In this document: one piece after another, positions 1 to 64,000 of the stretch
Layout of the letters: each line of letters opens with the position of its first letter
Position numbering within the stretch: position 1 is the stretch's first letter
Assembly: GCA_029775855.1 (NCBI GenBank)
Contig: JARVJZ010000001.1
Location: forward strand, 160,001-224,000
Direction: 5' to 3'
DNA: 64,000 bases
From: Nitrososphaeria archaeon
Lineage (GTDB): Archaea; Thermoproteota; Nitrososphaeria; Nitrososphaerales; JAAOZN01
The notes under the pieces: model-generated
What the model was told of the DNA's origin: nothing
Database searches by the model: none
What the model saw: only the letters and a program-made list of their open reading frames with translations
Made by a program: the position numbers and the translations under genes

Positions 1-106
1 CAGAATTATCACCTAACTCTACATCGCCTAAGATTCTAGCGGTAGGGTCTACATAAACATCTTTACCTAACCTAGGCTTTTTACCATTAAACTCTACCAG
101 AACCAA
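1..106 (-). CDS. gamma-carbonic anhydrase/hexapeptide-repeat family protein, 5' part (runs off window start)
   Basis: Manual translation from TTG at 106: MVLVEFNGKKPRLGKDVYVDPTARILGDVELGDNS, the typical gamma-CA/PaaY N-terminus; not in the ORF track. Confidence 0.8.
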   Translation of the reverse strand, partial: MVLVEFNGKKPRLGKDVYVDPTARILGDVELGDNS

Positions 107-147
107 TAAGCGTTACACGCTAAAAGACTCTATTAAACCTTTTGACT

Positions 148-621
148 CTAGCCTATCTTCTTCAATTCATCTAGAATTCTATCATAGTTAGGTTCAACAC
201 GAGGGTCTTCAGAAACCCAGCTATATCTCACCACACCTTTACCATCTAATATAAAAACAGCCCTCTTCGAAGCGGAGTAGCCTTTAAGTCCAGCAAAATC
301 TCTATGAACTATATCGTAGCTTTCAATCACCTTACGTTCGTAATCGCTTAAAAGGGTAAAGTTAAGCATATTCTTCTCAGCAAACCCCTTTAAAGTAAAA
401 GGGTCGTTGACACTTATACCCAATACCACTGCATCAAGCTTATTGAAGTTAGCCATTGAATCCCTAAAGCTGCACATTTCTTTGGTGCAGACTGAAGTAA
501 ATGCGCCTGGGAAGAAAGCTAGCACAACTTTCTTACCTCTAAAGTCTTTTAAACTAACAGGCTTCAAGTCTTGATTCATTAATGTGAAGTCTAATGCTTC
601 TTCACCTACTTTTGGGGGCAT
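148..621 (-). CDS. peroxiredoxin (BCP/PrxQ type)
   Basis: FFPGAFTSVCTKEMC motif (PxxxTxxC plus CxxxxC), AhpC-TSA fold. Confidence 0.9.
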   Translation of the reverse strand: MPPKVGEEALDFTLMNQDLKPVSLKDFRGKKVVLAFFPGAFTSVCTKEMCSFRDSMANFNKLDAVVLGISVNDPFTLKGFAEKNMLNFTLLSDYERKVIESYDIVHRDFAGLKGYSASKRAVFILDGKGVVRYSWVSEDPRVEPNYDRILDELKKIG

Positions 622-721
622 ATCACTATAAATTATGTAAAGGGAACTTTTAAAGATTTATTAGCTGACCTACGCCTTAAACGCTTATTTAGCTAGATTT
701 AGAGTAGCTGTCTGACGCAGA

Positions 722-1102
722 TTGCCTGCCTTTAAACTAGTGATTTCCGACCCTAAATCTGGTAAGTCTATAAGCCGTGAACTTAAAGATCAGCTTGCTC
801 AACCCCTTTTAGGGCTAAAGATAGGAGATATATTTGATGCCGAAGTTATTGGAATTCCGGGTAAGATTAAGATAACAGGTGGAAGCGATAAGGCTGGTTT
901 TCCTATGCGGGCAGATGTTTTAGGTGGCGTGAAAAAATACGCTCTTATATCGAAAGGGACAGGCTTAAGAAAGGTCAGTAAAGGAGAGAGAAGACGTAAG
1001 CTGGTTAGAGGCAACACAATAACCGATGAAATCTATCAAATCAACGCTGTGCTAGTTGAAGGCAAGTTAGTTAAAGAAGAGGTTCAGCAACAAGCCAGCT
1101 AA
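722..1102 (+). CDS. rps6e: 30S ribosomal protein S6e
   Basis: FKLVISDP, ITGGSDKAGFPMR, RRKLVRGN motifs; TTG start. Confidence 0.97.
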   Translation: MPAFKLVISDPKSGKSISRELKDQLAQPLLGLKIGDIFDAEVIGIPGKIKITGGSDKAGFPMRADVLGGVKKYALISKGTGLRKVSKGERRRKLVRGNTITDEIYQINAVLVEGKLVKEEVQQQAS

Positions 1103-1148
1103 GCATACAATATATTTAATACCATAACCTAACCACCACACTGAGAAG

Positions 1149-2381
1149 ATGTCGGCTAGAGAGCGTCTAATACCTAGACAACCAGAAGTAAATATAGGCA
1201 CCGCAGGACACGTAGATCACGGCAAAACCACACTTGTAGAAGCAATAACAGGCATATGGACAAGTGCACATAGCGAGGAACTAAAGCGTGGTATAACGAT
1301 AAGAGTAGGCTATGCTGACGCTGCTTTCTATAAATGTCCAAACTGCCCTAGTCCTGACCGATACTCTCCTTATCCGAGGTGTCCTAACTGCGGCTCTGAA
1401 ACGACCCTTTTAAGAGTTGTGAGCTTTGTGGACTGCCCAGGACACGAGAGCTTGATGGCTAACATGCTTTCAGGCGCTGCGGTTATGGATGGGGCTATAC
1501 TTGTTATAGCCGCTAATGAGCAGGTACCCCAACCGCAGACTAGAGAGCATCTGCTAGCTTTGGAGATGCTAGGCATGAGGCATATAGTAATAGTTCAGAA
1601 TAAGGTAGAGTTGATTGATGACCAGAAGGCGCTTGAATCATACCACGCCATCAAGAGGTTTACTGCTGGTACTGTAGCTGAGAACGCAGCTATTATACCG
1701 ATTTCAGCGCAAAATCGGATAAATATCGATGCAGTAATAGAAGCTATCGAAACACATATACCCACACCTAAACGCGAGACACAAGCTCCACCATTTATGC
1801 AGATTTTACGCTCATTCGACGTAAATAAACCTGGAATTAAAGTGCAGGACCTTAAAGGTGGGGTCGTTGGAGGCACACTGCTCCGAGGAGAGCTAAAAGT
1901 TGGTGATGATATAGAGATAAGACCAGGGTTAATAGAAGAAAAAGCCAAACCCCTGTTTACAAAGATTAAAAGTCTTGGTACAAGCGCAGGTCTTGTAGAC
2001 AGTGTGAGGCCTGGGGGGTTAATTGCTATAGGTACGTCTTTAGATCCTGTGTTGACAAAGTCTGATTCACTTCTCGGCTGTGTTGTAGGTCATCCTAATA
2101 CGCTTCCACCAATTCTAGATTCTTTAACCATGTATGTTCAGCTCTTTGAGACCGCTGTAGGTTCGCCAGAGTTGGTTAAAGTCGAGAAGATAAGGAGCGG
2201 TGAGGTTCTAAGGCTTAATATAGGCACAGCCGTCACCTTAGGCAACGTCTCAGCATCCAAAGAAAATGCCGTTGAGGTTAATCTCAGACGCCCAGTCTGT
2301 GCTGATAAGGGTGCAAAAGTCGCTATTTCTAGGCGAATCGGTGACCGTTGGCGCCTTATAGGCGCTGGCACAATTACTTGA
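1149..2381 (+). CDS. eif2g: translation initiation factor aIF2 gamma subunit
   Basis: GHVDHGKT, RGITI, Zn-knuckle CPNC..CPNC, DCPGH, NKVE; conserved S6e-aIF2g-PIN-rpoE order. Confidence 0.98.
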   Translation: MSARERLIPRQPEVNIGTAGHVDHGKTTLVEAITGIWTSAHSEELKRGITIRVGYADAAFYKCPNCPSPDRYSPYPRCPNCGSETTLLRVVSFVDCPGHESLMANMLSGAAVMDGAILVIAANEQVPQPQTREHLLALEMLGMRHIVIVQNKVELIDDQKALESYHAIKRFTAGTVAENAAIIPISAQNRINIDAVIEAIETHIPTPKRETQAPPFMQILRSFDVNKPGIKVQDLKGGVVGGTLLRGELKVGDDIEIRPGLIEEKAKPLFTKIKSLGTSAGLVDSVRPGGLIAIGTSLDPVLTKSDSLLGCVVGHPNTLPPILDSLTMYVQLFETAVGSPELVKVEKIRSGEVLRLNIGTAVTLGNVSASKENAVEVNLRRPVCADKGAKVAISRRIGDRWRLIGAGTIT

Positions 2382-2391
2382 GGTTCCAGCT

Positions 2392-2766
2392 TTGGAGGTA
2401 GTCTTAGATTCAAGTTTTCTTTTAGAGTGGGTTTCGCGCCCCATCAAAAGAATTGAAGAGTTAGAACTAAAGTTGGGAAAAGTTGAGTTTGTTGTATTAG
2501 ATGCTACAATAAAAGAACTAGAGAAACTCGCATCTGCAACTGGGGTAAAGGCTAAAAAAGCTTCAGCAGCGCTAGAATACGTCAAGAATCTTAAGAGAGT
2601 AAATGTAGTCAACATAAACTCAGATACTGACTTAACAATCTCTAGATACGCTGCGAAACACGGATCCGCTGTCGCAACCTTAGATCAAGAACTACGGAGA
2701 AGATTAAAAGAAACAGGTGTGACAGTCCTCACTTTACGAGATGATAACTTATGGATAGACAGGTGA
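2392..2766 (+). CDS. PIN-domain ribonuclease (Fcf1/Utp24-like)
   Basis: VVLDSSFL ... VATLDQELRRRL; conserved position after aIF2g. Confidence 0.88.
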   Translation: MEVVLDSSFLLEWVSRPIKRIEELELKLGKVEFVVLDATIKELEKLASATGVKAKKASAALEYVKNLKRVNVVNINSDTDLTISRYAAKHGSAVATLDQELRRRLKETGVTVLTLRDDNLWIDR

Positions 2767-2826
2767 CCGAAACCTTCTTAATCTAAATCTTTGCAGCAAC
2801 CTAAAGGCTACTGAGGGGGTATTAAA

Positions 2827-3432
2827 TTGTTTTACATAGTCGAGTTGAGGGATGTTATAAGGGTGCCTCCGTCAAAGTTTGGCACGCCGTTAAAGAATGT
2901 AGCATATGAGACGTTAAAGACAAAATATGAAAGTAGCATAAGCCCAGAATACGGCTACCTTATCTACATAATAGATTTAGATGTCGATAAAGTTGGAAAG
3001 ATAATACCTGGTGATGGTGCAACTTATCACCATGTCGTCTTTAGAGCTCTTACATTTTTACCAAAGCTACAAGAGATTGTAGAAGGTGAAGTTGTAGAGG
3101 TCACCGACTTCGGTGCGTTTATAAGAATAGGACCCGCAGATGCGCTTCTACACCTCTCACAGATAATAGACGACTATCTAACTTGTGATATAAAACAAGG
3201 CGTCATAATTGCAACTCAGTCAAAGAGGACGCTTCCAGTAGGTTCTAAAGTTAGGGTTAGAATTATAGCGGTGAGCTTGGGGCGTGGCGCAGCAGCTGGA
3301 AAGATAGGTGTAACATGCAGGCAACCATTCTTAGGTGCTTTAGAGTGGATTGAAGAAGACCTGAAAAAAGTTGAATCTAAGCCTGAAGTAAAGCAAGCTG
3401 AGAAAAAGGAGAAGCGAACAGAGCATGGTTAA
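2827..3432 (+). CDS. rpo7: DNA-directed RNA polymerase subunit Rpo7 (RpoE')
   Basis: IIPGDGA, S1 domain GEVVEVTDFGAFIRIGP, RQPFLG. Confidence 0.97.
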   Translation: MFYIVELRDVIRVPPSKFGTPLKNVAYETLKTKYESSISPEYGYLIYIIDLDVDKVGKIIPGDGATYHHVVFRALTFLPKLQEIVEGEVVEVTDFGAFIRIGPADALLHLSQIIDDYLTCDIKQGVIIATQSKRTLPVGSKVRVRIIAVSLGRGAAAGKIGVTCRQPFLGALEWIEEDLKKVESKPEVKQAEKKEKRTEHG

Positions 3433-3613
3433 AGAATATGCGTGTAGACAGTGTAAAACGTTGACAACCGGCAAAGTCTGCCCGAATTGCCATTCAACAG
3501 ACTTGACTTCAGAATGGTTCGGTTTAGTTATAATACTCGATACCGAACATTCACAAGTCGCGAAGGTGCTGGATATAAAAGTTCCAGGTAGATACGCTCT
3601 TAAAGTAACCTAA
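3425..3613 (+). CDS. spt4: transcription elongation factor Spt4 (RpoE'')
   Basis: ACRQC..CPNC Zn ribbon, PGRYALKV C-terminus. Confidence 0.96.
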   Translation: MVKEYACRQCKTLTTGKVCPNCHSTDLTSEWFGLVIILDTEHSQVAKVLDIKVPGRYALKVT

Positions 3614-3631
3614 CTTTAGAAAGTATCAGCT

Positions 3632-4174
3632 TTGAATAGCAAATCCGCAATTTATCATCTTCCAGAAAGACTAAGAGTAGAACTTAAGAAGCCTTGGGGA
3701 CAGCTTATACCTAACGCCAAAATTTCTAAGCAGAAATTATTAGAAGTAGCCACTAAGAGCAAGCTCAGGGTTGCTGTAGGCGATGCTACATCAGAGAATC
3801 TCAGCAATTTAACCATTCACCCAGATATATATGTAGTTGATGGTAAAGAAAAAAGAATTCATAGGCAGCCTCCCAAACTAGAGGCTAAGAACATACTTAG
3901 GGTAGAAAACCCCGCTGGCTGCATAACTGGAGAAGCAATAGAAGCAGTCTTAAAGGCAATCACGCTAGAGAAGCCTGTGGGAATACTCGTTGAAGGTGAA
4001 GAGGATCTGCTGGCGCTTGTATTCTTCGCTACATACCCAGATGGGACAACCTTGTTCTATGGGCAGCCTAATGAAGGGATGGTTATAGCTAAAGTGGAGA
4101 CCTGCAGAGAGAAGGCGGCGTGTCTACTTAAATTGATGGGTGTGCCTAGCTCTTATCTAAGCATGGTGCTCTGA
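3632..4174 (+). CDS. GTP-dependent dephospho-CoA kinase (DUF359)
   Basis: VGDAT, VDGKEKR, VENPAG, VEGEEDL, YGQPNEG motifs. Confidence 0.92.
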   Translation: MNSKSAIYHLPERLRVELKKPWGQLIPNAKISKQKLLEVATKSKLRVAVGDATSENLSNLTIHPDIYVVDGKEKRIHRQPPKLEAKNILRVENPAGCITGEAIEAVLKAITLEKPVGILVEGEEDLLALVFFATYPDGTTLFYGQPNEGMVIAKVETCREKAACLLKLMGVPSSYLSMVL

Positions 4175-4221
4175 CCCATTTTCTTAAATATGGATGGTTT
4201 AATCCCTTACACCGATGGGCT

Positions 4222-4551
4222 TTGGCGTTCGAAGTCATTGAGGATAAGGAGAATCTGCTGCTTAATCGCAGAGAAGTGGTTTGTATCTTCCCTCGAAGCG
4301 CTGGTAAAATAACTCGCGCAGACGCCGTAAAGGCTATAGCTCAAAAGCTTAATCTCCCAGAGGAAAAGATTATACCGATAAACATTAAAAGTTCTCAAGG
4401 AGTTACTGATACCAAAGTGACCTTCTATATCTATAAAGACCTTGAGGATGCTAGAAGGCAACTACCTAAATACATTATGCTACGGTTACTACCAAAAGAA
4501 GAACGTAAGAAGATTATGGAGCAGAAGAGAAAAGCTGAGGTAAAGAAGTAG
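4222..4551 (+). CDS. rps24e: 30S ribosomal protein S24e
   Basis: ENLLLNRREV N-terminus; position before S27ae. Confidence 0.9.
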   Translation: MAFEVIEDKENLLLNRREVVCIFPRSAGKITRADAVKAIAQKLNLPEEKIIPINIKSSQGVTDTKVTFYIYKDLEDARRQLPKYIMLRLLPKEERKKIMEQKRKAEVKK

Positions 4552-4561
4552 GTGAAACAAT

Positions 4562-4759
4562 TTGTCTGAATCTGTAAAAGCAGTAAAAAAGAAGGTAAGT
4601 CCGAAGATCTGGCAGTTCTACAAAATTGAGAGTGGAAAGATCATAAAGATAAAAAAAGAATGCCCAAGGTGTGGAAAAGGCTACTTCCTAGCTGAGCATA
4701 AAGACAGATACACCTGCGGTAAATGCGGATATACTCAGTATAAGAAAAAGGAGCATTAG
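4562..4759 (+). CDS. rps27ae: 30S ribosomal protein S27ae
   Basis: [24 protein letters not shown]. Confidence 0.97.
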
Positions 4760-4763
4760 ACAG

Positions 4764-6413
4764 TTAAACACTAACTAGCATACCTCGAATAACCTTAACT
4801 ACATTTGGTAGAATTAAAGGCTGGAATGGTTTAAGATACTTTGAAGATGCGGCACCAATTAATGCCCTTTTATCTCCTACACTAAGGTAGCCTTCCTTAA
4901 AAACGTCAATAAACTCTTGAATTCTTTTTGAAAAAGGTGTCAGTTTAACTGCATAGTAGATAAACTCAGCTATATCCCAGCTCGGATCACCACCTTCCAT
5001 AGCCTGCTCAAGGTCTGTTAGATATAGCTTTGAGTTATAGTATAAAGTATTGCTAGGCTTCGTGTCTCCGACCGTATATCCTTTGCTATGTAATTCAGCT
5101 AAAGTTTTCCCATACAATCTGACAGCTTCTAGATCATCACTTTCACCATTCAAATAATCTGTAATGATTTCTCCGAGGTTCTTGCCTTGGAGAAACTCTG
5201 TAACTAAGATTCTATCCGAAAGGTAAAGTATCAGTATGTGTGGTGTGTTAAATCCTATTTCTCTAAACTTAAGTATGGCTGAGTATTCATATGCAAGTCT
5301 AGCGTCTGGATTCTGTTCAAACCTTCTTGTAGGTAAAGCCCAGACGTTAAGAAGTGTCCACTTGAAGGCTGAGATATTCTTAAAACGTTTTACAACCGCC
5401 TTAAAATTTTTTGTCTCATCTGAGATCTCTAATAGTTGTGTTATGCTATAAAATTCACCTAACCCCTTAAACTTGGTTTGTGCCGACTGGCCAAAGCCAA
5501 AGTATTGCACAGCATCATTTACCCAATCATCACATTCAACCACAAGCCTACCTTCGCTTATGGTAAACGCATTTGTAGGATGCTTTAAAAGACCCGGCGC
5601 TTCGCCTGTGGAGCGGCTTCGGCTTATCTTAGAAAAGAGTTCTTTCCCAATGACGTCTAACCCAACTCTTCCAGCATAGCTGTGGATAGCGTATTGTGTT
5701 ACCCCCCTTGAAGCATAGGTTAGGATCGATAGTATCTTAGCCATTTGATGCACTCTTATACCTGAACGTTTGATCTTGGCTTTGCCGTCGATTAGTGAGA
5801 TTAACCCATCACTTTCTAGTTGTTGAAGGGCTTCTTTGAAGCCTCTTAATGTGACTTCTAGGTTCCTTACTCCATTTGGTCCGCTGTATGTTTTAACATA
5901 ACTGTATAGGGCTGGTGGGTATATGGCTGCTCTCTTCTTCAACTTATCAAATAAGAAGTATTCTGGTCCTATTAGGAGTATAGTGGAAAGTTCGCCATAG
6001 GTGGATGCAAGACCTTTAAGCGCCTCAAGTATAACCCTCTTCTTATATGATACTTCAACTTGTCTAAGATATTGTGCACCATAAATCGGTTCATATATGT
6101 TGAGCAGCCTTCCAACCACGAATTCACCTAATTTTGCTTTCTCTGCATCGTCTTTGAGGGCTTTAGCATCTACAAGCAGAGCTGAAACTGACACTTCGTT
6201 TTGTAGATATTTATATCTGACAAGAGGGGGGTATTCCTCAATCGCTATCATTACGTCATAGTCGCTGTCTGCTTTCGCGTAACCAGCCACTCTAGACCCA
6301 TAAAGGCATATTCCAGCTATTGACTTCTTCTCTATTATGGGTGAAATAACCTTCTTTACAGCTTCCACTTCATCCACACTGATATACTTAGGTTCTTCCT
6401 CGAAGTCTATCAT
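4764..6413 (-). CDS. Pol-beta-type nucleotidyltransferase fused to a Bud32/RIO/Kdo-like kinase domain
   Basis: N-terminal LYGSRVAGYAKADSDYDV (GS..DxD); C-terminal VVKRF, LHSKGYTVGDTKPSN, TDLEQA, WDIAEF kinase motifs. Confidence 0.8.
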   Translation of the reverse strand: MIDFEEEPKYISVDEVEAVKKVISPIIEKKSIAGICLYGSRVAGYAKADSDYDVMIAIEEYPPLVRYKYLQNEVSVSALLVDAKALKDDAEKAKLGEFVVGRLLNIYEPIYGAQYLRQVEVSYKKRVILEALKGLASTYGELSTILLIGPEYFLFDKLKKRAAIYPPALYSYVKTYSGPNGVRNLEVTLRGFKEALQQLESDGLISLIDGKAKIKRSGIRVHQMAKILSILTYASRGVTQYAIHSYAGRVGLDVIGKELFSKISRSRSTGEAPGLLKHPTNAFTISEGRLVVECDDWVNDAVQYFGFGQSAQTKFKGLGEFYSITQLLEISDETKNFKAVVKRFKNISAFKWTLLNVWALPTRRFEQNPDARLAYEYSAILKFREIGFNTPHILILYLSDRILVTEFLQGKNLGEIITDYLNGESDDLEAVRLYGKTLAELHSKGYTVGDTKPSNTLYYNSKLYLTDLEQAMEGGDPSWDIAEFIYYAVKLTPFSKRIQEFIDVFKEGYLSVGDKRALIGAASSKYLKPFQPLILPNVVKVIRGMLVSV

Positions 6414-7099
6414 TTATTAACACGCTCTATCTCCTTCAACCTAGTAAGAAGCATCTGATCAAACTTTAGGTTAAAAACCGACTGAATAGAAATCTTCATA
6501 ACATTGCTGTCAGGTGTTAACCTGATGGTTGGTAGCCCCTTCGCAAGCCAATGCTTTAACACATTCTTATGTAGGCGCTCATCCACCAAACCGTTGCTGA
6601 ATTTCCTCTTTAAAAGACGTTTTAGAGATTTATCTTTATATATTTTCTCAAGTTGTGAAAAGCCGCTCGTATCCAAATGAACCGCCTCAAACATACTGGA
6701 TGTGAGTTCTGCTGAGAGCAGTTCTCTGCTGGTGAACTGTTTTACTAGCGATGCATAATGTAAAAACTCATGCGCTAAAACTGCGTGCAACGTGGCTTTA
6801 GAGCCATAGGCTATAAGAGCCGCTGTAATCTGAACAACGATCTCTAATGAACCTTCTACTTCAATAGGTATTGTTCTGGCATACATTACGCCTATCTGTG
6901 AAGGTTCAAGCTCACTTGACACTATGGGAAGGAAGGGTTCAACATAGTAAGTTGGATACTTTAGCTCGGCAGCTTTTTCAACTCTCTGGATACCTTCATC
7001 AAGATACTTCAATCTAGAGCGAATTTTCCTCATCACACTTTTTGGAATCTTATCTTGAATCTCAGGTTGCTCCAGCTTAAATAGAGGCTCTAACGCCAC
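6410..7099 (-). CDS. conserved hypothetical protein with HExxH (zincin-like) motif
   Basis: AVLAHEFLHY; stop overlaps the start of the NTase-kinase gene (ATGA). Confidence 0.65.
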   Translation of the reverse strand: MALEPLFKLEQPEIQDKIPKSVMRKIRSRLKYLDEGIQRVEKAAELKYPTYYVEPFLPIVSSELEPSQIGVMYARTIPIEVEGSLEIVVQITAALIAYGSKATLHAVLAHEFLHYASLVKQFTSRELLSAELTSSMFEAVHLDTSGFSQLEKIYKDKSLKRLLKRKFSNGLVDERLHKNVLKHWLAKGLPTIRLTPDSNVMKISIQSVFNLKFDQMLLTRLKEIERVNK

Positions 7100-7179
7100 C
7101 CTGCACCACTACCCACATCATTCAAAACTCATTTACTTAAGGTTATAAGTAAAGACTGCAATAAGGTATATAGAAGCTT

Positions 7180-8049
7180 ATGACGCATGAACACAAAGTT
7201 AAACAATTGAAAGAATTAAGCGAAATAACTTCAGAACTTAACCCAGAACTCAAATCGAAAGCAGAAGCGCTATACAAATGGTTCAAAGAGAAGAAAAGCG
7301 TGATAGTCGCTCTCTCAGGAGGAGTAGACAGCTCTGTAGTAGCAGCTTTTGCAAAACTAGCGTTAAACAATAGAGCAACTGCTGTCACATGTATCTCACC
7401 GACACTAGCTCCATTAGAGCTTGAAGATGCTAAGAAAGTAGCCAGTTTTATTGGTATAAGGCATATCTTGCTCAACTACAGCGAAGAAGCAAACCAGAAA
7501 GTAGCAGATAATCCTCCTGAACGATGCTACTATTGCAGAAGCGAACTTGCGAACCTACTTAAACAGATCCGTAAAGAAGACAACGAAGCCACAATGGTAG
7601 ACGGAGGAGTATTGGACGACTTGAACCAAAGGAGACCTGGGGTAAGAGCGTTAAGAGAAAATGGGGTTCGAAGCCCGCTACAAGAAGTAGGTTTAACAAA
7701 ACAAGAGGTAAGACAGATAGCAAAAGCAGCCGGACTGCCTAACCACGATAAACCATCTAACGCTTGTCTTGCATCACGCTTCCCCTATGGTCAGAGGATA
7801 ACTGCAGTAGAAGCGCAGAAAGTAGCTGAAGCAGAAGCTTTGATTAAGAAGATGACTAATGCCAAACAAGTAAGGGTTAGAGTGCACGGAGACTTGGCGA
7901 GAATAGAAGTTGGTAAAGATGAGCGTAAACTCTTCTTCGATGAAGTCCTAATGGATAAAATATACTCTAGCCTTAAAACACTTGGCTACACATTTGTCAC
8001 ACTCGACTTATTTGGGTATAGAAGTGGGAGTTTAGATGAAGCACTTTAG
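7180..8049 (+). CDS. larE: LarE-family ATP-dependent sulfur transferase (PP-loop)
   Basis: ALSGGVDSS, RCYYC, RPG, SPL, KPSNACLASRFPYG, VRVRVHGDLARIEV, GYRSGS. Confidence 0.9.
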   Translation: MTHEHKVKQLKELSEITSELNPELKSKAEALYKWFKEKKSVIVALSGGVDSSVVAAFAKLALNNRATAVTCISPTLAPLELEDAKKVASFIGIRHILLNYSEEANQKVADNPPERCYYCRSELANLLKQIRKEDNEATMVDGGVLDDLNQRRPGVRALRENGVRSPLQEVGLTKQEVRQIAKAAGLPNHDKPSNACLASRFPYGQRITAVEAQKVAEAEALIKKMTNAKQVRVRVHGDLARIEVGKDERKLFFDEVLMDKIYSSLKTLGYTFVTLDLFGYRSGSLDEAL

Positions 8050-8094
8050 GATATACCCTACCGATCATCCTCCAGAGCCTTGCACCTTTTTATG

Positions 8095-8553
8095 TTAGGT
8101 GGGTAAGGTGTATACTGGTTCTCTGCTTCTGCTACTCATCTCAACGAATGTCTCTGTATGTGTTATGCCCTCGATCGCCGCAAATTTGTTTGAGATGAGG
8201 TTATGGAGTTCATCTAAGTTTCGAGTCTTAACGAAGATTAGCAAGTCGAATCTACCTGTAACTTCGTGAACCGTTCTTACTTGGTCAAGTTCAAGCAGCT
8301 GCTCCATAACATTGCTTCTATATTTTGAGTCAACATTGGCCCCAACAATAGCGTCCACATTATATCCTAGTAACTCCTCGTTTACAATTACTGTAAACTT
8401 CTTTATCAACCCTCTCTTAACCAGACGCTTTATTCGACTGTAGACTACAGAAGGATTTACATTGATCTTCTTGCTTAGCTTAGGGACGGATAGACTGGCG
8501 TCTGAAACAAGTTCTTTAAGGATCTTCATATCAATATCGTCGATTTTACCCAT
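8095..8553 (-). CDS. Lrp/AsnC family transcriptional regulator
   Basis: IDDIDMKILKEL wHTH; EVTGRFDL RAM domain. Confidence 0.93.
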   Translation of the reverse strand: MGKIDDIDMKILKELVSDASLSVPKLSKKINVNPSVVYSRIKRLVKRGLIKKFTVIVNEELLGYNVDAIVGANVDSKYRSNVMEQLLELDQVRTVHEVTGRFDLLIFVKTRNLDELHNLISNKFAAIEGITHTETFVEMSSRSREPVYTLPT

Positions 8554-8612
8554 TTATCATCTTCCCCACCTATTACTTGCAGAACAACTAGTTAATAAAC
8601 TTAAATATTATA

Positions 8613-8638
8613 GGTTAGTGTATCAAAAATCACTAACC
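8613..8638. promoter_or_regulatory. inverted repeat GGTTAGTG-N10-CACTAACC between asd 3' end and the Lrp promoter
   Basis: Perfect 8-bp arms at 8613-8620 and 8631-8638, just upstream of the AT-rich TATA-like tract of the Lrp gene. Confidence 0.5.
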
Positions 8639-8647
8639 ATTAAATGC

Positions 8648-9733
8648 TTAAGTTAGGAAACCCTTTACCTCTAATAGCTCACCTACAAGAACAGCACCTT
8701 TGGCAGCACCCATCTTTGTGTTATGAGACACCAGCACATACTTTACACCATTTTCAAGCGCATCGTCAAGCCTAATCCTACCAACAGTAGTAGCCATACC
8801 ATCCTCTCTGTTGCGATCAAGCCTAGGCTGTGGTCTAAAAGGGTCGTCCAAGACATAAATCATCCTAGTTGGTGCAGATGGGAGACCAAGTTCCTTAAGT
8901 TCTTTACCAGCATCGCTCATCGCCTCTTTAACAGCCTCTACTGTCAAGGTTTTCTTTGCGGATACAAAAACAGACTCCGTATGCCCATCTTTAACATTCA
9001 CACGCGTGCAGGTACAGCTGACCTTAAATGGAGCGATTTCAATTCCCTTAGATCCGAGCTTACCAAGTATCTTAAGAGTTTCAGTCTGAACCTTCTCCTC
9101 CTCCTTCGGTATATATGGTATGACGTTGTCAAGTATGTCAAGGGCTAAGACCCCTGGGCTTCTACCTGCGCCGGAAACGGCTTGCATAGAAGTCATTAGG
9201 ACGCGGTTTATGCCAAATCTATCGTAGATTGGTTTAAGTGTGATAACAAGTCCAGTAGTTGTGCAGTTTGGAATAGGTGTGATAAACCCATTCCAACCTC
9301 TGCTCTCTTTTTGCCTAGATAGAAGTTCAACGTGCTCATTGTTAACACCTGGCACTATGATAGGTACATCAGGCTCATATCTGAAGGCTGAGGCTGTGCT
9401 TATAACGGGTTTCTTTTTAGCGTACTTTGGCTCGAGAAGAAGAGCTTGGTCAGATTCTAAGGCTGTGAAGACCAAGTCGCAGTCATCAACATTTAGGGTA
9501 GCCGCGTCTTCAACCTTCATCCTTAAAACCTCAGGATCGGGTTCTTCGTCGCAGAACCAAGCTAAGGCTCCGTTCTCTCGTCTAAGAGCCTCTTCATATG
9601 TTTTGCCAGCTGATCTCTGTGAAGCAGCAAGCTTGGCTATCTTGAACCAAGGATGCTTTTGAAGAGCTACCACAAACTGCTGACCTACTACACCTGTCGC
9701 ACCCACTATAGCTACTGAACGCATGCCAACCAC
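8648..9733 (-). CDS. asd: aspartate-semialdehyde dehydrogenase
   Basis: GATGVVGQ, PNCTT, MQAVSGAG, RVNVKDGHTE, HNTKMGAA. Confidence 0.97.
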   Translation of the reverse strand: MVGMRSVAIVGATGVVGQQFVVALQKHPWFKIAKLAASQRSAGKTYEEALRRENGALAWFCDEEPDPEVLRMKVEDAATLNVDDCDLVFTALESDQALLLEPKYAKKKPVISTASAFRYEPDVPIIVPGVNNEHVELLSRQKESRGWNGFITPIPNCTTTGLVITLKPIYDRFGINRVLMTSMQAVSGAGRSPGVLALDILDNVIPYIPKEEEKVQTETLKILGKLGSKGIEIAPFKVSCTCTRVNVKDGHTESVFVSAKKTLTVEAVKEAMSDAGKELKELGLPSAPTRMIYVLDDPFRPQPRLDRNREDGMATTVGRIRLDDALENGVKYVLVSHNTKMGAAKGAVLVGELLEVKGFLT

Positions 9734-9816
9734 CCTTCCACACAGACCAAATTATCTTTTTTGTAGCTATTTCAAGCAAAACGTAAAAATAAGTGGACTT
9801 GACCCTTCATAAACGA

Positions 9817-9910
9817 GCTCCGGTGGTGTAGCCCGGTCAAGCATAGCGGCCTTACCTGAAAACGGGGCTAGTCGAGTCGCTGACCGCGGGTTCAAATCCC
9901 GCCCGGAGCA
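9817..9910 (+). tRNA. tRNA-Glu(TTC) with an 18-nt non-canonical intron at 34/35 (9854-9871)
   Basis: GCTCCGG/CCGGAGC acceptor stem plus A, GGTTCAAATCC T-loop; removing ACCTGAAAACGGGGCTAG restores GCGGC-CTTTCGA-GTCGC; GGCC/GGCT central helix with TTA and AGT bulges. Confidence 0.88.
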
Positions 9911-9949
9911 TCCTTTTAACCTTGCATCTAGTTTAGTGGTGTAATCTTT

Positions 9950-9976
9950 ATAATCTACGACATTGTCGTAGATTAT
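9950..9976. promoter_or_regulatory. perfect 27-bp palindromic operator ATAATCTACGACA-T-TGTCGTAGATTAT of the dtxR-feoAB operon
   Basis: 13-bp perfect arms overlapping the TTTATAAT TATA-like box and the ATG at 9975. Confidence 0.8.
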
Positions 9977-10373
9977 GTTGGTGCATAAGGCGGTATCAGG
10001 TTTTTCACAAGGGCAAGAGGAGTTCCTTGAGTTAGTATATAGGCTGACCGCTTCGGGTAGAGCCGCTAAAACAAGTGTACTTGCCAATGAGCTAAAGACT
10101 ACTTTGGGCACTGTTACGAATCTTGTTGAGAGGCTTGAGAAGAAGGGGCTTGTGATCCATCAACCATACAAAGGTATCATTTTAACCTATAAGGGTAGGC
10201 GTGTTGCCTCTAATGTGGTTGAGAGGCATCGGCTTCTAGAGCTCTTCTTGATAAAGTTCCTTAAGATTCCTTCCAAGCGTGCGCATAAATATGCTTGTAA
10301 GATGGAGCACTCTGTTGACAAAGAAGTAGTTAGCGCTATCGCTAATCTTCTATCTAACAAAGGTGAGGCTTAA
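9975..10373 (+). CDS. DtxR/MntR family metal-dependent repressor (no C-terminal SH3 domain)
   Basis: EEFLELVY, wHTH, ERHRLLELFL, ACKMEH metal sites. Confidence 0.92.
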   Translation: MLVHKAVSGFSQGQEEFLELVYRLTASGRAAKTSVLANELKTTLGTVTNLVERLEKKGLVIHQPYKGIILTYKGRRVASNVVERHRLLELFLIKFLKIPSKRAHKYACKMEHSVDKEVVSAIANLLSNKGEA

Positions 10374-11019
10374 TCTAATGGTCTCTAGCAGCGAGGTCAA
10401 AGAAGTGCTTGAAATTATAACTTCAATAGATCCAGAGAGTAGAGGTGCTTCGCCACAAGATATAGCGACCAAATTAGGTTGGTCAATCGAAAAGACTCTG
10501 GAAAGGTTGAATGAGGGTTTAGCTAACGGTCTCCTCGAGCAACATAACTCCTTGTTCAAACTTACAGAAAAAGGCTTGGAAGAAATCTTAGCCCACAGAG
10601 CACAATATGTCCACGACAACCTAATACATAAAAGCAGATTGACCACTCTTATAGAGCGACTTAGAGGAAAATCCAGTAAAGACATGAAAGAGCACCTTCA
10701 AAGCACACATAGGTTAGACAGCGAAGCCTCTAACATCATCCAACATAACCTTCAAGCACTTAAAGGTCAAGTAGAGCAACTTACTCCCCTTACTGAGTTA
10801 AAACGCGGTGAAAGCGGAGAAGTCGTGTTCGTAGTCGCCGGTAGAGGGTTACTTGCTAGACTTGCCGCTATGGGTCTAACCCCCAAAGTAAAGGTTAAAG
10901 TTGTAAGGTCCGCCCCATTACATGGACCAATCGAAATCTCCCTTAGAGACATTTCGATAATATTAGGTTATGGTGTAGCCTCAAAGATCTATGTAAGGCG
11001 TATCTCAGATGTTAAGTAG
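10363..11019 (+). CDS. feoA: FeoA protein with N-terminal wHTH and His-rich region
   Basis: C-terminal PLTELKRGESGEV..RLAAMGLTP..APLHGPIEI..LGYGVASKIYV (FeoA); N-terminal DIATKLGWS..GLLE..LTEKG wHTH. Confidence 0.82.
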   Translation: MRLNLMVSSSEVKEVLEIITSIDPESRGASPQDIATKLGWSIEKTLERLNEGLANGLLEQHNSLFKLTEKGLEEILAHRAQYVHDNLIHKSRLTTLIERLRGKSSKDMKEHLQSTHRLDSEASNIIQHNLQALKGQVEQLTPLTELKRGESGEVVFVVAGRGLLARLAAMGLTPKVKVKVVRSAPLHGPIEISLRDISIILGYGVASKIYVRRISDVK

Positions 11020-12988
11020 CAAAGCTCAACAGAGGCATCTAACTATCGCACTTGTAGGAAACGCAAATGTAGGAAAATCAGCCATATTTAATCAGCTAAC
11101 CGGGTTAAATCAAGTTGTCTCAAACTGGCCAGGCAAGACTGTTGAAAGAGCTGAAGGTGTGCTTCACTTTCAGAATTACATAATCAAAGTAGTAGACTTA
11201 CCGGGCATCTACTCCCTCTCAACCTACTCAATAGAAGAGTTAGTGACTAGAGATTATTTAGTTGAGGAGAATCTAGATGTTGTAGTTAATGTTATTGACG
11301 CATCAGCTCTTGAGCGGAACCTCTATCTAACACTTCAGCTACTCGAATTAGGCCTACCCTTGGTTATAGCCTTGAACCAAGTTGATTTTGCTGCAAAAAA
11401 AGGTTTAAGACTTGATGTTCAAAAGCTCTCTGACCTTCTAGCTGTCCCAGTAGTGCCAACAATCGCTGTAACAGGCTCGGGTATAAATGAGCTGCTGGAA
11501 GTATCTGTTAAAGCCGCTAAAGAAGGCATGAACAAAGTATCTTCTGCAATAAAGTATGGTAAGGAAGTTGAAGAGCAGCTCAACAAACTATCTTCTGTGC
11601 TCAAAGAAAAAGCACCTAACTTAACTTCAAAGTATCCTGCACGATGGTTGGCAATAAAACTCTTGGAGAAGGATCCCGTGGTTATCGAGTTGGTGAAGCG
11701 AGAAAAGATGGGTCAACAGATTCAAGTATTGGCTGAAGCAATTATAGAGCATTTAGAGAAGATACACGGTGAAAGCTCAATCTTTGTAATCGCATCAGAA
11801 AGATACAGCGTGGCTAGTAAGATAGCTGGTGAAGTCGTTAAAGTAGCTTCTCCACCCAAGCTCTCTATTGAAGAAAAACTAAGTGATGTTACCGCACGCG
11901 GAATAATTGGTTACCTAATACTTGTAGCTATCTTCACTGGCACCTTCGCAACCATATTTTACATAGGCGGCTTCCTAGTAACCCAGCTAGAGTTCATTTT
12001 TGGTGAACTACTCTTACCGATGGTGAACAGTCTCCTAAGCTTCGCATCACCTATCTTGACCACTATCATCGTTGACGGTATTCTGGGCGGCGTAATCGCT
12101 GGGTTGACTGTAGTCTTACCATATATTGTTCCCTTTTATCTAATTTTAGCTATACTGCAAGATAGCGGCTACCTCCCGAGAGCTGCTTTTCTTATGGATA
12201 ACTTTATGCATAAGATAGGCTTACACGGCAAAGCCTTCATCCCTCTACTCTTAGGCTATGGATGTAGTGTCCCAGCGTGTATAAGCTGTAGGATAATGGA
12301 GACTGATAGGGAGCGTTTTCTAGCAGCATTTGTAACTGTGTTGATTCCCTGCGCAGCTAGGACTGTAATAATCTTAGGCTTAGTAGGAAGATACCTTGGC
12401 TTACCCGCAGCTATATCAATATATGTCTTTAACCTGATTATTGTTTTCTTACTCGGTAGAATAGCTCATCGAACCTTTCCGGGCGAATCTGTTGGGTTGG
12501 TTATGGAGATGCCACCATATAGGAAACCACTTCTTAAAGTTGTGTTAGCGCAGACTTGGTCTAGGACTAAGGACTTCATTCAGATAGCCTTTCCTATAAT
12601 AATAGGAGGCTCGATTTTGCTTCAGTCGATGAATATGTCTGGTCTGCTTCAGAAAGCTGAAGAAGTTCTCGAACCCTTTACAAATCTTTGGCTCGGTCTA
12701 CCCAATTTCAGCATCATCCCCCTTGTATTTGGTGTATTACGTAAAGAGCTTGCTCTGATATTATTAGGAGACGTCGCAGGCACCTTTGACTTCTCTTTAG
12801 TCTTATCGCCTGTGCAGATGGTTGTGTTTACGGTGGTCAGCCTAATCTATATACCATGTATATCTACTATCGCTGCTTTAATACACGAATTTGGTGTAAA
12901 AAGAACCTTGCTTATAGTCTTCTTAAATATCACACTAGCCTTCATTATAGGAGGAGTAACCTATAGAATTCTCACCCCTCTACTCTGA
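11009..12988 (+). CDS. feoB: ferrous iron transporter FeoB
   Basis: GNANVGKS, NWPGKTVE, DLPGIYSL, GYGCSVPA, gate/membrane domains. Confidence 0.97.
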   Translation: MLSSKAQQRHLTIALVGNANVGKSAIFNQLTGLNQVVSNWPGKTVERAEGVLHFQNYIIKVVDLPGIYSLSTYSIEELVTRDYLVEENLDVVVNVIDASALERNLYLTLQLLELGLPLVIALNQVDFAAKKGLRLDVQKLSDLLAVPVVPTIAVTGSGINELLEVSVKAAKEGMNKVSSAIKYGKEVEEQLNKLSSVLKEKAPNLTSKYPARWLAIKLLEKDPVVIELVKREKMGQQIQVLAEAIIEHLEKIHGESSIFVIASERYSVASKIAGEVVKVASPPKLSIEEKLSDVTARGIIGYLILVAIFTGTFATIFYIGGFLVTQLEFIFGELLLPMVNSLLSFASPILTTIIVDGILGGVIAGLTVVLPYIVPFYLILAILQDSGYLPRAAFLMDNFMHKIGLHGKAFIPLLLGYGCSVPACISCRIMETDRERFLAAFVTVLIPCAARTVIILGLVGRYLGLPAAISIYVFNLIIVFLLGRIAHRTFPGESVGLVMEMPPYRKPLLKVVLAQTWSRTKDFIQIAFPIIIGGSILLQSMNMSGLLQKAEEVLEPFTNLWLGLPNFSIIPLVFGVLRKELALILLGDVAGTFDFSLVLSPVQMVVFTVVSLIYIPCISTIAALIHEFGVKRTLLIVFLNITLAFIIGGVTYRILTPLL

Positions 12989-13026
12989 GATAAACTAAAA
13001 TCTAACCGTATAGTAAGAGATTTGAA

Positions 13027-14265
13027 TTGAATGCTAAAGAGGATATAGGCTTCCAAGAAGCCTACAACTTAACAGTAGTTAACGTTGAGCGTCTGGGCAA
13101 AGAGCTACTTTCCCTCAGCAAAGCCCTTGGAAGGGTATGCGCAGAAGACATATACGCTACCAGAAGCACGCCTTCAGCAGACGTCTCACTTAAGGACGGT
13201 TTCGCAGTCAGATCTATAGATGTAGAAGGCGCGAGCGCAACAAACCCCAAGCGGCTACGCATAATAGGTTCCTTGGCTGCAGGTGAGCAAAAGGTTCCCA
13301 CTTTAAAGGAAGGGTGTGCTATAAAGGTAACATCTGGTGCGCTTCTACCTAAGGGTGCTGAGGCTGTTGTATCAATCGAATTTACAGCTGAACACGGAGA
13401 TTACGTTGAAGTGTATGCCGACGCCGAGCCTGGTAGAAACGTATTAAAGAAGGGTTCAGACCTAGAGGCTGGTTCAAAGATCTTTAGTGAAGGAGAATTA
13501 CTCTACCCATCTGCAATAAGCCTAATAGCTGCAGGTGGAAAAAGTTCAATTTTAGTCTACCGCAGACCATCTGTTGAAATTATAGCAACGGGGAGTGAAG
13601 TGGTTGCTCTAGGAAAGAGGGTTGGGGTGGGCAAGATTGTTGCAACAAACCTTCTGAACATCTACAGCTGGCTAATATCCCTAGGGCTAAAGGTTAAGAG
13701 TTGTGTTGTTAAAGACGAAGTTAAAGCCATTAAGTCTGCACTTGGCCGAGCATTAACAAGGTCTGATGTTGTGTTGACAATCGGAGGTGCTTGGAAGAGT
13801 GAGAAAGACATCGTTGTTAAGATGCTAGATGAACTCGGCTGGAAAAAGATCTATCACAGAGTCAAGATGGGTCCGGGGAAGGCGATAGCCTTTGGACTGT
13901 TAGGTTCAAAAGTAGTATTTTGTTTGCCCGGAGGTCCACCTTCAAATGAAATGGCTTTTCTACAGCTTGTTTTGCCAGCTGTCCTCAAGATGTGCGGGTT
14001 AAAGAGGTCTGTAATTCCAGTCATTAAGGCTAAGCTGCTTCAAGAAGTTCATGGGCAGCTAGATTGGACTCAATTCGTCTATGGGATTCTTAAACAGAGT
14101 AGTGTGGGGTTAGTTGTTGAACCTTTAACCCTTAAGCGTAGGCTTCAAGATATGGCTGAAGCGAATTGCGTGTTTATGGTGCCAGAGGGTGTAGAGGTCT
14201 TGAGCGTTGGCTGCTCGGTCGATGTTCAACTTCTAAGACCACAAGCTTTAGCGCCTATGATATAG
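13027..14265 (+). CDS. moeA: molybdopterin molybdotransferase MoeA
   Basis: ALGRVCAED, SLKDGFAVR, ATGSEV, MGPGK, LPGGP. Confidence 0.93.
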   Translation: MNAKEDIGFQEAYNLTVVNVERLGKELLSLSKALGRVCAEDIYATRSTPSADVSLKDGFAVRSIDVEGASATNPKRLRIIGSLAAGEQKVPTLKEGCAIKVTSGALLPKGAEAVVSIEFTAEHGDYVEVYADAEPGRNVLKKGSDLEAGSKIFSEGELLYPSAISLIAAGGKSSILVYRRPSVEIIATGSEVVALGKRVGVGKIVATNLLNIYSWLISLGLKVKSCVVKDEVKAIKSALGRALTRSDVVLTIGGAWKSEKDIVVKMLDELGWKKIYHRVKMGPGKAIAFGLLGSKVVFCLPGGPPSNEMAFLQLVLPAVLKMCGLKRSVIPVIKAKLLQEVHGQLDWTQFVYGILKQSSVGLVVEPLTLKRRLQDMAEANCVFMVPEGVEVLSVGCSVDVQLLRPQALAPMI

Positions 14266-15109
14266 GTAGATGTATTAGGAAGTTGATTACTCCTAATACG
14301 AGGTAAATAGCTTCTTCAGTTCGTATCGTTGCTGTGCCTTGATTTGGCACAAAGTTCAAGATCAAGTTCGCTATGTTTTGTATAGTAGTTCCCTCATCTC
14401 TCAATATTTCTTGCAATCCTCTTTTCGGTGAACCGAATAGAATTAGACACTTTTCAGAAGAATGCAACATGTTTTGCAGCAGCCGCCAGTTTTCAGTAAT
14501 AGGCTGACCTAATCTAGATGTTGCTATTACAAGAATGGGTTTAAGGCTTCTGACTAACTTGCTTAGATCTTCTGTCTGTTTCACTGTAAAGCCCCAATAT
14601 CCTTTGATTCCGCTTCTGTCGATTATGCTGCAAGTCAATTCTGGTTCGACGGCTTCTATCTTCACAGCTACTCTACCTATGCCAACATTCTCTTTATGTA
14701 GTAGGTGTGCGGGCTTCGGTAGCCCAACGTCAACATAGTATGTTCCTGAGCGTCTGTAGCAGTATCCTTCTCTTATGTCTCCAGCCTTCACCTCGCTTAG
14801 ATCTGTTTTGACGAGGTGGCTAGGCGTGCGGAGTGGGGGCATTAGCCCCGCATATGCCAATTCGGGCATCTTTGGGAAGAGGTGTTTTCTTAGGTATTGT
14901 GGTGCTTCGACATATTGTAGTAGTATGCTGAGGAGCCTCTGATCTTCTCTCCTTCTCTCTCCTCTGTCGTGGTAAATGTATATCCTAGTTACTCGGTGTA
15001 TAGCACAAGCTCTTGCTATGTAGCCGGCTTTTTCAGTCTTCTCCTTAAGATCTACACACTCCATTAACGTTGAATCCGGTATTGCAACCCATAGTTCAGT
15101 GTTAGTCAT
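14255..15109 (-). CDS. SPOUT-class RNA methyltransferase (DUF171/MTH1 family)
   Basis: IARACAIHRV, PQYLRK, PLRTPSH, FGSPKRG, PNQGTATIRTEEA. Confidence 0.9.
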   Translation of the reverse strand: MTNTELWVAIPDSTLMECVDLKEKTEKAGYIARACAIHRVTRIYIYHDRGERRREDQRLLSILLQYVEAPQYLRKHLFPKMPELAYAGLMPPLRTPSHLVKTDLSEVKAGDIREGYCYRRSGTYYVDVGLPKPAHLLHKENVGIGRVAVKIEAVEPELTCSIIDRSGIKGYWGFTVKQTEDLSKLVRSLKPILVIATSRLGQPITENWRLLQNMLHSSEKCLILFGSPKRGLQEILRDEGTTIQNIANLILNFVPNQGTATIRTEEAIYLVLGVINFLIHLPIS

Positions 15110-15148
15110 CGCTGCATATCATCAGCTAAGCCTATAAATAGGCTAATA

Positions 15149-15556
15149 GTGTTGGCTTATTTAGATATGAGCACCATAGACGCCCAATCACCTGAAGATA
15201 AGGACCTCGAGCTTATTAGGGCTAGAAAGATGATGGAGTTGAGGAAGAAGCTGCTTAAGCAGAGTGAATCAGCGAAGAAACCTGACCCCAGAAGTATTTT
15301 GGTTTCAAGGCTCGTGGATAGGGGGTTAGATGTGCTTGAAACCGCTGAAAGAACGTACCCTGAGGAGACCAAGCTTGTTGTTAAGAAGTTAGCCGAGCTT
15401 ATAGAGCAAGGCTACATTAAGGGATATATTACTGGAGGAGAGCTACTGACTCTCTTTAGGGCTCTAGGCATGCCGATTCGCGTTGAAACGACTATATCTA
15501 TAGTGGAGGATGGGCGTCTAGTTCCGTTGGCGGATAAGCTGAGGGGTAAGGATTAA
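15149..15556 (+). CDS. PDCD5/DUF122-like double-stranded DNA-binding protein
   Basis: DLELIRARKMMELRK N-terminus, helical core; true start may be ATG 15167. Confidence 0.65.
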   Translation: MLAYLDMSTIDAQSPEDKDLELIRARKMMELRKKLLKQSESAKKPDPRSILVSRLVDRGLDVLETAERTYPEETKLVVKKLAELIEQGYIKGYITGGELLTLFRALGMPIRVETTISIVEDGRLVPLADKLRGKD

Positions 15557-17010
15557 CCCTTTACCACACCGAGAGGCACAAGTCTAGCAACCCTAGTCGC
15601 TATTCCAACTGCGTGTGAGACCTCCGCCACTTCATCGACATTCTTGTATGCGGCGGGAGCCTCTTCAGCCACACCTCTCCAGCTAGCAGCTTCTATCATT
15701 ACGCCTTTAGATTCAAGTTCTCTCTTTATCCTATCTGCAGTGTAAGCCTTAACAGCAGCCGCCCTAGAAAGCATTCTCCCAGCACCGTGCGCAGTGGAGC
15801 CGAAGCTAAGCTCCATAGCTTTGGCTGTGCCTTTAAGAACCCATGAGGATGTGCCCATCGAGCCGGGTATAAGTACTGGTTGACCTACTTCCCTATATTG
15901 TTGTGGTATCGCGTCGCTTCCGGCTGGGAAGGCTCTTGTGGCGCCTTTTCTATGGACAACCACCTTCTTCATCGAGCCATCTATATTGTGGTATTCGTAT
16001 TTAGCTATGTTGTGTGCTACATCGTAGACTAATTTCATCCCAAGGTCTTCTTCGCTCATCTTGAAAACTTTTCTAAACGCTTCTCTTACCCAATGTGTAA
16101 TCATCTGCCTATTTGACCAAGCGAAGTTAAGGGCAGATGCCATTGCCTTCATGTAATTTTCAGCCTCCTTAGAATACATTGGTGCGCACGCTAGTTCCCT
16201 ATCTGGTAGATTTATGCCATATTTTTTTGAAGCCGCTTCGATTATTCTAAGATAGTCGCTGCAGACTTGATGCCCCAAGCCCCTTGAACCCGTGTGCACC
16301 AAGACGACTACTTGTTTTTCTTCTGTTATTCCATATTTTGATGCGGCTTCTTTATCAAATATTTTGTCCACAAGCTGAACTTCAAGGAAGTGGTTTCCAG
16401 AACCTAGGCTTCCCAGTTGAGGCGCACCTCTACTCTTAGCTGTGTTTGAGACAACAGATGGATCTGCACCTTTCATCACACCTTGCTCTTCACACATCTC
16501 TTTGTCTTGACTCCACCCATAACCTTTTGAAATAGCCCAATTCACACCTTCACTTAACACATTATCTAATTCACTCGAGGAAAGTTTTATTATAGCTTGG
16601 CTTCCAAGCCCTGAAGGCACCATCCTGTATATAGTTTGAAGAAGCTCCTTCAAATGGGGTCTGACATCCTTCTCCGTAAGGTTCGTTCTAATCAATCTGA
16701 CACCACAGTTTATATCATAGCCCACCCCACCGGGTGAAACCACCCCTTTCTCAGCATCGCTCGCAGCAACCCCTCCTATTGGGAAGCCGTAGCCCTCATG
16801 CCCGTCTGGAAGCACTATTACGTGCTTGTATAGGTTGGGTAGGTGGGCTACATTAACAGCTTGATCTATGGTTCTATCTGTGAGCATCTTGGATAAGAGT
16901 TCGTCACTGGCGTATATCGTAACTGGAACCTTCATTTCCGGTTTGAAGCCTGCTTCGATTCGGTGCTCCACTGGGCTTATCCTTTTGATTGGAAACCTTT
17001 GTTGGCTCAT
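15553..17010 (-). CDS. rtcB: tRNA-splicing ligase RtcB
   Basis: PDGHEGYGFPIGG, GYDINCG, GSGNHFLE, HTGSRG, HRKGATR, PGSMG, HGAGR. Confidence 0.98.
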   Translation of the reverse strand: MSQQRFPIKRISPVEHRIEAGFKPEMKVPVTIYASDELLSKMLTDRTIDQAVNVAHLPNLYKHVIVLPDGHEGYGFPIGGVAASDAEKGVVSPGGVGYDINCGVRLIRTNLTEKDVRPHLKELLQTIYRMVPSGLGSQAIIKLSSSELDNVLSEGVNWAISKGYGWSQDKEMCEEQGVMKGADPSVVSNTAKSRGAPQLGSLGSGNHFLEVQLVDKIFDKEAASKYGITEEKQVVVLVHTGSRGLGHQVCSDYLRIIEAASKKYGINLPDRELACAPMYSKEAENYMKAMASALNFAWSNRQMITHWVREAFRKVFKMSEEDLGMKLVYDVAHNIAKYEYHNIDGSMKKVVVHRKGATRAFPAGSDAIPQQYREVGQPVLIPGSMGTSSWVLKGTAKAMELSFGSTAHGAGRMLSRAAAVKAYTADRIKRELESKGVMIEAASWRGVAEEAPAAYKNVDEVAEVSHAVGIATRVARLVPLGVVKG

Positions 17011-17056
17011 TTAATCCACCTGAATAGAATCTCCTACTCTATCCTATTCTTTTTTA

Positions 17057-18388
17057 TTACTTGCTTGTATTATAAGGGTTTCTAGTTTCTTCTATAATTA
17101 TCTTGTGTATGCCTGTGCTGTATTGTAGGGCTTTCTTCGGTGCGTCAACTATTTCTCTCGGTAGGTTAAGCATTTCAGCAGCCCGCCTTAAAACTATCTT
17201 TCTTCTGTTTGCATCCACCTTCAACTCAGGATGTATCTTAAGAGCATATTCAACTAATGGTTTAGATGCATAGGGTAGGCATAGGTCTACATATGGTGCT
17301 GAAGCATATTCATCCCTCTCTAACCCCCTTTGAGATGATAAAACATCTTCAACCATAAGCTTCTGTAGTTCCCCTACACCCTTCAACTTGTAAGCGTTTT
17401 GGTAGCGCATATACCCCCCAAAGAGTTCATCCGCTAGTTGCCCAAGCATAAGGCTCTCATAACCTTCTTCTCTAGCTCTGCTAGCCATAAGCTCCACTCC
17501 AACTGCTATGCTTAGGTTAAGTGGATTGAAGATGGTGTTTCTTAATCTGCTGCTAGCCTTTTTTACATCTTCGACTTGAATAATGTAGGCTTCAAAGTCT
17601 AGACCGAGTAACTCTGCCGCTCTACTGCTCCACTCTAAATCTCTAGAACCCTCTATGCCGATGCATAACATCTTAACATTTTTTTCACAAGATGCCAACT
17701 TGGCTAGAATCGCACTATCTAAACCGCCTGAAAACCCTAGAACTGTGCTTTCAGGCTTGCTTAATCTCGCCTTTAGTGAACGTTTAAGCAGCTTTAAAAC
17801 AGCTTCAGCAGCCGCATCAAGGTTGTCGATGGAAGGTTCGCCTCTTTCAACTTTGATTGGATAGTGTTGCTTCTCATCATAAGATAGGTAAAGAATAGAC
17901 GCCTTAGGTGCTTCTATTGCATCGAACCCTAATGCTTCTAACGCTGCTTTCTCGCTGGCTGCTGCGATATAGTCGGTTTTTTGCGTGTAGTAGAGTGGTT
18001 TTTGACCTAGGTGGTCTCTTATCAGCGTCACCTCATCTTTACCAACTATAATCATCGAGTAGGCTCCGTCGACAGAATTTAGCAGCTCAGCCGCTTCGTC
18101 AAAGCAACCATTCATAAGTAGAAGGTGTAGCCTTTCTAAGTCAAACTGCTCTGGCTCATAGATTTCGCCGTGCATAGGTAATGAGGGTAGCTCTCCTTCG
18201 AACCTTAGGCACACCCCTACCTTTGCTTGCTGGGAGCCTTCTCCCTCATCGCGGATACACGCATCACTACATTCTGAATATAGTGTATAGCCGTATGTTG
18301 CTCTTCGCCGCATCTGTTGAAGTATCTTCGTTAACTTGTCTTCTTCGCCTCTGCCTAAGTAGGCTGCTAACCCGCTTACTGGGTTCAT
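17057..18388 (-). CDS. asparagine synthetase B-like protein (N-terminal catalytic Cys absent)
   Basis: RDHLGQKPLYY, FSGGLDS, ADELFGGY, KKALQYSTG; N-terminus is VSGLAA rather than CGI. Confidence 0.8.
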   Translation of the reverse strand: MNPVSGLAAYLGRGEEDKLTKILQQMRRRATYGYTLYSECSDACIRDEGEGSQQAKVGVCLRFEGELPSLPMHGEIYEPEQFDLERLHLLLMNGCFDEAAELLNSVDGAYSMIIVGKDEVTLIRDHLGQKPLYYTQKTDYIAAASEKAALEALGFDAIEAPKASILYLSYDEKQHYPIKVERGEPSIDNLDAAAEAVLKLLKRSLKARLSKPESTVLGFSGGLDSAILAKLASCEKNVKMLCIGIEGSRDLEWSSRAAELLGLDFEAYIIQVEDVKKASSRLRNTIFNPLNLSIAVGVELMASRAREEGYESLMLGQLADELFGGYMRYQNAYKLKGVGELQKLMVEDVLSSQRGLERDEYASAPYVDLCLPYASKPLVEYALKIHPELKVDANRRKIVLRRAAEMLNLPREIVDAPKKALQYSTGIHKIIIEETRNPYNTSK

Positions 18389-20544
18389 AGTATGTTTTGA
18401 ACCTGTTTCTTTATCTTTTTAGCTAATGCCAGTCCTATTTTAGGTATGGCTGATAGCTGCTCTTCTTTGGCTGAAGCGAGCTTTGATAGGTCTGTAAAGC
18501 CTCGACTGTATAGCGCTCTTGCTCTAACACGCCCTATACCTTCTAGCTTAGTGAGGGGTAGAAGTTCAGATCTTACACCATACTTGACTCTGAGCCTCAT
18601 CTCCTCTATCGCGTCAACAATATGATTAATTTGAAGCATCTTAGCTATCTCCTTCAAGGAGTAAAGTAGCCATTCGCCGTTTTCAGTGATTCTGTAAAGG
18701 TCTCCTGGCTCTACACCATACTTCTCTAAGATGGTATCTTCGCTAGCTTCTCTTATCCAAGCATCTAATACAAGCAGGTTTCTGAATGGCTCTATGTCTC
18801 CTATGTAGTTTTCATCTCCATATGGTTCTATAAGGAACTCATCATAATGCTCCTCTATATATTCCCGAGCTTCCACTGTGTCTTTGCTTCTTAAGCCTAA
18901 CCTAGGCGACATATCTGGGGCTATTGAGATCAAGTGAATAAAACCGGCATCATATCTCCGACCTATCTTGCACCGCTGCAGCGCTCTCTTAAAGAGCACG
19001 CCGGTCTCGGGGTCTATGTAGAGTAATGATATTCTCTTTCCGAATTCTGTCGCCATATATCTTTTACCGACTTTAACTATCAACTCGTCGCGAAGCAGTT
19101 TCTCTAGGCATCTGCTTAACCTAATCTTGACGGTTGGGCGCCTATACTGAAGCGCGAAGAGTGTATTAGAAAAGAATTCCTCAATATCTTCATCACTTAA
19201 CCCAGGTATGCTAGCTACTGTAGCTAAAAGATGTGTCCGAAGTGTGCCTTCTTCTGCTAGCTGAGATGTTATCGGCTCAGGCTCGCCTTTTATGTAGTTT
19301 TCGAATAGCTCTTCTTTGGTAAAAGAGGGCGACGCTACTAGAATCGTCTCACCGATTTCGTCAAACTTAGGTCTACCAGCTCTACCACACATCTGCTTGT
19401 ATTCTAGCACAGAAATTAGGTTCTGTCCACCGTATTCTGCATCGTATCGGTAGAGGCTGGATATAACAACTCGCCTAGCTGGAAGATTTACACCAGCAGC
19501 GAGTGTTGGTGTCGCCACTAAGATCTTTATCAACCTCTTTCTATAAGCTTCCTCTACGATTCTTCTGTGTATAGGTGCTAGTCCAGCGTGGTGAAAGGCT
19601 GAGCCGAGTTGAACCGCTTCAGCTAGTGCTCTGCTTAAAGAGGTTTCTTCACTTTCAGTTAATATGCTTCTGCTTAATTTATCCAATTCTTCTTTCTCTC
19701 TATCTGTCAAATAGCTTTTAGTAACTTCAGACGCCTTTGAAGCCAAGCTTACAGCTCTTCTTCTAGTATCAGCAAAGATCAATGCTTGCCCTCCGTCTTC
19801 AAGCACATCTGCAGCTACATCTATCGCAGCCCCTCTACCAGTATTCCTAACAGTTTTAACCCTACCATCAGCATATATGATCCTACCGTGCTCCCACACT
19901 CCCTCAACGAGCTTGACTGGTCTCCAATTGATGTTGATAAGCTCGGCGTTAAGCCACCTAGCTATTGTAGAGCCGTTGGTTATCGTGGCACTCAAACCTA
20001 TTATTTGAGAATCAGCTGAGAAGGCTCTAATCTTGGTCAATATGCTTTCTAAAGTCGCTCCTCTTCTAGGCGAGCCAACAAGGTGAACTTCATCAGCCAC
20101 ATAGAGCTTAACATCATCCAACCAAGACGCACCGTGTCTAAGTATAGAGTCAAACCGCTCGTTAGTGAGTATAAGCAAATCACCGTCCCTAAGAAACTCG
20201 CCAGAAGAATCATAGTCCCCAGTCGAAATGCGCACATTAACCATCGATCCATTAGGCTTAACCAAAGATTCAAGTATCTTAAATTCTTCAAACTTTTCAG
20301 CAGCCAGAGCCCTTAAAGGTGTTAGATAGACAACCTTACATCCATCCTCTAAAATCCTCTTACCCGCAGCAAGCAGTGCAACTAAGGTCTTACCGCTAGC
20401 AGTAGGTGTAGTTAGAAGAACACTTTCGCCTTGAAGCACACCTCTTTTCACAGCTTCCTCTTGAGGAGGGTAAAGCTCTACATACCCCATCTCCTCTAAG
20501 AGGTCAGCCAAGCTTCTGGGTATGGGTATTTCCCTTATTCGCAA
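18385..20544 (-). CDS. hel308: ATP-dependent DNA helicase Hel308 (Ski2-like)
   Basis: PTASGKT, DEVH, SAT, HHAGL, TPTLAAGVNLPA, QMCGRAGRP, C-terminal HhH. Confidence 0.95.
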   Translation of the reverse strand: MRIREIPIPRSLADLLEEMGYVELYPPQEEAVKRGVLQGESVLLTTPTASGKTLVALLAAGKRILEDGCKVVYLTPLRALAAEKFEEFKILESLVKPNGSMVNVRISTGDYDSSGEFLRDGDLLILTNERFDSILRHGASWLDDVKLYVADEVHLVGSPRRGATLESILTKIRAFSADSQIIGLSATITNGSTIARWLNAELININWRPVKLVEGVWEHGRIIYADGRVKTVRNTGRGAAIDVAADVLEDGGQALIFADTRRRAVSLASKASEVTKSYLTDREKEELDKLSRSILTESEETSLSRALAEAVQLGSAFHHAGLAPIHRRIVEEAYRKRLIKILVATPTLAAGVNLPARRVVISSLYRYDAEYGGQNLISVLEYKQMCGRAGRPKFDEIGETILVASPSFTKEELFENYIKGEPEPITSQLAEEGTLRTHLLATVASIPGLSDEDIEEFFSNTLFALQYRRPTVKIRLSRCLEKLLRDELIVKVGKRYMATEFGKRISLLYIDPETGVLFKRALQRCKIGRRYDAGFIHLISIAPDMSPRLGLRSKDTVEAREYIEEHYDEFLIEPYGDENYIGDIEPFRNLLVLDAWIREASEDTILEKYGVEPGDLYRITENGEWLLYSLKEIAKMLQINHIVDAIEEMRLRVKYGVRSELLPLTKLEGIGRVRARALYSRGFTDLSKLASAKEEQLSAIPKIGLALAKKIKKQVQNIL

Positions 20545-20553
20545 AGGGTCTGC

Positions 20554-22605
20554 TCACACAGCTTTTCTAAAGTAGCCTGGTTTTACTTCATATATCTGCC
20601 CACTTCTATGTAGTATCTGTAGCATACGCTCAGCATCTTCTCTCTTGAACTTTCCAGTTTTAATGAGCTCGTCTATGAATGCCTTGCCATCTACAGGTTT
20701 CTGCTCTGCTCCGGTAAGAGACTTAAAGACTTCTAAGGCCGTTTCGAGCAGTGTTCTCTCGCTTAGAGGTTTACCGTGTAAGACTCCAAAGTCTACTTTG
20801 CCCGTTCTTACATCAACGCTTGCTGTGCTGAGCATCCTTTCCATTAGCGATATCGCTCTTAACGCGTCTTCCTCATTTACCTTATCACGCAGCATAAGCC
20901 TCGCTCTAGCTGTTGCCAACCTAATTAACGACTCGAGCTGCCTAGGTGTAATAGTTATCATAGCAGCGTCCCCCACACTTCTCATCTTGAGATAGTATTC
21001 CAGCAGCTTCTCTTCAGCTTCAGGCGTAAGCGTTGGGTTGATTCTCTTAGCGTAAATTATGTATTTCCGTAAAAGGTCTATACTGATAGGCGGGGGAGTG
21101 GCGAATGCACCCTTCCTATGTGTCTCAAGAATATGTCTTGCAACTCTCTCATCGCCAGACCTCTCAGGAAGATCTCTCAAAACAAATATTAAATCAAACC
21201 TTGTAAGAAGCGGAATGGGTAAGTTAACATTATCCGTCAAATTATGATGCGGATCATATTTGCCAAATGTAGGGTTTAGCGCTGCAAGTATGGCTGTTCT
21301 AGCGTTCAATGTGGCCACTATACCACCTTTGGCTACGCTACAAGTCTGCTGCTCCATACATTCGTGCAAAGCGCTTCTATCCTCAGGTCTCATCTTATCA
21401 AACTCATCAATACAAGCCAAGCCTTGATCAGCCAAGACGACAGCTCCAGCTTCAAGCATCATCATCCCCGTCTTCTCTCTAACAACAGCAGCCGTAAGAC
21501 CAGCAGCTGTAGAACCTCTACCAGAAGTATAAAGTGCTCTAGGTGCAACTCTAGCCACATACTTTAACATTTCAGATTTAGCTGTTCCTGGATCGCCAAT
21601 TAAAAGCACATTTATATCCCCTCTTAGCGTCGTACCATCTTCAAGAACGCGTTGAGGCGCACCTACGATCTGAAGTAGTATAGCTTCCTTTTGTGTTTCG
21701 TATCCGTAGATGGATGGCGCAACTGATGAGATCAGTCTTTCATACGCTGCGGTTTGTGAAGCGATGCTCTTTATGATCTCCTCATCTTCCTTTGTTATCT
21801 GAATCTTCTCAGGTGTTTCTCCTAGAGTTTCTACATTGTTGCCATCTAACCTAGATCTGAAGAGTCTAAACTTGACTCCCGCTTGAGCAGTTTCAGGCTC
21901 GGCCCTCAAGATTCCAGTTACTATTACTCTATCTCCTGGTCTTGCTTTGTTTACAAGGTCTCCTATTAAGCTTACATCTGTTGTTTGAGGTAGCTGCCCA
22001 GCCGGTAGCTCTTCGGGTAATTCCTGTATTCTTATGACTTGATAGTCTACAAACTCTGTCTTCTTTGGATCTAACTCGAATTCTTTAGCTTCATCGCACT
22101 CTTGGCATCTTCTAGGTTTCTGTAGGATAAGCCCTTTCTGCTCTATCATCGTGATATGCCCACCTTTTCTACATCGCCAAGCAGCCTTTACTGCCAGAGG
22201 CCTTAATTCTGATGTGCGCACCACCATTCCCGCGACTGAAATAAGCTGATCTAAATACTCGGTTGTTATTCGTCTTAATTCAACCCTGGTTGGTAACCCT
22301 CTGATTCTGACGGTCAGCTCATTCCGTATCCTCTCAGCATATGTTGCGTTTTCAACTCTAAGGGCTTCGTATGCTGCGCGATTAAAGGCTGCAAGTGTCT
22401 CATCTGGTTCACGACAGAGCTTTTCTGCTACATCAACATTAAAGAATGATAGATCATCAAAGTCTACAAGAAGAGATTTTGCGCCTGATGGGGGTATCTG
22501 AGATATACGCTCCCTATATTTTAACACGCCACTTCTATCTCTAAAGGTCTTGAGGAAGTCGCTGAGTATGTCCTGCAGACTCGCTTGTGTGAGTTCAGCC
22601 ATCAC
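20554..22605 (-). CDS. mcm: replicative helicase MCM
   Basis: GDPGTAKS, IDEFDKM, TRFDL, ITPRQLES; no intein visible. Confidence 0.98.
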   Translation of the reverse strand: MMAELTQASLQDILSDFLKTFRDRSGVLKYRERISQIPPSGAKSLLVDFDDLSFFNVDVAEKLCREPDETLAAFNRAAYEALRVENATYAERIRNELTVRIRGLPTRVELRRITTEYLDQLISVAGMVVRTSELRPLAVKAAWRCRKGGHITMIEQKGLILQKPRRCQECDEAKEFELDPKKTEFVDYQVIRIQELPEELPAGQLPQTTDVSLIGDLVNKARPGDRVIVTGILRAEPETAQAGVKFRLFRSRLDGNNVETLGETPEKIQITKEDEEIIKSIASQTAAYERLISSVAPSIYGYETQKEAILLQIVGAPQRVLEDGTTLRGDINVLLIGDPGTAKSEMLKYVARVAPRALYTSGRGSTAAGLTAAVVREKTGMMMLEAGAVVLADQGLACIDEFDKMRPEDRSALHECMEQQTCSVAKGGIVATLNARTAILAALNPTFGKYDPHHNLTDNVNLPIPLLTRFDLIFVLRDLPERSGDERVARHILETHRKGAFATPPPISIDLLRKYIIYAKRINPTLTPEAEEKLLEYYLKMRSVGDAAMITITPRQLESLIRLATARARLMLRDKVNEEDALRAISLMERMLSTASVDVRTGKVDFGVLHGKPLSERTLLETALEVFKSLTGAEQKPVDGKAFIDELIKTGKFKREDAERMLQILHRSGQIYEVKPGYFRKAV

Positions 22606-23183
22606 GCTTCACCTATCACTGAAGATAACCAACCTTTTATCAAACTTTTGACAGCTTCAACGAGCTTCTGTTCTTCAGGCGTAGTCTTCTCAACTAAATC
22701 CACGGGTAGAGCTGAGGCTGAAGCTATGTAGAGAAGCTTCTGAACTCTATACCTCATGAGATCTCTCGCAGCTGCAGCATCCTTCTCCAACTGCGCAACA
22801 AACTTAGGGTCGCTACGAGCCTTCTTTGATAGGTCCTCAAGAAAGACCTTCAGATTAACATAAAAATCCTTCTTTAAGGTTGAAAGTTGCAGAGGTCCTT
22901 GCATTCGCTCTCTGCTGAGCGATTTGAAGAGTTCTACTTCGAACCCTTCGTTTGGCGTGTATGCTAAACCAAGATTAATCAATATTTCACCCACCCATCT
23001 GGGAACCTCCAAACTAGTCCCCTCAGCTTGCTCGTCTATCTTAAATGATGGGAGATTGATGCTGGGGATATTCTGCTTAAGAATAATTTTGAGGGGCGCT
23101 AAGGCTGAAAGGTTCCCTCTTGCCTCCATAAGGAATTCTATGGGTGAGGTTGCGTTCCCCATGTCAGACACTTCTCCTACCAT
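22602..23183 (-). CDS. GINS complex subunit (Gins23)
   Basis: EVPRW B-domain motif, FY, TPEE; translationally coupled to mcm. Confidence 0.8.
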   Translation of the reverse strand: MVGEVSDMGNATSPIEFLMEARGNLSALAPLKIILKQNIPSINLPSFKIDEQAEGTSLEVPRWVGEILINLGLAYTPNEGFEVELFKSLSRERMQGPLQLSTLKKDFYVNLKVFLEDLSKKARSDPKFVAQLEKDAAAARDLMRYRVQKLLYIASASALPVDLVEKTTPEEQKLVEAVKSLIKGWLSSVIGEA

Positions 23184-23342
23184 TCTATCTAATCCTATGC
23201 TTTAAACTTGCTCCTGAACTTATTCAGCTAAAAATATAAAGAGTTAAATTGATTGAACACAATTATAATATCTTGATGTCAACCAAAGAAGCGTTGCGCA
23301 TAAATGCAAACAATTTTATGGCATCAGAGGTGAAGTAAGGCT

Positions 23343-23699
23343 ATGGCTACACTTGAAGAGAGAATAAAAGCGGTTATAGCGCGAATAAATAGAGAAATCG
23401 GTGAAGACGCAGCCCTACGCTACGAAGGATTCGAAAAGGGCATCCTTAAACTTAGACCCTCTGAAGCCTGCTCTGACTGCAAACTTTTAGCCTTCGAGCT
23501 TCAAAAAGGGATACTTAACACCATCAAAGAAGAAGTTCCTGAAGTTTTATGCATATTACCACTTGGTCCAGCGTTTGCAGAAGCCTTCTGCGACAAGTGT
23601 CATATGCCTCTTGAGAAGTGTGTTTGCGCTTGCCCCTACTGTGGAAAGGTTGATGACTGCGACTGTGCTTTAGGCTATGGAAGAGCAACAGGCGGTTAG
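23343..23699 (+). CDS. NifU/Nfu-like domain protein with Cys-rich C-terminal module ending in GG
   Basis: Nfu-like ACSDC..IKEEVPEV; tail [25 protein letters not shown]. Confidence 0.7.
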   Translation: MATLEERIKAVIARINREIGEDAALRYEGFEKGILKLRPSEACSDCKLLAFELQKGILNTIKEEVPEVLCILPLGPAFAEAFCDKCHMPLEKCVCACPYCGKVDDCDCALGYGRATGG

Positions 23700-25635
23700 T
23701 TCTATGCTAAATAACTTCACATATATGGTTGGCGGTCAGCAGGGGAGCGGAGTAGACACCTCAGCGAACATATTCGCTAAAGCCTGCGGCTTGGCTGGTC
23801 TTGAGATCTATGGAAAAAGAGAATATCATTCTAACATAAAGGGTATGCACAGCTATTTTCAGTTGAAGGTCAACAGTCAACCTGTAAGATCCTTAACGAG
23901 TAAAGTAGACCTCTTAGCTTCCTTTGATGAAGAGACGCTTGCTGTTCACTACGATGAGGTTTCCACCGGCGGGGGTGTGATCTATGATCCTAAGACCTTA
24001 GATAAGAAAATTACAAGCATACCTACTCTAGATAAGATTGTGGTCAATCGTCTAATAAAACGCCTCGAAGCGCAAGGTCTTAACTTAACTATAGAGAGTT
24101 TGATAGAAGAATGTAGAAGAAGAGGTGTGCATACATACCCCCTACCTTATGATGAAATATTGACTGAAATATCTAAGAAGTCGGAGAAGAAATTTAGTGA
24201 ATTAGCGAGAATGATTAATGTCTTGGCTGTTGCTTCAAGCCTAGCGTTGGTCGAGCTCGAAATAACCTACATAGAGCGAGCAATAAAAAATGTTTTTAGA
24301 GGAAAGGCTAAGGCTGTTGAAGAAAACATCGAAGGCGCAAAGATCGCATATGAATATGTTAAGAATCACTATAGCGCATCCTTTCCATATAAGCTCAAAA
24401 GCCAACCAAACGGAAAACGCCTACTATTAACTGGTAATGAAGCTATCGCTCTAGGCAAGTTAGTTGGTGGCTGCAGATTCCAAAGCTACTATCCGATTAC
24501 ACCAGCAGCAGATGAAAGCATCTTTCTGGAAGCCCGCGCCATCTTTAGACTAAACGGAAAGGATGAAGTAGGCTCTATAGTGGTCTTCCAAACAGAAGAT
24601 GAACTCGCAGCATTAACAAGCGCAACAGGAGCCGGATTAGCGGGTGCACGCGCAGCTACATCAACCTCAGGACCAGGATTCTCCGTTATGGTTGAGGGAC
24701 TAGGGTGGGCTGGTATGAACGAGGTGCCGGTAGTCGTCACATTGTATCAGAGAGGCGGCCCATCCACTGGTCTACCTACAAGGCACGAGCAAGGTGATCT
24801 TAGATACGCTCTTCACGCTGGGCATGGCGAGTTCCCTAGAATTGTTATAGCCTCTGGCGATATTGAGGAAGCTTTCTACGATGCTGCCCAAGCCTTCAAT
24901 TATGCTGAAAAGTATCAGACGGTGGTTATTCATCTGGTAGACAAGGCTTTAGCTAATAGTAATCAGACAGTTAAGCTAGATCCTAGTATCGTTAGGATAG
25001 AGCGTGGCAACCTTCTAAGCGAAGAGGATATAGTGAAGGTTAAGAGTGCAGGAGGTGAGTATAAGCGTTTTGCCTACACGCCATCAGGAATATCGCCAAG
25101 AGTAAAGCTCGGTACAAAAGGATGTGTCTTCTGGAATTCTGGTGATGAACACGATGAATTAGGGCACATAAATGAAAATCCTGAAAATAGGGTTATGATG
25201 ATGGATAAGCGTATGAGTAAACTAGAATTGGCTGATTCTGAGATTCCCCTCGGCGAGAAGATCAAATATTTTGGTAGCGAGGATGCGAAGTTTAAGGTTG
25301 TAAGCTGGGGCTCGACTAAAGGCGCGATCTTAGATGCAATACATCATCTAAGTGAAGAGGGTATAGAAATAGGCTTTCTCCAAATCAAGATGTTATGCCC
25401 TCTGCCCTCAAACGATATATCAAAAATACTTGAAGACTCAAAGGTTATAGATGTTGAAATGAACTACTCTGGTCAGCTAGGAGGTTTAATAACAGAAAAG
25501 ACGGGCATTAAAGTTAGCAACTACATCGTAAAATATAACGGCAGACCCATGTTCCAAGACGAAGTATATCAATCTTTAAAAGATGTGGTTGAAGGAACGG
25601 CACCAAAAAGGAGGGTCCTCACACTTGGCGCTTAA
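23677..25635 (+). CDS. 2-oxoacid:ferredoxin oxidoreductase alpha subunit (gamma-alpha fusion)
   Basis: [39 protein letters not shown]; likely start ATG 23704. Confidence 0.95.
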
Positions 25636-26596
25636 ATTAGCTGATTTTAAAGAGCAGATACACAATGACTGGTGCCCAGGATGTGGAGACTTCGGCATCC
25701 TGAGTGCTCTTCAGTCTGCTTTGGCTGAACTTAATCTAGAGCCTCATCAAGTAGCAATCTTCTCTGGGATAGGCTGCTCAGGTAAACTTCCCCACTTTGT
25801 TAAGGCTTATGGTATACACACACTACACGGCAGACCTTTACCATACGCTTTAGGTGCGAAGTTAGCGAACCCGAATCTTGAGGTTATAGCTGTTAGCGGT
25901 GATGGTGATGGGTTAGGTATAGGTGTAAGTCACTTTGTTCACGCCGGTAGGCGAAATGTAGATGTGACTTACATAGTGCACGACAATGGTGTTTACGGGC
26001 TTACAAAGGGTCAGGCTTCCCCCACTCTGAAGCTTGGTGTTAAAACCAAGGCTATACCTGAGCCTAATATCAATGATGCTGTTAACCCGATCTTCTTAGC
26101 CCTAGCTGCTGGCGTCACATTCATAGCTAGAGGATATGCCTATGATATCAAGCATCTTAAAGATCTGTTGGTGAAGGCGATTAGACATAAGGGCTTCGCC
26201 TTTATAGATGTGCTTCAACCTTGCCCAACCTATAACGATGTCAACACAAAGGCCTTCTACTCTGGTGAAGATAGATTAGACCCGCTAACCAAGAAGCCGA
26301 GGCCTAGAGTGTATAGGCTTGAAGACTTGGGGTATGATCCCGTTGTTAGAGCCGATATGACTAAGGAGCAGGTTATGGCAAAGATCTATAAGGTAATCGA
26401 GCTCTCGTTAGAATGGGGTGACCATATACCTATAGGCGTCTTCTACCAAAATGAGACTATGCCAACATATGAACAGAGGTTAGAGCAGAGGCTCCGCGCA
26501 TACCTATCTAATCCACCGGCTAACCAGAGGCTAAACACACCAGAGGGATTTTCAGCAACGGACATATCTGAGATCTTGCAAGAGCTGAGTGTCTAG
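25625..26596 (+). CDS. 2-oxoacid:ferredoxin oxidoreductase beta subunit
   Basis: [18 protein letters not shown] motif [19 protein letters not shown]; TTG 25625 chosen over ORF start 25583. Confidence 0.95.
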
Positions 26597-26620
26597 CAAG
26601 CTCAGCTGCACACCTAACAT

Positions 26621-27526
26621 TTATCCTATCACCTCTTTAACCCAGCTTATAGTCTTCTTTAACCCCTCTTCAAATGAAACCATTGGTTCGTAGCCGAGTT
26701 TCTTTTTAATCTTAGAAACATCTGGGTAGCTTCTCATAGGCTCACGCTCAGCATCACTCCTAGGAGGTAGAATCAAAAGTTTTGAATCGGAATTAGTTAA
26801 CCTCTTCACCTCCTCAGCTACTTGCCTAATGGAGCGTTCTGCACCCGTGCCTACATTGAACACCTCCCCTATAGCTTGAGGGTTAAGTAGACATAGTTCA
26901 ACCGCTTTGGCGTAGTTTTCAACATAATAGGGGTCAGTAGTGTCAGCTCCACCATTATAGAGTGGTATATCCACTCCTTGTAGGCAGCATCTTATAAAGT
27001 TAGGTATAGCAGCTGTAAGCCTCTCATACTCCCCAAAGATCTTCCAAGAGCGAAGCACCGTAGCCTTTAACCCTTTATGCATCACATAACTTCTAACAAG
27101 GTACTCACCAATAACCTTAGAGAAGTCATATGGCGTTCTTGGGTTGAAAGAAGTTTCTTCTTTGACTGGCAGTTCAAGAGGCAGCCCATAAACATTAGCT
27201 GAACTTGCATATATAAACCTCTCAACACCTTTTGACGCCGCAGCATCTAAGATGTTTAGTGTACCAAAGTCATTCACAAGATATGTTCCATACGGGTCTT
27301 GGAGGCTCAGCTTGATGTCAGTTATTGCAGCAAGATGAACCACAGCGTCAAAATCAAGCTTACCAAGCACTTGAAGCACAAACTCTCTGTTAGACAGATC
27401 ACCATTCACATCAGCTCCTCTAAGGTCTGTAGTATAGACGTTAAAGCCTCTTTTAGAGAGGTATGATGTAATATGTCGCCCGATGAATCCTGATGCCCCA
27501 GTAACAAGTACATTCAGATTAGGCAT
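26621..27526 (-). CDS. NAD-dependent nucleotide-sugar epimerase/dehydratase
   Basis: VTGASGFIG, HLAA, SSANVYG, YDFSK (YxxxK). Confidence 0.92.
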   Translation of the reverse strand: MPNLNVLVTGASGFIGRHITSYLSKRGFNVYTTDLRGADVNGDLSNREFVLQVLGKLDFDAVVHLAAITDIKLSLQDPYGTYLVNDFGTLNILDAAASKGVERFIYASSANVYGLPLELPVKEETSFNPRTPYDFSKVIGEYLVRSYVMHKGLKATVLRSWKIFGEYERLTAAIPNFIRCCLQGVDIPLYNGGADTTDPYYVENYAKAVELCLLNPQAIGEVFNVGTGAERSIRQVAEEVKRLTNSDSKLLILPPRSDAEREPMRSYPDVSKIKKKLGYEPMVSFEEGLKKTISWVKEVIG

Positions 27527-27587
27527 ACTTTTGCTGAAAATAATCTGTATATTTAAAAAGTTATCTAACTAACCAACTCCCAACTAT

Positions 27588-29327
27588 TTACTGCAGGTAT
27601 GCTGAGACAACATACTTATGAAGCATAAAGTTGGTGTTGAATCTTGGCGCTAAGATCTTTATAGAATTCTTCATCATATTGATCCATTCACCTCTTGCTT
27701 TGTAATATTTAGGTAGTATTATGTATTCCAGTTTCGCATAGAGGTCTTCAAGTTCCTTCATATACCTTTCCTCCGCAGAAATCTGAGCATCTGGATGCGG
27801 CCCTATAGCCCACCCGGTAACGTTTTCAACCCAGCCTTCAAGCCACCACCCATCCAGCACACTAAAATTCAGCACACCGTTGTGCGCTGCTTTCATTCCG
27901 CTCGTTCCACAAGCTTCATAAGGCGGTAGTGGTGTGTTGAGCCAGACGTCGCACCCTGCGACCATTTTCGCCGCTATGGAAATGTTGTAGTTTTCTAGGT
28001 ATGCTGTCTTTATGCAGCCGCTTAGCTCCTTCATGTGGCGGTGGACCGCTTCTATCATCTCTTTTCCGTAGATGTCGTTTAGATGCGCTTTCCCAGACAT
28101 TATTATCTGAAGTTTATTCACTTTTCCTATTTTCTTCAATCTTCTTAAATCTGAGAAGACCAATGTGTGCCTCTTATATCCAGTCGCCCTTCTAGCGAAG
28201 CCTATTGTTAAAGCGTCATAGGTTAGGTTGTTTGAGGTCTTCTGATTTACAAAATCTATCAGCTCCTTCTTGGCCTCCATATGTGCTTCCCAGAGCTCGT
28301 CGCTGGGTATAATATCTACTCTGCTTAAAAGCTCTGGTTCTTTACTCCACCCGGGTAAGTATTTGTCGTATAGTGCTCTTAGGCTTCTGCAGACCCAAGT
28401 GTATGAATGCACACCATTGGTTATAGCTTTTATGTCATGGTTTGGGAAGAGCTGTTTAGAAACCTCAGCGTGCTTTTTACTAACCCCGTTTACGAAACCG
28501 CTTAAATTTAATCCGAGTAGTGTCATATTGAGGGCGTCGTGCCCGCCATATCTTCTTAGGTGTTCTTCAGGCAATATATCCCCTAAGATGCTCTTTACCA
28601 AGTCATAGTGGAAGATGTCGTGGGCAGAGTTTGTGGGGGTGTGTGTTGTGAAGACACATCTCCTTCTAACCGCTTCTGCATCCATCTCATATCTTCTGAG
28701 CAGCTCTAATGCAACGAAGCTCGTATGCCCCTCATTCATATGATACTTCTTTACAGAGTAGCCCAATGTATCAAGCATCCTTACCCCACCTATGCCTAAA
28801 ATCGCTTCTTGCTTCAACCTATAGGCTCGGTCATCTCCATATAACAAAGACGTAATCTCCCTATCGATGGCTGTATTTGCATCAAGATTTGTGTCTAAAA
28901 ATATGAGAGGAACACGAGAACCATCGACACCTTTTACTTCTAACTTCCAAGCGCCAACCTTAACGCTTCTACCTTCCAACCCAACGGTGACTTCTGTAGG
29001 AAGCTTCGTCAGATACTTAGATGGATCCCATTCATCTAACTCCTCTATCTGCTTTCCCTCTGGTGTTAGGCTCTGCTTGTAGTAGCCTCGCCTATTAAGT
29101 AAAGTTACTCCAACAAATGGTATGCCTAGGTCTGCGGCAGCTCTTAGGGTGTCTGCTGCAAGTATCCCTAACCCACCGCTGTAAATAGGTATTTCACTCG
29201 ATAAACCAACTTCCATTGTAAAGTATGCTATTATATTGCCGTTGGGTGTTTGCATGAATGTTCGCCGGAGTTGGTTTCCATCCCTAACTATAATAGTTAA
29301 ATCTTTTGGTCTACTTTTTTTAGCCAT
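27588..29327 (-). CDS. glgP: alpha-glucan (maltodextrin/glycogen) phosphorylase
   Basis: YSGGLGILA, HMNEGH, FTTHTP, ITNGVH, EACGTSGMKA PLP motif; start may be ATG 29255. Confidence 0.95.
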   Translation of the reverse strand: MAKKSRPKDLTIIVRDGNQLRRTFMQTPNGNIIAYFTMEVGLSSEIPIYSGGLGILAADTLRAAADLGIPFVGVTLLNRRGYYKQSLTPEGKQIEELDEWDPSKYLTKLPTEVTVGLEGRSVKVGAWKLEVKGVDGSRVPLIFLDTNLDANTAIDREITSLLYGDDRAYRLKQEAILGIGGVRMLDTLGYSVKKYHMNEGHTSFVALELLRRYEMDAEAVRRRCVFTTHTPTNSAHDIFHYDLVKSILGDILPEEHLRRYGGHDALNMTLLGLNLSGFVNGVSKKHAEVSKQLFPNHDIKAITNGVHSYTWVCRSLRALYDKYLPGWSKEPELLSRVDIIPSDELWEAHMEAKKELIDFVNQKTSNNLTYDALTIGFARRATGYKRHTLVFSDLRRLKKIGKVNKLQIIMSGKAHLNDIYGKEMIEAVHRHMKELSGCIKTAYLENYNISIAAKMVAGCDVWLNTPLPPYEACGTSGMKAAHNGVLNFSVLDGWWLEGWVENVTGWAIGPHPDAQISAEERYMKELEDLYAKLEYIILPKYYKARGEWINMMKNSIKILAPRFNTNFMLHKYVVSAYLQ

Positions 29328-29423
29328 TTATTTTTCGGTCTTTGAATCATTTAGTTTCTTTCTAATTTCTATATGTATAGTATAATTTAAATTTAAGTTT
29401 TACTAAAAAAGAACATAGTAATA

Positions 29424-30995
29424 TTGTTAAACACTATTTGTGCGCGTATATGGCGTGGAATCTTGATTATGGAAAGAGGCAGAGAGGAACTCCGAGGATA
29501 TGAGCAGATAAATGAGAAGATTAAGCGTGGCGACGCTATCGTAATGACCGCTGAAGAATTCATCGAATTAGTCGAGCAGAGCGGCTTAGAGAAGGCTGCT
29601 AAAGAGGTAGATATAGTCACTACTGGCACATTTGGCGCAATGTGTAGTTCAGGCGCTTTCATGAACTTCGGGCACTCTGAACCACCTATAAAGATGATAA
29701 GATGTTGGCTCAACGATGTCCCAGCATACAAGGGTCTTGCTGCTGTAGATGCATATTTAGGTGCAGCAGCTATGAGTGAAACCAGACCGTTTGAATATGG
29801 CGGTGGTCATGTTATAGAGGATCTTGTGTCGGGTAAGGAAATTGAGCTGAGGGCTGAATCATACGGCACAGACTGCTACCCTAGACGTAGCCTAGAGACC
29901 ACTATCGTATTAGAGGATCTTAATCAAGCCTACCTATATAACCCTCGTAATGCTTACCAAAGGTATAACTCAGCCACTAACAGCTCAGACCGCATCCTCT
30001 ACACATACATGGGCACTCTTCTACCGAGATACGGCAACATAACATTCTCTGGTTCTGGGCAGCTAAGCCCGCTCTACAAAGATCTAGGCTTAGAAACCAT
30101 AGGTTTCGGAACACGAATATTCCTAGGAGGAGGAGTAGGTTATGTTGTAGGCGAGGGCACACAACATAAACCTCAAAGCGGATTTGCAACACTGGCTGTT
30201 AAAGGAGACTTAAAAGGTATGAGCCCAGAGTACCTTAAGGGCGCAGTCTTCCAAAACTATGGGACGACACTTTATGTTGGCATAGGCATACCCATACCCC
30301 TCATAAACATGCGTGTGGCGTCAACTGCGGCGCTAAAAGATGAAGACATCCCTGTGGATATACTCGATTACAGCATCCCATCTCGAGATAGACCTATAGT
30401 TAAGAAGAGCAACTATGCTGAGCTTAAGTCTGGAAGAGTACTAATAGGAGACAAAGAGGTGCCTTCATCACCTCTATCAAGCGTTAAAGTTGCCAGAAAG
30501 ATAGCTGAGGTGTTGAAGAAGCAAATCGAAAATAAAGAGTTCTTTCTTCAGCGACCTATAGAGTTGCTACCGAGCTACAGAGAGTTTAAACCTCTCAAGA
30601 TTAAGAAACGTGAAGTGACTGTCAGAGACCTAATGATGCCCCTCCAAGAGCTCATCTTAGCAAGCCCCGAGGACGAAGTAAAGAAGGTTGCCAGACTCAT
30701 CGTTGAAAAGAACATAGATCACATACCTATTATAAGTGAAGACGGTGTGTTGATAGGCATTGTAACGACTTGGGACCTAACTAAAGCTCTTGCTGAAGAC
30801 AAGCACAAACTAAAAGAAATAATGACAAGAACAGTTATAACAGCAAAAGAAGATGAAAGGGTTGACGAAGTTGCAAAGCGGATGGCTCAATACCACATCT
30901 CTGGGTTGCCAGTAGTCGATGATGTTATGCATGTAAAAGGGTTGATAACCTCAGATGATATTTCAAGAAAACTTGTAGGGAGGCGAGCTGCTTGA
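29424..30995 (+). CDS. L-aspartate semialdehyde sulfurtransferase (DUF39 + CBS pair; MA1821/MJ0100-like homocysteine biosynthesis protein)
   Basis: VTTGTFGAMCSSGA, GLAAVDAYLGA, YGGGHVIEDL, GTDCYPR, NPRNAYQ, two C-terminal CBS domains; likely start ATG 29469. Confidence 0.92.
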   Translation: MLNTICARIWRGILIMERGREELRGYEQINEKIKRGDAIVMTAEEFIELVEQSGLEKAAKEVDIVTTGTFGAMCSSGAFMNFGHSEPPIKMIRCWLNDVPAYKGLAAVDAYLGAAAMSETRPFEYGGGHVIEDLVSGKEIELRAESYGTDCYPRRSLETTIVLEDLNQAYLYNPRNAYQRYNSATNSSDRILYTYMGTLLPRYGNITFSGSGQLSPLYKDLGLETIGFGTRIFLGGGVGYVVGEGTQHKPQSGFATLAVKGDLKGMSPEYLKGAVFQNYGTTLYVGIGIPIPLINMRVASTAALKDEDIPVDILDYSIPSRDRPIVKKSNYAELKSGRVLIGDKEVPSSPLSSVKVARKIAEVLKKQIENKEFFLQRPIELLPSYREFKPLKIKKREVTVRDLMMPLQELILASPEDEVKKVARLIVEKNIDHIPIISEDGVLIGIVTTWDLTKALAEDKHKLKEIMTRTVITAKEDERVDEVAKRMAQYHISGLPVVDDVMHVKGLITSDDISRKLVGRRAA

Positions 30996-31381
30996 AGGTA
31001 AAACTACGCTACTCGCATGAAGTAGCCTCAAAACCCATTTTGGCTGAGATCATCTTGAAGACAGGATTGCTCATCAACATACTTGAAGCCAAACTCACAC
31101 CTAAAGAAGGTGAAATGGTTATAGATATAGCTACACAAGGCTCAGCTCTAAAGAATGCGCTACAACAACTTCGGTCATCCGGACTAGAGGTTATCGAGCT
31201 TAGAAGCTTAGTAGAAGTGGATAAAGGATTATGCATATCTTGCGGCGCATGCATCTCACCATGCCCCTCTAAAGCCATCAGCTTCGACGAAAATCTTGAC
31301 ATAGAGATAGATGCTAAAAGGTGTATAGGTTGTGGCATATGTGTAAAAGCTTGCCCACGAAGAGCTATCCAACTGATCTAA
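30992..31381 (+). CDS. NIL-domain 2x[4Fe-4S] ferredoxin (MA1822/MJ0099-like)
   Basis: INILEA NIL motif; CISCGACISPC and CIGCGICVKAC. Confidence 0.92.
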   Translation: MKVKLRYSHEVASKPILAEIILKTGLLINILEAKLTPKEGEMVIDIATQGSALKNALQQLRSSGLEVIELRSLVEVDKGLCISCGACISPCPSKAISFDENLDIEIDAKRCIGCGICVKACPRRAIQLI

Positions 31382-32190
31382 ATGGAGAAATAGCCCCGCC
31401 GAGGATATACCAAATATATCAAAGAGGACTGTATCGAGCAAAGGCAAGAATCAAAGAATCGAACCTAAATGTAATATCAGATAAAGAAGAAGCTATAAAC
31501 ATAGCCATACAAACTATCTACAACCAGAGAATACTACTTGAAGACTACATAAGAAAAGACCTAAGATTCAGATACGCGCTCAAACCAATAAGCCCAATAG
31601 AAGACGCGCCAGAAGCGGCGAAATTAGCTTGCAGGGCAGCAGAAGAAGCAGAAGTAGGGCCTATGGCTGCTTTACCCGGTGCTTTAGCCGATTTGGCGGT
31701 TAAAAGCATGGCTAAGATTGGATGCAGAGTGAAAGTTGTAGAGAATGGTGGTGAAGTATCAGCTGCTACGGATAGGGAGATTTGTGTGGCTTTGTATGCG
31801 GGCAACTCTCCTATTAGTTCTAAGATAGGCTTTGTGCTTGAAGCTAGCTGTTTAATGGCTGGGTTGGCTACCAGCTCAGCGACTATCAGTCATGCGATTA
31901 GTTTTGGCGAAGCTGACGCGGCTGTTGTTTACGCTGAAGGCGCTGCTTTAGCTGATGCTGCTGCTACAAGGATATGTAATGTGGTTAGAGGTGATGACGA
32001 AGCTGCGGTGCAGAAGGGGCTTGAGGAAGCAGATAAAATAGACCACATTTACGGCGTGTTTATCGTAAAAGGTAGATATGTTGGCAGAAAGGGCAGGCTT
32101 CCAAAAATAGTCAAGATACGAAACCTAGATATAAATAGACAAATACACCTTCAGTTCCATACTGCAGTCTCGCTCGAAAGATATTTTTAG
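31351..32190 (+). CDS. UPF0280 / ApbE-like protein (COG2122, MA1715-like)
   Basis: IKESNL, VGPMAALPGALAD, ENGGE, TSSATISHAISFGEADA, ADAAAT; start uncertain (TTG 31351 or upstream). Confidence 0.88.
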   Translation: MPTKSYPTDLNGEIAPPRIYQIYQRGLYRAKARIKESNLNVISDKEEAINIAIQTIYNQRILLEDYIRKDLRFRYALKPISPIEDAPEAAKLACRAAEEAEVGPMAALPGALADLAVKSMAKIGCRVKVVENGGEVSAATDREICVALYAGNSPISSKIGFVLEASCLMAGLATSSATISHAISFGEADAAVVYAEGAALADAAATRICNVVRGDDEAAVQKGLEEADKIDHIYGVFIVKGRYVGRKGRLPKIVKIRNLDINRQIHLQFHTAVSLERYF

Positions 32191-32216
32191 CGGCTAAATC
32201 AATTAAAAGAGGTAAA

Positions 32217-32834
32217 ATGGAGAACTTGATAGATGCAGACACCTTAAGTAGAATAGAATCTAGGCTTAAAGAGATAGAGGAGCGACGGGAAAAGATCTTG
32301 AGAGATATGCGCTCAATAACACTTAACGCATCTAAAGCCATCATAAATGTGCACGCTGGAAGGAAGAAGGATGCTGAACAACTACTAAAAGAATCAAAAA
32401 AAGTTCTACTCAAAACCTCTAAGATTGCTGGTAATGATCTCCAAAAATACTTAACCCAACCAGCAGCAGAATATGTCGAAGCATCGATAACCGTAGCAGT
32501 ATCAAAGAAGAAGCAGGCGCCAACACAAGAAGAGCTGGGCGTAGAAGATATCCCCTATCTACTGGGCATCTTAGATGCGGTTGGAGAAATCAAAAGAATG
32601 GTCTATGACCGCTTAAGGGAGGGTAAGGTAAAAGAAGCCATAAGGCTCTTCAGAGCGATGGAGAACGTCTACGCTTCACTAACACCCTTCGCGGCATACG
32701 ACCACATCGTCCAAGGAATCAGAAGAAAGATAGACATCGCCAGAGTGCTTATCGAAGACACAAGAGCCATTGTGACAGAGGAATTAAGACGCAGTGCGCT
32801 CATAAAAGACTTGCAGAAAACACTTCGAGTGTGA
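32217..32834 (+). CDS. translin/Trax-family RNA-binding protein/nuclease
   Basis: RREKIL, EYVEA, YLLGILDAVGEIKR, RRKIDIAR. Confidence 0.88.
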   Translation: MENLIDADTLSRIESRLKEIEERREKILRDMRSITLNASKAIINVHAGRKKDAEQLLKESKKVLLKTSKIAGNDLQKYLTQPAAEYVEASITVAVSKKKQAPTQEELGVEDIPYLLGILDAVGEIKRMVYDRLREGKVKEAIRLFRAMENVYASLTPFAAYDHIVQGIRRKIDIARVLIEDTRAIVTEELRRSALIKDLQKTLRV

Positions 32835-33463
32835 GGATGATCTTAGAACCTACACCAGATCAAATAATCTTCTACCAGATAATACAAACCGCTCTCGCGA
32901 AGCTTTATAGAGCGGGTAAAGAACCAAACATAAAAAAGGTCTGTGGACTCGACGTAGCATACCGAAACGAAACAGCAACGGCAGCAGCAGTCATCTTACA
33001 AATTGGCAAAGGGGTAGTTGAAAAAAGCATAGTCAAAGGTCGTTCTCAATTTCCATACATACCTACACTACTTTACGCTAGAGAAGCCCCCCTCTTACTA
33101 GCTGCATACAAAAATCTAAAAACAACACCCGACCTAATTGTCGTGGACGGCCACGGTATAGCGCATCCACGAAAAGCGGGTTTAGCAACGATAATAGGGA
33201 TCTTACTAGATAAGCCAACAATAGGTGTAGCCAAAAGGCTGTTGGTTGGTGAAGTTAAAGAGAGTAATAAAGTATTAGCAAGAATATTTTACAAGAGTAG
33301 ATGTGTAGGCTATCGCGTCAAACCAGAAGGAAGTAAAGCCTTCTATATTAGCCCAGGGTATAAAATAGGATTAAATGGTGTAAAAAGAATAATTCAACTA
33401 CTAGGCTTACGATACCCTGTTGTGTTGAAAGAGGCGGATAGGATTGCACGGTGCTGGAGTTAA
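32831..33463 (+). CDS. nfi: endonuclease V
   Basis: GLDVAY, FPYIPTLLYARE, VDGHGIAHPRKAGLA, PTIGVAK. Confidence 0.93.
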   Translation: MRMILEPTPDQIIFYQIIQTALAKLYRAGKEPNIKKVCGLDVAYRNETATAAAVILQIGKGVVEKSIVKGRSQFPYIPTLLYAREAPLLLAAYKNLKTTPDLIVVDGHGIAHPRKAGLATIIGILLDKPTIGVAKRLLVGEVKESNKVLARIFYKSRCVGYRVKPEGSKAFYISPGYKIGLNGVKRIIQLLGLRYPVVLKEADRIARCWS

Positions 33464-34163
33464 ACAGTCAAAGATTAAACCAGCCCTCATACCAGCGCTA
33501 ATAGAGCTACTCATGCTGGGCGCAAAGGATGAACCTGTCAAAATCTCAACGACCGAAATAGCCAAGAGAATAGGGCGTTCACAGCAGTCGGCATCAAATC
33601 ATCTGCTTGAATTAGAAAGAGAAGGATATGTGGAGCGAATAAGGGTTAAAGGAGGCTACGGAATACGGTTAAGCGAAAAAGGTGTTCAAGCCCTAGCCGA
33701 AATCTACCATAAGTTGAAGCAAGCATTAGAAACGCTACCAGAATCAATAACCTTGAAAGGTAGAGTCTTTACAGGAATCGGAGAGGGAGCCTACTATGTC
33801 TCATTAAAAGGCTATCGAAAACAGTTCCTAGCAAAACTAGGCTTCGACCCCTACCCAGGCACACTAAACATCAGGCTTTCAACCACTTTGGATAGGCGTT
33901 TAAGAAGGGAGTTAGAGCATTACCGAGGTATACGAATTCACGAATTTGAAGATGGGCAAAGGACGTTTGGAGGCGCTAGATGTTTTCGTGCTGTGCTAAA
34001 CGATGTGGTAGAAGGAGCGGTGTTAGCTATAGACCGCACACATTACGATGATACTGTAGTTGAGTTTATAGCGCCTGTGAATGTGAGAGAGAGGCTTGGG
34101 TTAAAGGACGGTGCTGAAGTAAGTCTTAACATCCGTTTGACTGAAGATGATTCAAACCACTAG
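33444..34163 (+). CDS. ribK: CTP-dependent riboflavin kinase with N-terminal wHTH (RibK/RbkR)
   Basis: SQQSAS HTH; GIGEGAYYV, LGFDPYPGTLN, RTFGG, RTHY. Confidence 0.93.
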   Translation: MHGAGVKQSKIKPALIPALIELLMLGAKDEPVKISTTEIAKRIGRSQQSASNHLLELEREGYVERIRVKGGYGIRLSEKGVQALAEIYHKLKQALETLPESITLKGRVFTGIGEGAYYVSLKGYRKQFLAKLGFDPYPGTLNIRLSTTLDRRLRRELEHYRGIRIHEFEDGQRTFGGARCFRAVLNDVVEGAVLAIDRTHYDDTVVEFIAPVNVRERLGLKDGAEVSLNIRLTEDDSNH

Positions 34164-34786
34164 AAGTCCTCTAACACATCTCTACTCCTTAGTATTGTAG
34201 ATGTCTTTATAGTGGGTTTGGGTGAATCTAGTCTAACTACCTCTAATTTTATACCACGCTTCACACTTTCACGCAGCAAATCCTCTTCTTTATGCTTCTG
34301 ATCATAACCTATAGCTATAACATCTGGTCGTATAGACTCAACGACCTCAAAGATATTTGACTCACTGCCAAGAAGCGCTAGGTCAACATACCTAATCGAC
34401 GAAACGAGTTCCAGTCTTTCAGATTCACTATTTAGAGGCATATGCCCTTTATTCGCTAAAACCGTCTTATCTCTTGCCACAGAAACTATGAGCACATCCC
34501 CCAAGGCCTTAGATGACTTAAGTGTATAGATATGTCCAGGGTGTATAACATCGAATACACCGCCGGCTAAGATAACCTTCAGCCTACCTCTACCTCTTTC
34601 GGTCAAAGAATATGTGTCGCCGCCTTTCTTAACCAATCCACGTTTAACAGCTTCTTTAAGCACGCTCCTTAATGTAGCCGTGTTAAATGGTAGTGTAGAT
34701 AGCAGATCTTCAAATCTAACCATCCCATGCTTCACTTGCAGTATGAAGGTCTTCGCTAAAACCTCCTTCATCTGCCTACTTACCAA
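34160..34786 (-). CDS. ribL: FAD synthase (cytidylyltransferase family) with N-terminal wHTH
   Basis: AGGVFDVIHPGH, VARD, PDVIAIGYDQ; N-terminal ~68 aa wHTH (GLVKK..YSLTERG). Confidence 0.88.
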   Translation of the reverse strand: MVSRQMKEVLAKTFILQVKHGMVRFEDLLSTLPFNTATLRSVLKEAVKRGLVKKGGDTYSLTERGRGRLKVILAGGVFDVIHPGHIYTLKSSKALGDVLIVSVARDKTVLANKGHMPLNSESERLELVSSIRYVDLALLGSESNIFEVVESIRPDVIAIGYDQKHKEEDLLRESVKRGIKLEVVRLDSPKPTIKTSTILRSRDVLEDF

Positions 34787-35853
34787 GGCACATCCACCAA
34801 ACCTAGGAAGCGAAGTGAATCTAGAAGCCCCTCTGCGTACCCTATGCTCAATATGGCAAGCTCAGACTTCCCCTCATTTAAAAACCTCAGTGCATCGCTA
34901 CTGTAGCAGTCAACATTCTCCAGCAGATCAAGCATATTAATCTGCCCTCTTCTCTCATCCAACATTCTCCTAACCTTAGCTAACGTCGCACGAGTCTTCT
35001 CTACATACTTAGGTACTAAAAGGTTAGCCTTGCTCTTTACATATAGCGTGTTATTAACCTTACTGCACTCACTACACTTAAATAGCGTCTCCAAGGCTTC
35101 AACTTCAGTAAAATGTAGATCAGCGGGGATAACTATGCTAAACGGCGGTTCACCATAATCCTCATCAAGCACCTCTCTAAGCAGAGCCAATTTTACAAGT
35201 TGATTTCTTTGGCTAAGCCTCGCAACCACGATGACAAAAAGGTTTTCGTTAAACACACCTAACCTCAAATCTTCATCCGCCTCCTTTAACATCTTTAAAG
35301 CGCTGTTTGGTGTTAAGGCATGCTTTGGCGTCCACTCCAGGAGCAGAAGGGTATGCAGCCCTCTAAGTAGGTTCCAGTAGACCGTGTCGAGCACCGTGTT
35401 GAGAGCCGGCTTAGAAGTGGTTACCGTTACCATCTTTCCAAATTTGTATTGATGAAGACCGAGCTCTCCAGATATACAGCCTACTATAGATACCCCGTGG
35501 ATTATGCGGGTCTCTAAACCCTCTTTTACAGCTCTTACACGAAGCTCTTGATGTGTAGTAGCAACCATAGGATCTCCGGAGCATGTTAATGCAACATCCC
35601 CATCTCTAGCTTCACTAAGAATCCTCCTACCATCCTCCACAACCTCCCTTGACACCTCGACAACATCCCGACCGAGAAAATCGCCTAACTCCTTAGAGGA
35701 CGGTGCAGATGGGTTTGTGTAGCGCTCAAGATACACAACCCTACAACTCTTAAGAACCCTATAACCCTCTAGCGAAAGCCCGTCAACCCCGCTTAAACCC
35801 AAGCCAACAAAGTAAAGCGTCAAAACACTCTCTCCAACACGAATATCATACAA
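34780..35853 (-). CDS. dph5: diphthine synthase Dph5 fused to C-terminal DUF357
   Basis: LYFVGLG, GDPMVATTH, YKFGK, GLHTLLLL, LHFTE; C-terminal YSSDALRF..YAEGLLD (DUF357). Confidence 0.92.
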   Translation of the reverse strand: MYDIRVGESVLTLYFVGLGLSGVDGLSLEGYRVLKSCRVVYLERYTNPSAPSSKELGDFLGRDVVEVSREVVEDGRRILSEARDGDVALTCSGDPMVATTHQELRVRAVKEGLETRIIHGVSIVGCISGELGLHQYKFGKMVTVTTSKPALNTVLDTVYWNLLRGLHTLLLLEWTPKHALTPNSALKMLKEADEDLRLGVFNENLFVIVVARLSQRNQLVKLALLREVLDEDYGEPPFSIVIPADLHFTEVEALETLFKCSECSKVNNTLYVKSKANLLVPKYVEKTRATLAKVRRMLDERRGQINMLDLLENVDCYSSDALRFLNEGKSELAILSIGYAEGLLDSLRFLGLVDVPW

Positions 35854-35940
35854 CCATATAATAACATTAAGAGCGATAGGATGAGTATAAACGAAAACAA
35901 ATCAATTTAAATAGGAAACCTAAAGCACCAGATGATAGAA

Positions 35941-36047
35941 GGGCCTGTGGCTCAGCCAGGTAGAGCGGCTGGCTCTTACGGACGACGTATCCTGCCTTGA
36001 ACGGGGAAACCAGTAGGTCGTGGGTTCAAATCCCACCAGGCCCGCCA
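35941..36047 (+). tRNA. tRNA-Lys(CTT) with a 30-nt canonical 37/38 intron (35979-36008), genome-encoded CCA
   Basis: GGGCCTG/CAGGCCC acceptor stem, GCTGG-CTCTTA^A-CCAGT anticodon arm, CTCT/GGGG central helix with TAC/AAA bulges. Confidence 0.9.
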
Positions 36048-36088
36048 AATAGTGTCTTAACAAGGGTGAATGTTAAAACTTCAGCTCC

Positions 36089-36106
36089 TATGTTAGTTCT
36101 AACATA
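36089..36106. terminator. hairpin/inverted repeat TATGTTAG-TT-CTAACATA between convergent tRNA-Lys and the AbrB-like gene
   Basis: Perfect 8-bp arms located at the convergence point; function inferred only. Confidence 0.35.
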
Positions 36107-36109
36107 AGG

Positions 36110-36694
36110 CTATATAACCCACTTGTAAGATATTTTGGTAGGGCTGTGCTTTTGGGCTTGTGCTACTATCGAAGGGTCTACTCCTTCTAGGTTTACAGTT
36201 TCTTCCACAATCTCTAAATTGTTTACAGTGTAGCCTTTGGCTTCTGCTAGCCTTTTAAGCTCATCCATAACCATTCGCAGCTCTCTTCCGCTTCTCGGTC
36301 TAAAGCCGTTTTTTAATATTGACCCTAGGTAAATCTTAACTTCAATACCCTCTTTAACCTTCTTAATTTCATGGTCTGTTGCTGCATATCTATGAATTAA
36401 CTCCTCTATAAACGGTAGCTTTTCATCTTTGGCTGAAGGGTGTGTGAATACGCACTTTATGGCTGTGACCCTTTCGGAGCAGCTGAAGAAACCTAAATGT
36501 ATGAGTAGGGCTCCTTCTAGCATCATGCCGATTTTAACCGCACCAACAATCCTTACAGGTTGATCTTCTGAAATGAGCATTCTTCGCGTTAACTCTGGAG
36601 GCACCGTTATCACTAAGCTGTTACCGCTTCTCCTCACTGTAGCGTCAAAGTAAATTGGATCATATACCCAGCTCGTCTGCTCTGCCATGCGCAT
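36110..36694 (-). CDS. AbrB/MazE-type DNA-binding domain protein with extended C-terminal domain
   Basis: VRRSGNSLVITVPPEL swapped-hairpin motif followed by ~140 aa unassigned alpha/beta region. Confidence 0.7.
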   Translation of the reverse strand: MRMAEQTSWVYDPIYFDATVRRSGNSLVITVPPELTRRMLISEDQPVRIVGAVKIGMMLEGALLIHLGFFSCSERVTAIKCVFTHPSAKDEKLPFIEELIHRYAATDHEIKKVKEGIEVKIYLGSILKNGFRPRSGRELRMVMDELKRLAEAKGYTVNNLEIVEETVNLEGVDPSIVAQAQKHSPTKISYKWVI

Positions 36695-37184
36695 TTAAGG
36701 TATCATTAGAAGACATAAATAATTTTGCTGTATTACATACCTTAAGATAGTCTTCTTCGCCTATCTTCACTATGCCGCCTTGAAGGTACACAAATGGCTT
36801 CTGACTATTTTTGATGAAGGTTAAGTTGCCGTGTATACTCTTAAAAGGTAAAGGTTTAGGCCAAACTTCAATATCCGCTAGGTCAACTATGTAGCTATAT
36901 TTATCTAACAATGCCAGACACAATCTCCTCTCAACATCAGACACAAGGTAGGGGTTTGAATCTATAACACCACATCCAGTAAATAATGCTGGTCGATTCT
37001 TCTTTTTACTGCTTACGTAGAAGATGACCTTATCCCCTTTACTCAACTTTCTTTTATGCGCTACATATCTAGTCAGCCCCCAAAGCCTCTTCTTCACCCT
37101 ATCTTCAAATATAGTAAAGGCGTCGATAACAGCCCCACCACAAATATGATCCTTCGCAACAAAGATGTAGTGGTTTACCATCAA
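36660..37184 (-). CDS. EVE-domain (PUA-like) protein
   Basis: LWGL, LSKGDKVIFYV, FTGCGVIDSNPY, LTFIKN, LQGGIVKIGEEDY pattern. Confidence 0.75.
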   Translation of the reverse strand: MMVNHYIFVAKDHICGGAVIDAFTIFEDRVKKRLWGLTRYVAHKRKLSKGDKVIFYVSSKKKNRPALFTGCGVIDSNPYLVSDVERRLCLALLDKYSYIVDLADIEVWPKPLPFKSIHGNLTFIKNSQKPFVYLQGGIVKIGEEDYLKVCNTAKLFMSSNDTLNAHGRADELGI

Positions 37185-37528
37185 CTCTTAACAGAATCTT
37201 CTTCTAAATTAAGTTGACGGATAATACTCTTATCTAAAGCTAATTTTGCTAAACGCTCAAGAGGATTCTTAATCCACAAAAGCCCCGCCACAAAGACCCC
37301 GCTCGTAAAGAAATCCAACCAACCATAAATCCAAGTCAAATCAAAGATGTAAAGTATTATTAATATGCTTGGTCTGAGGGTTAGTAATAGGGAACCTACT
37401 AGAAAAAGGTTCAAGCCACGACTCAGAGCAGAGCCTCTAAAAAGTCTGTTAAAGAAAAAAAATGAGGTAAGGAGGAGTAGAGCGAGTACACCTGAAGCCG
37501 CTTGCACCAATATATCACTCAACTGCAA
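37181..37528 (-). CDS. small membrane protein (~3 TM helices)
   Basis: Three hydrophobic segments; stop overlaps the EVE gene start (ATGA). Confidence 0.65.
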   Translation of the reverse strand: MQLSDILVQAASGVLALLLLTSFFFFNRLFRGSALSRGLNLFLVGSLLLTLRPSILIILYIFDLTWIYGWLDFFTSGVFVAGLLWIKNPLERLAKLALDKSIIRQLNLEEDSVKS

Positions 37529-37552
37529 CTCTACATCCTCCTTTCTAAGTCT

Positions 37553-38140
37553 TCACCCGAGGAACATGACAGGCTCCAGAGCAGGCGGAAGTCGTCTAGA
37601 TAATGTAAGCACCGCACCTTTAGGAGGCTTAAGTTCTATCTTAAACTCAGCATTCGCTCGAAGTTCGTCGTCAACTCCATCATTCTTTAAATTAATGAAG
37701 ACCCTATACTTGTCTCCATATTTAAGGTACATGTCGGTATCAGATGTAAAGACCGGTGTTACAGTAGCTTTAGTTCCATCATAGATGTTGTCTTCATGCT
37801 TGTTTGCGCTTGTCCACGTTATTGCGAGCTTACCTTGAGTTAGATCTACTGGGGACTTGCCTGCTGAAAGTTTTATGATGAAGCTAACGTTATGTAGATA
37901 GGTGGTGTTGCTTTTAGCTATTACAGCTCCATCTATCTCCATAACTGATGATGCTTCTTCTATGCCTGCCGCTATGACTTCTTGGCTCTTTTGTGTTGAT
38001 TGAAATCCTATGTTCAGCACCGTAAAGGCAAATGCTGAGGCGACGATAACGAAGGCGATGAGGATTATTGCTGTCTCTAGACCAGTTAGCCCCTTACGTC
38101 TATGGTTGCATCCCTCTTTTTTAGAGCTTGCTCGCATCAT
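37553..38140 (-). CDS. arlB: archaellin
   Basis: Class III signal peptide RRKG|LTGLETAIILIAFVIVASAFAFTVL; GKSPVDL; FKIELKPPKGAVL. Confidence 0.95.
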   Translation of the reverse strand: MMRASSKKEGCNHRRKGLTGLETAIILIAFVIVASAFAFTVLNIGFQSTQKSQEVIAAGIEEASSVMEIDGAVIAKSNTTYLHNVSFIIKLSAGKSPVDLTQGKLAITWTSANKHEDNIYDGTKATVTPVFTSDTDMYLKYGDKYRVFINLKNDGVDDELRANAEFKIELKPPKGAVLTLSRRLPPALEPVMFLG

Positions 38141-38173
38141 ATCGGTCGGTTGTAGTATAGATATACCATATAA

Positions 38174-38202
38174 ATAAGTTTTATGTCGTATTTAAAACTT
38201 AT
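38174..38202. promoter_or_regulatory. inverted repeat ATAAGTTTTA-N9-TAAAACTTAT in the divergent arlB / V4R-arl promoter region
   Basis: Perfect 10-bp arms at 38174-38183 and 38193-38202, extending 3 more bp after one mismatch. Confidence 0.55.
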
Positions 38203-38204
38203 AT

Positions 38205-38717
38205 ATGTGTGATATAGATAATGATGATGGGGTAGAAATGCTTGGGCAAATAGCTATGTTAGTAGATAAAGAAAGTTTTATGCAGCGGTCTATACAAGAA
38301 GTTGATTCAAACTATTCAAACAGTAAATTTATTGACACACTACAGACAGTAATACCAAATCTATTAGGACCTATTGGTGCTGCAGTACTTTTTTATCATA
38401 TAGGTGCAAAGTTGGTTGACAACATGTTTGAAGAATGTGCCGGAGACCTACATGAGCTAAAACGCTCAATAATTGTTCTCTTCGCTAAAAATAGTTTCGG
38501 TGTAATAGAGATAGAAGATAACAAATGCCTGAGTCGACTTAACATTTGCACCAAGCCTCTACCATTGGCTGGAAGTAGTTCAATAGGTTGCTACTTTGTT
38601 AGGGGTATCTTCCAAAGGTATCTAAAGCTTGTTAAAGGATTTGATGTAGAAGTTGAGGAAAGTCGTTGCGTATCTAAAGGTAGCCGCTTCTGTGAATTTA
38701 GGGTAAAAGAGGTTTGA
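38205..38717 (+). CDS. stand-alone V4R (4-vinyl reductase) ligand-binding domain protein
   Basis: GCYFVRGIF..EVEESRCVSKGSRFCEF Zn-site signature; start may be ATG 38238. Confidence 0.85.
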   Translation: MCDIDNDDGVEMLGQIAMLVDKESFMQRSIQEVDSNYSNSKFIDTLQTVIPNLLGPIGAAVLFYHIGAKLVDNMFEECAGDLHELKRSIIVLFAKNSFGVIEIEDNKCLSRLNICTKPLPLAGSSSIGCYFVRGIFQRYLKLVKGFDVEVEESRCVSKGSRFCEFRVKEV

Positions 38718-38723
38718 ACAACT

Positions 38724-39134
38724 TTGAAACAACAAGCTTTAGTTGATGAGATAAAAAGCATTTTAGCTAATCTCAAGGCTGAAGTTGGTGCTGAAATATG
38801 TGCATTATATGACAAGAAAGGACTACTCTTTGGAATCGGCTACCGGGCTGAGGCTGCAATTTTATCAAAAGTCACACAGATAGTCATATCAGCAAATAAT
38901 ATTTTTGAAAGTAGCAGAGTAGGTTGCTTAGAGTCCGCACTTGTTGCAACAGAGCAAGCAGGTATAATTATTAGTAGGGTATTTAATTCACCAACTACAT
39001 ATCTATGCCTAATTCTTCCAAGCAGTGATGTTCTTGGTCTTGCATCACTTGGGGTAAATGCTGCCAGAGTAGAAATTACTTCGTTGTTAAGTAGACTTCT
39101 AGATAAAAAGAGTGAGGGTGAGCATTTACTATGA
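38724..39134 (+). CDS. Roadblock/LC7 (MglB-like) domain protein
   Basis: ILANLKAEVGAEICALYDKKGLL..LESALVATEQAGIII..LGLASL pattern; 136 aa. Confidence 0.7.
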   Translation: MKQQALVDEIKSILANLKAEVGAEICALYDKKGLLFGIGYRAEAAILSKVTQIVISANNIFESSRVGCLESALVATEQAGIIISRVFNSPTTYLCLILPSSDVLGLASLGVNAARVEITSLLSRLLDKKSEGEHLL

Positions 39135-39769
39135 GCAGCGAAGTTTCCGAGCTAGAGAGGCGAATAAAATCTATTGAAAAAGAGATACAAGAGATCAGAG
39201 AGCCTCTCTATACAACACTCACCGATTTACGCAGCACAATCGCCGAGCTCGAAAACCCATTTAACTATATATCCAAAATGATCGATAGTATCGATCTTAA
39301 AGAGAAAAAAAAGGAAGGCAAAGAAGCTATAGGCAGTATTAAGGTAGGTGAAGCTAAAGACAATAATAAAGATGGTGGTTTAGATGTATCTGCGAAAGAA
39401 TCGTCCTCATCCACCAATTTACACACAGGATTTAAGATGGATTCTGAGCAATGGTATTACCAGTTCAACGTACTTGTTGTCTCAAACCTACTTCTTGAAA
39501 TCTTCGAAAAGGATGAACTTAAGAAGGTTCTTGCAGAGTATGTCAAAGACGGTTGGGTAAGTAGAGAGCTAGCAAAAACTATTGAAGAAGCTGTCGATAA
39601 ACTAACGGTTAATAGAAAAGTCTCACAAATAGACAACGAAGTGTTAGAGTCGCATCTTTTTGCACTATATATCCTCTATAAGCTCTCCAATCAACCTAAT
39701 GATCCAGTTTTGCCTTTTCTACTAATCTTGTTGAATCGCCTAAGACGCGCTAATAATGCTATTAAATAA
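39131..39769 (+). CDS. ArlC/D/E-like archaellum switch protein (ArlC-type coiled coil + ArlD/E-type domain)
   Basis: Coiled coil ending ELENPF; C-terminal VLAEYVKDGWVS..ESHLFALYILYKL resembles the FlaD/E YY.IGWIS..DH..SL.FI..L consensus. Confidence 0.65.
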   Translation: MSSEVSELERRIKSIEKEIQEIREPLYTTLTDLRSTIAELENPFNYISKMIDSIDLKEKKKEGKEAIGSIKVGEAKDNNKDGGLDVSAKESSSSTNLHTGFKMDSEQWYYQFNVLVVSNLLLEIFEKDELKKVLAEYVKDGWVSRELAKTIEEAVDKLTVNRKVSQIDNEVLESHLFALYILYKLSNQPNDPVLPFLLILLNRLRRANNAIK

Positions 39770-39775
39770 GGAGGT

Positions 39776-40279
39776 TTGCTAGAGAAGTTGGCTACAAGCA
39801 GCGTAATTTCCGAAGTTTACATAACATTAGCTGTAGTTATTGCGATTTCCATCTTCTCAGCTACAATCTTTGGGAGCCTACAGAGGGTGGCAGATGCGGA
39901 GAGGGAGAAAACAGTAGATTTGAAGAGAAAGCTGGGTACAAACGTGGAAGTGGTTTTTGCAGCGCAATATAATGCCACTGCAGTTAAAGTGTGGATTAAG
40001 AATACTGGTGTTGAATCAATAAGACCTTCACTTATCAGTTCTAACTCTGATCTCTTCTTCGGTCCACAAGGCTTGTTTACAAGGATAAGTTATAACTCAA
40101 CGTCTCCACCAACTTGGCTCTACATATTAGTAAATGATATGGACAACGACTCGGTATGGGACAGCTCTGAAACCATTGAAATAACTTTGAATAACGGTTC
40201 AATACTGCAGCATGGTGACTACTACATACGATACGTGACATACAATGGTGTTTACAGCGAATATACCTTTACCATCTAA
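39776..40279 (+). CDS. arlG: archaellum stator protein ArlG
   Basis: SSVISEVYITLAVVIA N-terminal TM; VWIKNTG, DLFFGPQG, WDSSETIEI, YNGV. Confidence 0.88.
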   Translation: MLEKLATSSVISEVYITLAVVIAISIFSATIFGSLQRVADAEREKTVDLKRKLGTNVEVVFAAQYNATAVKVWIKNTGVESIRPSLISSNSDLFFGPQGLFTRISYNSTSPPTWLYILVNDMDNDSVWDSSETIEITLNNGSILQHGDYYIRYVTYNGVYSEYTFTI

Positions 40280-40292
40280 GGAAGGTGGTAAA

Positions 40293-40844
40293 GTGGCTGG
40301 CTTTGCTGGTTTAGCAGCGTTCGTCTTGGCGTCTTTTATTCTCCTATGGGTAAATCTCATAACATTAGAGGAAAGTTATGCGAACTATTCAATAGAAATG
40401 GAAAGTATTTTGAAGAGGATAAAGCTTGAAGCACAAACTGCAAAGGAAGCATATGCTCTCTCTGCAATCAACAAAAGTTTGTCAACAATCTCAGTTAATG
40501 TAACAAATGTTGGTGCAAAGTCGCTGCCAGTTAAGAGCTTCACTTACTGCGATGTTGTGGTCGCCTTCTTTGATCTTAATATAGGTAGCTATTCTTCATA
40601 CTGGCTACCATATGGTAAGCCATCTGATCGCGGATACTGGTATGTTGCAGCAATTTATACTGGCGCGGTTCTAGGAGAGAGCATCAATCCATTTAATTTA
40701 ACGAAATTAACTGGGCATCTTGATCCCGGTGAGACGATGCTTATTATCGCTGTGGTGCCACAAGGTAGTTTAGTTGATGTTGATAGTGCGGTATCTGTGC
40801 TCTTTGTATCGTCTTCTGGTGTTGAGGTGTTGGAGGTTGGGTAG
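40293..40844 (+). CDS. arlF: archaellum stator protein ArlF
   Basis: GTG start MAGFAGL + TM; VNVTNVGAKSL, DVVV, INPF, LDPGETM. Confidence 0.78.
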   Translation: MAGFAGLAAFVLASFILLWVNLITLEESYANYSIEMESILKRIKLEAQTAKEAYALSAINKSLSTISVNVTNVGAKSLPVKSFTYCDVVVAFFDLNIGSYSSYWLPYGKPSDRGYWYVAAIYTGAVLGESINPFNLTKLTGHLDPGETMLIIAVVPQGSLVDVDSAVSVLFVSSSGVEVLEVG

Positions 40845-41424
40845 TTTCTCTTCTCTTCTTGTTTTTGGTTTAGTATTCTTGCTAATAGTTAACGTAGTTC
40901 CATTAAGCTACTATTTGAATGAGGCTAGATTAGATAAAGGTAAGATACCTTCAGAAATTCTTTTGGTTAACAGCCGGTGCTTCTCGCGTCTCTATTTAAC
41001 AGGCTTCGCAGTAGAACATGGACACAATCTTACTGTCTCAAGAGTTTCTTTTAATGTGACATATTTTGGTGAAAGACCTGTTAGAGCGGCTGAGCTGTGG
41101 TATGCTAACTTGATCACAGCTTATGCACGGATTATTAGTGGTTCCAATGGGGAGCTTAAGATACAACCTACTGTAAAAAGGATACCTTATACAAAGATAC
41201 TATCTTCAGATACGGCGTGGACGATAGATGTTGTTTACGGTGATAATTTAGAACCGTTAAACAAGATGTTAGAGAGCGGAGCGTTAAATAGTGGAGAGAC
41301 CGCATCGATTAGAATCGAATTCGCCTCAGATGATTCACCCTGCTTTAACCCGCAGAGTGCAGGCTACTTCTATGTTCTATTAGACTTCTCTAATGGTGCG
41401 AAAGGGGTTATTTCGATTAAGTGA
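40837..41424 (+). CDS. second ArlF-like protein
   Basis: TTG start MGSFSSL + TM; FNVTYFGERP, LEP, LNSGETASI, SNG; parallels the motifs of the upstream ArlF. Confidence 0.6.
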   Translation: MGSFSSLLVFGLVFLLIVNVVPLSYYLNEARLDKGKIPSEILLVNSRCFSRLYLTGFAVEHGHNLTVSRVSFNVTYFGERPVRAAELWYANLITAYARIISGSNGELKIQPTVKRIPYTKILSSDTAWTIDVVYGDNLEPLNKMLESGALNSGETASIRIEFASDDSPCFNPQSAGYFYVLLDFSNGAKGVISIK

Positions 41425-41436
41425 GGTGAAGCATCT

Positions 41437-42147
41437 GTGTCCCAACCTAAGCTCATCAGTTGGTACAATAATGAGCTTCAACAAAAGTTAGGTGAAATCC
41501 CTGTACCGACTTTAATGCTCATCGAAGGTTCTAATGATACTGGTAAGAGTGTGTTTGCTCAGCAGCTGACTTATGGTGCATTGCGCAGCGGTCTGAAGGT
41601 TTCATACATCACGACGGAGAATATGGTTAAAAGTCTTATCTCACAGATGCTAAGCCTTTCTTTTGATGTTCGACAATATTTTCTAAAAGGTGAGTTAAAG
41701 ATATTTCCATTACATGTTGAAAACATCGATTGGAGGGAAGAGATTGCTAATCTTTTCTTAGAAGTTATTTCAAGCTACCTTAACAATAGATGCGCCGCGA
41801 GTGTGGTTATAATAGATTCATTAACCTATATGATAACTTATGCTAATGAAGAAGGTGTCTTAACATTCTTTTCTAGCTTAAGAAACATATGTGATAAGCA
41901 GCGTAAAACAGTGATTCTCACTGTACATCCATATGCATTTTCCCAAGAGCTTCTGATCAGAGTGAGATCGATATGTGATGGGCATCTTATCTTAGAGATC
42001 AAGACTGTTGGTGACAAAATAGTTAGAATGCTTTTTGCCTCTAAGCTTAGAGGTGTTATCGGCGGTTCAGGTTCTGTAATAGTTGCATTTGAAGTCGATC
42101 CAGCTTTTGGAATAAAGGTGATTCCTTATTCGCAGGCTAGGGCGTAA
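41437..42147 (+). CDS. arlH: archaellum KaiC-like ATPase ArlH
   Basis: IEGSNDTGKS, YITTE, IIDSLT, TVHP, RSICDGHL, FEVDPAFGIKVIP. Confidence 0.95.
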   Translation: MSQPKLISWYNNELQQKLGEIPVPTLMLIEGSNDTGKSVFAQQLTYGALRSGLKVSYITTENMVKSLISQMLSLSFDVRQYFLKGELKIFPLHVENIDWREEIANLFLEVISSYLNNRCAASVVIIDSLTYMITYANEEGVLTFFSSLRNICDKQRKTVILTVHPYAFSQELLIRVRSICDGHLILEIKTVGDKIVRMLFASKLRGVIGGSGSVIVAFEVDPAFGIKVIPYSQARA

Positions 42148-42150
42148 AAT

Positions 42151-43869
42151 ATGAGTGCAAACAAGAATATCTTCTACGATTTGCTGCCAACAGACTTTAA
42201 TGAACTTATAAGAATAAAGCTTCACTTAAGACAGTATGTAAGTAAACTTGAAGAAGATCGCATCGACACTCCGTCTTGGTTTTTAACGCTTGACAAGAAG
42301 ATGAATAAAGAAAAAGTTAATCTGATCTATCCTGTCTCTGAAGATGTCTTTATTCACATCCTGCGGCAAGAAGGGATGGAGAGGGCAAGGTATACGATTA
42401 TCGAGCCTACCACGGGTCACGATTTAAGAAATATCGTAAATGTGTTAGAGAATATGTTTGCATTTAAGATGAATGAAGAGCATATATACAGGAATTTAGA
42501 AGAGAAGAAAAAGGTATTAAAGAATCTTATTGATAACACTTTAAAGGTTGATCCGTCGATAAACGAGCTCGCATCATTCCGTGTTGTAGGGAAAGGTAAG
42601 GATTCGATAGTTTTAGTTGGAGAAAAGACAAAAAATCTTCTTGAATATCTGCTCGTGAGAGATAAGATAGGTATAGGTCTACTTGAACCGTTGATAAAGG
42701 ATCCATACATCGAAGATATATCTTTTAACGGTGTTGGTCCTGTATTTGTTGAGCATAAAATCTTCAGCAGCTGCCTCAGCAGTTTAAGGTTTGACGACCC
42801 AGAACTATTAGATGAATATATCAAGAGGTTGGCTGAGCGAGTAGGTCGACCAATAAGCTATAGAAACCCTATCGTGGATGGCACTTTACCAGATGGCTCA
42901 AGAATAAATATCGTGTACGGTAGTGACATCAGCAAACACGGGACGAACTTTACTATTAGGAAGTTTTCTAAAGTGCCCATCAGCATACTTCAACTATGCC
43001 TATGGAACACTATAGGTTATCTTCCAGCGGCTTACCTCTGGATGCTTCTAGAATTCGGGATAAGCGTCTGGGTTTGCGGTGAAACCGCTTCAGGCAAGAC
43101 AACAACCTTAAACGCTCTATGTGCCTTCATAAACCCAACCGCCAAGATTGTTAGCGTCGAGGATACACCAGAGGTCACTGTGCCTCACGAAAACTGGATC
43201 AGAGAGGTTACTAAGGAGAGTGAGGATAGCGAAAGTAAAATCGATCTTTTTGCTTTGCTTAAATCAGCATTAAGGCAGAGGCCGAATTATATCATAGTAG
43301 GTGAGATACGAGGGCGTGAAGGAAATGTGGCTTTCCAAGCCATGCAAACAGGGCACCCCGTTATAGCTACATTCCACGCATCTACTGTGCAAAAACTAAT
43401 TCAACGCCTTACTGGCTCGCCTATTGAAGTTCCTAAAACCTACATAGACAACATAGGTGCTGTGATCATACAGAGTGCTGTAAAAGTTCCTAAGACTGGT
43501 AAGATTGAACGGCGCGTCTTAAGTGTGAATGAAATATTGGGATATGACTCTTTAGAAGACCGTTTCAACTATATCGAAATATTTAATTGGGATCCTCTTA
43601 CAGATACCTTCCTGTTTAGAGGCGAAGGTACAAGCTACCTTCTGGAGAATAAGCTTGCAGTCTTTTATGGCTACTCTAAGCGTGAGGTAAGAGCAATCTA
43701 CAATCATCTACATCTAAGGGCTGAGCTGTTAAAACTCCTTGCAGAGGCTGGTATCACAGATTATTTTGATCTATGGTACACTTTGAAGACGATAAAAGGG
43801 CTTGGAATCGAACGCGCCTTTGAATTGATGCGACAAGGGCGTCTACTGAAGGTGGTAAAGCGTATATGA
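42151..43869 (+). CDS. arlI: archaellum motor ATPase ArlI
   Basis: DPYIEDIS, LPDGSRIN, GETASGKTT, LRQRPNYIIVGEIRG, TGHPVIATFHA. Confidence 0.96.
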   Translation: MSANKNIFYDLLPTDFNELIRIKLHLRQYVSKLEEDRIDTPSWFLTLDKKMNKEKVNLIYPVSEDVFIHILRQEGMERARYTIIEPTTGHDLRNIVNVLENMFAFKMNEEHIYRNLEEKKKVLKNLIDNTLKVDPSINELASFRVVGKGKDSIVLVGEKTKNLLEYLLVRDKIGIGLLEPLIKDPYIEDISFNGVGPVFVEHKIFSSCLSSLRFDDPELLDEYIKRLAERVGRPISYRNPIVDGTLPDGSRINIVYGSDISKHGTNFTIRKFSKVPISILQLCLWNTIGYLPAAYLWMLLEFGISVWVCGETASGKTTTLNALCAFINPTAKIVSVEDTPEVTVPHENWIREVTKESEDSESKIDLFALLKSALRQRPNYIIVGEIRGREGNVAFQAMQTGHPVIATFHASTVQKLIQRLTGSPIEVPKTYIDNIGAVIIQSAVKVPKTGKIERRVLSVNEILGYDSLEDRFNYIEIFNWDPLTDTFLFRGEGTSYLLENKLAVFYGYSKREVRAIYNHLHLRAELLKLLAEAGITDYFDLWYTLKTIKGLGIERAFELMRQGRLLKVVKRI

Positions 43870-45395
43870 CTCTTAATTTAATAAGCACCGTTGCCCTTAA
43901 AGCCAAGTCAGAAGGTAAAAGTGTAAGAGTTAAAAGTAGAGCCGACTTCCCCCTTCTAATACTACTTTTATATTTGGCTGCTTTCTCAAATCAAGGTTTG
44001 CACTATATTTTAGATGCCCTCAAGAAACCGATTACTCCGCTAAAAGGGTTCGCAACATTATTTATGAAACTCGACATCATGATCAATAAATGGAATTACA
44101 GGCAAGATTACGCGCTACAAATAGCCTCAAATATGAGTGACAACAGAAGCCTCTCACAGTTCTTGCTTAGGTTGTCCCAAGCAATTAATGTGGGCACATC
44201 CTTCAAAGACTTTATGAAGATAGAGTATACAAAGTTTATTATTATAAGTCAGAAGGAGCATCAGATACTAATAGATAAGCTGAGATGGCTTAGTGAAGCT
44301 TACTCCGCAATGATCACAGCTGGAACTGTGCTCTCAGTTTCTATGATTGCTGTTTCAACACTTTTAGGCACAGCTTCAGCTAACCAGAGTTTGCAGCTAA
44401 CTCTTGTTGGGGTTCCCACCGCAGCCTCAGCTTTAGTAGTTCTTATCGCGAGGGCTGGTCTAAAATATGAAACAATAACCGATTTAGACGCTAAACCATA
44501 TAAGTTAACCCTACTCTCAAGATCTGGGAAGATTCTCTTCTTTATCTTAGTCTTTCTCACACCAATCATCTTTTATGTATCTCATTTGTTTGGTAGCAGC
44601 TTTTGGGGTTGGCTTGGTATGGCTATCAGCGGCTTAGCCTTGCTATTATTCGGCAAAATCGCCCTTAGAGAAATAAAACGCATAAAAGGCTTAGAAAATC
44701 AGTTCATGCTCTTTATCAAGGTCTTAGGTGAAGCAGCATCGGCTACCGGCACGCTAAATCAAGGACTTATACTAGTCTCACATAGCGAATTCGGCAAGCT
44801 GTCAAACCACATAAAGAAGCTTGTTTCTAAGCTTACAATAGGGTTTGACAATGAAGTCTCGTGGCTGAATTTTGCAGCTGAAACCGGTAGCAAACTCATC
44901 TCTGATTTTACACAAATACTTCTATTCTCTGTCAAGATAGGCGGAAAGATAATTGAAACATGCCAAACTATATCTGACTGGATGAATGAGGAGCTAAGTA
45001 GAAGAAGTAGGCGTGAACAAGCTTCAAACTACCTAAAAGGTCTGGTCTTTCCTATTCAAGGCACACTCATAGCGATACTGACTATGACAAGTGTGTTAAT
45101 AGAGATCTTTAATAGATTCGCAGCATTCTCTACAAACATTCAAGTAAGGTTCGTGAACCCAATAGATCTTCAGCTACTACTATTCTTCAACTTTATACTT
45201 CTCTTCGCTTTAGCAATAATAAGTGCTTCTGCAATATACTTTACAGAAGGTGGTTCTCTATTTAACCTCTACTATAATTTGGGTCTTCTTCTACTAATCT
45301 CTGGTCTCGGTGTGATTCTTGTCCAAGCCTTTACCTTTAACATTCTAGGCTTGTTTTCAGAACTCGGCTCTAATTTAGGCACGGTGATACCTTGA
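43866..45395 (+). CDS. arlJ: archaellum membrane platform ArlJ
   Basis: Multi-TM protein with two T2SSF-like cytoplasmic domains, directly after arlI. Confidence 0.85.
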   Translation: MTLNLISTVALKAKSEGKSVRVKSRADFPLLILLLYLAAFSNQGLHYILDALKKPITPLKGFATLFMKLDIMINKWNYRQDYALQIASNMSDNRSLSQFLLRLSQAINVGTSFKDFMKIEYTKFIIISQKEHQILIDKLRWLSEAYSAMITAGTVLSVSMIAVSTLLGTASANQSLQLTLVGVPTAASALVVLIARAGLKYETITDLDAKPYKLTLLSRSGKILFFILVFLTPIIFYVSHLFGSSFWGWLGMAISGLALLLFGKIALREIKRIKGLENQFMLFIKVLGEAASATGTLNQGLILVSHSEFGKLSNHIKKLVSKLTIGFDNEVSWLNFAAETGSKLISDFTQILLFSVKIGGKIIETCQTISDWMNEELSRRSRREQASNYLKGLVFPIQGTLIAILTMTSVLIEIFNRFAAFSTNIQVRFVNPIDLQLLLFFNFILLFALAIISASAIYFTEGGSLFNLYYNLGLLLLISGLGVILVQAFTFNILGLFSELGSNLGTVIP

Positions 45396-46006
45396 AGGCC
45401 ATCACTATAGCAGCCATCTTGACTTTGAGCACAGTCTTATCGTTAGGCTCAGCTCTGCTACTGGCGCTAAATGTGACAGGAATCTATACTCCAACATCAA
45501 CCATCTATATCTTACTGCCCTACATGTTAGCAGTTCCCCCCTCATACTTTGTGTTAAGAACATTTTTAGAAGCCCTAACTCCACAACCAAAGGTAGAAAG
45601 TAAAAAAGAAGTCCTAGAAGTTGAAAAACCAAAATCTATAGCGTCTGAAACTATAGAAGTGCCTAAGCCAGTGCCCCAAGCCGAAGGTGTAAAGATTGAT
45701 GAAAAGAAGTTAGAAGAAAAAGAAGTGGAGCAACCTAAGAAAGAGGCTCCTCCACAACCAATCCAAGATACTAACACCATCGTAGAAGAGCAACTTAAGA
45801 TAGAGCCGTCAACATCAAAACAAGAAGTCCCGTCCCCCACGCAAACATCTGAAGAGAATGCCTCTGTGTCGAACGAAGATAAAGTGATAATCTTAACCCC
45901 AATTCTCGAAGAACTTAAATTACTGCAAAATGAATTAAACGGTTTAAAAACGAGATTAAAAATTCCAAAACTAGAGAAAACAGTAAAAGAGAAGTCGGAA
46001 GAATAG
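45392..46006 (+). CDS. membrane-anchored protein: 2 TM, Glu/Pro/Lys-rich linker, C-terminal coiled coil (ArlX-like topology)
   Basis: Hydrophobic N-terminus, low-complexity middle, ILEELKLLQNELNGLKTRL heptads; overlaps the arlJ stop. Confidence 0.6.
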   Translation: MKAITIAAILTLSTVLSLGSALLLALNVTGIYTPTSTIYILLPYMLAVPPSYFVLRTFLEALTPQPKVESKKEVLEVEKPKSIASETIEVPKPVPQAEGVKIDEKKLEEKEVEQPKKEAPPQPIQDTNTIVEEQLKIEPSTSKQEVPSPTQTSEENASVSNEDKVIILTPILEELKLLQNELNGLKTRLKIPKLEKTVKEKSEE

Positions 46007-46033
46007 AGTTCCTAGGCGTGTGAACACCTTACG

Positions 46034-46177
46034 CTACTTGATGTATCTAGCAGGGTTTTTGTCAAAAGCGTCCTTACAAGGTTTACAGCAGAAATAATAT
46101 GTCACACCTTTATACATAGACTTAAACTCAGCCTTCTTCTCATTTACCTCCATCCCGCACACAGGGTCTCTAGCCAA
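46034..46177 (-). CDS. YHS/TRASH-domain metal chaperone (47 aa)
   Basis: Manual translation MARDPVCGMEVNEKKAEFKSMYKGVTYYFCCKPCKDAFDKNPARYIK*; absent from the ORF track. Confidence 0.88.
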   Translation of the reverse strand: MARDPVCGMEVNEKKAEFKSMYKGVTYYFCCKPCKDAFDKNPARYIK

Positions 46178-46202
46178 CCTTGTTCAATTTATTATTATTA
46201 GC

Positions 46203-48278
46203 TTACTCTCTTTTTAAGGTTAATGAGTTAGCAACCACACTAACCGAGCTCATAGCCATCGCTACCGCTGCAAAGATTGGGTTAAGTAGGCCGGAAGCTG
46301 CGATTGGTATAAATGCTGTGTTGTAGGCGAAGGCCCAAAATAGGTTCTGCCTTATCTTCTTCATAGTCTTTCTACTGAGTTTTATCGCTTCAGCTACATC
46401 TCTCGGGTCGTCTTTTATCAGCACTACCCCTCCAGCTTCTACAGCTACATCTGTGCCGCTTCCTATCGCTATACCCACATCTGCCTGAGCTAAAGCAGGT
46501 GCATCATTAACACCATCGCCAACCATAGCTACACATTTACCTTCTTCCTGCATCTTCTTGATGACAGACGCCTTATCAGCTGGTAAAACCTCAGCCAAAA
46601 CCTCTTCTACACCAATTTCCCTCGCCACTGCTTCCGCAGTCACCTTATGGTCACCAGTTAGTATAATCACCTTTAATCCTAGCCTCTTTAACTCCTCTAC
46701 TGCACTCTTTGCACCCTCCTTTAACACATCTGCAACAGCTATTATCCCAATTAATCTACCGGATAAAGCAGCATACAATACCGTCTTACCCTCATTTGTT
46801 AGATGCTCTACAGTTTCTTCAACCCCATTTAGGGGAACGCTGCCCTCAATCATCAACCGACGGTTACCTACAAGTACCTCACCATCGTTAAGTTGAGCCT
46901 TCACACCCAAGCCAGATAGCGCCTCGAATCTTCTTGGCTCTTCTAAGATTATACCCATCTCTTCTGCCTTTTTTATAATCGCTTCAGCTATTGGATGCTC
47001 TGAATTCTTCTCCGCAGCTGCTGCTATACGCAAAACATCCTTCAAATCCATACCATATGCTACAACATCTGTTACTGTGAGTATACCTTTGGTAAGGGTG
47101 CCTGTTTTGTCGAATATTACAGTATCCAGATTATTTGCTCTTTCAAGATACTCACCACCTTTTATAAGTATGCCTTTTTCAGCACCTCGCCCAGTTCCTA
47201 CAACTATCGCCGCTGGTGTAGCTAACCCAAGTGCACAGGGGCAAGCTATTATCAAAACCGCCACAAGAGCTGTGAATGCTTGACTAAAGTTTGATGCAAG
47301 GAGCAGCCAAACAGCAAAGGACGCTACAGCTATTGAGACAACCGTCGGAACAAAATAGCTAGAAACCCTATCTGCCAAACGCTCTATGGGCGCCTTCGCA
47401 GCTGAAGCCTCTTCAACAAGCTTAACTATCTGAGAGAGTGTTGTGTCGGCGCCAACTCGAGTCGCTCTAATCTTAAGTACACCGCTCTTATTGATAGTTG
47501 AACCTATCACCTCATCACCAACCTTCTTCTCAACAGGTATACTCTCACCAGTAATCATCTTCTCATCAACACTTGAGTAGCCTTCCTCAACAACACCGTC
47601 GGTTGGAACACTTTCGCCTGGTTTAACCAGCAGAAGGTCACCAACCTTAATCTCTTCGACTGGAACCACCATTAACTCAGCGCCCTTGATTACAGTAGCA
47701 GTCTTAGGCTGCAGAGCCATTAATTTGCGTATAGCGTCTGACGCTCTTCTTCTCATCTTATGCTCCAAGAGCCTACCAAGAAGTATGAATCCAATTATCA
47801 GAGTTGAGGTTTCGAAGTAGACGCTTCTAGCTTCTAATGGCACAGATTGAGGGAAGAATGTGACAAGTGTGCTATAGCCCCAAGCCGCTGTAGTGCCGAT
47901 TGCGATGAGAGTATCCATGTTTGCTGCTTTAGCTTTTAAAGCATGCAGAAAACCACTGTAGAACCTTCGTCCAGCGATAAGTTGAACTGGTGTAGCAAGT
48001 ACAAAGAGGATAAGGTTTAGATATCTCTCTTCCAAGAATGTTGGTAAGCCCATTAGCCCACCCATGCTGAAGACGAAGATAGGTATACCCAAAGAGAAGC
48101 TGAAGATCGTCATAAGCCTAATGCTTTTGAGCTCTACTTCGGGCTTAAGGAATGTACTTAGGCATCCTTCAGAGCAGAAGTAGTAGGTGCTCCCCCTAAC
48201 CTCAGCCTTAAGAGAATTAGGCCCCTCTTCAACAAACATTCCGCAGACAGGGTCTTTAGCCATTTTATCCTCCTCCAA
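46203..48278 (-). CDS. copA: Cu(I)-translocating P1B-type ATPase with N-terminal YHS domain
   Basis: DPVCGM..YYFCS, TGES, CPC, DKTGT, SEHP, GDGVNDAP, YN, MAMSS. Confidence 0.95.
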   Translation of the reverse strand: MEEDKMAKDPVCGMFVEEGPNSLKAEVRGSTYYFCSEGCLSTFLKPEVELKSIRLMTIFSFSLGIPIFVFSMGGLMGLPTFLEERYLNLILFVLATPVQLIAGRRFYSGFLHALKAKAANMDTLIAIGTTAAWGYSTLVTFFPQSVPLEARSVYFETSTLIIGFILLGRLLEHKMRRRASDAIRKLMALQPKTATVIKGAELMVVPVEEIKVGDLLLVKPGESVPTDGVVEEGYSSVDEKMITGESIPVEKKVGDEVIGSTINKSGVLKIRATRVGADTTLSQIVKLVEEASAAKAPIERLADRVSSYFVPTVVSIAVASFAVWLLLASNFSQAFTALVAVLIIACPCALGLATPAAIVVGTGRGAEKGILIKGGEYLERANNLDTVIFDKTGTLTKGILTVTDVVAYGMDLKDVLRIAAAAEKNSEHPIAEAIIKKAEEMGIILEEPRRFEALSGLGVKAQLNDGEVLVGNRRLMIEGSVPLNGVEETVEHLTNEGKTVLYAALSGRLIGIIAVADVLKEGAKSAVEELKRLGLKVIILTGDHKVTAEAVAREIGVEEVLAEVLPADKASVIKKMQEEGKCVAMVGDGVNDAPALAQADVGIAIGSGTDVAVEAGGVVLIKDDPRDVAEAIKLSRKTMKKIRQNLFWAFAYNTAFIPIAASGLLNPIFAAVAMAMSSVSVVANSLTLKRE

Positions 48279-48290
48279 TTGTTAAGCTCC

Positions 48291-49316
48291 TTAGATCCAG
48301 CTTGGTGCGAGAAGGAAGTCCTCTAACTCTTTTCCCTCGAGCAGATTTAGTAAAGCGTAGGCTTGTGGTGTTGAGAGCACGGGTTTATTGAAGCCTAAAC
48401 CGTCTATGGAGATCCTTGGGCAGGCTGTCTGTATAAATGCATCAAACCATGTGAAGGTGTTCACACGCTCAGGAGTTATCTCCCTCATAGCTATCAATGT
48501 GCTGTATTTACCGTGTTTTGCTAACCCCTCTCTTATACGCTTTACATGGTGTAATCTCATCTGCCCTTCTCTTAACCCAATTATGACGCCGAACCTCTCA
48601 GCCTCACGAGCCTTATAGACTGCGAGTAGACTTCGCCTCCGCGCCTCTTCAGCCAAAGGTGTGGCATCAACAACCTCATTCAAATAGGGGTCTAACATGT
48701 AAGTAGGCTTACCTGTGGAGAGAGCTAGTGCTGTAGCGTGGAATCTACTCTGCCCCAAAAAGACAAATGCTTCTACATCATCTTTCACAGAATAGGCGGG
48801 TTGAAATTCGCATCCAAGTATCTGTCCGTAGCTGAGTTTCTCTCCACCCTCGATTTCAACCTTTAAGCCTAATTCTTCAAAGAGCCTTTTTGCCTCAGGT
48901 AGTTTATGCAGGTGCTGAGTTATTGTGTAGAGACCTACCTTCCTATACTTTCTCAGGTTTTCTGAAGCTTTAGATATTACTTCTCCAAACTCTATATCAT
49001 CTTCTGCCGCTATAAGAATCGTTCTTCGACCTACTCTATTCGTGCGTAAGGTGTGCCCTATATGTATTATCAGATCAGCCTTAACAGCCTCGGATACATA
49101 CTCTTTAAGATCGCATGAGCCATAGCAAGCTTCACCAGAGATAATAGCCTCGATGCCTTTCGCTTCTAGAATATCCACTAAATTTTGAGCCTCTTTAAGT
49201 AAGCCGTCTGGGGCGACGACCAACACAGAGCTAGGTTTATTTCTATCAACCTCTTCGAGAGCTTTAGAATAGTCAACTCTAATCAATGCACAAGATATTA
49301 TATGAGGAGGATACAC
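48291..49316 (-). CDS. dph2: 2-(3-amino-3-carboxypropyl)histidine synthase Dph2
   Basis: CYGSCD, HIGH, GQILGC, FHA, TACPRISID. Confidence 0.93.
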   Translation of the reverse strand: MYPPHIISCALIRVDYSKALEEVDRNKPSSVLVVAPDGLLKEAQNLVDILEAKGIEAIISGEACYGSCDLKEYVSEAVKADLIIHIGHTLRTNRVGRRTILIAAEDDIEFGEVISKASENLRKYRKVGLYTITQHLHKLPEAKRLFEELGLKVEIEGGEKLSYGQILGCEFQPAYSVKDDVEAFVFLGQSRFHATALALSTGKPTYMLDPYLNEVVDATPLAEEARRRSLLAVYKAREAERFGVIIGLREGQMRLHHVKRIREGLAKHGKYSTLIAMREITPERVNTFTWFDAFIQTACPRISIDGLGFNKPVLSTPQAYALLNLLEGKELEDFLLAPSWI

Positions 49317-49838
49317 TTAGGTCTTTGCTCGCTGCGCAGCCTCAGCCTTAAGGGGAATTATGTTCACAGATGTCTTAACTGGTAGTTTGCTGGCCGCACC
49401 TTTAATTGCCTCCTTTGCTGCCTCAAGATCGTTAGCATAAACTGAAACTTCCATAAGCGTGGTTCCGTCGTCTACTCGAGCCGCAAGCCCGATGGGTTTG
49501 CCATAAGCCTTTCTCATACCTTCTTGAAGCCTATCGGCCCCAGCTGTGGCTATCATCTTATTCTCCCTCAGTATCACATGCGGATAGACTTTAACTTGGA
49601 GAAAATATCTATCTTCACCTATCTTACCTAGCTTCTTGTTAGCAGCAACTCTAGCAGCCTCTAAAGCATTATGCCTTATCTGGCATCGAGCTTTAGCTAT
49701 GAGTTGAAGCTTGTAATCATAATTATTACTTGCATTACCTACTGAGAACTTTGCTATCTTTGGGTTAGGTGCGCCCGGCGCATATTCTTTTCTAGCCAAA
49801 GGCATACCGCTTGGGATTCGGTAATTTCTTCCATGCAT
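49317..49838 (-). CDS. rpl10e: 50S ribosomal protein L10e (uL16)
   Basis: QIRHNALEAAR, YPHVILRENK, GADRLQEGMRKAYGKP; ATG 49838 chosen as start. Confidence 0.96.
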   Translation of the reverse strand: MHGRNYRIPSGMPLARKEYAPGAPNPKIAKFSVGNASNNYDYKLQLIAKARCQIRHNALEAARVAANKKLGKIGEDRYFLQVKVYPHVILRENKMIATAGADRLQEGMRKAYGKPIGLAARVDDGTTLMEVSVYANDLEAAKEAIKGAASKLPVKTSVNIIPLKAEAAQRAKT

Positions 49839-49897
49839 ATTCTTTAACCTCTTAAGGCGCCTACGCTCTACCCCATTCAACTAAATAAGTCTGTTGG

Positions 49898-51022
49898 TCA
49901 GTCTCTTAAGATATAGTCTTGAAGATGATCTCGCGCCTTCTCCCGCTTCTTCTGATGTTCAACTAAGAATGATGTAACCTTCCTAGTCAGATTCGCTTTA
50001 CACTCTCCACAAAGTAGGTTACCAGACTTACAGGAGACATAGATCTCACGAAGTTTCGTGTCTTCAGCTTCAAAGAGCATGTGATAGTAGTAGTAGACTG
50101 GGCAGATATCCGGCTGCCCTCCGAGTTTGCGCTGCTCTTCTACAGTAGCCCTTCCACCGGTATAAGCATTCATAATCTTCTTGGCAGCTTCTTCAGGAGG
50201 GTCAACAGTAAATATTGCCGTATCTGGTTCGCTCGCGCTCATCTTCCCACCTTTTCCAAGTCCTGGTAGAAACTTAGAGTGAAGTTGAGCAGGCTTATAG
50301 AAGCCTAGTTTAGGAGCAACTTCTCGTGCAACCCCTCTCCAATAGCTGTCTTGATCTATTGCGGCTGGTATCAAGACTGGTATGTTTTTCCCTTTAAGAA
50401 TAGAGGGTAGGAAGCATGGGACAGCTTGAATGGATGGGAAGAAGATCATCCCTATGTTGGTGCTTTCGGTGAAGCCGAAGACAGCTCTAACTGTAGAGAA
50501 GGTTATGTGCTTAGCAACCTGCACAGCCATTTTATATAGGGTCTTAGCGTAGTGTATGTCCGAAAAGATAAATGTCTTACCCTTCTCGAAGCCGCAAGCT
50601 ATAACATCAAGAGCATTCTCATAAGTGAAGCCTACGCTCTTATCCAATGTTAACTGAGGGTCGTGAAGAAACTTTTCGTCATCTGTCATCTGAAAATACA
50701 GTTCTGCACCAAACTTCTCCTGCAGATGTTGAGTAAGAATCCAAGGAACAAGATGACCTAAATGAGTATGCCCAGATGGGCCTCTACCAGTATATAGAGC
50801 AAATCTCTCTCCAGCCTCATATTTATCAAGTATCCAGTCGAAGTCTCTGTGGCTGAAGAAGACCTTTCTTCTAAACAGTAGGTGTAGGGTCCCTGTGTGC
50901 TTCTCTACTCTTCTAAGTATTGTTTCGTCGAGAGGTTGCGTGCCAAATTCTCTTATGAGTTTATCATAGTCTACCTCGCCTCTTACTTCCCACGGTGTTA
51001 CTATGAAGTCTTTTTCACTCAA
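49898..51022 (-). CDS. trpS: tryptophan--tRNA ligase
   Basis: VTPWEV, YTGRGPS, HLGH, IDQD, KMSAS. Confidence 0.97.
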   Translation of the reverse strand: MSEKDFIVTPWEVRGEVDYDKLIREFGTQPLDETILRRVEKHTGTLHLLFRRKVFFSHRDFDWILDKYEAGERFALYTGRGPSGHTHLGHLVPWILTQHLQEKFGAELYFQMTDDEKFLHDPQLTLDKSVGFTYENALDVIACGFEKGKTFIFSDIHYAKTLYKMAVQVAKHITFSTVRAVFGFTESTNIGMIFFPSIQAVPCFLPSILKGKNIPVLIPAAIDQDSYWRGVAREVAPKLGFYKPAQLHSKFLPGLGKGGKMSASEPDTAIFTVDPPEEAAKKIMNAYTGGRATVEEQRKLGGQPDICPVYYYYHMLFEAEDTKLREIYVSCKSGNLLCGECKANLTRKVTSFLVEHQKKREKARDHLQDYILRD

Positions 51023-51488
51023 CTTTCTTCTTCACACGCCCCTCTGTATCTATACTTCCGCTTCTTATGCGTGATGATGATATAGGTTTACCGTCTTCAG
51101 CAAGCACCATATTAACTTTTATAACCTTTAGTGGCTTTAACCCCATCTCAACCCTTTTCTTATTTGCTAATTCAACTCTGCTTGCGGTTTCAACGCTTGC
51201 GACAAGCGCCTCAACTTCTTCGCGGTATATGCCTGAGCCGAAGTAGTCGTCTAATGGATGGATCTCAAATCTTTCAATAGAATACTGGGATAAGAGGTAT
51301 TCTTTGAGCTTCCTTACTCTATCCTCATATCTGTTGTGTGTGCTCTTACCCAGTTTTAGAACAAAATTATCCGTTGTAACCCCAATTATAACTTTCTCAC
51401 CACATTCGAATGCCTTCGCAAGTAGCTCCCGATGCCCTTTATGAATATAGTCAAATGTGCCTCCAACAGCCACAACCCTAAACTTCAA
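51015..51488 (-). CDS. coaD: phosphopantetheine adenylyltransferase
   Basis: GGTFDYIHKGH, VASVET, PISSSRIR. Confidence 0.92.
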   Translation of the reverse strand: MKFRVVAVGGTFDYIHKGHRELLAKAFECGEKVIIGVTTDNFVLKLGKSTHNRYEDRVRKLKEYLLSQYSIERFEIHPLDDYFGSGIYREEVEALVASVETASRVELANKKRVEMGLKPLKVIKVNMVLAEDGKPISSSRIRSGSIDTEGRVKKKVE

Positions 51489-51525
51489 ACTCTAACCCCT
51501 CTTCCCATTATTTTTTTTAGCCTTC

Positions 51526-52821
51526 TCACTCCTCCACTGGTTTACTTTTAATAGATTTAACTATCAACTCAACAGCCGCCAAAACAAACCCAACAACCGT
51601 GAGCATCAACCCTACTATCATAGCCTTAAAACTTATAGTCGGTATTATCAATAAAGTGCTAATAAGAGCAAGAAGAGGAATAAAAATCTGCGACAGCCTT
51701 CTGTGCCCATTGCTCCGACGCTTTATTAAAATGCCAGCTGGATTTATTATGATTAAACCCAGCAGATAAGCTAAATCTGAAATATACACTATCAACTCTA
51801 TATCAAAGAGAAATACGATTAACAGTGCTAAGGCGAAGGTAAAGAGTAGTGAAAAGTAAGGGGTTCTGAACGACGCATGTATATTCTCAAAGATCTTTGG
51901 AATATGTCTATCTCTGCTCAAAGAGTAAAGCGTTCTTGATGCTGCTATCAAAGATGCGTTAAGCGATGCAAGCGAAGCTATCACAGCAGCGACAGCCATT
52001 AAGAACCCTAAGGTGCTGAATAGCTGGAATGCTGACTTAATAAGGGGCGTTTCTGAAGATATGATCTCACTGTAGTCTAATGTGCCTATCAACACTGCGA
52101 TAATAGATGGAAAGATCAAGAGTGCAATTATTATCGTTAATATTATGGCTTTAGGGACTACTTTGCGCGCCCTCTTAACCTCCTCAGACACATTTGTAAT
52201 CAACTCAAACCCTATGTAAATTGAGAAGACATATCCTAGCGATGAGAAGACGGGGTAAAGCACAAACGGAGTAAGCAACTCATACCTAGATACATCAATC
52301 TTGAAAACACCAAATAATATGAAGAGCAGCAGGATTCCAAAAACAAAACTCGTTAACATGACTTGAAGGCTACCTGCCTTTTTGACACCAACCAAGTTGA
52401 CTACTAAGAACAATGCTAGAATTAGAGCAGCGATTTCAGATGTAGAGATAGGCAGCAGCTGAGAAAGCATAATTGCAGCGGTATATGCGCTTAGAGCAGC
52501 ATACGCAACATTACCTATATGCATAAACCAACCTGACAAGAACGCTGGAACACCTCCAAGCGCATAGCTGACGAACGAATATCCGCCTCCAGCCTTTGCG
52601 ATGCGTGAACTCATGTCAGCATAGTTCAGTGCGATGAAAAGCGAAAACACTCCAGCAAGAATAAAGGTGAAGATCGCAGCCGAGCCCGCCATCTCAACAG
52701 CAAGTCTTGGTACAACAAAGATGGTAGGACCTATCGTAGGACCAAGGCCTATCATCACTGCCTCCAGTAGACTTAGGTTGCGTAATAGCTTGATACTGCC
52801 CAAGTAAGGGGTCTGCGGCAA
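51526..52821 (-). CDS. APC-family amino acid permease
   Basis: IGPTIFVVP, AGGGY, YIGFE, SEEVK, ASRTLYSLSRD; ~12 TM. Confidence 0.92.
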   Translation of the reverse strand: MPQTPYLGSIKLLRNLSLLEAVMIGLGPTIGPTIFVVPRLAVEMAGSAAIFTFILAGVFSLFIALNYADMSSRIAKAGGGYSFVSYALGGVPAFLSGWFMHIGNVAYAALSAYTAAIMLSQLLPISTSEIAALILALFLVVNLVGVKKAGSLQVMLTSFVFGILLLFILFGVFKIDVSRYELLTPFVLYPVFSSLGYVFSIYIGFELITNVSEEVKRARKVVPKAIILTIIIALLIFPSIIAVLIGTLDYSEIISSETPLIKSAFQLFSTLGFLMAVAAVIASLASLNASLIAASRTLYSLSRDRHIPKIFENIHASFRTPYFSLLFTFALALLIVFLFDIELIVYISDLAYLLGLIIINPAGILIKRRSNGHRRLSQIFIPLLALISTLLIIPTISFKAMIVGLMLTVVGFVLAAVELIVKSIKSKPVEE

Positions 52822-52835
52822 AGAGATAGTACTTA

Positions 52836-53783
52836 TTGTTAACGGTAAAGCAGTTAAGTATCTTTGTTAGAAAGGTGTATGCTGTGGTAAAGAAGTCTGC
52901 TGGAAAAGAGGGTGTGGAGTGGAGCTGGGATAATTCCCCTATCTTGCTTCCTCTAGCCTATGAGCCGCGCGAGGAGAATGCGTTGCTCGCTGCGTTTGCG
53001 ATAGCTGAATACTGCGGCTCGAAGGTGATAGTATATCATGTTAAGACTGAAGTTGATACAGAAGCGGCGAAAGACAAGACTCTTAGGAATCTTCGTGAAC
53101 TTGCTAAGGTGTTTAATGTTCCTTATGTGGTAAATGAAAGCGACTATATTGTTGACGCTGATGATGTGTCAAAGATCTCTAAGAGCATAGTTGATGTTGC
53201 CAAAAAAGAGGGTTGCCAAGCCATTATTATGTCTGCGCATAGGGAATCTTTTTTGCGTGAACTCTTGGGGCGAATTTCAGATAGAGTAGCCAGAATGGCT
53301 GACAGAACCGTAGTGTTGGTTGAAAGTGCATTTAAAGGAGCAAGGTTCACAAGGCAGCCTAGAAAGATTATGGTTATAGTTTTGGAGAACAAATTCTACA
53401 AAGATTCTTTGACGCTTGCTGCGATATTCACAAGCTCGCTCTCAACACCGAATTGTGAACTCCTTGCTGTAAATGTGTTGAAGATACCTGAGGCTACTCC
53501 GATTGATGCCACAGAAACTTCAAAGGTCTTTAGAAAAATGGAAAGAGAATTTGCGCAGAAGATAGCCCTAGCTATAACATCGCTAGGTAGGCTCTTTACT
53601 CCACGCATTCTACCTGTAAGAGATATAGGACGAGATTTGGCTGAGTTCGCTGCTGAAGAAGGTGTGGAGTTGATTATAATAGGTTGTGACAAGCCTGGTA
53701 GACTTGGTCCGGTGCTTACAAAGGATGAATATGCAATCGTTAAGAAGGCGGGTTGTGTAGTTTTAGTTGTTATTCCACCTTAA
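52836..53783 (+). CDS. tandem universal stress protein (two USP domains)
   Basis: ILLPL, IIMSAH..LLGRISDRVAR, LIIIGC..IVKKAGCVVLVV; true start likely slightly downstream. Confidence 0.8.
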   Translation: MLTVKQLSIFVRKVYAVVKKSAGKEGVEWSWDNSPILLPLAYEPREENALLAAFAIAEYCGSKVIVYHVKTEVDTEAAKDKTLRNLRELAKVFNVPYVVNESDYIVDADDVSKISKSIVDVAKKEGCQAIIMSAHRESFLRELLGRISDRVARMADRTVVLVESAFKGARFTRQPRKIMVIVLENKFYKDSLTLAAIFTSSLSTPNCELLAVNVLKIPEATPIDATETSKVFRKMEREFAQKIALAITSLGRLFTPRILPVRDIGRDLAEFAAEEGVELIIIGCDKPGRLGPVLTKDEYAIVKKAGCVVLVVIPP

Positions 53784-53818
53784 CATTTAACTTTAGGCCT
53801 AATTATTGGTTGGTTAAG

Positions 53819-54712
53819 TTGTCTATAGCTGAAGAATATTTTAAGGCTGGAAAAATCGCTTCAGAAGTTAAAGAAAAGATTAAGGGAAGCATTAGCGTCG
53901 GCTCAAGGCTTGTTGATATAGCTGAGATGGTGGAACAATCTATCATAGGTAGAGGTGCTCACCCAGCCTTTCCTTGCAACATCTGCCTAAACAGCGTAGC
54001 AGCACATTACACACCGAGACCAGAAGATGATCTGAAGATAAGGGAGGGCGATGTTGTTAAAATAGACTTTGGCGTGCATATAGACGGCTACGTAGTCGAC
54101 ACAGCAATCACTCTATCGTTCAACGTTGGATATGACGCTATGGTTAGAGCGGTTGAGGTTATGCTCCAAGAAGCATTAAAAGTAGTTAAAGTTGGTGTCA
54201 AAGCTGGTGAAGTAGGTAGAGCTATCCAAGCGGCAGCACAACGCTTAGGCTTCAAACCCATAGTAAACCTCTCAGGCCACGCAATCGCACCTTACACGGT
54301 TCACGCTGGATTATCTATACCCAACACCTATACTGCTGGCACACCAAGTCTCAAGCTAGGTCAAGTTTATGCCATCGAACCATTCGCTACAACCCAGAAA
54401 GGTGCAGGCGTTGTAGTCAACGGCCCCTTAATAAACATCTTTAGTCTAGTCGCTCGAAAACCATTAGGCGACCCTTCTTTAGACGCTTTTGTTGAAGAAC
54501 TCTGGGCTAGGTTTCGAACACTACCTTTCACTTATAGGCAGATTAGAGATCTTGGGGATGCTGCTTGGTTGGAGCGTATTGTTAAAACCTTGATGCAGAA
54601 GCGTGTTTTAAGAGGTTATCCGATGCTTGTTGAAGCTCGAAACGAGATTGTGGCTCAAGCTGAACACACCGTTACGCCGGTTGAGAATGGAGTGGTAATC
54701 CTTACTGAGTAG
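53819..54712 (+). CDS. map: type II methionine aminopeptidase
   Basis: AFPCN, AAHYTP, KIDFGVHIDGYVVDTA, NLSGH, AIEPF, AQAEHT; TTG 53819 chosen as start. Confidence 0.96.
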   Translation: MSIAEEYFKAGKIASEVKEKIKGSISVGSRLVDIAEMVEQSIIGRGAHPAFPCNICLNSVAAHYTPRPEDDLKIREGDVVKIDFGVHIDGYVVDTAITLSFNVGYDAMVRAVEVMLQEALKVVKVGVKAGEVGRAIQAAAQRLGFKPIVNLSGHAIAPYTVHAGLSIPNTYTAGTPSLKLGQVYAIEPFATTQKGAGVVVNGPLINIFSLVARKPLGDPSLDAFVEELWARFRTLPFTYRQIRDLGDAAWLERIVKTLMQKRVLRGYPMLVEARNEIVAQAEHTVTPVENGVVILTE

Positions 54713-54908
54713 GTTTTATAGGCTCGGCGTAGATCATCGTTATCAAGATGTTCCCACTGCACTTTTTGCACTGACCATTCTGTTTGAAGACATAATCTCC
54801 TACTGTAAAGGTTCGTTTATTCTTTTCCCCGCAGCCTAGACATTCCTCTATGGTGTAGACGATCTGTTTCCCTCTTTTTTCACCTATTGACGGTATCATC
54901 GTTGCCAT
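54702..54908 (-). CDS. small Zn-ribbon protein
   Basis: CLGC...RTFTVGDYVF...CKKC; adjacent to DUF1512. Confidence 0.75.
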   Translation of the reverse strand: MATMIPSIGEKRGKQIVYTIEECLGCGEKNKRTFTVGDYVFKQNGQCKKCSGNILITMIYAEPIKPTQ

Positions 54909-54909
54909 T

Positions 54910-56022
54910 TTATTGCGCCACCCCTAAGGTGTTGCCTACACCAACTATCAGCACGTTATCATTGGGTTGTGTCTTTTCCTCTACAAGCCTATATACGATC
55001 TTGGTCACTTTCTCAGCAGCTTCAGCTATCTCCTTTCTCATAACTGATATAGCATCTATAAGAGACTGCTTTATGACTACTGCATAGAGAGGTATGTTCA
55101 TCTTCGTCGCAACCTCCTCTATCTTAAAGCGGTCTACACCTATACCTCCAATAGCAGCACCCACCCCCTCAGCCACCTCACCAGTCTTTTCACCCTCTAG
55201 CTTTAGAGCTGCATCTATCATAATTATACTGTTAATCTTCACACCTAGCTCGCTAATTAATCTCTCAACGGCGGTGCCAGGTTCTCCTACATTACCACCG
55301 GGCCCAACAGCTTTTATCAAATAGAGATTTCTATCCTTATATTCTGACTTTACCATAACAGTATCTTTGGATATATCCATCTTCTCGTGGTTAAGCATCA
55401 TCCTCCCCACAACCATAGGCCCTATGCCGTCGCCAATAGGTTGAGACAGTTTAAATGCTTCTAACGCGTTCACTAAAGCGTCCGCCTCTTGCAGTATCAT
55501 AGGCATAATCATTTGAAGCTGCACAAGTATGTAGATGTTTGAGGTTCTCTTGCCCAGCAGGTAGAAGTGTCTAACGAGTTTGTAGATGTAGTTGATAGAT
55601 GATGCAGCTTCAAGTATGTTTTCAGCAGTGCTCACCTTAACTAAATCCGTCTCAGGCGCTAACCTTCTAATCTCAGAGCGTATCCTATCATTCCTAACAG
55701 TCACAACATGCTCAATCTTCCTAACTATACCAGAAGGATCCAAATCCACAGGCATAATTGTGAAGTATTCAAGCAGCTGATCTACTTGCTCCTGTGGATC
55801 AGATTTGGGCTTAAGATGATTAACTAAATAGTCTATAACCTCCTTTCTAGACTTCTCACGCATAATCTTAAGCTTACCAAGCGCCCTAGAAACCTCACCA
55901 AGTATCATAAACGCTTGAATCCTCTGACCGTAAAAAAGAAAGAGCAAGAAAGGTAAATAAAAGAGCAAGAGATACAGTGTATTATCACCAAACTGCCCAG
56001 GACCCAACTGCAAAGGAAGCAA
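54910..56022 (-). CDS. DUF1512 family membrane-anchored protein
   Basis: N-terminal TM, PVDLDPSGI, PIGDGIGP, IMIDAALKLEGE, IGGIGVD, VGVGNTLG. Confidence 0.85.
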   Translation of the reverse strand: MLPLQLGPGQFGDNTLYLLLFYLPFLLFLFYGQRIQAFMILGEVSRALGKLKIMREKSRKEVIDYLVNHLKPKSDPQEQVDQLLEYFTIMPVDLDPSGIVRKIEHVVTVRNDRIRSEIRRLAPETDLVKVSTAENILEAASSINYIYKLVRHFYLLGKRTSNIYILVQLQMIMPMILQEADALVNALEAFKLSQPIGDGIGPMVVGRMMLNHEKMDISKDTVMVKSEYKDRNLYLIKAVGPGGNVGEPGTAVERLISELGVKINSIIMIDAALKLEGEKTGEVAEGVGAAIGGIGVDRFKIEEVATKMNIPLYAVVIKQSLIDAISVMRKEIAEAAEKVTKIVYRLVEEKTQPNDNVLIVGVGNTLGVAQ

Positions 56023-56093
56023 TCTAACTACCCTTACTCTAAGTTAGCTGTGAAGACACTACTCTTTAAGCATTTTCCTTAGCAACATGTAAA

Positions 56094-56213
56094 GGCGCCG
56101 GCACCGCCGATTCGCGAAGCCTTGCGGACTTCACTAAAGCGGCGGCGACACACGGTTTGACTTCTGGGTTCGGAATGAGACCAGGTCGGACCCGTGTGCT
56201 ATGGCCGGCTGGC
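56094..56213 (-). rRNA. rrf: 5S rRNA (stand-alone)
   Basis: Reverse strand GCCAGCCGGCCATAGC..CTCATTCCGAACCCAGAAGTCAA..GTGCCGGCGCC, ~120 nt with paired ends. Confidence 0.92.
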
Positions 56214-56274
56214 TTATGCTTGTTAATTGGTGGTAGATTAATTTATCGATGATGTTAGGGGGAAAGGCTAATTT

Positions 56275-56850
56275 ATGGCTTGTATGTATATTAGGTCTGG
56301 TTTGTCTGAAGATCTTGTTTGTGATGAGTTTGGTCGATGGAGGCGGGTTATAAAGAATAGGCCTAAATTGATTTATGAGTTTGTTTCTAAGAGTGGAGAA
56401 AGGGCTGAAGTTGATGTAGCTTCTGAGCAGTTGTATGGCGGTGAAGAAGTGTTATGGTGGTATAGTGTTGAACGTGGAGTCTTTAGAAAGAGGCTAGAGC
56501 GCTATTGGTTCATAACTAACCTTAGAGTATGTAAATTCGATTACGAAGAAGGTAATGTTGAGGCGACCCCTCTAAAGGATTTAGACGTGGTTGTAACTGA
56601 AAAGGAGCACACAACTTCCTCGCAAAGAATAGGCATGTATACTGGTAAACTAGAGAATATAGTAGGTATTGTAGGCGTAGGTACCTCGCGCACCAAGAGC
56701 CGAACAATCGGTAATCTACTTTTTATACGTGAAGGGCGTGTTCTAGTGAAGTTTACAAAGATTAGTGACCCTGATGGTGTTAAGAAACTTGTTGAAGTCT
56801 TAAAGAGAAATTTGAGAGATGTAGAAGTTCGACCCTTAAGCCTAGCTTAA
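56275..56850 (+). CDS. hypothetical protein, possible bacterial/archaeal PH-like domain
   Basis: GEEVLWW, YWFITNLRV, IGNLLF..FTKISDPDGVKKLV pattern resembles bPH domains. Confidence 0.5.
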   Translation: MACMYIRSGLSEDLVCDEFGRWRRVIKNRPKLIYEFVSKSGERAEVDVASEQLYGGEEVLWWYSVERGVFRKRLERYWFITNLRVCKFDYEEGNVEATPLKDLDVVVTEKEHTTSSQRIGMYTGKLENIVGIVGVGTSRTKSRTIGNLLFIREGRVLVKFTKISDPDGVKKLVEVLKRNLRDVEVRPLSLA

Positions 56851-56892
56851 CATTCTGGTAAGAGATAGGTATTAAAGCCTAGGTCTGGTAGG

Positions 56893-57933
56893 TTGTTTGA
56901 TAGACGATTGAACATAGAGGATATAGTTCGCACCTATAGGCAAGAAGTCTACACCTACATAGATGCAAAGCTCCCAAGGTCTCATGCTCATTCTGATATT
57001 GTAACATTTTACGAGATGCTGAGGGATTACCCTTCAAGACCAAGCAAAGGGTTGAGAGCTGCTTTATGTATGCTCACATGCGAAGCGTTTGGCGGTCAAA
57101 GAGATCTATGTATACCAACCGCAGCAGCTATAGAGATCTTTCAGAGCTGGGTTCTGATACACGATGATATCGAGGATGATTCTGAAATGAGGAGAGGGCA
57201 GCCTGTGCTGCATAAAAAATTTGGTATACCTATGGCGATCAATGCGGGCGATGCATTGCATGGGAAGATGTGGGAGGTTCTGCTTGAAAATAAGAGAATA
57301 TTAGGTGAAAGTAAGACTTTATCTATTCTTGAAGAGTTCTGCAAGATGGTAAACGAGACGACAGAAGGGCAGCACTTAGAGTTGACTTGGGTTTGTAAGA
57401 GAAGATGGGATCTTGTAGATGAAGACTACTTCTTTATGTGCGGTAAGAAAACATCTTGGTACACAGCTATAACCCCTTTCCGATTAGGTGCAATTATAGC
57501 TGATGCTGATAAGCACACACTCGAGCAGATGGTTCATTTAGGCTACAAATTAGGATTAGCCTTTCAAATAAGAGATGACGCGCTTAATCTTATGGCTGAG
57601 GAGAAATACGGCAAAGAAGCGGCTGGAGACATCTACGAAAGCAAGAGGACGCTCATATTAATTGATGCGCTTAAAAGATGTAGCGCTGAAGAGCGGGAAA
57701 AGGCAAAACAAATCTTAGATAAACCTAGACCCTCAAAGAATCCTGAAGAAGTTAAGTGGATCCTAGATCTAATCAACAAGACGAATAGTCTCCAATATGC
57801 TCTTGGTGTTGCAGAGAAGTTGGCGCAGGAAGCAAAACAATACTTCGAGGAAGTCTTTAAGGAAGCTCAATGTGCTGAAGCTAAAGATGCTATTAGAAGC
57901 TTCATAGAGTATATGGTAAGTAGAAGATGGTAA
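56893..57933 (+). CDS. polyprenyl diphosphate synthase (GGPP synthase-like)
   Basis: KGLR, LIHDDIEDDSEMRRG, AINAGD, EGQ, KT, FQIRDD. Confidence 0.92.
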   Translation: MFDRRLNIEDIVRTYRQEVYTYIDAKLPRSHAHSDIVTFYEMLRDYPSRPSKGLRAALCMLTCEAFGGQRDLCIPTAAAIEIFQSWVLIHDDIEDDSEMRRGQPVLHKKFGIPMAINAGDALHGKMWEVLLENKRILGESKTLSILEEFCKMVNETTEGQHLELTWVCKRRWDLVDEDYFFMCGKKTSWYTAITPFRLGAIIADADKHTLEQMVHLGYKLGLAFQIRDDALNLMAEEKYGKEAAGDIYESKRTLILIDALKRCSAEEREKAKQILDKPRPSKNPEEVKWILDLINKTNSLQYALGVAEKLAQEAKQYFEEVFKEAQCAEAKDAIRSFIEYMVSRRW

Positions 57934-57956
57934 TCTAATCTCTAGAGGGGGGAGGA

Positions 57957-59660
57957 ATGAGTGTATCCGACTCTTTAACTGAGAAGATAAGGCAGTATGC
58001 TCTCCTAAACGCTACAAAGCATGGTGGTAAGGCTGAAGTAGGTGCGGTAGTAAGTAAAATCTTAGGTGCTCATCCAGAGTTAAGGTTGCAAGCTAAACTA
58101 ATCGTTGAAGTGGTTAAGCAAGTCGTTGAAGAGATAAATGCTCTCAAACCAGAAGAGCAACTAGCTGAATTAGAAAATTATCCCACAATATCTACAGAAA
58201 CCAAAACCGAGGAGAAGAAGCTACCCCCTCTACCCAACGCAGTAAAAGGAGCGGTTGTCGTTCGCCTACCTCCAGAGCCCTCTGGTTATATGCACATAGG
58301 CCACGCGATGGCCGGCTTAATAAACTCTGAATATGCAAAGATGTATGATGGAAAGATCTGGCTTAGATTTGAAGATACAAACCCAAGAAAGGTTAAGCTA
58401 GAATATTATGATAGCTTCAGATCCGGCTACAGTTGGCTTGGAATAAAATGGGATTACGAGAAAAATGTCTCAGACGACTTAGATCTAATCTACGGATTCG
58501 GAAGGCAGCTTGTTGAGAAGGGTTTAGCATACGCCTGCACCTGTGAGGAGTCAAGAATAAAGGCTGCCCGCTTCGCAGGTAAGGGATGCGAGTGCAGAGA
58601 AAGAAGTGTAGAAGAGAATCTTGAAGCTTGGGATAAGATGCTCTCAGGAGCTTATAGAGAAGGCGAGATCGTAATAAGATACAAAGGCGACTTATCAAGC
58701 CAAGACTACTCTCTACGAGACCCCAACCTCTTCCGAATAGTAGACCACCCACATCCTATACAAGGTTCAAAATATAGGTTATGGCCAGTATATGATTTTG
58801 CTGTAGTGGTAGAAGATTATCTGTGCAAAGTAACCCACATACTCAGAAGCTTAGAGTTTCACGTATCTTTACAAGATAGGCTTAGAGCTGACCTCGGTCT
58901 CCCAAAGGTTCACATAACACAGTTCTCACGCTTTAGGTTTAAGGGTACACCAGTCTCAAAGAGGATGCTCAGACCCCTATTGGAGCAAGGACTTGTCTCA
59001 GGCTGGGACGACCCGCGTATGCCTACAATCATGGGGTTAAAGAGACGCGGCATCGACCCTGAAGCCATAAAGAACTTTACCTTAGAGGTTGGTTACACTT
59101 TAGCGGAGCATGAGTTTGAATGGAGTCTTCTCTTTGCAGCGAACCGAAAGGTTTTAGATCCTAAGGTCAGACGCTACATGTTCGTCCCAGACCCCATTCG
59201 TCTTAAGGTTAAAGGAGCGCCGGAGAAAAGTGTAAACCTCCGATTCCACCCAGATAAAGACCTCGGTTTCAGAGCTATACAAACAAAAGGTATCTTCTAC
59301 ATAGCGAGGAGCGATGCCTCAAATCTACACACGGGCGACGAGTTTAGGCTCATAGAGCTATATAATGTGGTGGTTGAAGAAGTTAGTGAAGATGAGATTA
59401 AATCGGTCTACATCGGCTCAGAGCTAAAAGAAGGCATACCCAAGTTTCAATGGGTTACCGAAGATAACACAGCGCTCAAAGTTCTGATACCCGATGTGCT
59501 GTTCAAAGATGATGAATTTAACCGTGAAAGCTTGAATGAGGTAAGAGGCTTTGCCGAGCCCTCAGTAGCCAAACTAAAGGTTGGTGAAGTGGTTCAATTC
59601 ATCCGATTCGGATTCTGCAGAATAGACAGTGAAGGTGTAGCAATCTTTGCCCACAAGTGA
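57957..59660 (+). CDS. gltX: glutamate--tRNA ligase
   Basis: PPEPSGYMHIGH, RFEDTNP, THILR, SKR, GWDDPR, QFIRFGF. Confidence 0.96.
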   Translation: MSVSDSLTEKIRQYALLNATKHGGKAEVGAVVSKILGAHPELRLQAKLIVEVVKQVVEEINALKPEEQLAELENYPTISTETKTEEKKLPPLPNAVKGAVVVRLPPEPSGYMHIGHAMAGLINSEYAKMYDGKIWLRFEDTNPRKVKLEYYDSFRSGYSWLGIKWDYEKNVSDDLDLIYGFGRQLVEKGLAYACTCEESRIKAARFAGKGCECRERSVEENLEAWDKMLSGAYREGEIVIRYKGDLSSQDYSLRDPNLFRIVDHPHPIQGSKYRLWPVYDFAVVVEDYLCKVTHILRSLEFHVSLQDRLRADLGLPKVHITQFSRFRFKGTPVSKRMLRPLLEQGLVSGWDDPRMPTIMGLKRRGIDPEAIKNFTLEVGYTLAEHEFEWSLLFAANRKVLDPKVRRYMFVPDPIRLKVKGAPEKSVNLRFHPDKDLGFRAIQTKGIFYIARSDASNLHTGDEFRLIELYNVVVEEVSEDEIKSVYIGSELKEGIPKFQWVTEDNTALKVLIPDVLFKDDEFNRESLNEVRGFAEPSVAKLKVGEVVQFIRFGFCRIDSEGVAIFAHK

Positions 59661-60915
59661 GTCCGAGGCTCTTCTTCAGAAATTGGTTGATAATCGTCTA
59701 AACGAATGGATGCTCAAACCAGACTATAATCAATACGGGTTATCAAACTTAGCAGCAAGCATAATGAAGTTCTTCGGAGATAAGCATCTAAAACACAAAC
59801 CTATAGCTGACCCAAGGTTAGACGAAGTCTTAGATGGTGTAGAGAACATCATTCTTCTACTCGTAGATGGGTTATCTTACTATCAAATATCTGGTGAAGT
59901 TGAGAAGTATCTACATGCTTCACTTAACCCAACAACAATACCCATAACCTCAACCTTCCCATCTACTACAACAACCGCTTTGACGACGCTTAACACAGGC
60001 TTGACACCACAAGAGCACGCCATAATAGGATACACAACATATCTAAAAGAGATTGGAGTAGTTCTAAGTTTAACAAACTTCGCTCCTTCAGCTGCGCCTG
60101 AAAGTATTTCTTTAATACAAGCCGGTCTAGACCCCTCTAGCATCCTTGGTGTTGAGACAATCCATTCACAACTCAGAAAAAGCGGCGTTAAATCAATCAT
60201 AATGACCAGAAGAATGTACAGAGAAAGCCCCCTTACAACTATGCTCGGTCTAGGAGCGGATATAGAAACCTATGTAGGTGTATCTGACATCTTCGTGCGT
60301 ATGCGTAAGCTGCTAGAGAACTCCAGAACACCAACACTTCTCTTTCCATATTGGGATGGTTTAGACATAGCGGCACATATATATGGTCATCAAAGTGAAG
60401 AAGCAGTTAGCGAGCTTAAAAACTTCTTAGCTTCAATGAAGGTCAATCTAATGGAAAAGATAAACTCTAACACTGCGAAGAAGAGTGCCTTGCTAATCAC
60501 AGGAGACCACGGACAAGTCACATTCTCCCCGCAAGAAGTGTTAGCGGTAGAAAAGCATCCAAACCTACTGAATGCTCTACATATACCACCAACAGGAGAC
60601 TCAAGAGCAGCTTGCCTTTACCCAAAACCAGAAATGAAAGAAAAAATAATAGAATATGTGGAAACCCACCTTTCTCAATCCTTCTCTATATATGAAACTC
60701 AACACCTTCTCAGAGAAGGCGTCTTTGGTTTAGGTGAGGCGAAGCAGAATCTACTAGATAGAACAGGTGAACTCATACTCTTACCTAAAAGAAATGGGGC
60801 TATAGCCTACAGCTATAAACCAAAGTATAAAGAATTCGATCTTAAAGGTGGGCACGGCGGTCTAACCCCAACAGAATTGATAGTCCCGCTAATATGCAAA
60901 AACTTGATTAGATGA
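59647..60915 (+). CDS. alkaline phosphatase / nucleotide pyrophosphatase family protein
   Basis: LLVDGL, STFPSTT, DIAAH, ITGDHG, GGHGGLT. Confidence 0.88.
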   Translation: MPTSESEALLQKLVDNRLNEWMLKPDYNQYGLSNLAASIMKFFGDKHLKHKPIADPRLDEVLDGVENIILLLVDGLSYYQISGEVEKYLHASLNPTTIPITSTFPSTTTTALTTLNTGLTPQEHAIIGYTTYLKEIGVVLSLTNFAPSAAPESISLIQAGLDPSSILGVETIHSQLRKSGVKSIIMTRRMYRESPLTTMLGLGADIETYVGVSDIFVRMRKLLENSRTPTLLFPYWDGLDIAAHIYGHQSEEAVSELKNFLASMKVNLMEKINSNTAKKSALLITGDHGQVTFSPQEVLAVEKHPNLLNALHIPPTGDSRAACLYPKPEMKEKIIEYVETHLSQSFSIYETQHLLREGVFGLGEAKQNLLDRTGELILLPKRNGAIAYSYKPKYKEFDLKGGHGGLTPTELIVPLICKNLIR

Positions 60916-60977
60916 TGAAATATTCAAAGAGCTGGAATGGTAAGCAAGTGACATGTTTATTAGACAGCGGATAAAAG

Positions 60978-61047
60978 CGGGTATGGGGGAAGTTAGATGA
61001 ACCCAAAGAAAGCATCAAAAGGCTGATGCAGCGAAGGTGCATATGAG
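60978..61047 (+). promoter_or_regulatory. structured rpl7ae leader, candidate k-turn autoregulatory element
   Basis: GGGT..GATGAACCC pairing and GCATCA/TGATGC hairpin (61012-61029) before the L7Ae start. Confidence 0.45.
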
Positions 61048-61422
61048 TTGACAGGTAAACCATACTATGTTAAATTTGATGTTCCAAAGGAGCTTGCTGA
61101 CGCAGCATACGAAGCCGTTCGTCAAGCCAAGCAGACAGGTAAGGTAAAGAAAGGCACAAACGAAACTACAAAGGCGGTAGAGCGAGGATTGGCTAAACTA
61201 GTGGTGCTGGCTGAAGATGTAGAACCTCCAGAGGTGGTAGCGCACCTACCACTCCTATGTGAAGAAAGGAATATACCATTTATATTTGTCCCAAGCAAAG
61301 CACAACTGGGTTCAGCACTAGGATTAGATGTAGCTGCAGCATCAGCAGCAATAGTTGAACCGAATGAAGCACAAGCGTTAGTTGAGCAGATTATAAACGA
61401 AATAGCTAAGATAAAGAAGTAG
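61048..61422 (+). CDS. rpl7ae: 50S ribosomal protein L7Ae
   Basis: [28 protein letters not shown]. Confidence 0.98.
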
Positions 61423-61437
61423 TTCGGTGAGTTAAAT

Positions 61438-61653
61438 ATGAGTAAGGCTGCTGAAGAGAAACTTACACCCGCTGAAGTCATACAGATAGTCGGTAGAACA
61501 GGTGTAGCCGGTGAAATAACCCAAGTGCGTGTTCGCATACTTGAAGGTAAAGATAAAGGACGCATACTTACTCGAAATGTTAAGGGTCCGGTGAGACTGC
61601 AAGATATTCTTATGCTTAGAGAAACAGAAAGGGAAGCTAGAAAGATAAAGTGA
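61438..61653 (+). CDS. rps28e: 30S ribosomal protein S28e
   Basis: [20 protein letters not shown]. Confidence 0.98.
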
Positions 61654-61657
61654 TCGT

Positions 61658-61849
61658 GTGATGCTCACAGGCAAAAGATGCAGCTTTTGTAGCAGAGAGC
61701 TAAAGCAAGGCTATGGTATAATGCTGGTTCGCATAGATGGTTCAATTGAATATTACTGCTCATCAAAGTGTAGAAAAAACGCGTTGCATCTTAAAAGAGA
61801 CCCGCGGAAACTTAAATGGGTTACCAAACGTAAGGGGAGCAAACCTTGA
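61658..61849 (+). CDS. rpl24e: 50S ribosomal protein L24e
   Basis: CSFC, YCSSKC, PRKLKW. Confidence 0.96.
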
Positions 61850-62247
61850 CTCAACGCACATTAATCGTCATAAAACCAGACGCTGTTCGCCGCGGGCTGA
61901 TAGGTAAAATAATCACGAGGTTCGAAGAGAAAGGTTTCAAGATACTCGACTTAAAGATGCTTACCTTCACAAGGCAGCAAGCGGAAAAGTTTTACGAGCC
62001 ACACCTTGGTAAGCCTTTCTTTCAAGACCTTGTAAACTTCATAACCTCTGGACCAGTCGTAGCAGCTATACTTGAAGCACCTAACGCTGTTAGTGTTGTA
62101 AGGCTGATGATAGGCTCAACTAGATCCTTTGAAGCCTCTCCTGGAACTATACGTGGAGACTTCGGCTTAGGTATAACAGAGAATGTAATACATGCTTCGG
62201 ATTCAGAGGAAAGCTTCAAGAGAGAGTCTGCGATAGTTTTCAGCTAA
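61846..62247 (+). CDS. ndk: nucleoside diphosphate kinase
   Basis: [23 protein letters not shown]. Confidence 0.98.
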
Positions 62248-62318
62248 TCTAAGCTCTGCTTAAATTCTAGTCTGCAGTATAGTCTTCTGGATGGCTAATC
62301 GAGAAGAGGGATGCATAT

Positions 62319-64000
62319 TTGACTTCACAGTGGGTAAGGCAGCCCGTTGTCGTAGTGCTTGGGCACGTGGACTCTGGAAAGACTTCCCTACTGGATAAGA
62401 TAAGGGGCACAGCCGTTCAAGCACATGAAGCGGGTGGTATGACTCAGCATATAGGTGCGAGCTTCTTTCCCACAGATACACTCATACACATCTGCGGTCC
62501 TCTGCTTAAGAAGGTTGGTGGTGCTGTTAAGGTTCCTGGGCTTCTAGTTATAGACACTCCGGGGCATGAGGCTTTTAGCAACCTTAGGAGTAGGGGTGGT
62601 TCTGCTGCAGATATCGCTATATTGGTTGTTGATGTGACTAGGGGGTTTGAAGCACAGACTTATGAAAGTGTTGAGATACTTTCGCGAAGGAAGGTCCCCT
62701 TTGTCGTTGCATTAAATAAGATTGATAGGCTTAGTGGATGGAGACCTTCTTCAACCCCTTTTTTGACCGAGTCGCTAAAAAAGCAGGATAAGTTTGTGCT
62801 GGATGAACTTGACACTAAGATCTATGAGGTTGTAGGTAGCCTATCGCGTTTAGGGTTTAAAAGTGAAGCATACTATAGGGTAAAAGACTTCTCAAAAGAA
62901 GTAGCTATAGTCCCCATTAGCGCTAGAACTGGAGAGGGCATACCAGAGCTCATTATGGTGCTCATTGGCTTAACACAACATTATCTGACAAAGAGATTAA
63001 CCACCTCGGAAACTCAGACAAGAGGTATAGTGCTTGAGCTAAAGGAGGAGGTTGGGTTAGGTCTTACAGCGAACCTAATTCTGCTGGATGGTTCACTAAA
63101 GGCTGGGGATACTGTTGCCTTGGTTAAGCGGGAAGGTGCCTTTAAAACGAAGGTAAAAGGGCTGTTTTTACCCAAACCTCTGGATGAGATGAGGGACCCT
63201 AGAGATCGGTTTATCCCCGTAGATGAAGTTAGGGCAGCGGCTGGTGTGAAGATCGTCGCCTCAGATCTTGAAGGAGTTCTAGCAGGTTCACCTCTGGTTG
63301 GTGTGCATTCAGAGGAAAGATGGGACGAGGTTAAGAAGGCTATAGAGAGTGAGGTTTCAAAGGTTTTTATAAAGACCGATAGTTTAGGTGTAATCGTTAA
63401 GGCAGACACACTAGGTTCACTTGAAGCTATAACTGATATGCTGAAGCGGCAAGGTGTCCCCTTAAGAATTGCCGATGTAGGTGCGGTGACGAGGCGTGAA
63501 GTGATAGAGGCTGCTATGGTGGCTAAAGAAGACCCATATTTAGGTGTGATCTTAGGTTTTAACGTAAAGATTCTGCCGGATGCGCAGGAAGCAATCACTT
63601 CTGAAAAGGTAAAGGTGTTTAACGAATCAATCATATATAATCTAATAGAGGGATACACAAGGTGGGTTCAAGAGGAGAAAGAGAAGGCTGCCAGCAGAGA
63701 ATATAGTAGTCTAACACCGCCTTGCAAGTTTAAGGTGCTTGAAGGCTACATCTTTAGAAGAAGTAATCCAGCGATCTTTGGGGTAGAAATTATAACTGGG
63801 CGGTTAAAGCAGAAAGTGCAGGTTATGAATAGTGAAGGCAAAGTTGTAGGTGTCGTGCATCAAATACAGGATAAAGGTAAACCTATAGAGGAAGCGGCTC
63901 AAGGTTCCCAAGTAGCAATCTCGATGTTAGAGCCGATAGTTGGTAGACACATAGTTGAGAAAGAGGTGTTGTATTCGCTACCTAAGGAAGCTGAGGTGCG
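62319..64000 (+). CDS. infB: translation initiation factor aIF5B/IF-2 (truncated by window end)
   Basis: Manual translation from TTG 62319: MTSQWVRQPVVVVLGHVDSGKTSLLDKIRGT..GGMTQHIGA..IDTPGHEAF..NKID; not in the ORF track. Confidence 0.96.
   Translation, partial: MTSQWVRQPVVVVLGHVDSGKTSLLDKIRGTAVQAHEAGGMTQHIGASFFPTDTLIHICGPLLKKVGGAVKVPGLLVIDTPGHEAFSNLRSRGGSAADIAILVVDVTRGFEAQTYESVEILSRRKVPFVVALNKIDRLSGWRPSSTPFLTESLKKQDKFVLDELDTKIYEVVGSLSRLGFKSEAYYRVKDFSKEVAIVPISARTGEGIPELIMVLIGLTQHYLTKRLTTSETQTRGIVLELKEEVGLGLTANLILLDGSLKAGDTVALVKREGAFKTKVKGLFLPKPLDEMRDPRDRFIPVDEVRAAAGVKIVASDLEGVLAGSPLVGVHSEERWDEVKKAIESEVSKVFIKTDSLGVIVKADTLGSLEAITDMLKRQGVPLRIADVGAVTRREVIEAAMVAKEDPYLGVILGFNVKILPDAQEAITSEKVKVFNESIIYNLIEGYTRWVQEEKEKAASREYSSLTPPCKFKVLEGYIFRRSNPAIFGVEIITGRLKQKVQVMNSEGKVVGVVHQIQDKGKPIEEAAQGSQVAISMLEPIVGRHIVEKEVLYSLPKEAEV

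Follow-up and report, generated by a model that had tools for sequence, protein, structure and literature searches.

Why should an archaellum (arl) operon begin with genes for a V4R protein and a Roadblock protein? The question is raised by one locus in the window, the whole 64,000-nucleotide stretch of DNA analysed here, and we found no published description of an archaellum operon headed in this way. The original prediction was that V4R acts as input and Roadblock as adaptor, that the two take the place of the Che pathway in driving the ArlCDE/ArlH switch, and that Che-independent taxis results.

Layout of the arl operon

The packed run of genes that had been described is present, with every ORF in its place and tight spacing. 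It is a single compact run on the + strand (38205-46006), preceded by a divergent archaellin gene:

37553..38140, - strand: arlB archaellin, upstream of and divergent from the operon (Pfam Arch_flagellin 106.6 bits, cut-off 29.5)
38141..38204, no strand: AT-rich intergenic region of 64 bp between arlB and the operon, read directly from the sequence; presumed to hold putative promoters for both
38205..38717, + strand: stand-alone V4R protein (Bet3/PoxR-fold), 170 aa, soluble (PF02830 35.2 bits, cut-off 31)
38724..39134, + strand: Roadblock/LC7-superfamily protein, 136 aa, TTG start, soluble (custom-profile match)
39131..39769, + strand: ArlC/D/E-like protein, 212 aa, soluble (Arch_fla_DE 15.5 bits, under the cut-off of 21)
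39776..40279, + strand: ArlF/G-like stator-type protein 1, 167 aa (Pfam Arch_flagellin 30.6 bits, cut-off 29.5)
40245..40844, + strand: ArlF/G-like protein 2, 199 aa (one N-terminal TM, kept position)
40774..41424, + strand: ArlF/G-like protein 3, 216 aa (one N-terminal TM, kept position)
41437..42147, + strand: ArlH, KaiC-like ATP-binding motor protein (NCBIfam PRK06067 FlaH 280.4 bits, cut-off 194; Pfam KaiC 80.7 bits)
42151..43869, + strand: ArlI, archaellum motor ATPase (NCBIfam NF058587 664.9 bits, cut-off 550; Pfam T2SSE 120.5 bits)
43866..45395, + strand: ArlJ, polytopic platform protein with multiple TM segments (Pfam T2SSF 39.9 bits, cut-off 25.2)
45392..46006, + strand: TM and Lys/Glu-rich coiled-coil protein, 204 aa (TM at residues ~3-33; overlaps arlJ by 4 nt)

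Only 6 nt separate the V4R stop (38717) from the Roadblock start (38724), and the Roadblock stop and ArlC/D/E-like start share an ATGA at 39131-39134, by which the two genes are predicted to be translationally coupled. Overlaps of 4 nt also join arlI to arlJ and arlJ to the TM/coiled-coil gene, and the remaining gaps are 12 nt or less. We infer that the operon is co-transcribed. Contigs from RNA library X7, which may contain DNA, map onto arlB, V4R, Roadblock and the ArlC/D/E-like gene and give a weak hint of their expression; one contig crosses the Roadblock-ArlC/D/E junction, although such contigs cannot establish a single transcript. Because V4R orthologues begin at an MLGQ methionine, the V4R start may be 38238 rather than 38205, giving 159 aa and an intergenic region of ~97 bp. 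A sigma-70 scan of that region is not applicable to archaea.

The motor genes are those of an archaellum. ArlB also matches the TIGR02537 N-terminal domain and has one N-terminal TM, and its divergent arrangement is retained in G002, G003, G007, and G024. ArlF/G-like protein 1, with one N-terminal TM and homologues in 55 ArlI-fetched loci, matches NCBIfam ArlF (E 6.6e-8) and ArlG (E 7.7e-6), both under their cut-offs. The two ORFs that had been called arlF (proteins 2 and 3) had no family match in Pfam and NCBIfam scans, and their true starts are probably later than listed; homologues of protein 2 lie between arlG and arlH in 19 loci and those of protein 3 occur in six. The NCBIfam ArlJ/FlaJ score of ArlJ (211.7 bits) is under the cut-off of 400. 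Pfam and NCBIfam scans of the TM/coiled-coil protein gave no match and the ESM Atlas nothing usable. Its orthologues lie downstream of arlJ in G002 and G003; a 225-aa TM/coiled-coil ORF follows arlJ in G007, with a weak match (E 2e-4) at the same place in L014, and the ORFs after arlJ in L016 and Caldarchaeum have no match.

Identity of the three head genes

The V4R assignment, made above the Pfam cut-off, is backed by an AF2 model (pLDDT 77) whose Foldseek matches are PoxR, MopR, the V4R protein MJ1460, BcsD, and TRAPP Bet3 (E 2e-4 to 5e-3, TM 0.45-0.54). NCBIfam MsvR matches the C-terminal part (E 2e-7); MsvR is a redox-sensitive regulator in which cysteines have a redox role. The window protein has a Cys motif, GC...C-x7-C, near the pocket, and the cysteines are kept in seven of nine aligned arl-linked homologues and missing in L019 and L021. 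Unlike the phenol sensors PoxR, MopR, and DmpR, and unlike MsvR, it stands alone and carries neither a DNA-binding nor an AAA+ output domain. No TM segment was predicted.

The Roadblock ORF had no direct match in a Pfam scan, falling below Pfam's own cut-off. A profile built from 15 Pfam-passing Robl_LC7 proteins matched it (E 1.2e-10) and matched nothing else among 5578 frames of the genome, making this the only Roadblock detectable there. A profile of arl-linked Roadblocks only retrieved 30 proteins from 1.84 billion, and 17 of the 29 scanned pass Pfam Robl_LC7. The ESM Atlas model has a TM of 0.88 to a Robl_LC7 cluster. These data uphold the proposed identity.

Both head genes were compared with ArlH (dN/dS 0.033-0.094). 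Constraint on Roadblock (0.045-0.086) equals that on ArlH, and V4R gives 0.15-0.23. Values across this range (0.045-0.23) indicate that V4R and Roadblock are real genes under purifying selection.

The third protein has an N-terminal coiled coil with an ELENPFNY motif and a C-terminal helical domain. Arch_fla_DE was found at E<=0.05 in eight of 14 orthologues, two of which reach the cut-off (G007, 21.3 bits; L028, 23.9 bits), and hhalign gave probabilities of 98.1% against the Methanosarcina position-equivalents and 98.2% against those of Sulfolobales/Desulfurococcales. By these sequence comparisons the protein is a divergent ArlC/D/E homologue, as had been proposed, and the thaumarchaeal counterpart of ArlX/ArlCDE. 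This agrees with PMC4858521, where FlaX and a thaumarchaeal "unknown gene" are treated as divergent FlaC/D/E, and PMC8978795 describes the thaumarchaeal ArlX-equivalent as long called unidentified. Like crenarchaeal ArlX, it lies between arlB and arlG and has an ELENPFN-type motif; unlike ArlX, it has no Pfam ArlX match and no predicted TM segment, N-terminal or other, and a separate TM/coiled-coil gene follows arlJ. Euryarchaeal ArlC/D/E is likewise soluble and receives the CheF/CheY signal according to PMC8978795. The window differs from that switch in having a single fused C+D/E-like protein, its copy under the Pfam cut-off.

The head at other arl loci

If V4R and Roadblock are functionally tied to the archaellum, the linkage should recur. 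Within the genus, G002 (on two contigs) and G003 share the order arlB<>V4R-Robl-CDE-G-F-F'-H-I-J-TMcc. The order V4R-MinD/ParA-Robl-CDE is seen in a second family of the order (f5, G007), V4R-Robl-170aa-CDE in another class (G401=G795), and Roadblock alone, divergent from arlB-CDE, in another order (f22, G426 and G444). A V4R or Cys-less V4R-like gene also lies directly upstream of the ArlC/D/E-like gene in L073, L019, and L021. The linkage, on which the original prediction had staked itself, is thus kept through rearrangement. The tree of Roadblock proteins did not resolve whether the arl-linked copies are a single clade.

By contrast, most of the relatives' arl operons have no such head. An ArlC/D/E-like gene was found in 18 of 401 genomes of the order sample. 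Four of the 18 have V4R and Roadblock, one (G024) has V4R with an unsupported ORF, and the head is absent from 12, as it is from four Caldarchaeum loci. Because of this, the head is dispensable for the archaellum.

This patchiness, even inside the order, weighs against a purely structural role, in which V4R and Roadblock would be extra subunits of the motor's cytoplasmic ring or of a polar scaffold with no signal input. Such a role would fit the constraint on Roadblock, the use of both folds as scaffolds in eukaryotic TRAPP, Ragulator, and dynein (PDB matches), and an ArlX-equivalent that went so long unidentified. With the Cys motif lost in two V4R homologues and the pair also existing apart from arl genes, we regard it as highly improbable.

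Absence of che genes

The original prediction had noted no che genes in 64 kb. This extends to the whole 1.507-Mb genome (98.44% complete), where searches for CheF, CheW, and MCPsignal gave no match. Six genomes have V4R with Roadblock or a replacement ORF at the arl head, and none of them yielded a CheW; the search for CheF and MCP covered one of the six (G000), and neither was found there. These absences, and the homology of the pair's neighbor to euryarchaeal ArlC/D/E, the receiver of CheF/CheY, are what favor replacement of Che by the pair. However, che-less relatives that have archaella and no head are common, numbering at least five (G021, G042, G326, G200, and G405), and the absence of Che is explicable without the V4R-Roadblock module. 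A V4R-headed arl operon also shares a Pelearchaeum MAG with CheW/CheA, and V4R adjoins a che-arl cluster, together with MinD (Nezhaarchaeales MAG; L026). In addition, the pair would offer none of the adaptation or memory needed for temporal gradient sensing, and nothing suggests that it has such a role. The predicted head-gene identities, lack of che, and linkage stand, but replacement of the Che pathway is very unlikely.

A known Roadblock switch in motility that resembles this arrangement is the Myxococcus MglA/MglB polarity switch, in which a Roadblock-fold GAP and a Ras-like GTPase control type IV pilus motility. Here too a type-IV-filament machine is linked genetically to a Roadblock-superfamily protein, and the top PDB matches of the family profile include MglB chains (6h5b, 6izw, 3t1q). 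A conserved C-terminal helix tail marks one subgroup of these archaeal Roadblocks but is absent from the window protein. Unlike MglB, its partner gene is V4R, and an MglA-type GTPase is absent from the operon. The sole Ras-family GTPase of the source genome is on another contig (C3), which carries a Ras-like GTPase-TackOD1 pair and ACT-V4R. Ras-family GTPases were found in G000, G002, and G003 and not, at E<=1e-5, in G007, G024, and G401, the other three of the six head-bearing genomes.

A wider V4R-Roadblock-NTPase module

The pair is part of something broader than the archaellum, which is a further point against a dedicated Che substitute. In the phylum sample, 401 genomes yielded 25 Roadblock loci. 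Within 1.5 kb, six have V4R, four MinD/ParA, and seven a small GTPase; in four, Roadblock lies beside a KaiC-like ATPase, and 13 have none of V4R, MinD, GTPase, and KaiC nearby. Other Thermoproteota have V4R-Roadblock pairs apart from arl genes; MinD/ParA or a small GTPase often accompanies them, and they can adjoin aminotransferase, HTH, or B12-binding genes. Examples among the 25 loci are MinD-V4R-Robl-GTPase (L153) and GTPase-V4R-Robl (L162). In PMC4858521, Roadblock arCOG02603 and FleN/MinD ATPases are noted in archaeal T4P loci, with Roadblock beside KaiC-like ATPases in Methanobacterium T4P loci (supplement).

The TRAPP core (Bet3-family plus longin) and Ragulator (Roadblock subunits) are platforms for small GTPases. 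The V4R model matches Bet3/TRAPPC3 chains (TM 0.45-0.51), the Roadblock family profile matches LAMTOR2/3, and L153 and L162 unite V4R, Roadblock, and an Arf/Ras-like GTPase in one cluster. Work on Asgard TRAPPC3/roadblock proteins (PMC10933270) describes a Zn site in Thor-TRAPPC3 and PoxR that the V4R Cys cluster resembles; it also reports that the GTPase genes of its Asgard strain lie generally outside operons with RB or TRAPPC3 genes. Unlike those complexes, the window cluster, known here from its genes, has no GTPase, and the NTPase of some related clusters is of the MinD/ParA type.

This breadth might mean that the pair is a general signalling module, whose target would be a GTPase, a KaiC-like ATPase, or metabolism and which shares no more with arl than its location or transcript. 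The unrelated neighbors elsewhere, the 13 loci with no recognized partner, and the GTPase and second V4R on contig C3 would all fit. On the other hand, arl linkage is seen in four or more lineages with differing gene orders, including Roadblock alone by arlB, and chance would hardly produce this when so few genomes (18 of 401) have arl loci. Given also the predicted coupling to the ArlC/D/E-like gene and a genome whose only Roadblock sits here, we consider mere proximity quite unlikely.

A different possibility comes from G007, where a MinD/ParA ATPase (AAA_31 61.5, ParA 53.1, CbiA 52.1 bits) lies between V4R and Roadblock. ParA/MinD-family ATPases position motility machinery and chemosensory arrays. 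By analogy, V4R-(MinD)-Roadblock might set the cellular site of archaellum assembly, with Roadblock as ATPase regulator or cargo adaptor and the window lineage keeping a reduced form after losing MinD. The G007 subfamily also heads che operons by arl genes (MinD-CheY-CheB in L034, MinD-CheA in L026) and occurs within V4R-Robl modules (L149, L153, L172). MinD positions archaella in Haloferax (MinD4/MinD2; 10.1101/2020.04.03.021790; PMC11588486; PMC13705601), FlhG/FleN are ATPases of the same kind, and PMC4858521 ranks FleN/MinD ATPases first in abundance among regulators linked to archaeal T4P. Yet among the lineages seen only one has MinD in its arl head, the window operon has no NTPase between V4R and Roadblock, and a search of the source genome for a G007-type orthologue found only a P-loop-level match. 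A positioning role is plausible but unlikely.

A putative accessory of the motor's cytoplasmic face

The reading that we favor, tentatively and with a probability of about 45%, is that the arl operon has recruited a widespread regulatory module of V4R, Roadblock, and an NTPase, which serves the cytoplasmic face of the motor as a ligand-responsive accessory. Against it, the pair's target need not be the archaellum, because the same pair occurs apart from arl genes. V4R and Roadblock would form a cytoplasmic regulatory pair. With a putative Zn/Cys-stabilised pocket of the Bet3/PoxR type, V4R may be a small-ligand or redox sensor; Roadblock would supply a dimeric platform, like others to which P-loop NTPases dock or by which they are regulated. 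We infer the NTPase partner from context: in the sister family it may be the in-operon MinD, and in the source genome the candidates are ArlH, ArlI, and the single Ras-like GTPase of contig C3.

For Thermoproteota, this would mean that a module of V4R, Roadblock, and a MinD/ParA ATPase and/or small GTPase was captured in a few lineages at the head of the archaellum operon and is produced alongside the motor proteins. It would most likely gate motor assembly or activity from the cytoplasmic side, through candidate contacts with the adjacent soluble ArlC/D/E-like ring protein and/or the KaiC-like ArlH, with the ligand of the V4R pocket as trigger.

The arl locus and its head genes

The window, which contains the archaellum (arl) operon, is C1:160001-224000 of a 1.507-Mb genome of six contigs that is rated 98.44% complete, and near-identical DNA is present in runs labelled hot springs metagenome (X1–X6). 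Every ORF position given in the original prediction matches the window exactly, and the operon is, as predicted, one tightly packed run on the plus strand. It is led by a V4R gene and a Roadblock gene, here called the head.

Features of the arl locus in the window
37553-38140, minus strand: arlB, archaellin
38205-38717, plus strand: V4R protein, 170 aa (Pfam PF02830)
38724-39134, plus strand: Roadblock-family ORF, 136 aa (profile and fold comparison)
39131-39769, plus strand: ArlC/D/E-like ORF, 212 aa (orthologue Pfam matches, hhalign, position)
After the ArlC/D/E-like ORF, plus strand: three single-TM ArlF/G-like ORFs
After the ArlF/G-like ORFs, plus strand: ArlH, ArlI and ArlJ, in that order (family profiles; ArlJ by Pfam only)
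45392-46006, plus strand, after arlJ: TM/coiled-coil ORF, 204 aa

The core genes exceeded family cut-offs for archaellin (PF01917, 106.6 vs 29.5), ArlH (PRK06067, 280.4 vs 194) and ArlI (NF058587, 664.9 vs 550), and ArlJ passed Pfam T2SSF (39.9 vs 25.2) and missed the NCBIfam ArlJ cut-off (211.7 vs 400). The V4R stop at 38717 is separated by 6 nt from the Roadblock start at 38724, the Roadblock and ArlC/D/E-like genes overlap in an ATGA, and the rest of the operon has two more 4-nt overlaps and otherwise gaps of at most 12 nt. Because of this spacing, the run from V4R to the TM/coiled-coil gene is likely to be a single transcript. Contigs of one RNA library (X7) cover part of the locus, namely arlB, V4R, Roadblock and the ArlC/D/E-like gene, with one contig (39073-39313) bridging the last junction; since these contigs may stem from DNA and cannot prove one transcript, they are a weak hint of expression only. 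Scans for sigma-70 promoters and intrinsic terminators gave counts at shuffle level, using bacterial models that are not applicable to archaea.

Several neighbouring genes were also recorded. A TM-anchored, Lys/Glu-rich coiled-coil protein follows arlJ in this genus (in the window at 45392-46006, with a 4-nt overlap), and a TM/coiled-coil ORF does so in G007, from a second family of the order (locus L009, 653-1330); an ORF at L014 5297-6115 weakly matches the one in G007, and the same place in L016 (13177-13950) and in Caldarchaeum (L018, 13154-13612) holds unmatched ORFs. The window protein belongs to no known family in Pfam or NCBIfam, and the Atlas returned nothing for it. Near the arl locus, both in the window (36110-36694, minus strand) and in G426, of another order (L147 2020-2607, minus strand), lies a gene for a protein of 194/195 aa that has no Pfam match but, by eye, an AbrB-like SLVITVP motif; it may regulate transcription of the locus. 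A small hydrophobic protein is encoded downstream of arlB (window 37181-37528, minus strand; L009 10529-10813), and looks conserved between this genome and G007 when the translations are compared by eye. In the window it is followed by an EVE-domain gene (36660-37184; Pfam EVE, 27.1 bits), and G024, from a third family, has an EVE-like neighbour.

Identity of the three leading proteins

The V4R protein scored 35.2 bits against PF02830 (gathering cut-off 31) and 37 bits in a six-frame search of the genome, which confirms the family assignment. Its AF2 model (pLDDT 77, pTM 0.71) matched PoxR (5fru), MJ1460 (2oso), MopR (5kbg) and TRAPP (7u05_F, 3cue_E, 2j3r) in Foldseek, together with the DmpR phenol-sensor domain, BcsD and H-NOX (E 2e-4 to 5e-3, TM 0.45–0.54). 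The model thus predicts the two-layer alpha/beta fold of solved V4R and Bet3 structures. A GC...C-x7-C motif is kept in seven of nine arl-linked V4R homologues, some of which have a fourth Cys, and is a candidate metal site; the available text of PMC10933270 describes Zn ligands in PoxR and Thor-TRAPPC3.

The predicted Roadblock identity held by profile and by fold and had no direct Pfam match, as the ORF fell short of the PF03259 gathering cut-off and gave no hit at E ≤ 0.1 (protein) or E ≤ 1 (genome). Run against 1.84 billion representatives, a profile built solely from arl-linked Roadblocks brought back 30 proteins. Apart from P0001, the query family's own cluster, all were scanned, and 17 of these 29 passed the Pfam Robl_LC7 cut-off, four were sub-threshold and one was unrelated. 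In the other direction, a profile of 15 Pfam-passing Robl_LC7 proteins found the window ORF at E 1.2e-10 (39.6 bits) as its sole match in 5578 genome frames, and it found the Roadblocks of G007, L016, G002 (same genus) and family f22 at E 6e-18 to 2.5e-8. The ESM Atlas model (pLDDT 0.72, pTM 0.70) aligned over 134 residues (TM 0.88) to a cluster made up entirely (100%) of Robl_LC7, and points to the alpha-beta-beta-alpha-beta-beta-beta-alpha Roadblock fold. Because the two profile searches and the Atlas model agree, we place the 136-aa ORF in the Roadblock family. Other approaches were less informative: an AF2 model from an 8-row alignment had pLDDT 40 and says nothing about fold, a PDB profile search from five close sequences returned MglB matches only, at a non-significant E of 0.6, and a word-indexed homologue search returned four close relatives only. 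With 12 of 28 inner branches unresolved and with long branches, the Roadblock tree cannot tell single from multiple recruitment to arl.

One archaeal sub-group of Roadblocks has a conserved C-terminal tail, L-x-x-L-E/Q-x-x-P-L/I-F/Y-K/R-x-L/I (L012 6183-6728, L147 1498-2013, P0007, P0010, P0012-P0014, P0022 and P0023). The tail, which the window protein lacks, recalls the MglB C-terminal helix or a membrane- or partner-binding peptide.

The ArlC/D/E-like protein is soluble, with no TM segment; its N-terminal coiled coil carries an invariant ELENPF motif, and its C-terminal domain is helical. The Pfam families considered were PF04659 (Arch_fla_DE) and PF05377 (FlaC_arch). The window copy remains below the Arch_fla_DE cut-off (15.5 vs 21 bits); eight of 14 orthologues match at E ≤ 0.05, and those of G007 (21.3) and locus L028 (23.9) pass. 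By hhalign, the family aligned to same-position proteins of Methanosarcina (probability 98.1%, E 9.5e-14, 184 columns) and of Sulfolobales/Desulfurococcales (98.2%), in a test that is partly circular because the comparison sets were picked by phmmer matches to the query. The gene also occupies the expected position between the archaellin and arlF/G genes. Homology, position and orthologue matches uphold the predicted identity, and the 212-aa ORF, with its sub-threshold Pfam score, is a divergent homologue of euryarchaeal ArlCDE. ArlX (PF24151) did not match the window protein, which has no N-terminal TM, and matched one of the 14 orthologues, at E 0.049; by the hhalign comparison with Sulfolobales/Desulfurococcales, the window protein is homologous to ArlX all the same. 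The assignment agrees with Makarova, Koonin and Albers (2016; PMC4858521), who regard both FlaX and the "unknown gene" of Thaumarchaeota as diverged forms of FlaC/D/E; in the available part of a 2022 review (PMC8978795), the ring on the cytoplasmic side of the thaumarchaeal motor is still called "unidentified". Because the ArlC/D/E-like protein has no TM segment, the TM/coiled-coil protein could provide the anchoring to the membrane for which Crenarchaeota use ArlX.

Conservation of the head

Gene order from arlB through the TM/coiled-coil gene is identical to the window in two genomes of the same genus, G002 (on two contigs) and G003. In G007 the run divergent from arlB reads V4R, MinD/ParA, Roadblock, ArlC/D/E-like, G, F, F', H, I, J and TM/coiled-coil. 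In G401, of another class and identical to G795, V4R and Roadblock, divergent from arlB, are followed by a 170-aa ORF and the ArlC/D/E-like gene. Partial heads also occur: V4R, a 131-aa ORF, ArlC/D/E-like and arlG, again divergent from arlB, in G024; a tailed Roadblock alone, without V4R and divergent from arlB-ArlC/D/E-like, in G426 and G444 (family f22, in another order of the class); V4R without Roadblock before the ArlC/D/E-like gene in a Pelearchaeum MAG (L073); and Cys-less V4R-like proteins in the same place in L019 and L021 (E 5e-5 and 2e-6 with a leave-out profile run on 4566 ORFs). The linkage of V4R and Roadblock to arl is thus real and is conserved through rearrangements, being kept in the genus, in a second family and in another class. 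Close relatives gave dN/dS values of 0.045–0.086 for Roadblock, 0.15–0.23 for V4R, 0.10–0.15 for the ArlC/D/E-like gene and 0.033–0.094 for ArlH, showing that all four genes are constrained.

Archaella are rare in the order, with the ArlC/D/E-like gene in 18 of 401 sampled genomes. Four of these have V4R and Roadblock, one has V4R and a doubtful ORF, in 12 neither gene lies within 1.5 kb and in the last the locus is cut by a contig end; four Caldarchaeum arl loci are also headless. That the pair is a mere neighbour of the arl genes seems a less likely reading, given its recurrent linkage to them in several lineages.

The 131-aa ORF of G024 was rejected as a Roadblock, having a 9-bit N-terminal resemblance and no match to the Pfam-passing profile. 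The 170-aa protein of the G401/G795 lineage (L016 6172-6684, the same as L164 984-1496) belongs to no family. The whole locus occurs twice in G002 (L006 and L007; contigs C29 and C30), in diverged versions whose V4R proteins are 72% identical; since G002 has 8% contamination, these are probably two strains binned together. ArlI relatives with 43–48% identity were seen on contigs labelled bacterial, with Dehalococcoidales, Chloroflexota and Acidobacteriota-type names (L023, L024, L027, L031, L048, L053, L056, L058, L062, L067, L071, L075 and L078-L081), and CDE-like genes lie upstream in L027, L031 and L081. Either some bacteria carry archaellum-like loci or the contigs were mis-binned.

The head and chemotaxis genes

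The original prediction proposed that the V4R protein (input) and Roadblock (adaptor) may signal directly to ArlCDE/ArlH in place of the Che pathway, citing a lack of che genes within 64 kb. CheW (PF01584), MCP (PF00015) and CheF (PF04283) had no match across the whole genome, so that this absence extends genome-wide; the searches were validated in control genomes, which for CheF were three archaea, all matched. CheW is also absent from all six genomes with V4R plus Roadblock or a substitute ORF (the window genome, G002, G003, G007, G024 and G401), which is what such a replacement would lead one to expect. It is equally absent from the headless arl-bearing G021, G042, G326, G200 and G405, and from G403 and G404, the absences within G401-G405 being read with completeness unstated. 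In the Pelearchaeum MAG (G402), CheW is present alongside a V4R-only arl head. Moreover, genes homologous to the MinD of G007 stand first in che operons adjoining arl, as MinD-CheY-CheB in a Staphylothermus MAG and as MinD-CheA in a Nezhaarchaeales MAG, where a V4R gene lies divergently beside MinD-CheA and the arl genes. Given Che-less archaella without a head, a V4R head with CheW, and V4R-MinD beside che and arl, the head module does not behave as a Che substitute, and a Che-replacing switch is one of the less likely readings.

The che operons with a leading MinD/ParA next to arl lie at L034 235-2471 (Staphylothermus sp.) and L026 14975-18905 (Nezhaarchaeales). They contrast with reviews that describe Crenarchaeota as without chemotaxis.

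A wider V4R-Roadblock-NTPase module

Of 401 genomes sampled from the phylum, 19 had matches to the tailed-Roadblock profile. We examined 25 Roadblock loci besides the window's own and sent 67 neighbouring ORFs to Pfam, a scan that covered ORFs of about 100 aa and above and omitted L161, a locus arranged like L160. At up to 1.5 kb from Roadblock we found V4R at six loci (four genomes), MinD/ParA at four, a small Arf/Ras-like GTPase at seven (three of them KaiC-GTPase fusions) and a KaiC-like ATPase at four; 13 of the 25 had no V4R, MinD/ParA, GTPase or KaiC in that range. L153 reads MinD-V4R-Roadblock-GTPase and L162 reads GTPase-V4R-Roadblock, and only one of the 25 (L164, from G795) is an arl locus. 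Because these neighbourhoods lie mostly away from arl, V4R-Roadblock plus an NTPase is an independent module that stands at the arl head in a few lineages. The available text of PMC4858521 describes Roadblock and FleN/MinD genes as frequent members of archaeal T4P loci; in the available part of its supplement, Roadblock adjoins KaiC-like ATPases in Methanobacterium T4P loci, which are among 16 rows of arCOG02603, and other rows may include archaellum loci.

A Pfam scan found no GTPase in the window operon, a difference from the MglB system, where a cognate MglA-type GTPase lies alongside. The sole Ras-family GTPase of this genome (C3:219609-220145) lies beside a TackOD1 gene, 2.4 kb from an ACT-V4R gene. 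Ras-family matches were present in G002 and G003 and were not found in G007, G024 or G401, so a small GTPase was rejected as a universal Roadblock partner. The main rival to a gating role is MinD-like positioning, suggested by MinD/ParA within the G007 head and beside Roadblock elsewhere; the window genome has no orthologue of the G007 MinD.

Two further V4R neighbourhoods were noted in this genome. On contig C3 (219609-223322), a second V4R-with-NTPase neighbourhood, the Ras-like GTPase (97 bits) overlaps the TackOD1 protein (115 bits) and is followed by a glycosyltransferase-like ORF and ACT-V4R. Just beyond the window (C1:224560-225926), an AsnC-type HTH protein with a weakly V4R-like C-terminus overlaps a downstream KaiC (224 bits).

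Possible role of the V4R-Roadblock pair

Eukaryotic GTPase platforms are built from the V4R (Bet3-like) and Roadblock folds, and Koonin and Aravind reportedly connected Roadblock with NTPase regulation in 2000. The best-supported reading is that the pair is a putative regulator that gates the archaellum motor. V4R would be the ligand- or redox-sensing member and Roadblock its platform partner; recruited to the archaellum operon, the pair may act on the cytoplasmic face of the motor, at the ArlCDE-like ring, the KaiC-like ArlH or both, and gate motor assembly or activity. The Roadblock genes adjoining KaiC-like ATPases, in other Thermoproteota and in Methanobacterium T4P loci, fit this reading. 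A purely structural role seems less likely, since the head is patchy across the order and the pair also turns up away from arl. A complex prediction of V4R and the ArlC/D/E-like protein with a Roadblock partner scored 0.00 against a mark of 0.32 and counts neither way.

A bolder version of gating, which we consider unlikely, is that V4R-Roadblock forms with MinD/ParA or an Arf/Ras-like GTPase an archaeal NTPase switch that has the folds of the TRAPP core and Ragulator and, in these hot-spring lineages, is hard-wired to the archaellum. The Bet3 and Roadblock folds of a TRAPP-like or Ragulator-like platform are present in the window, whereas a GTPase is co-encoded only elsewhere (L153, L162). 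If true, a rotary motor of the type-IV-filament kind would be turned on and off, or set in its polarity, by a ligand-gated switch that resembles MglAB and needs no Che proteins.

To our knowledge, little is understood of how archaella are controlled where Che is missing, the transcriptional Arn network of Sulfolobus being the exception. A full-text literature search, with subscription papers mostly outside its scope, found no paper linking V4R with archaella; for Roadblock and archaella only PMC4858521 was relevant, and arCOG02603 appeared only there. V4R-Roadblock operons are not described in the available text of PMC10933270, PMC3149612 and PMC3791482, the first of these being an Asgard study whose available text has no V4R-Roadblock-GTPase operons. 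At this locus, a motor operon comes with two small, soluble and conserved proteins that are directly testable against the ArlC/D/E-like protein, ArlH and ArlI. A conserved V4R-Roadblock pair in Thermoproteota, sometimes with a GTPase or MinD, would give a prokaryotic system for the joint function of these two folds.
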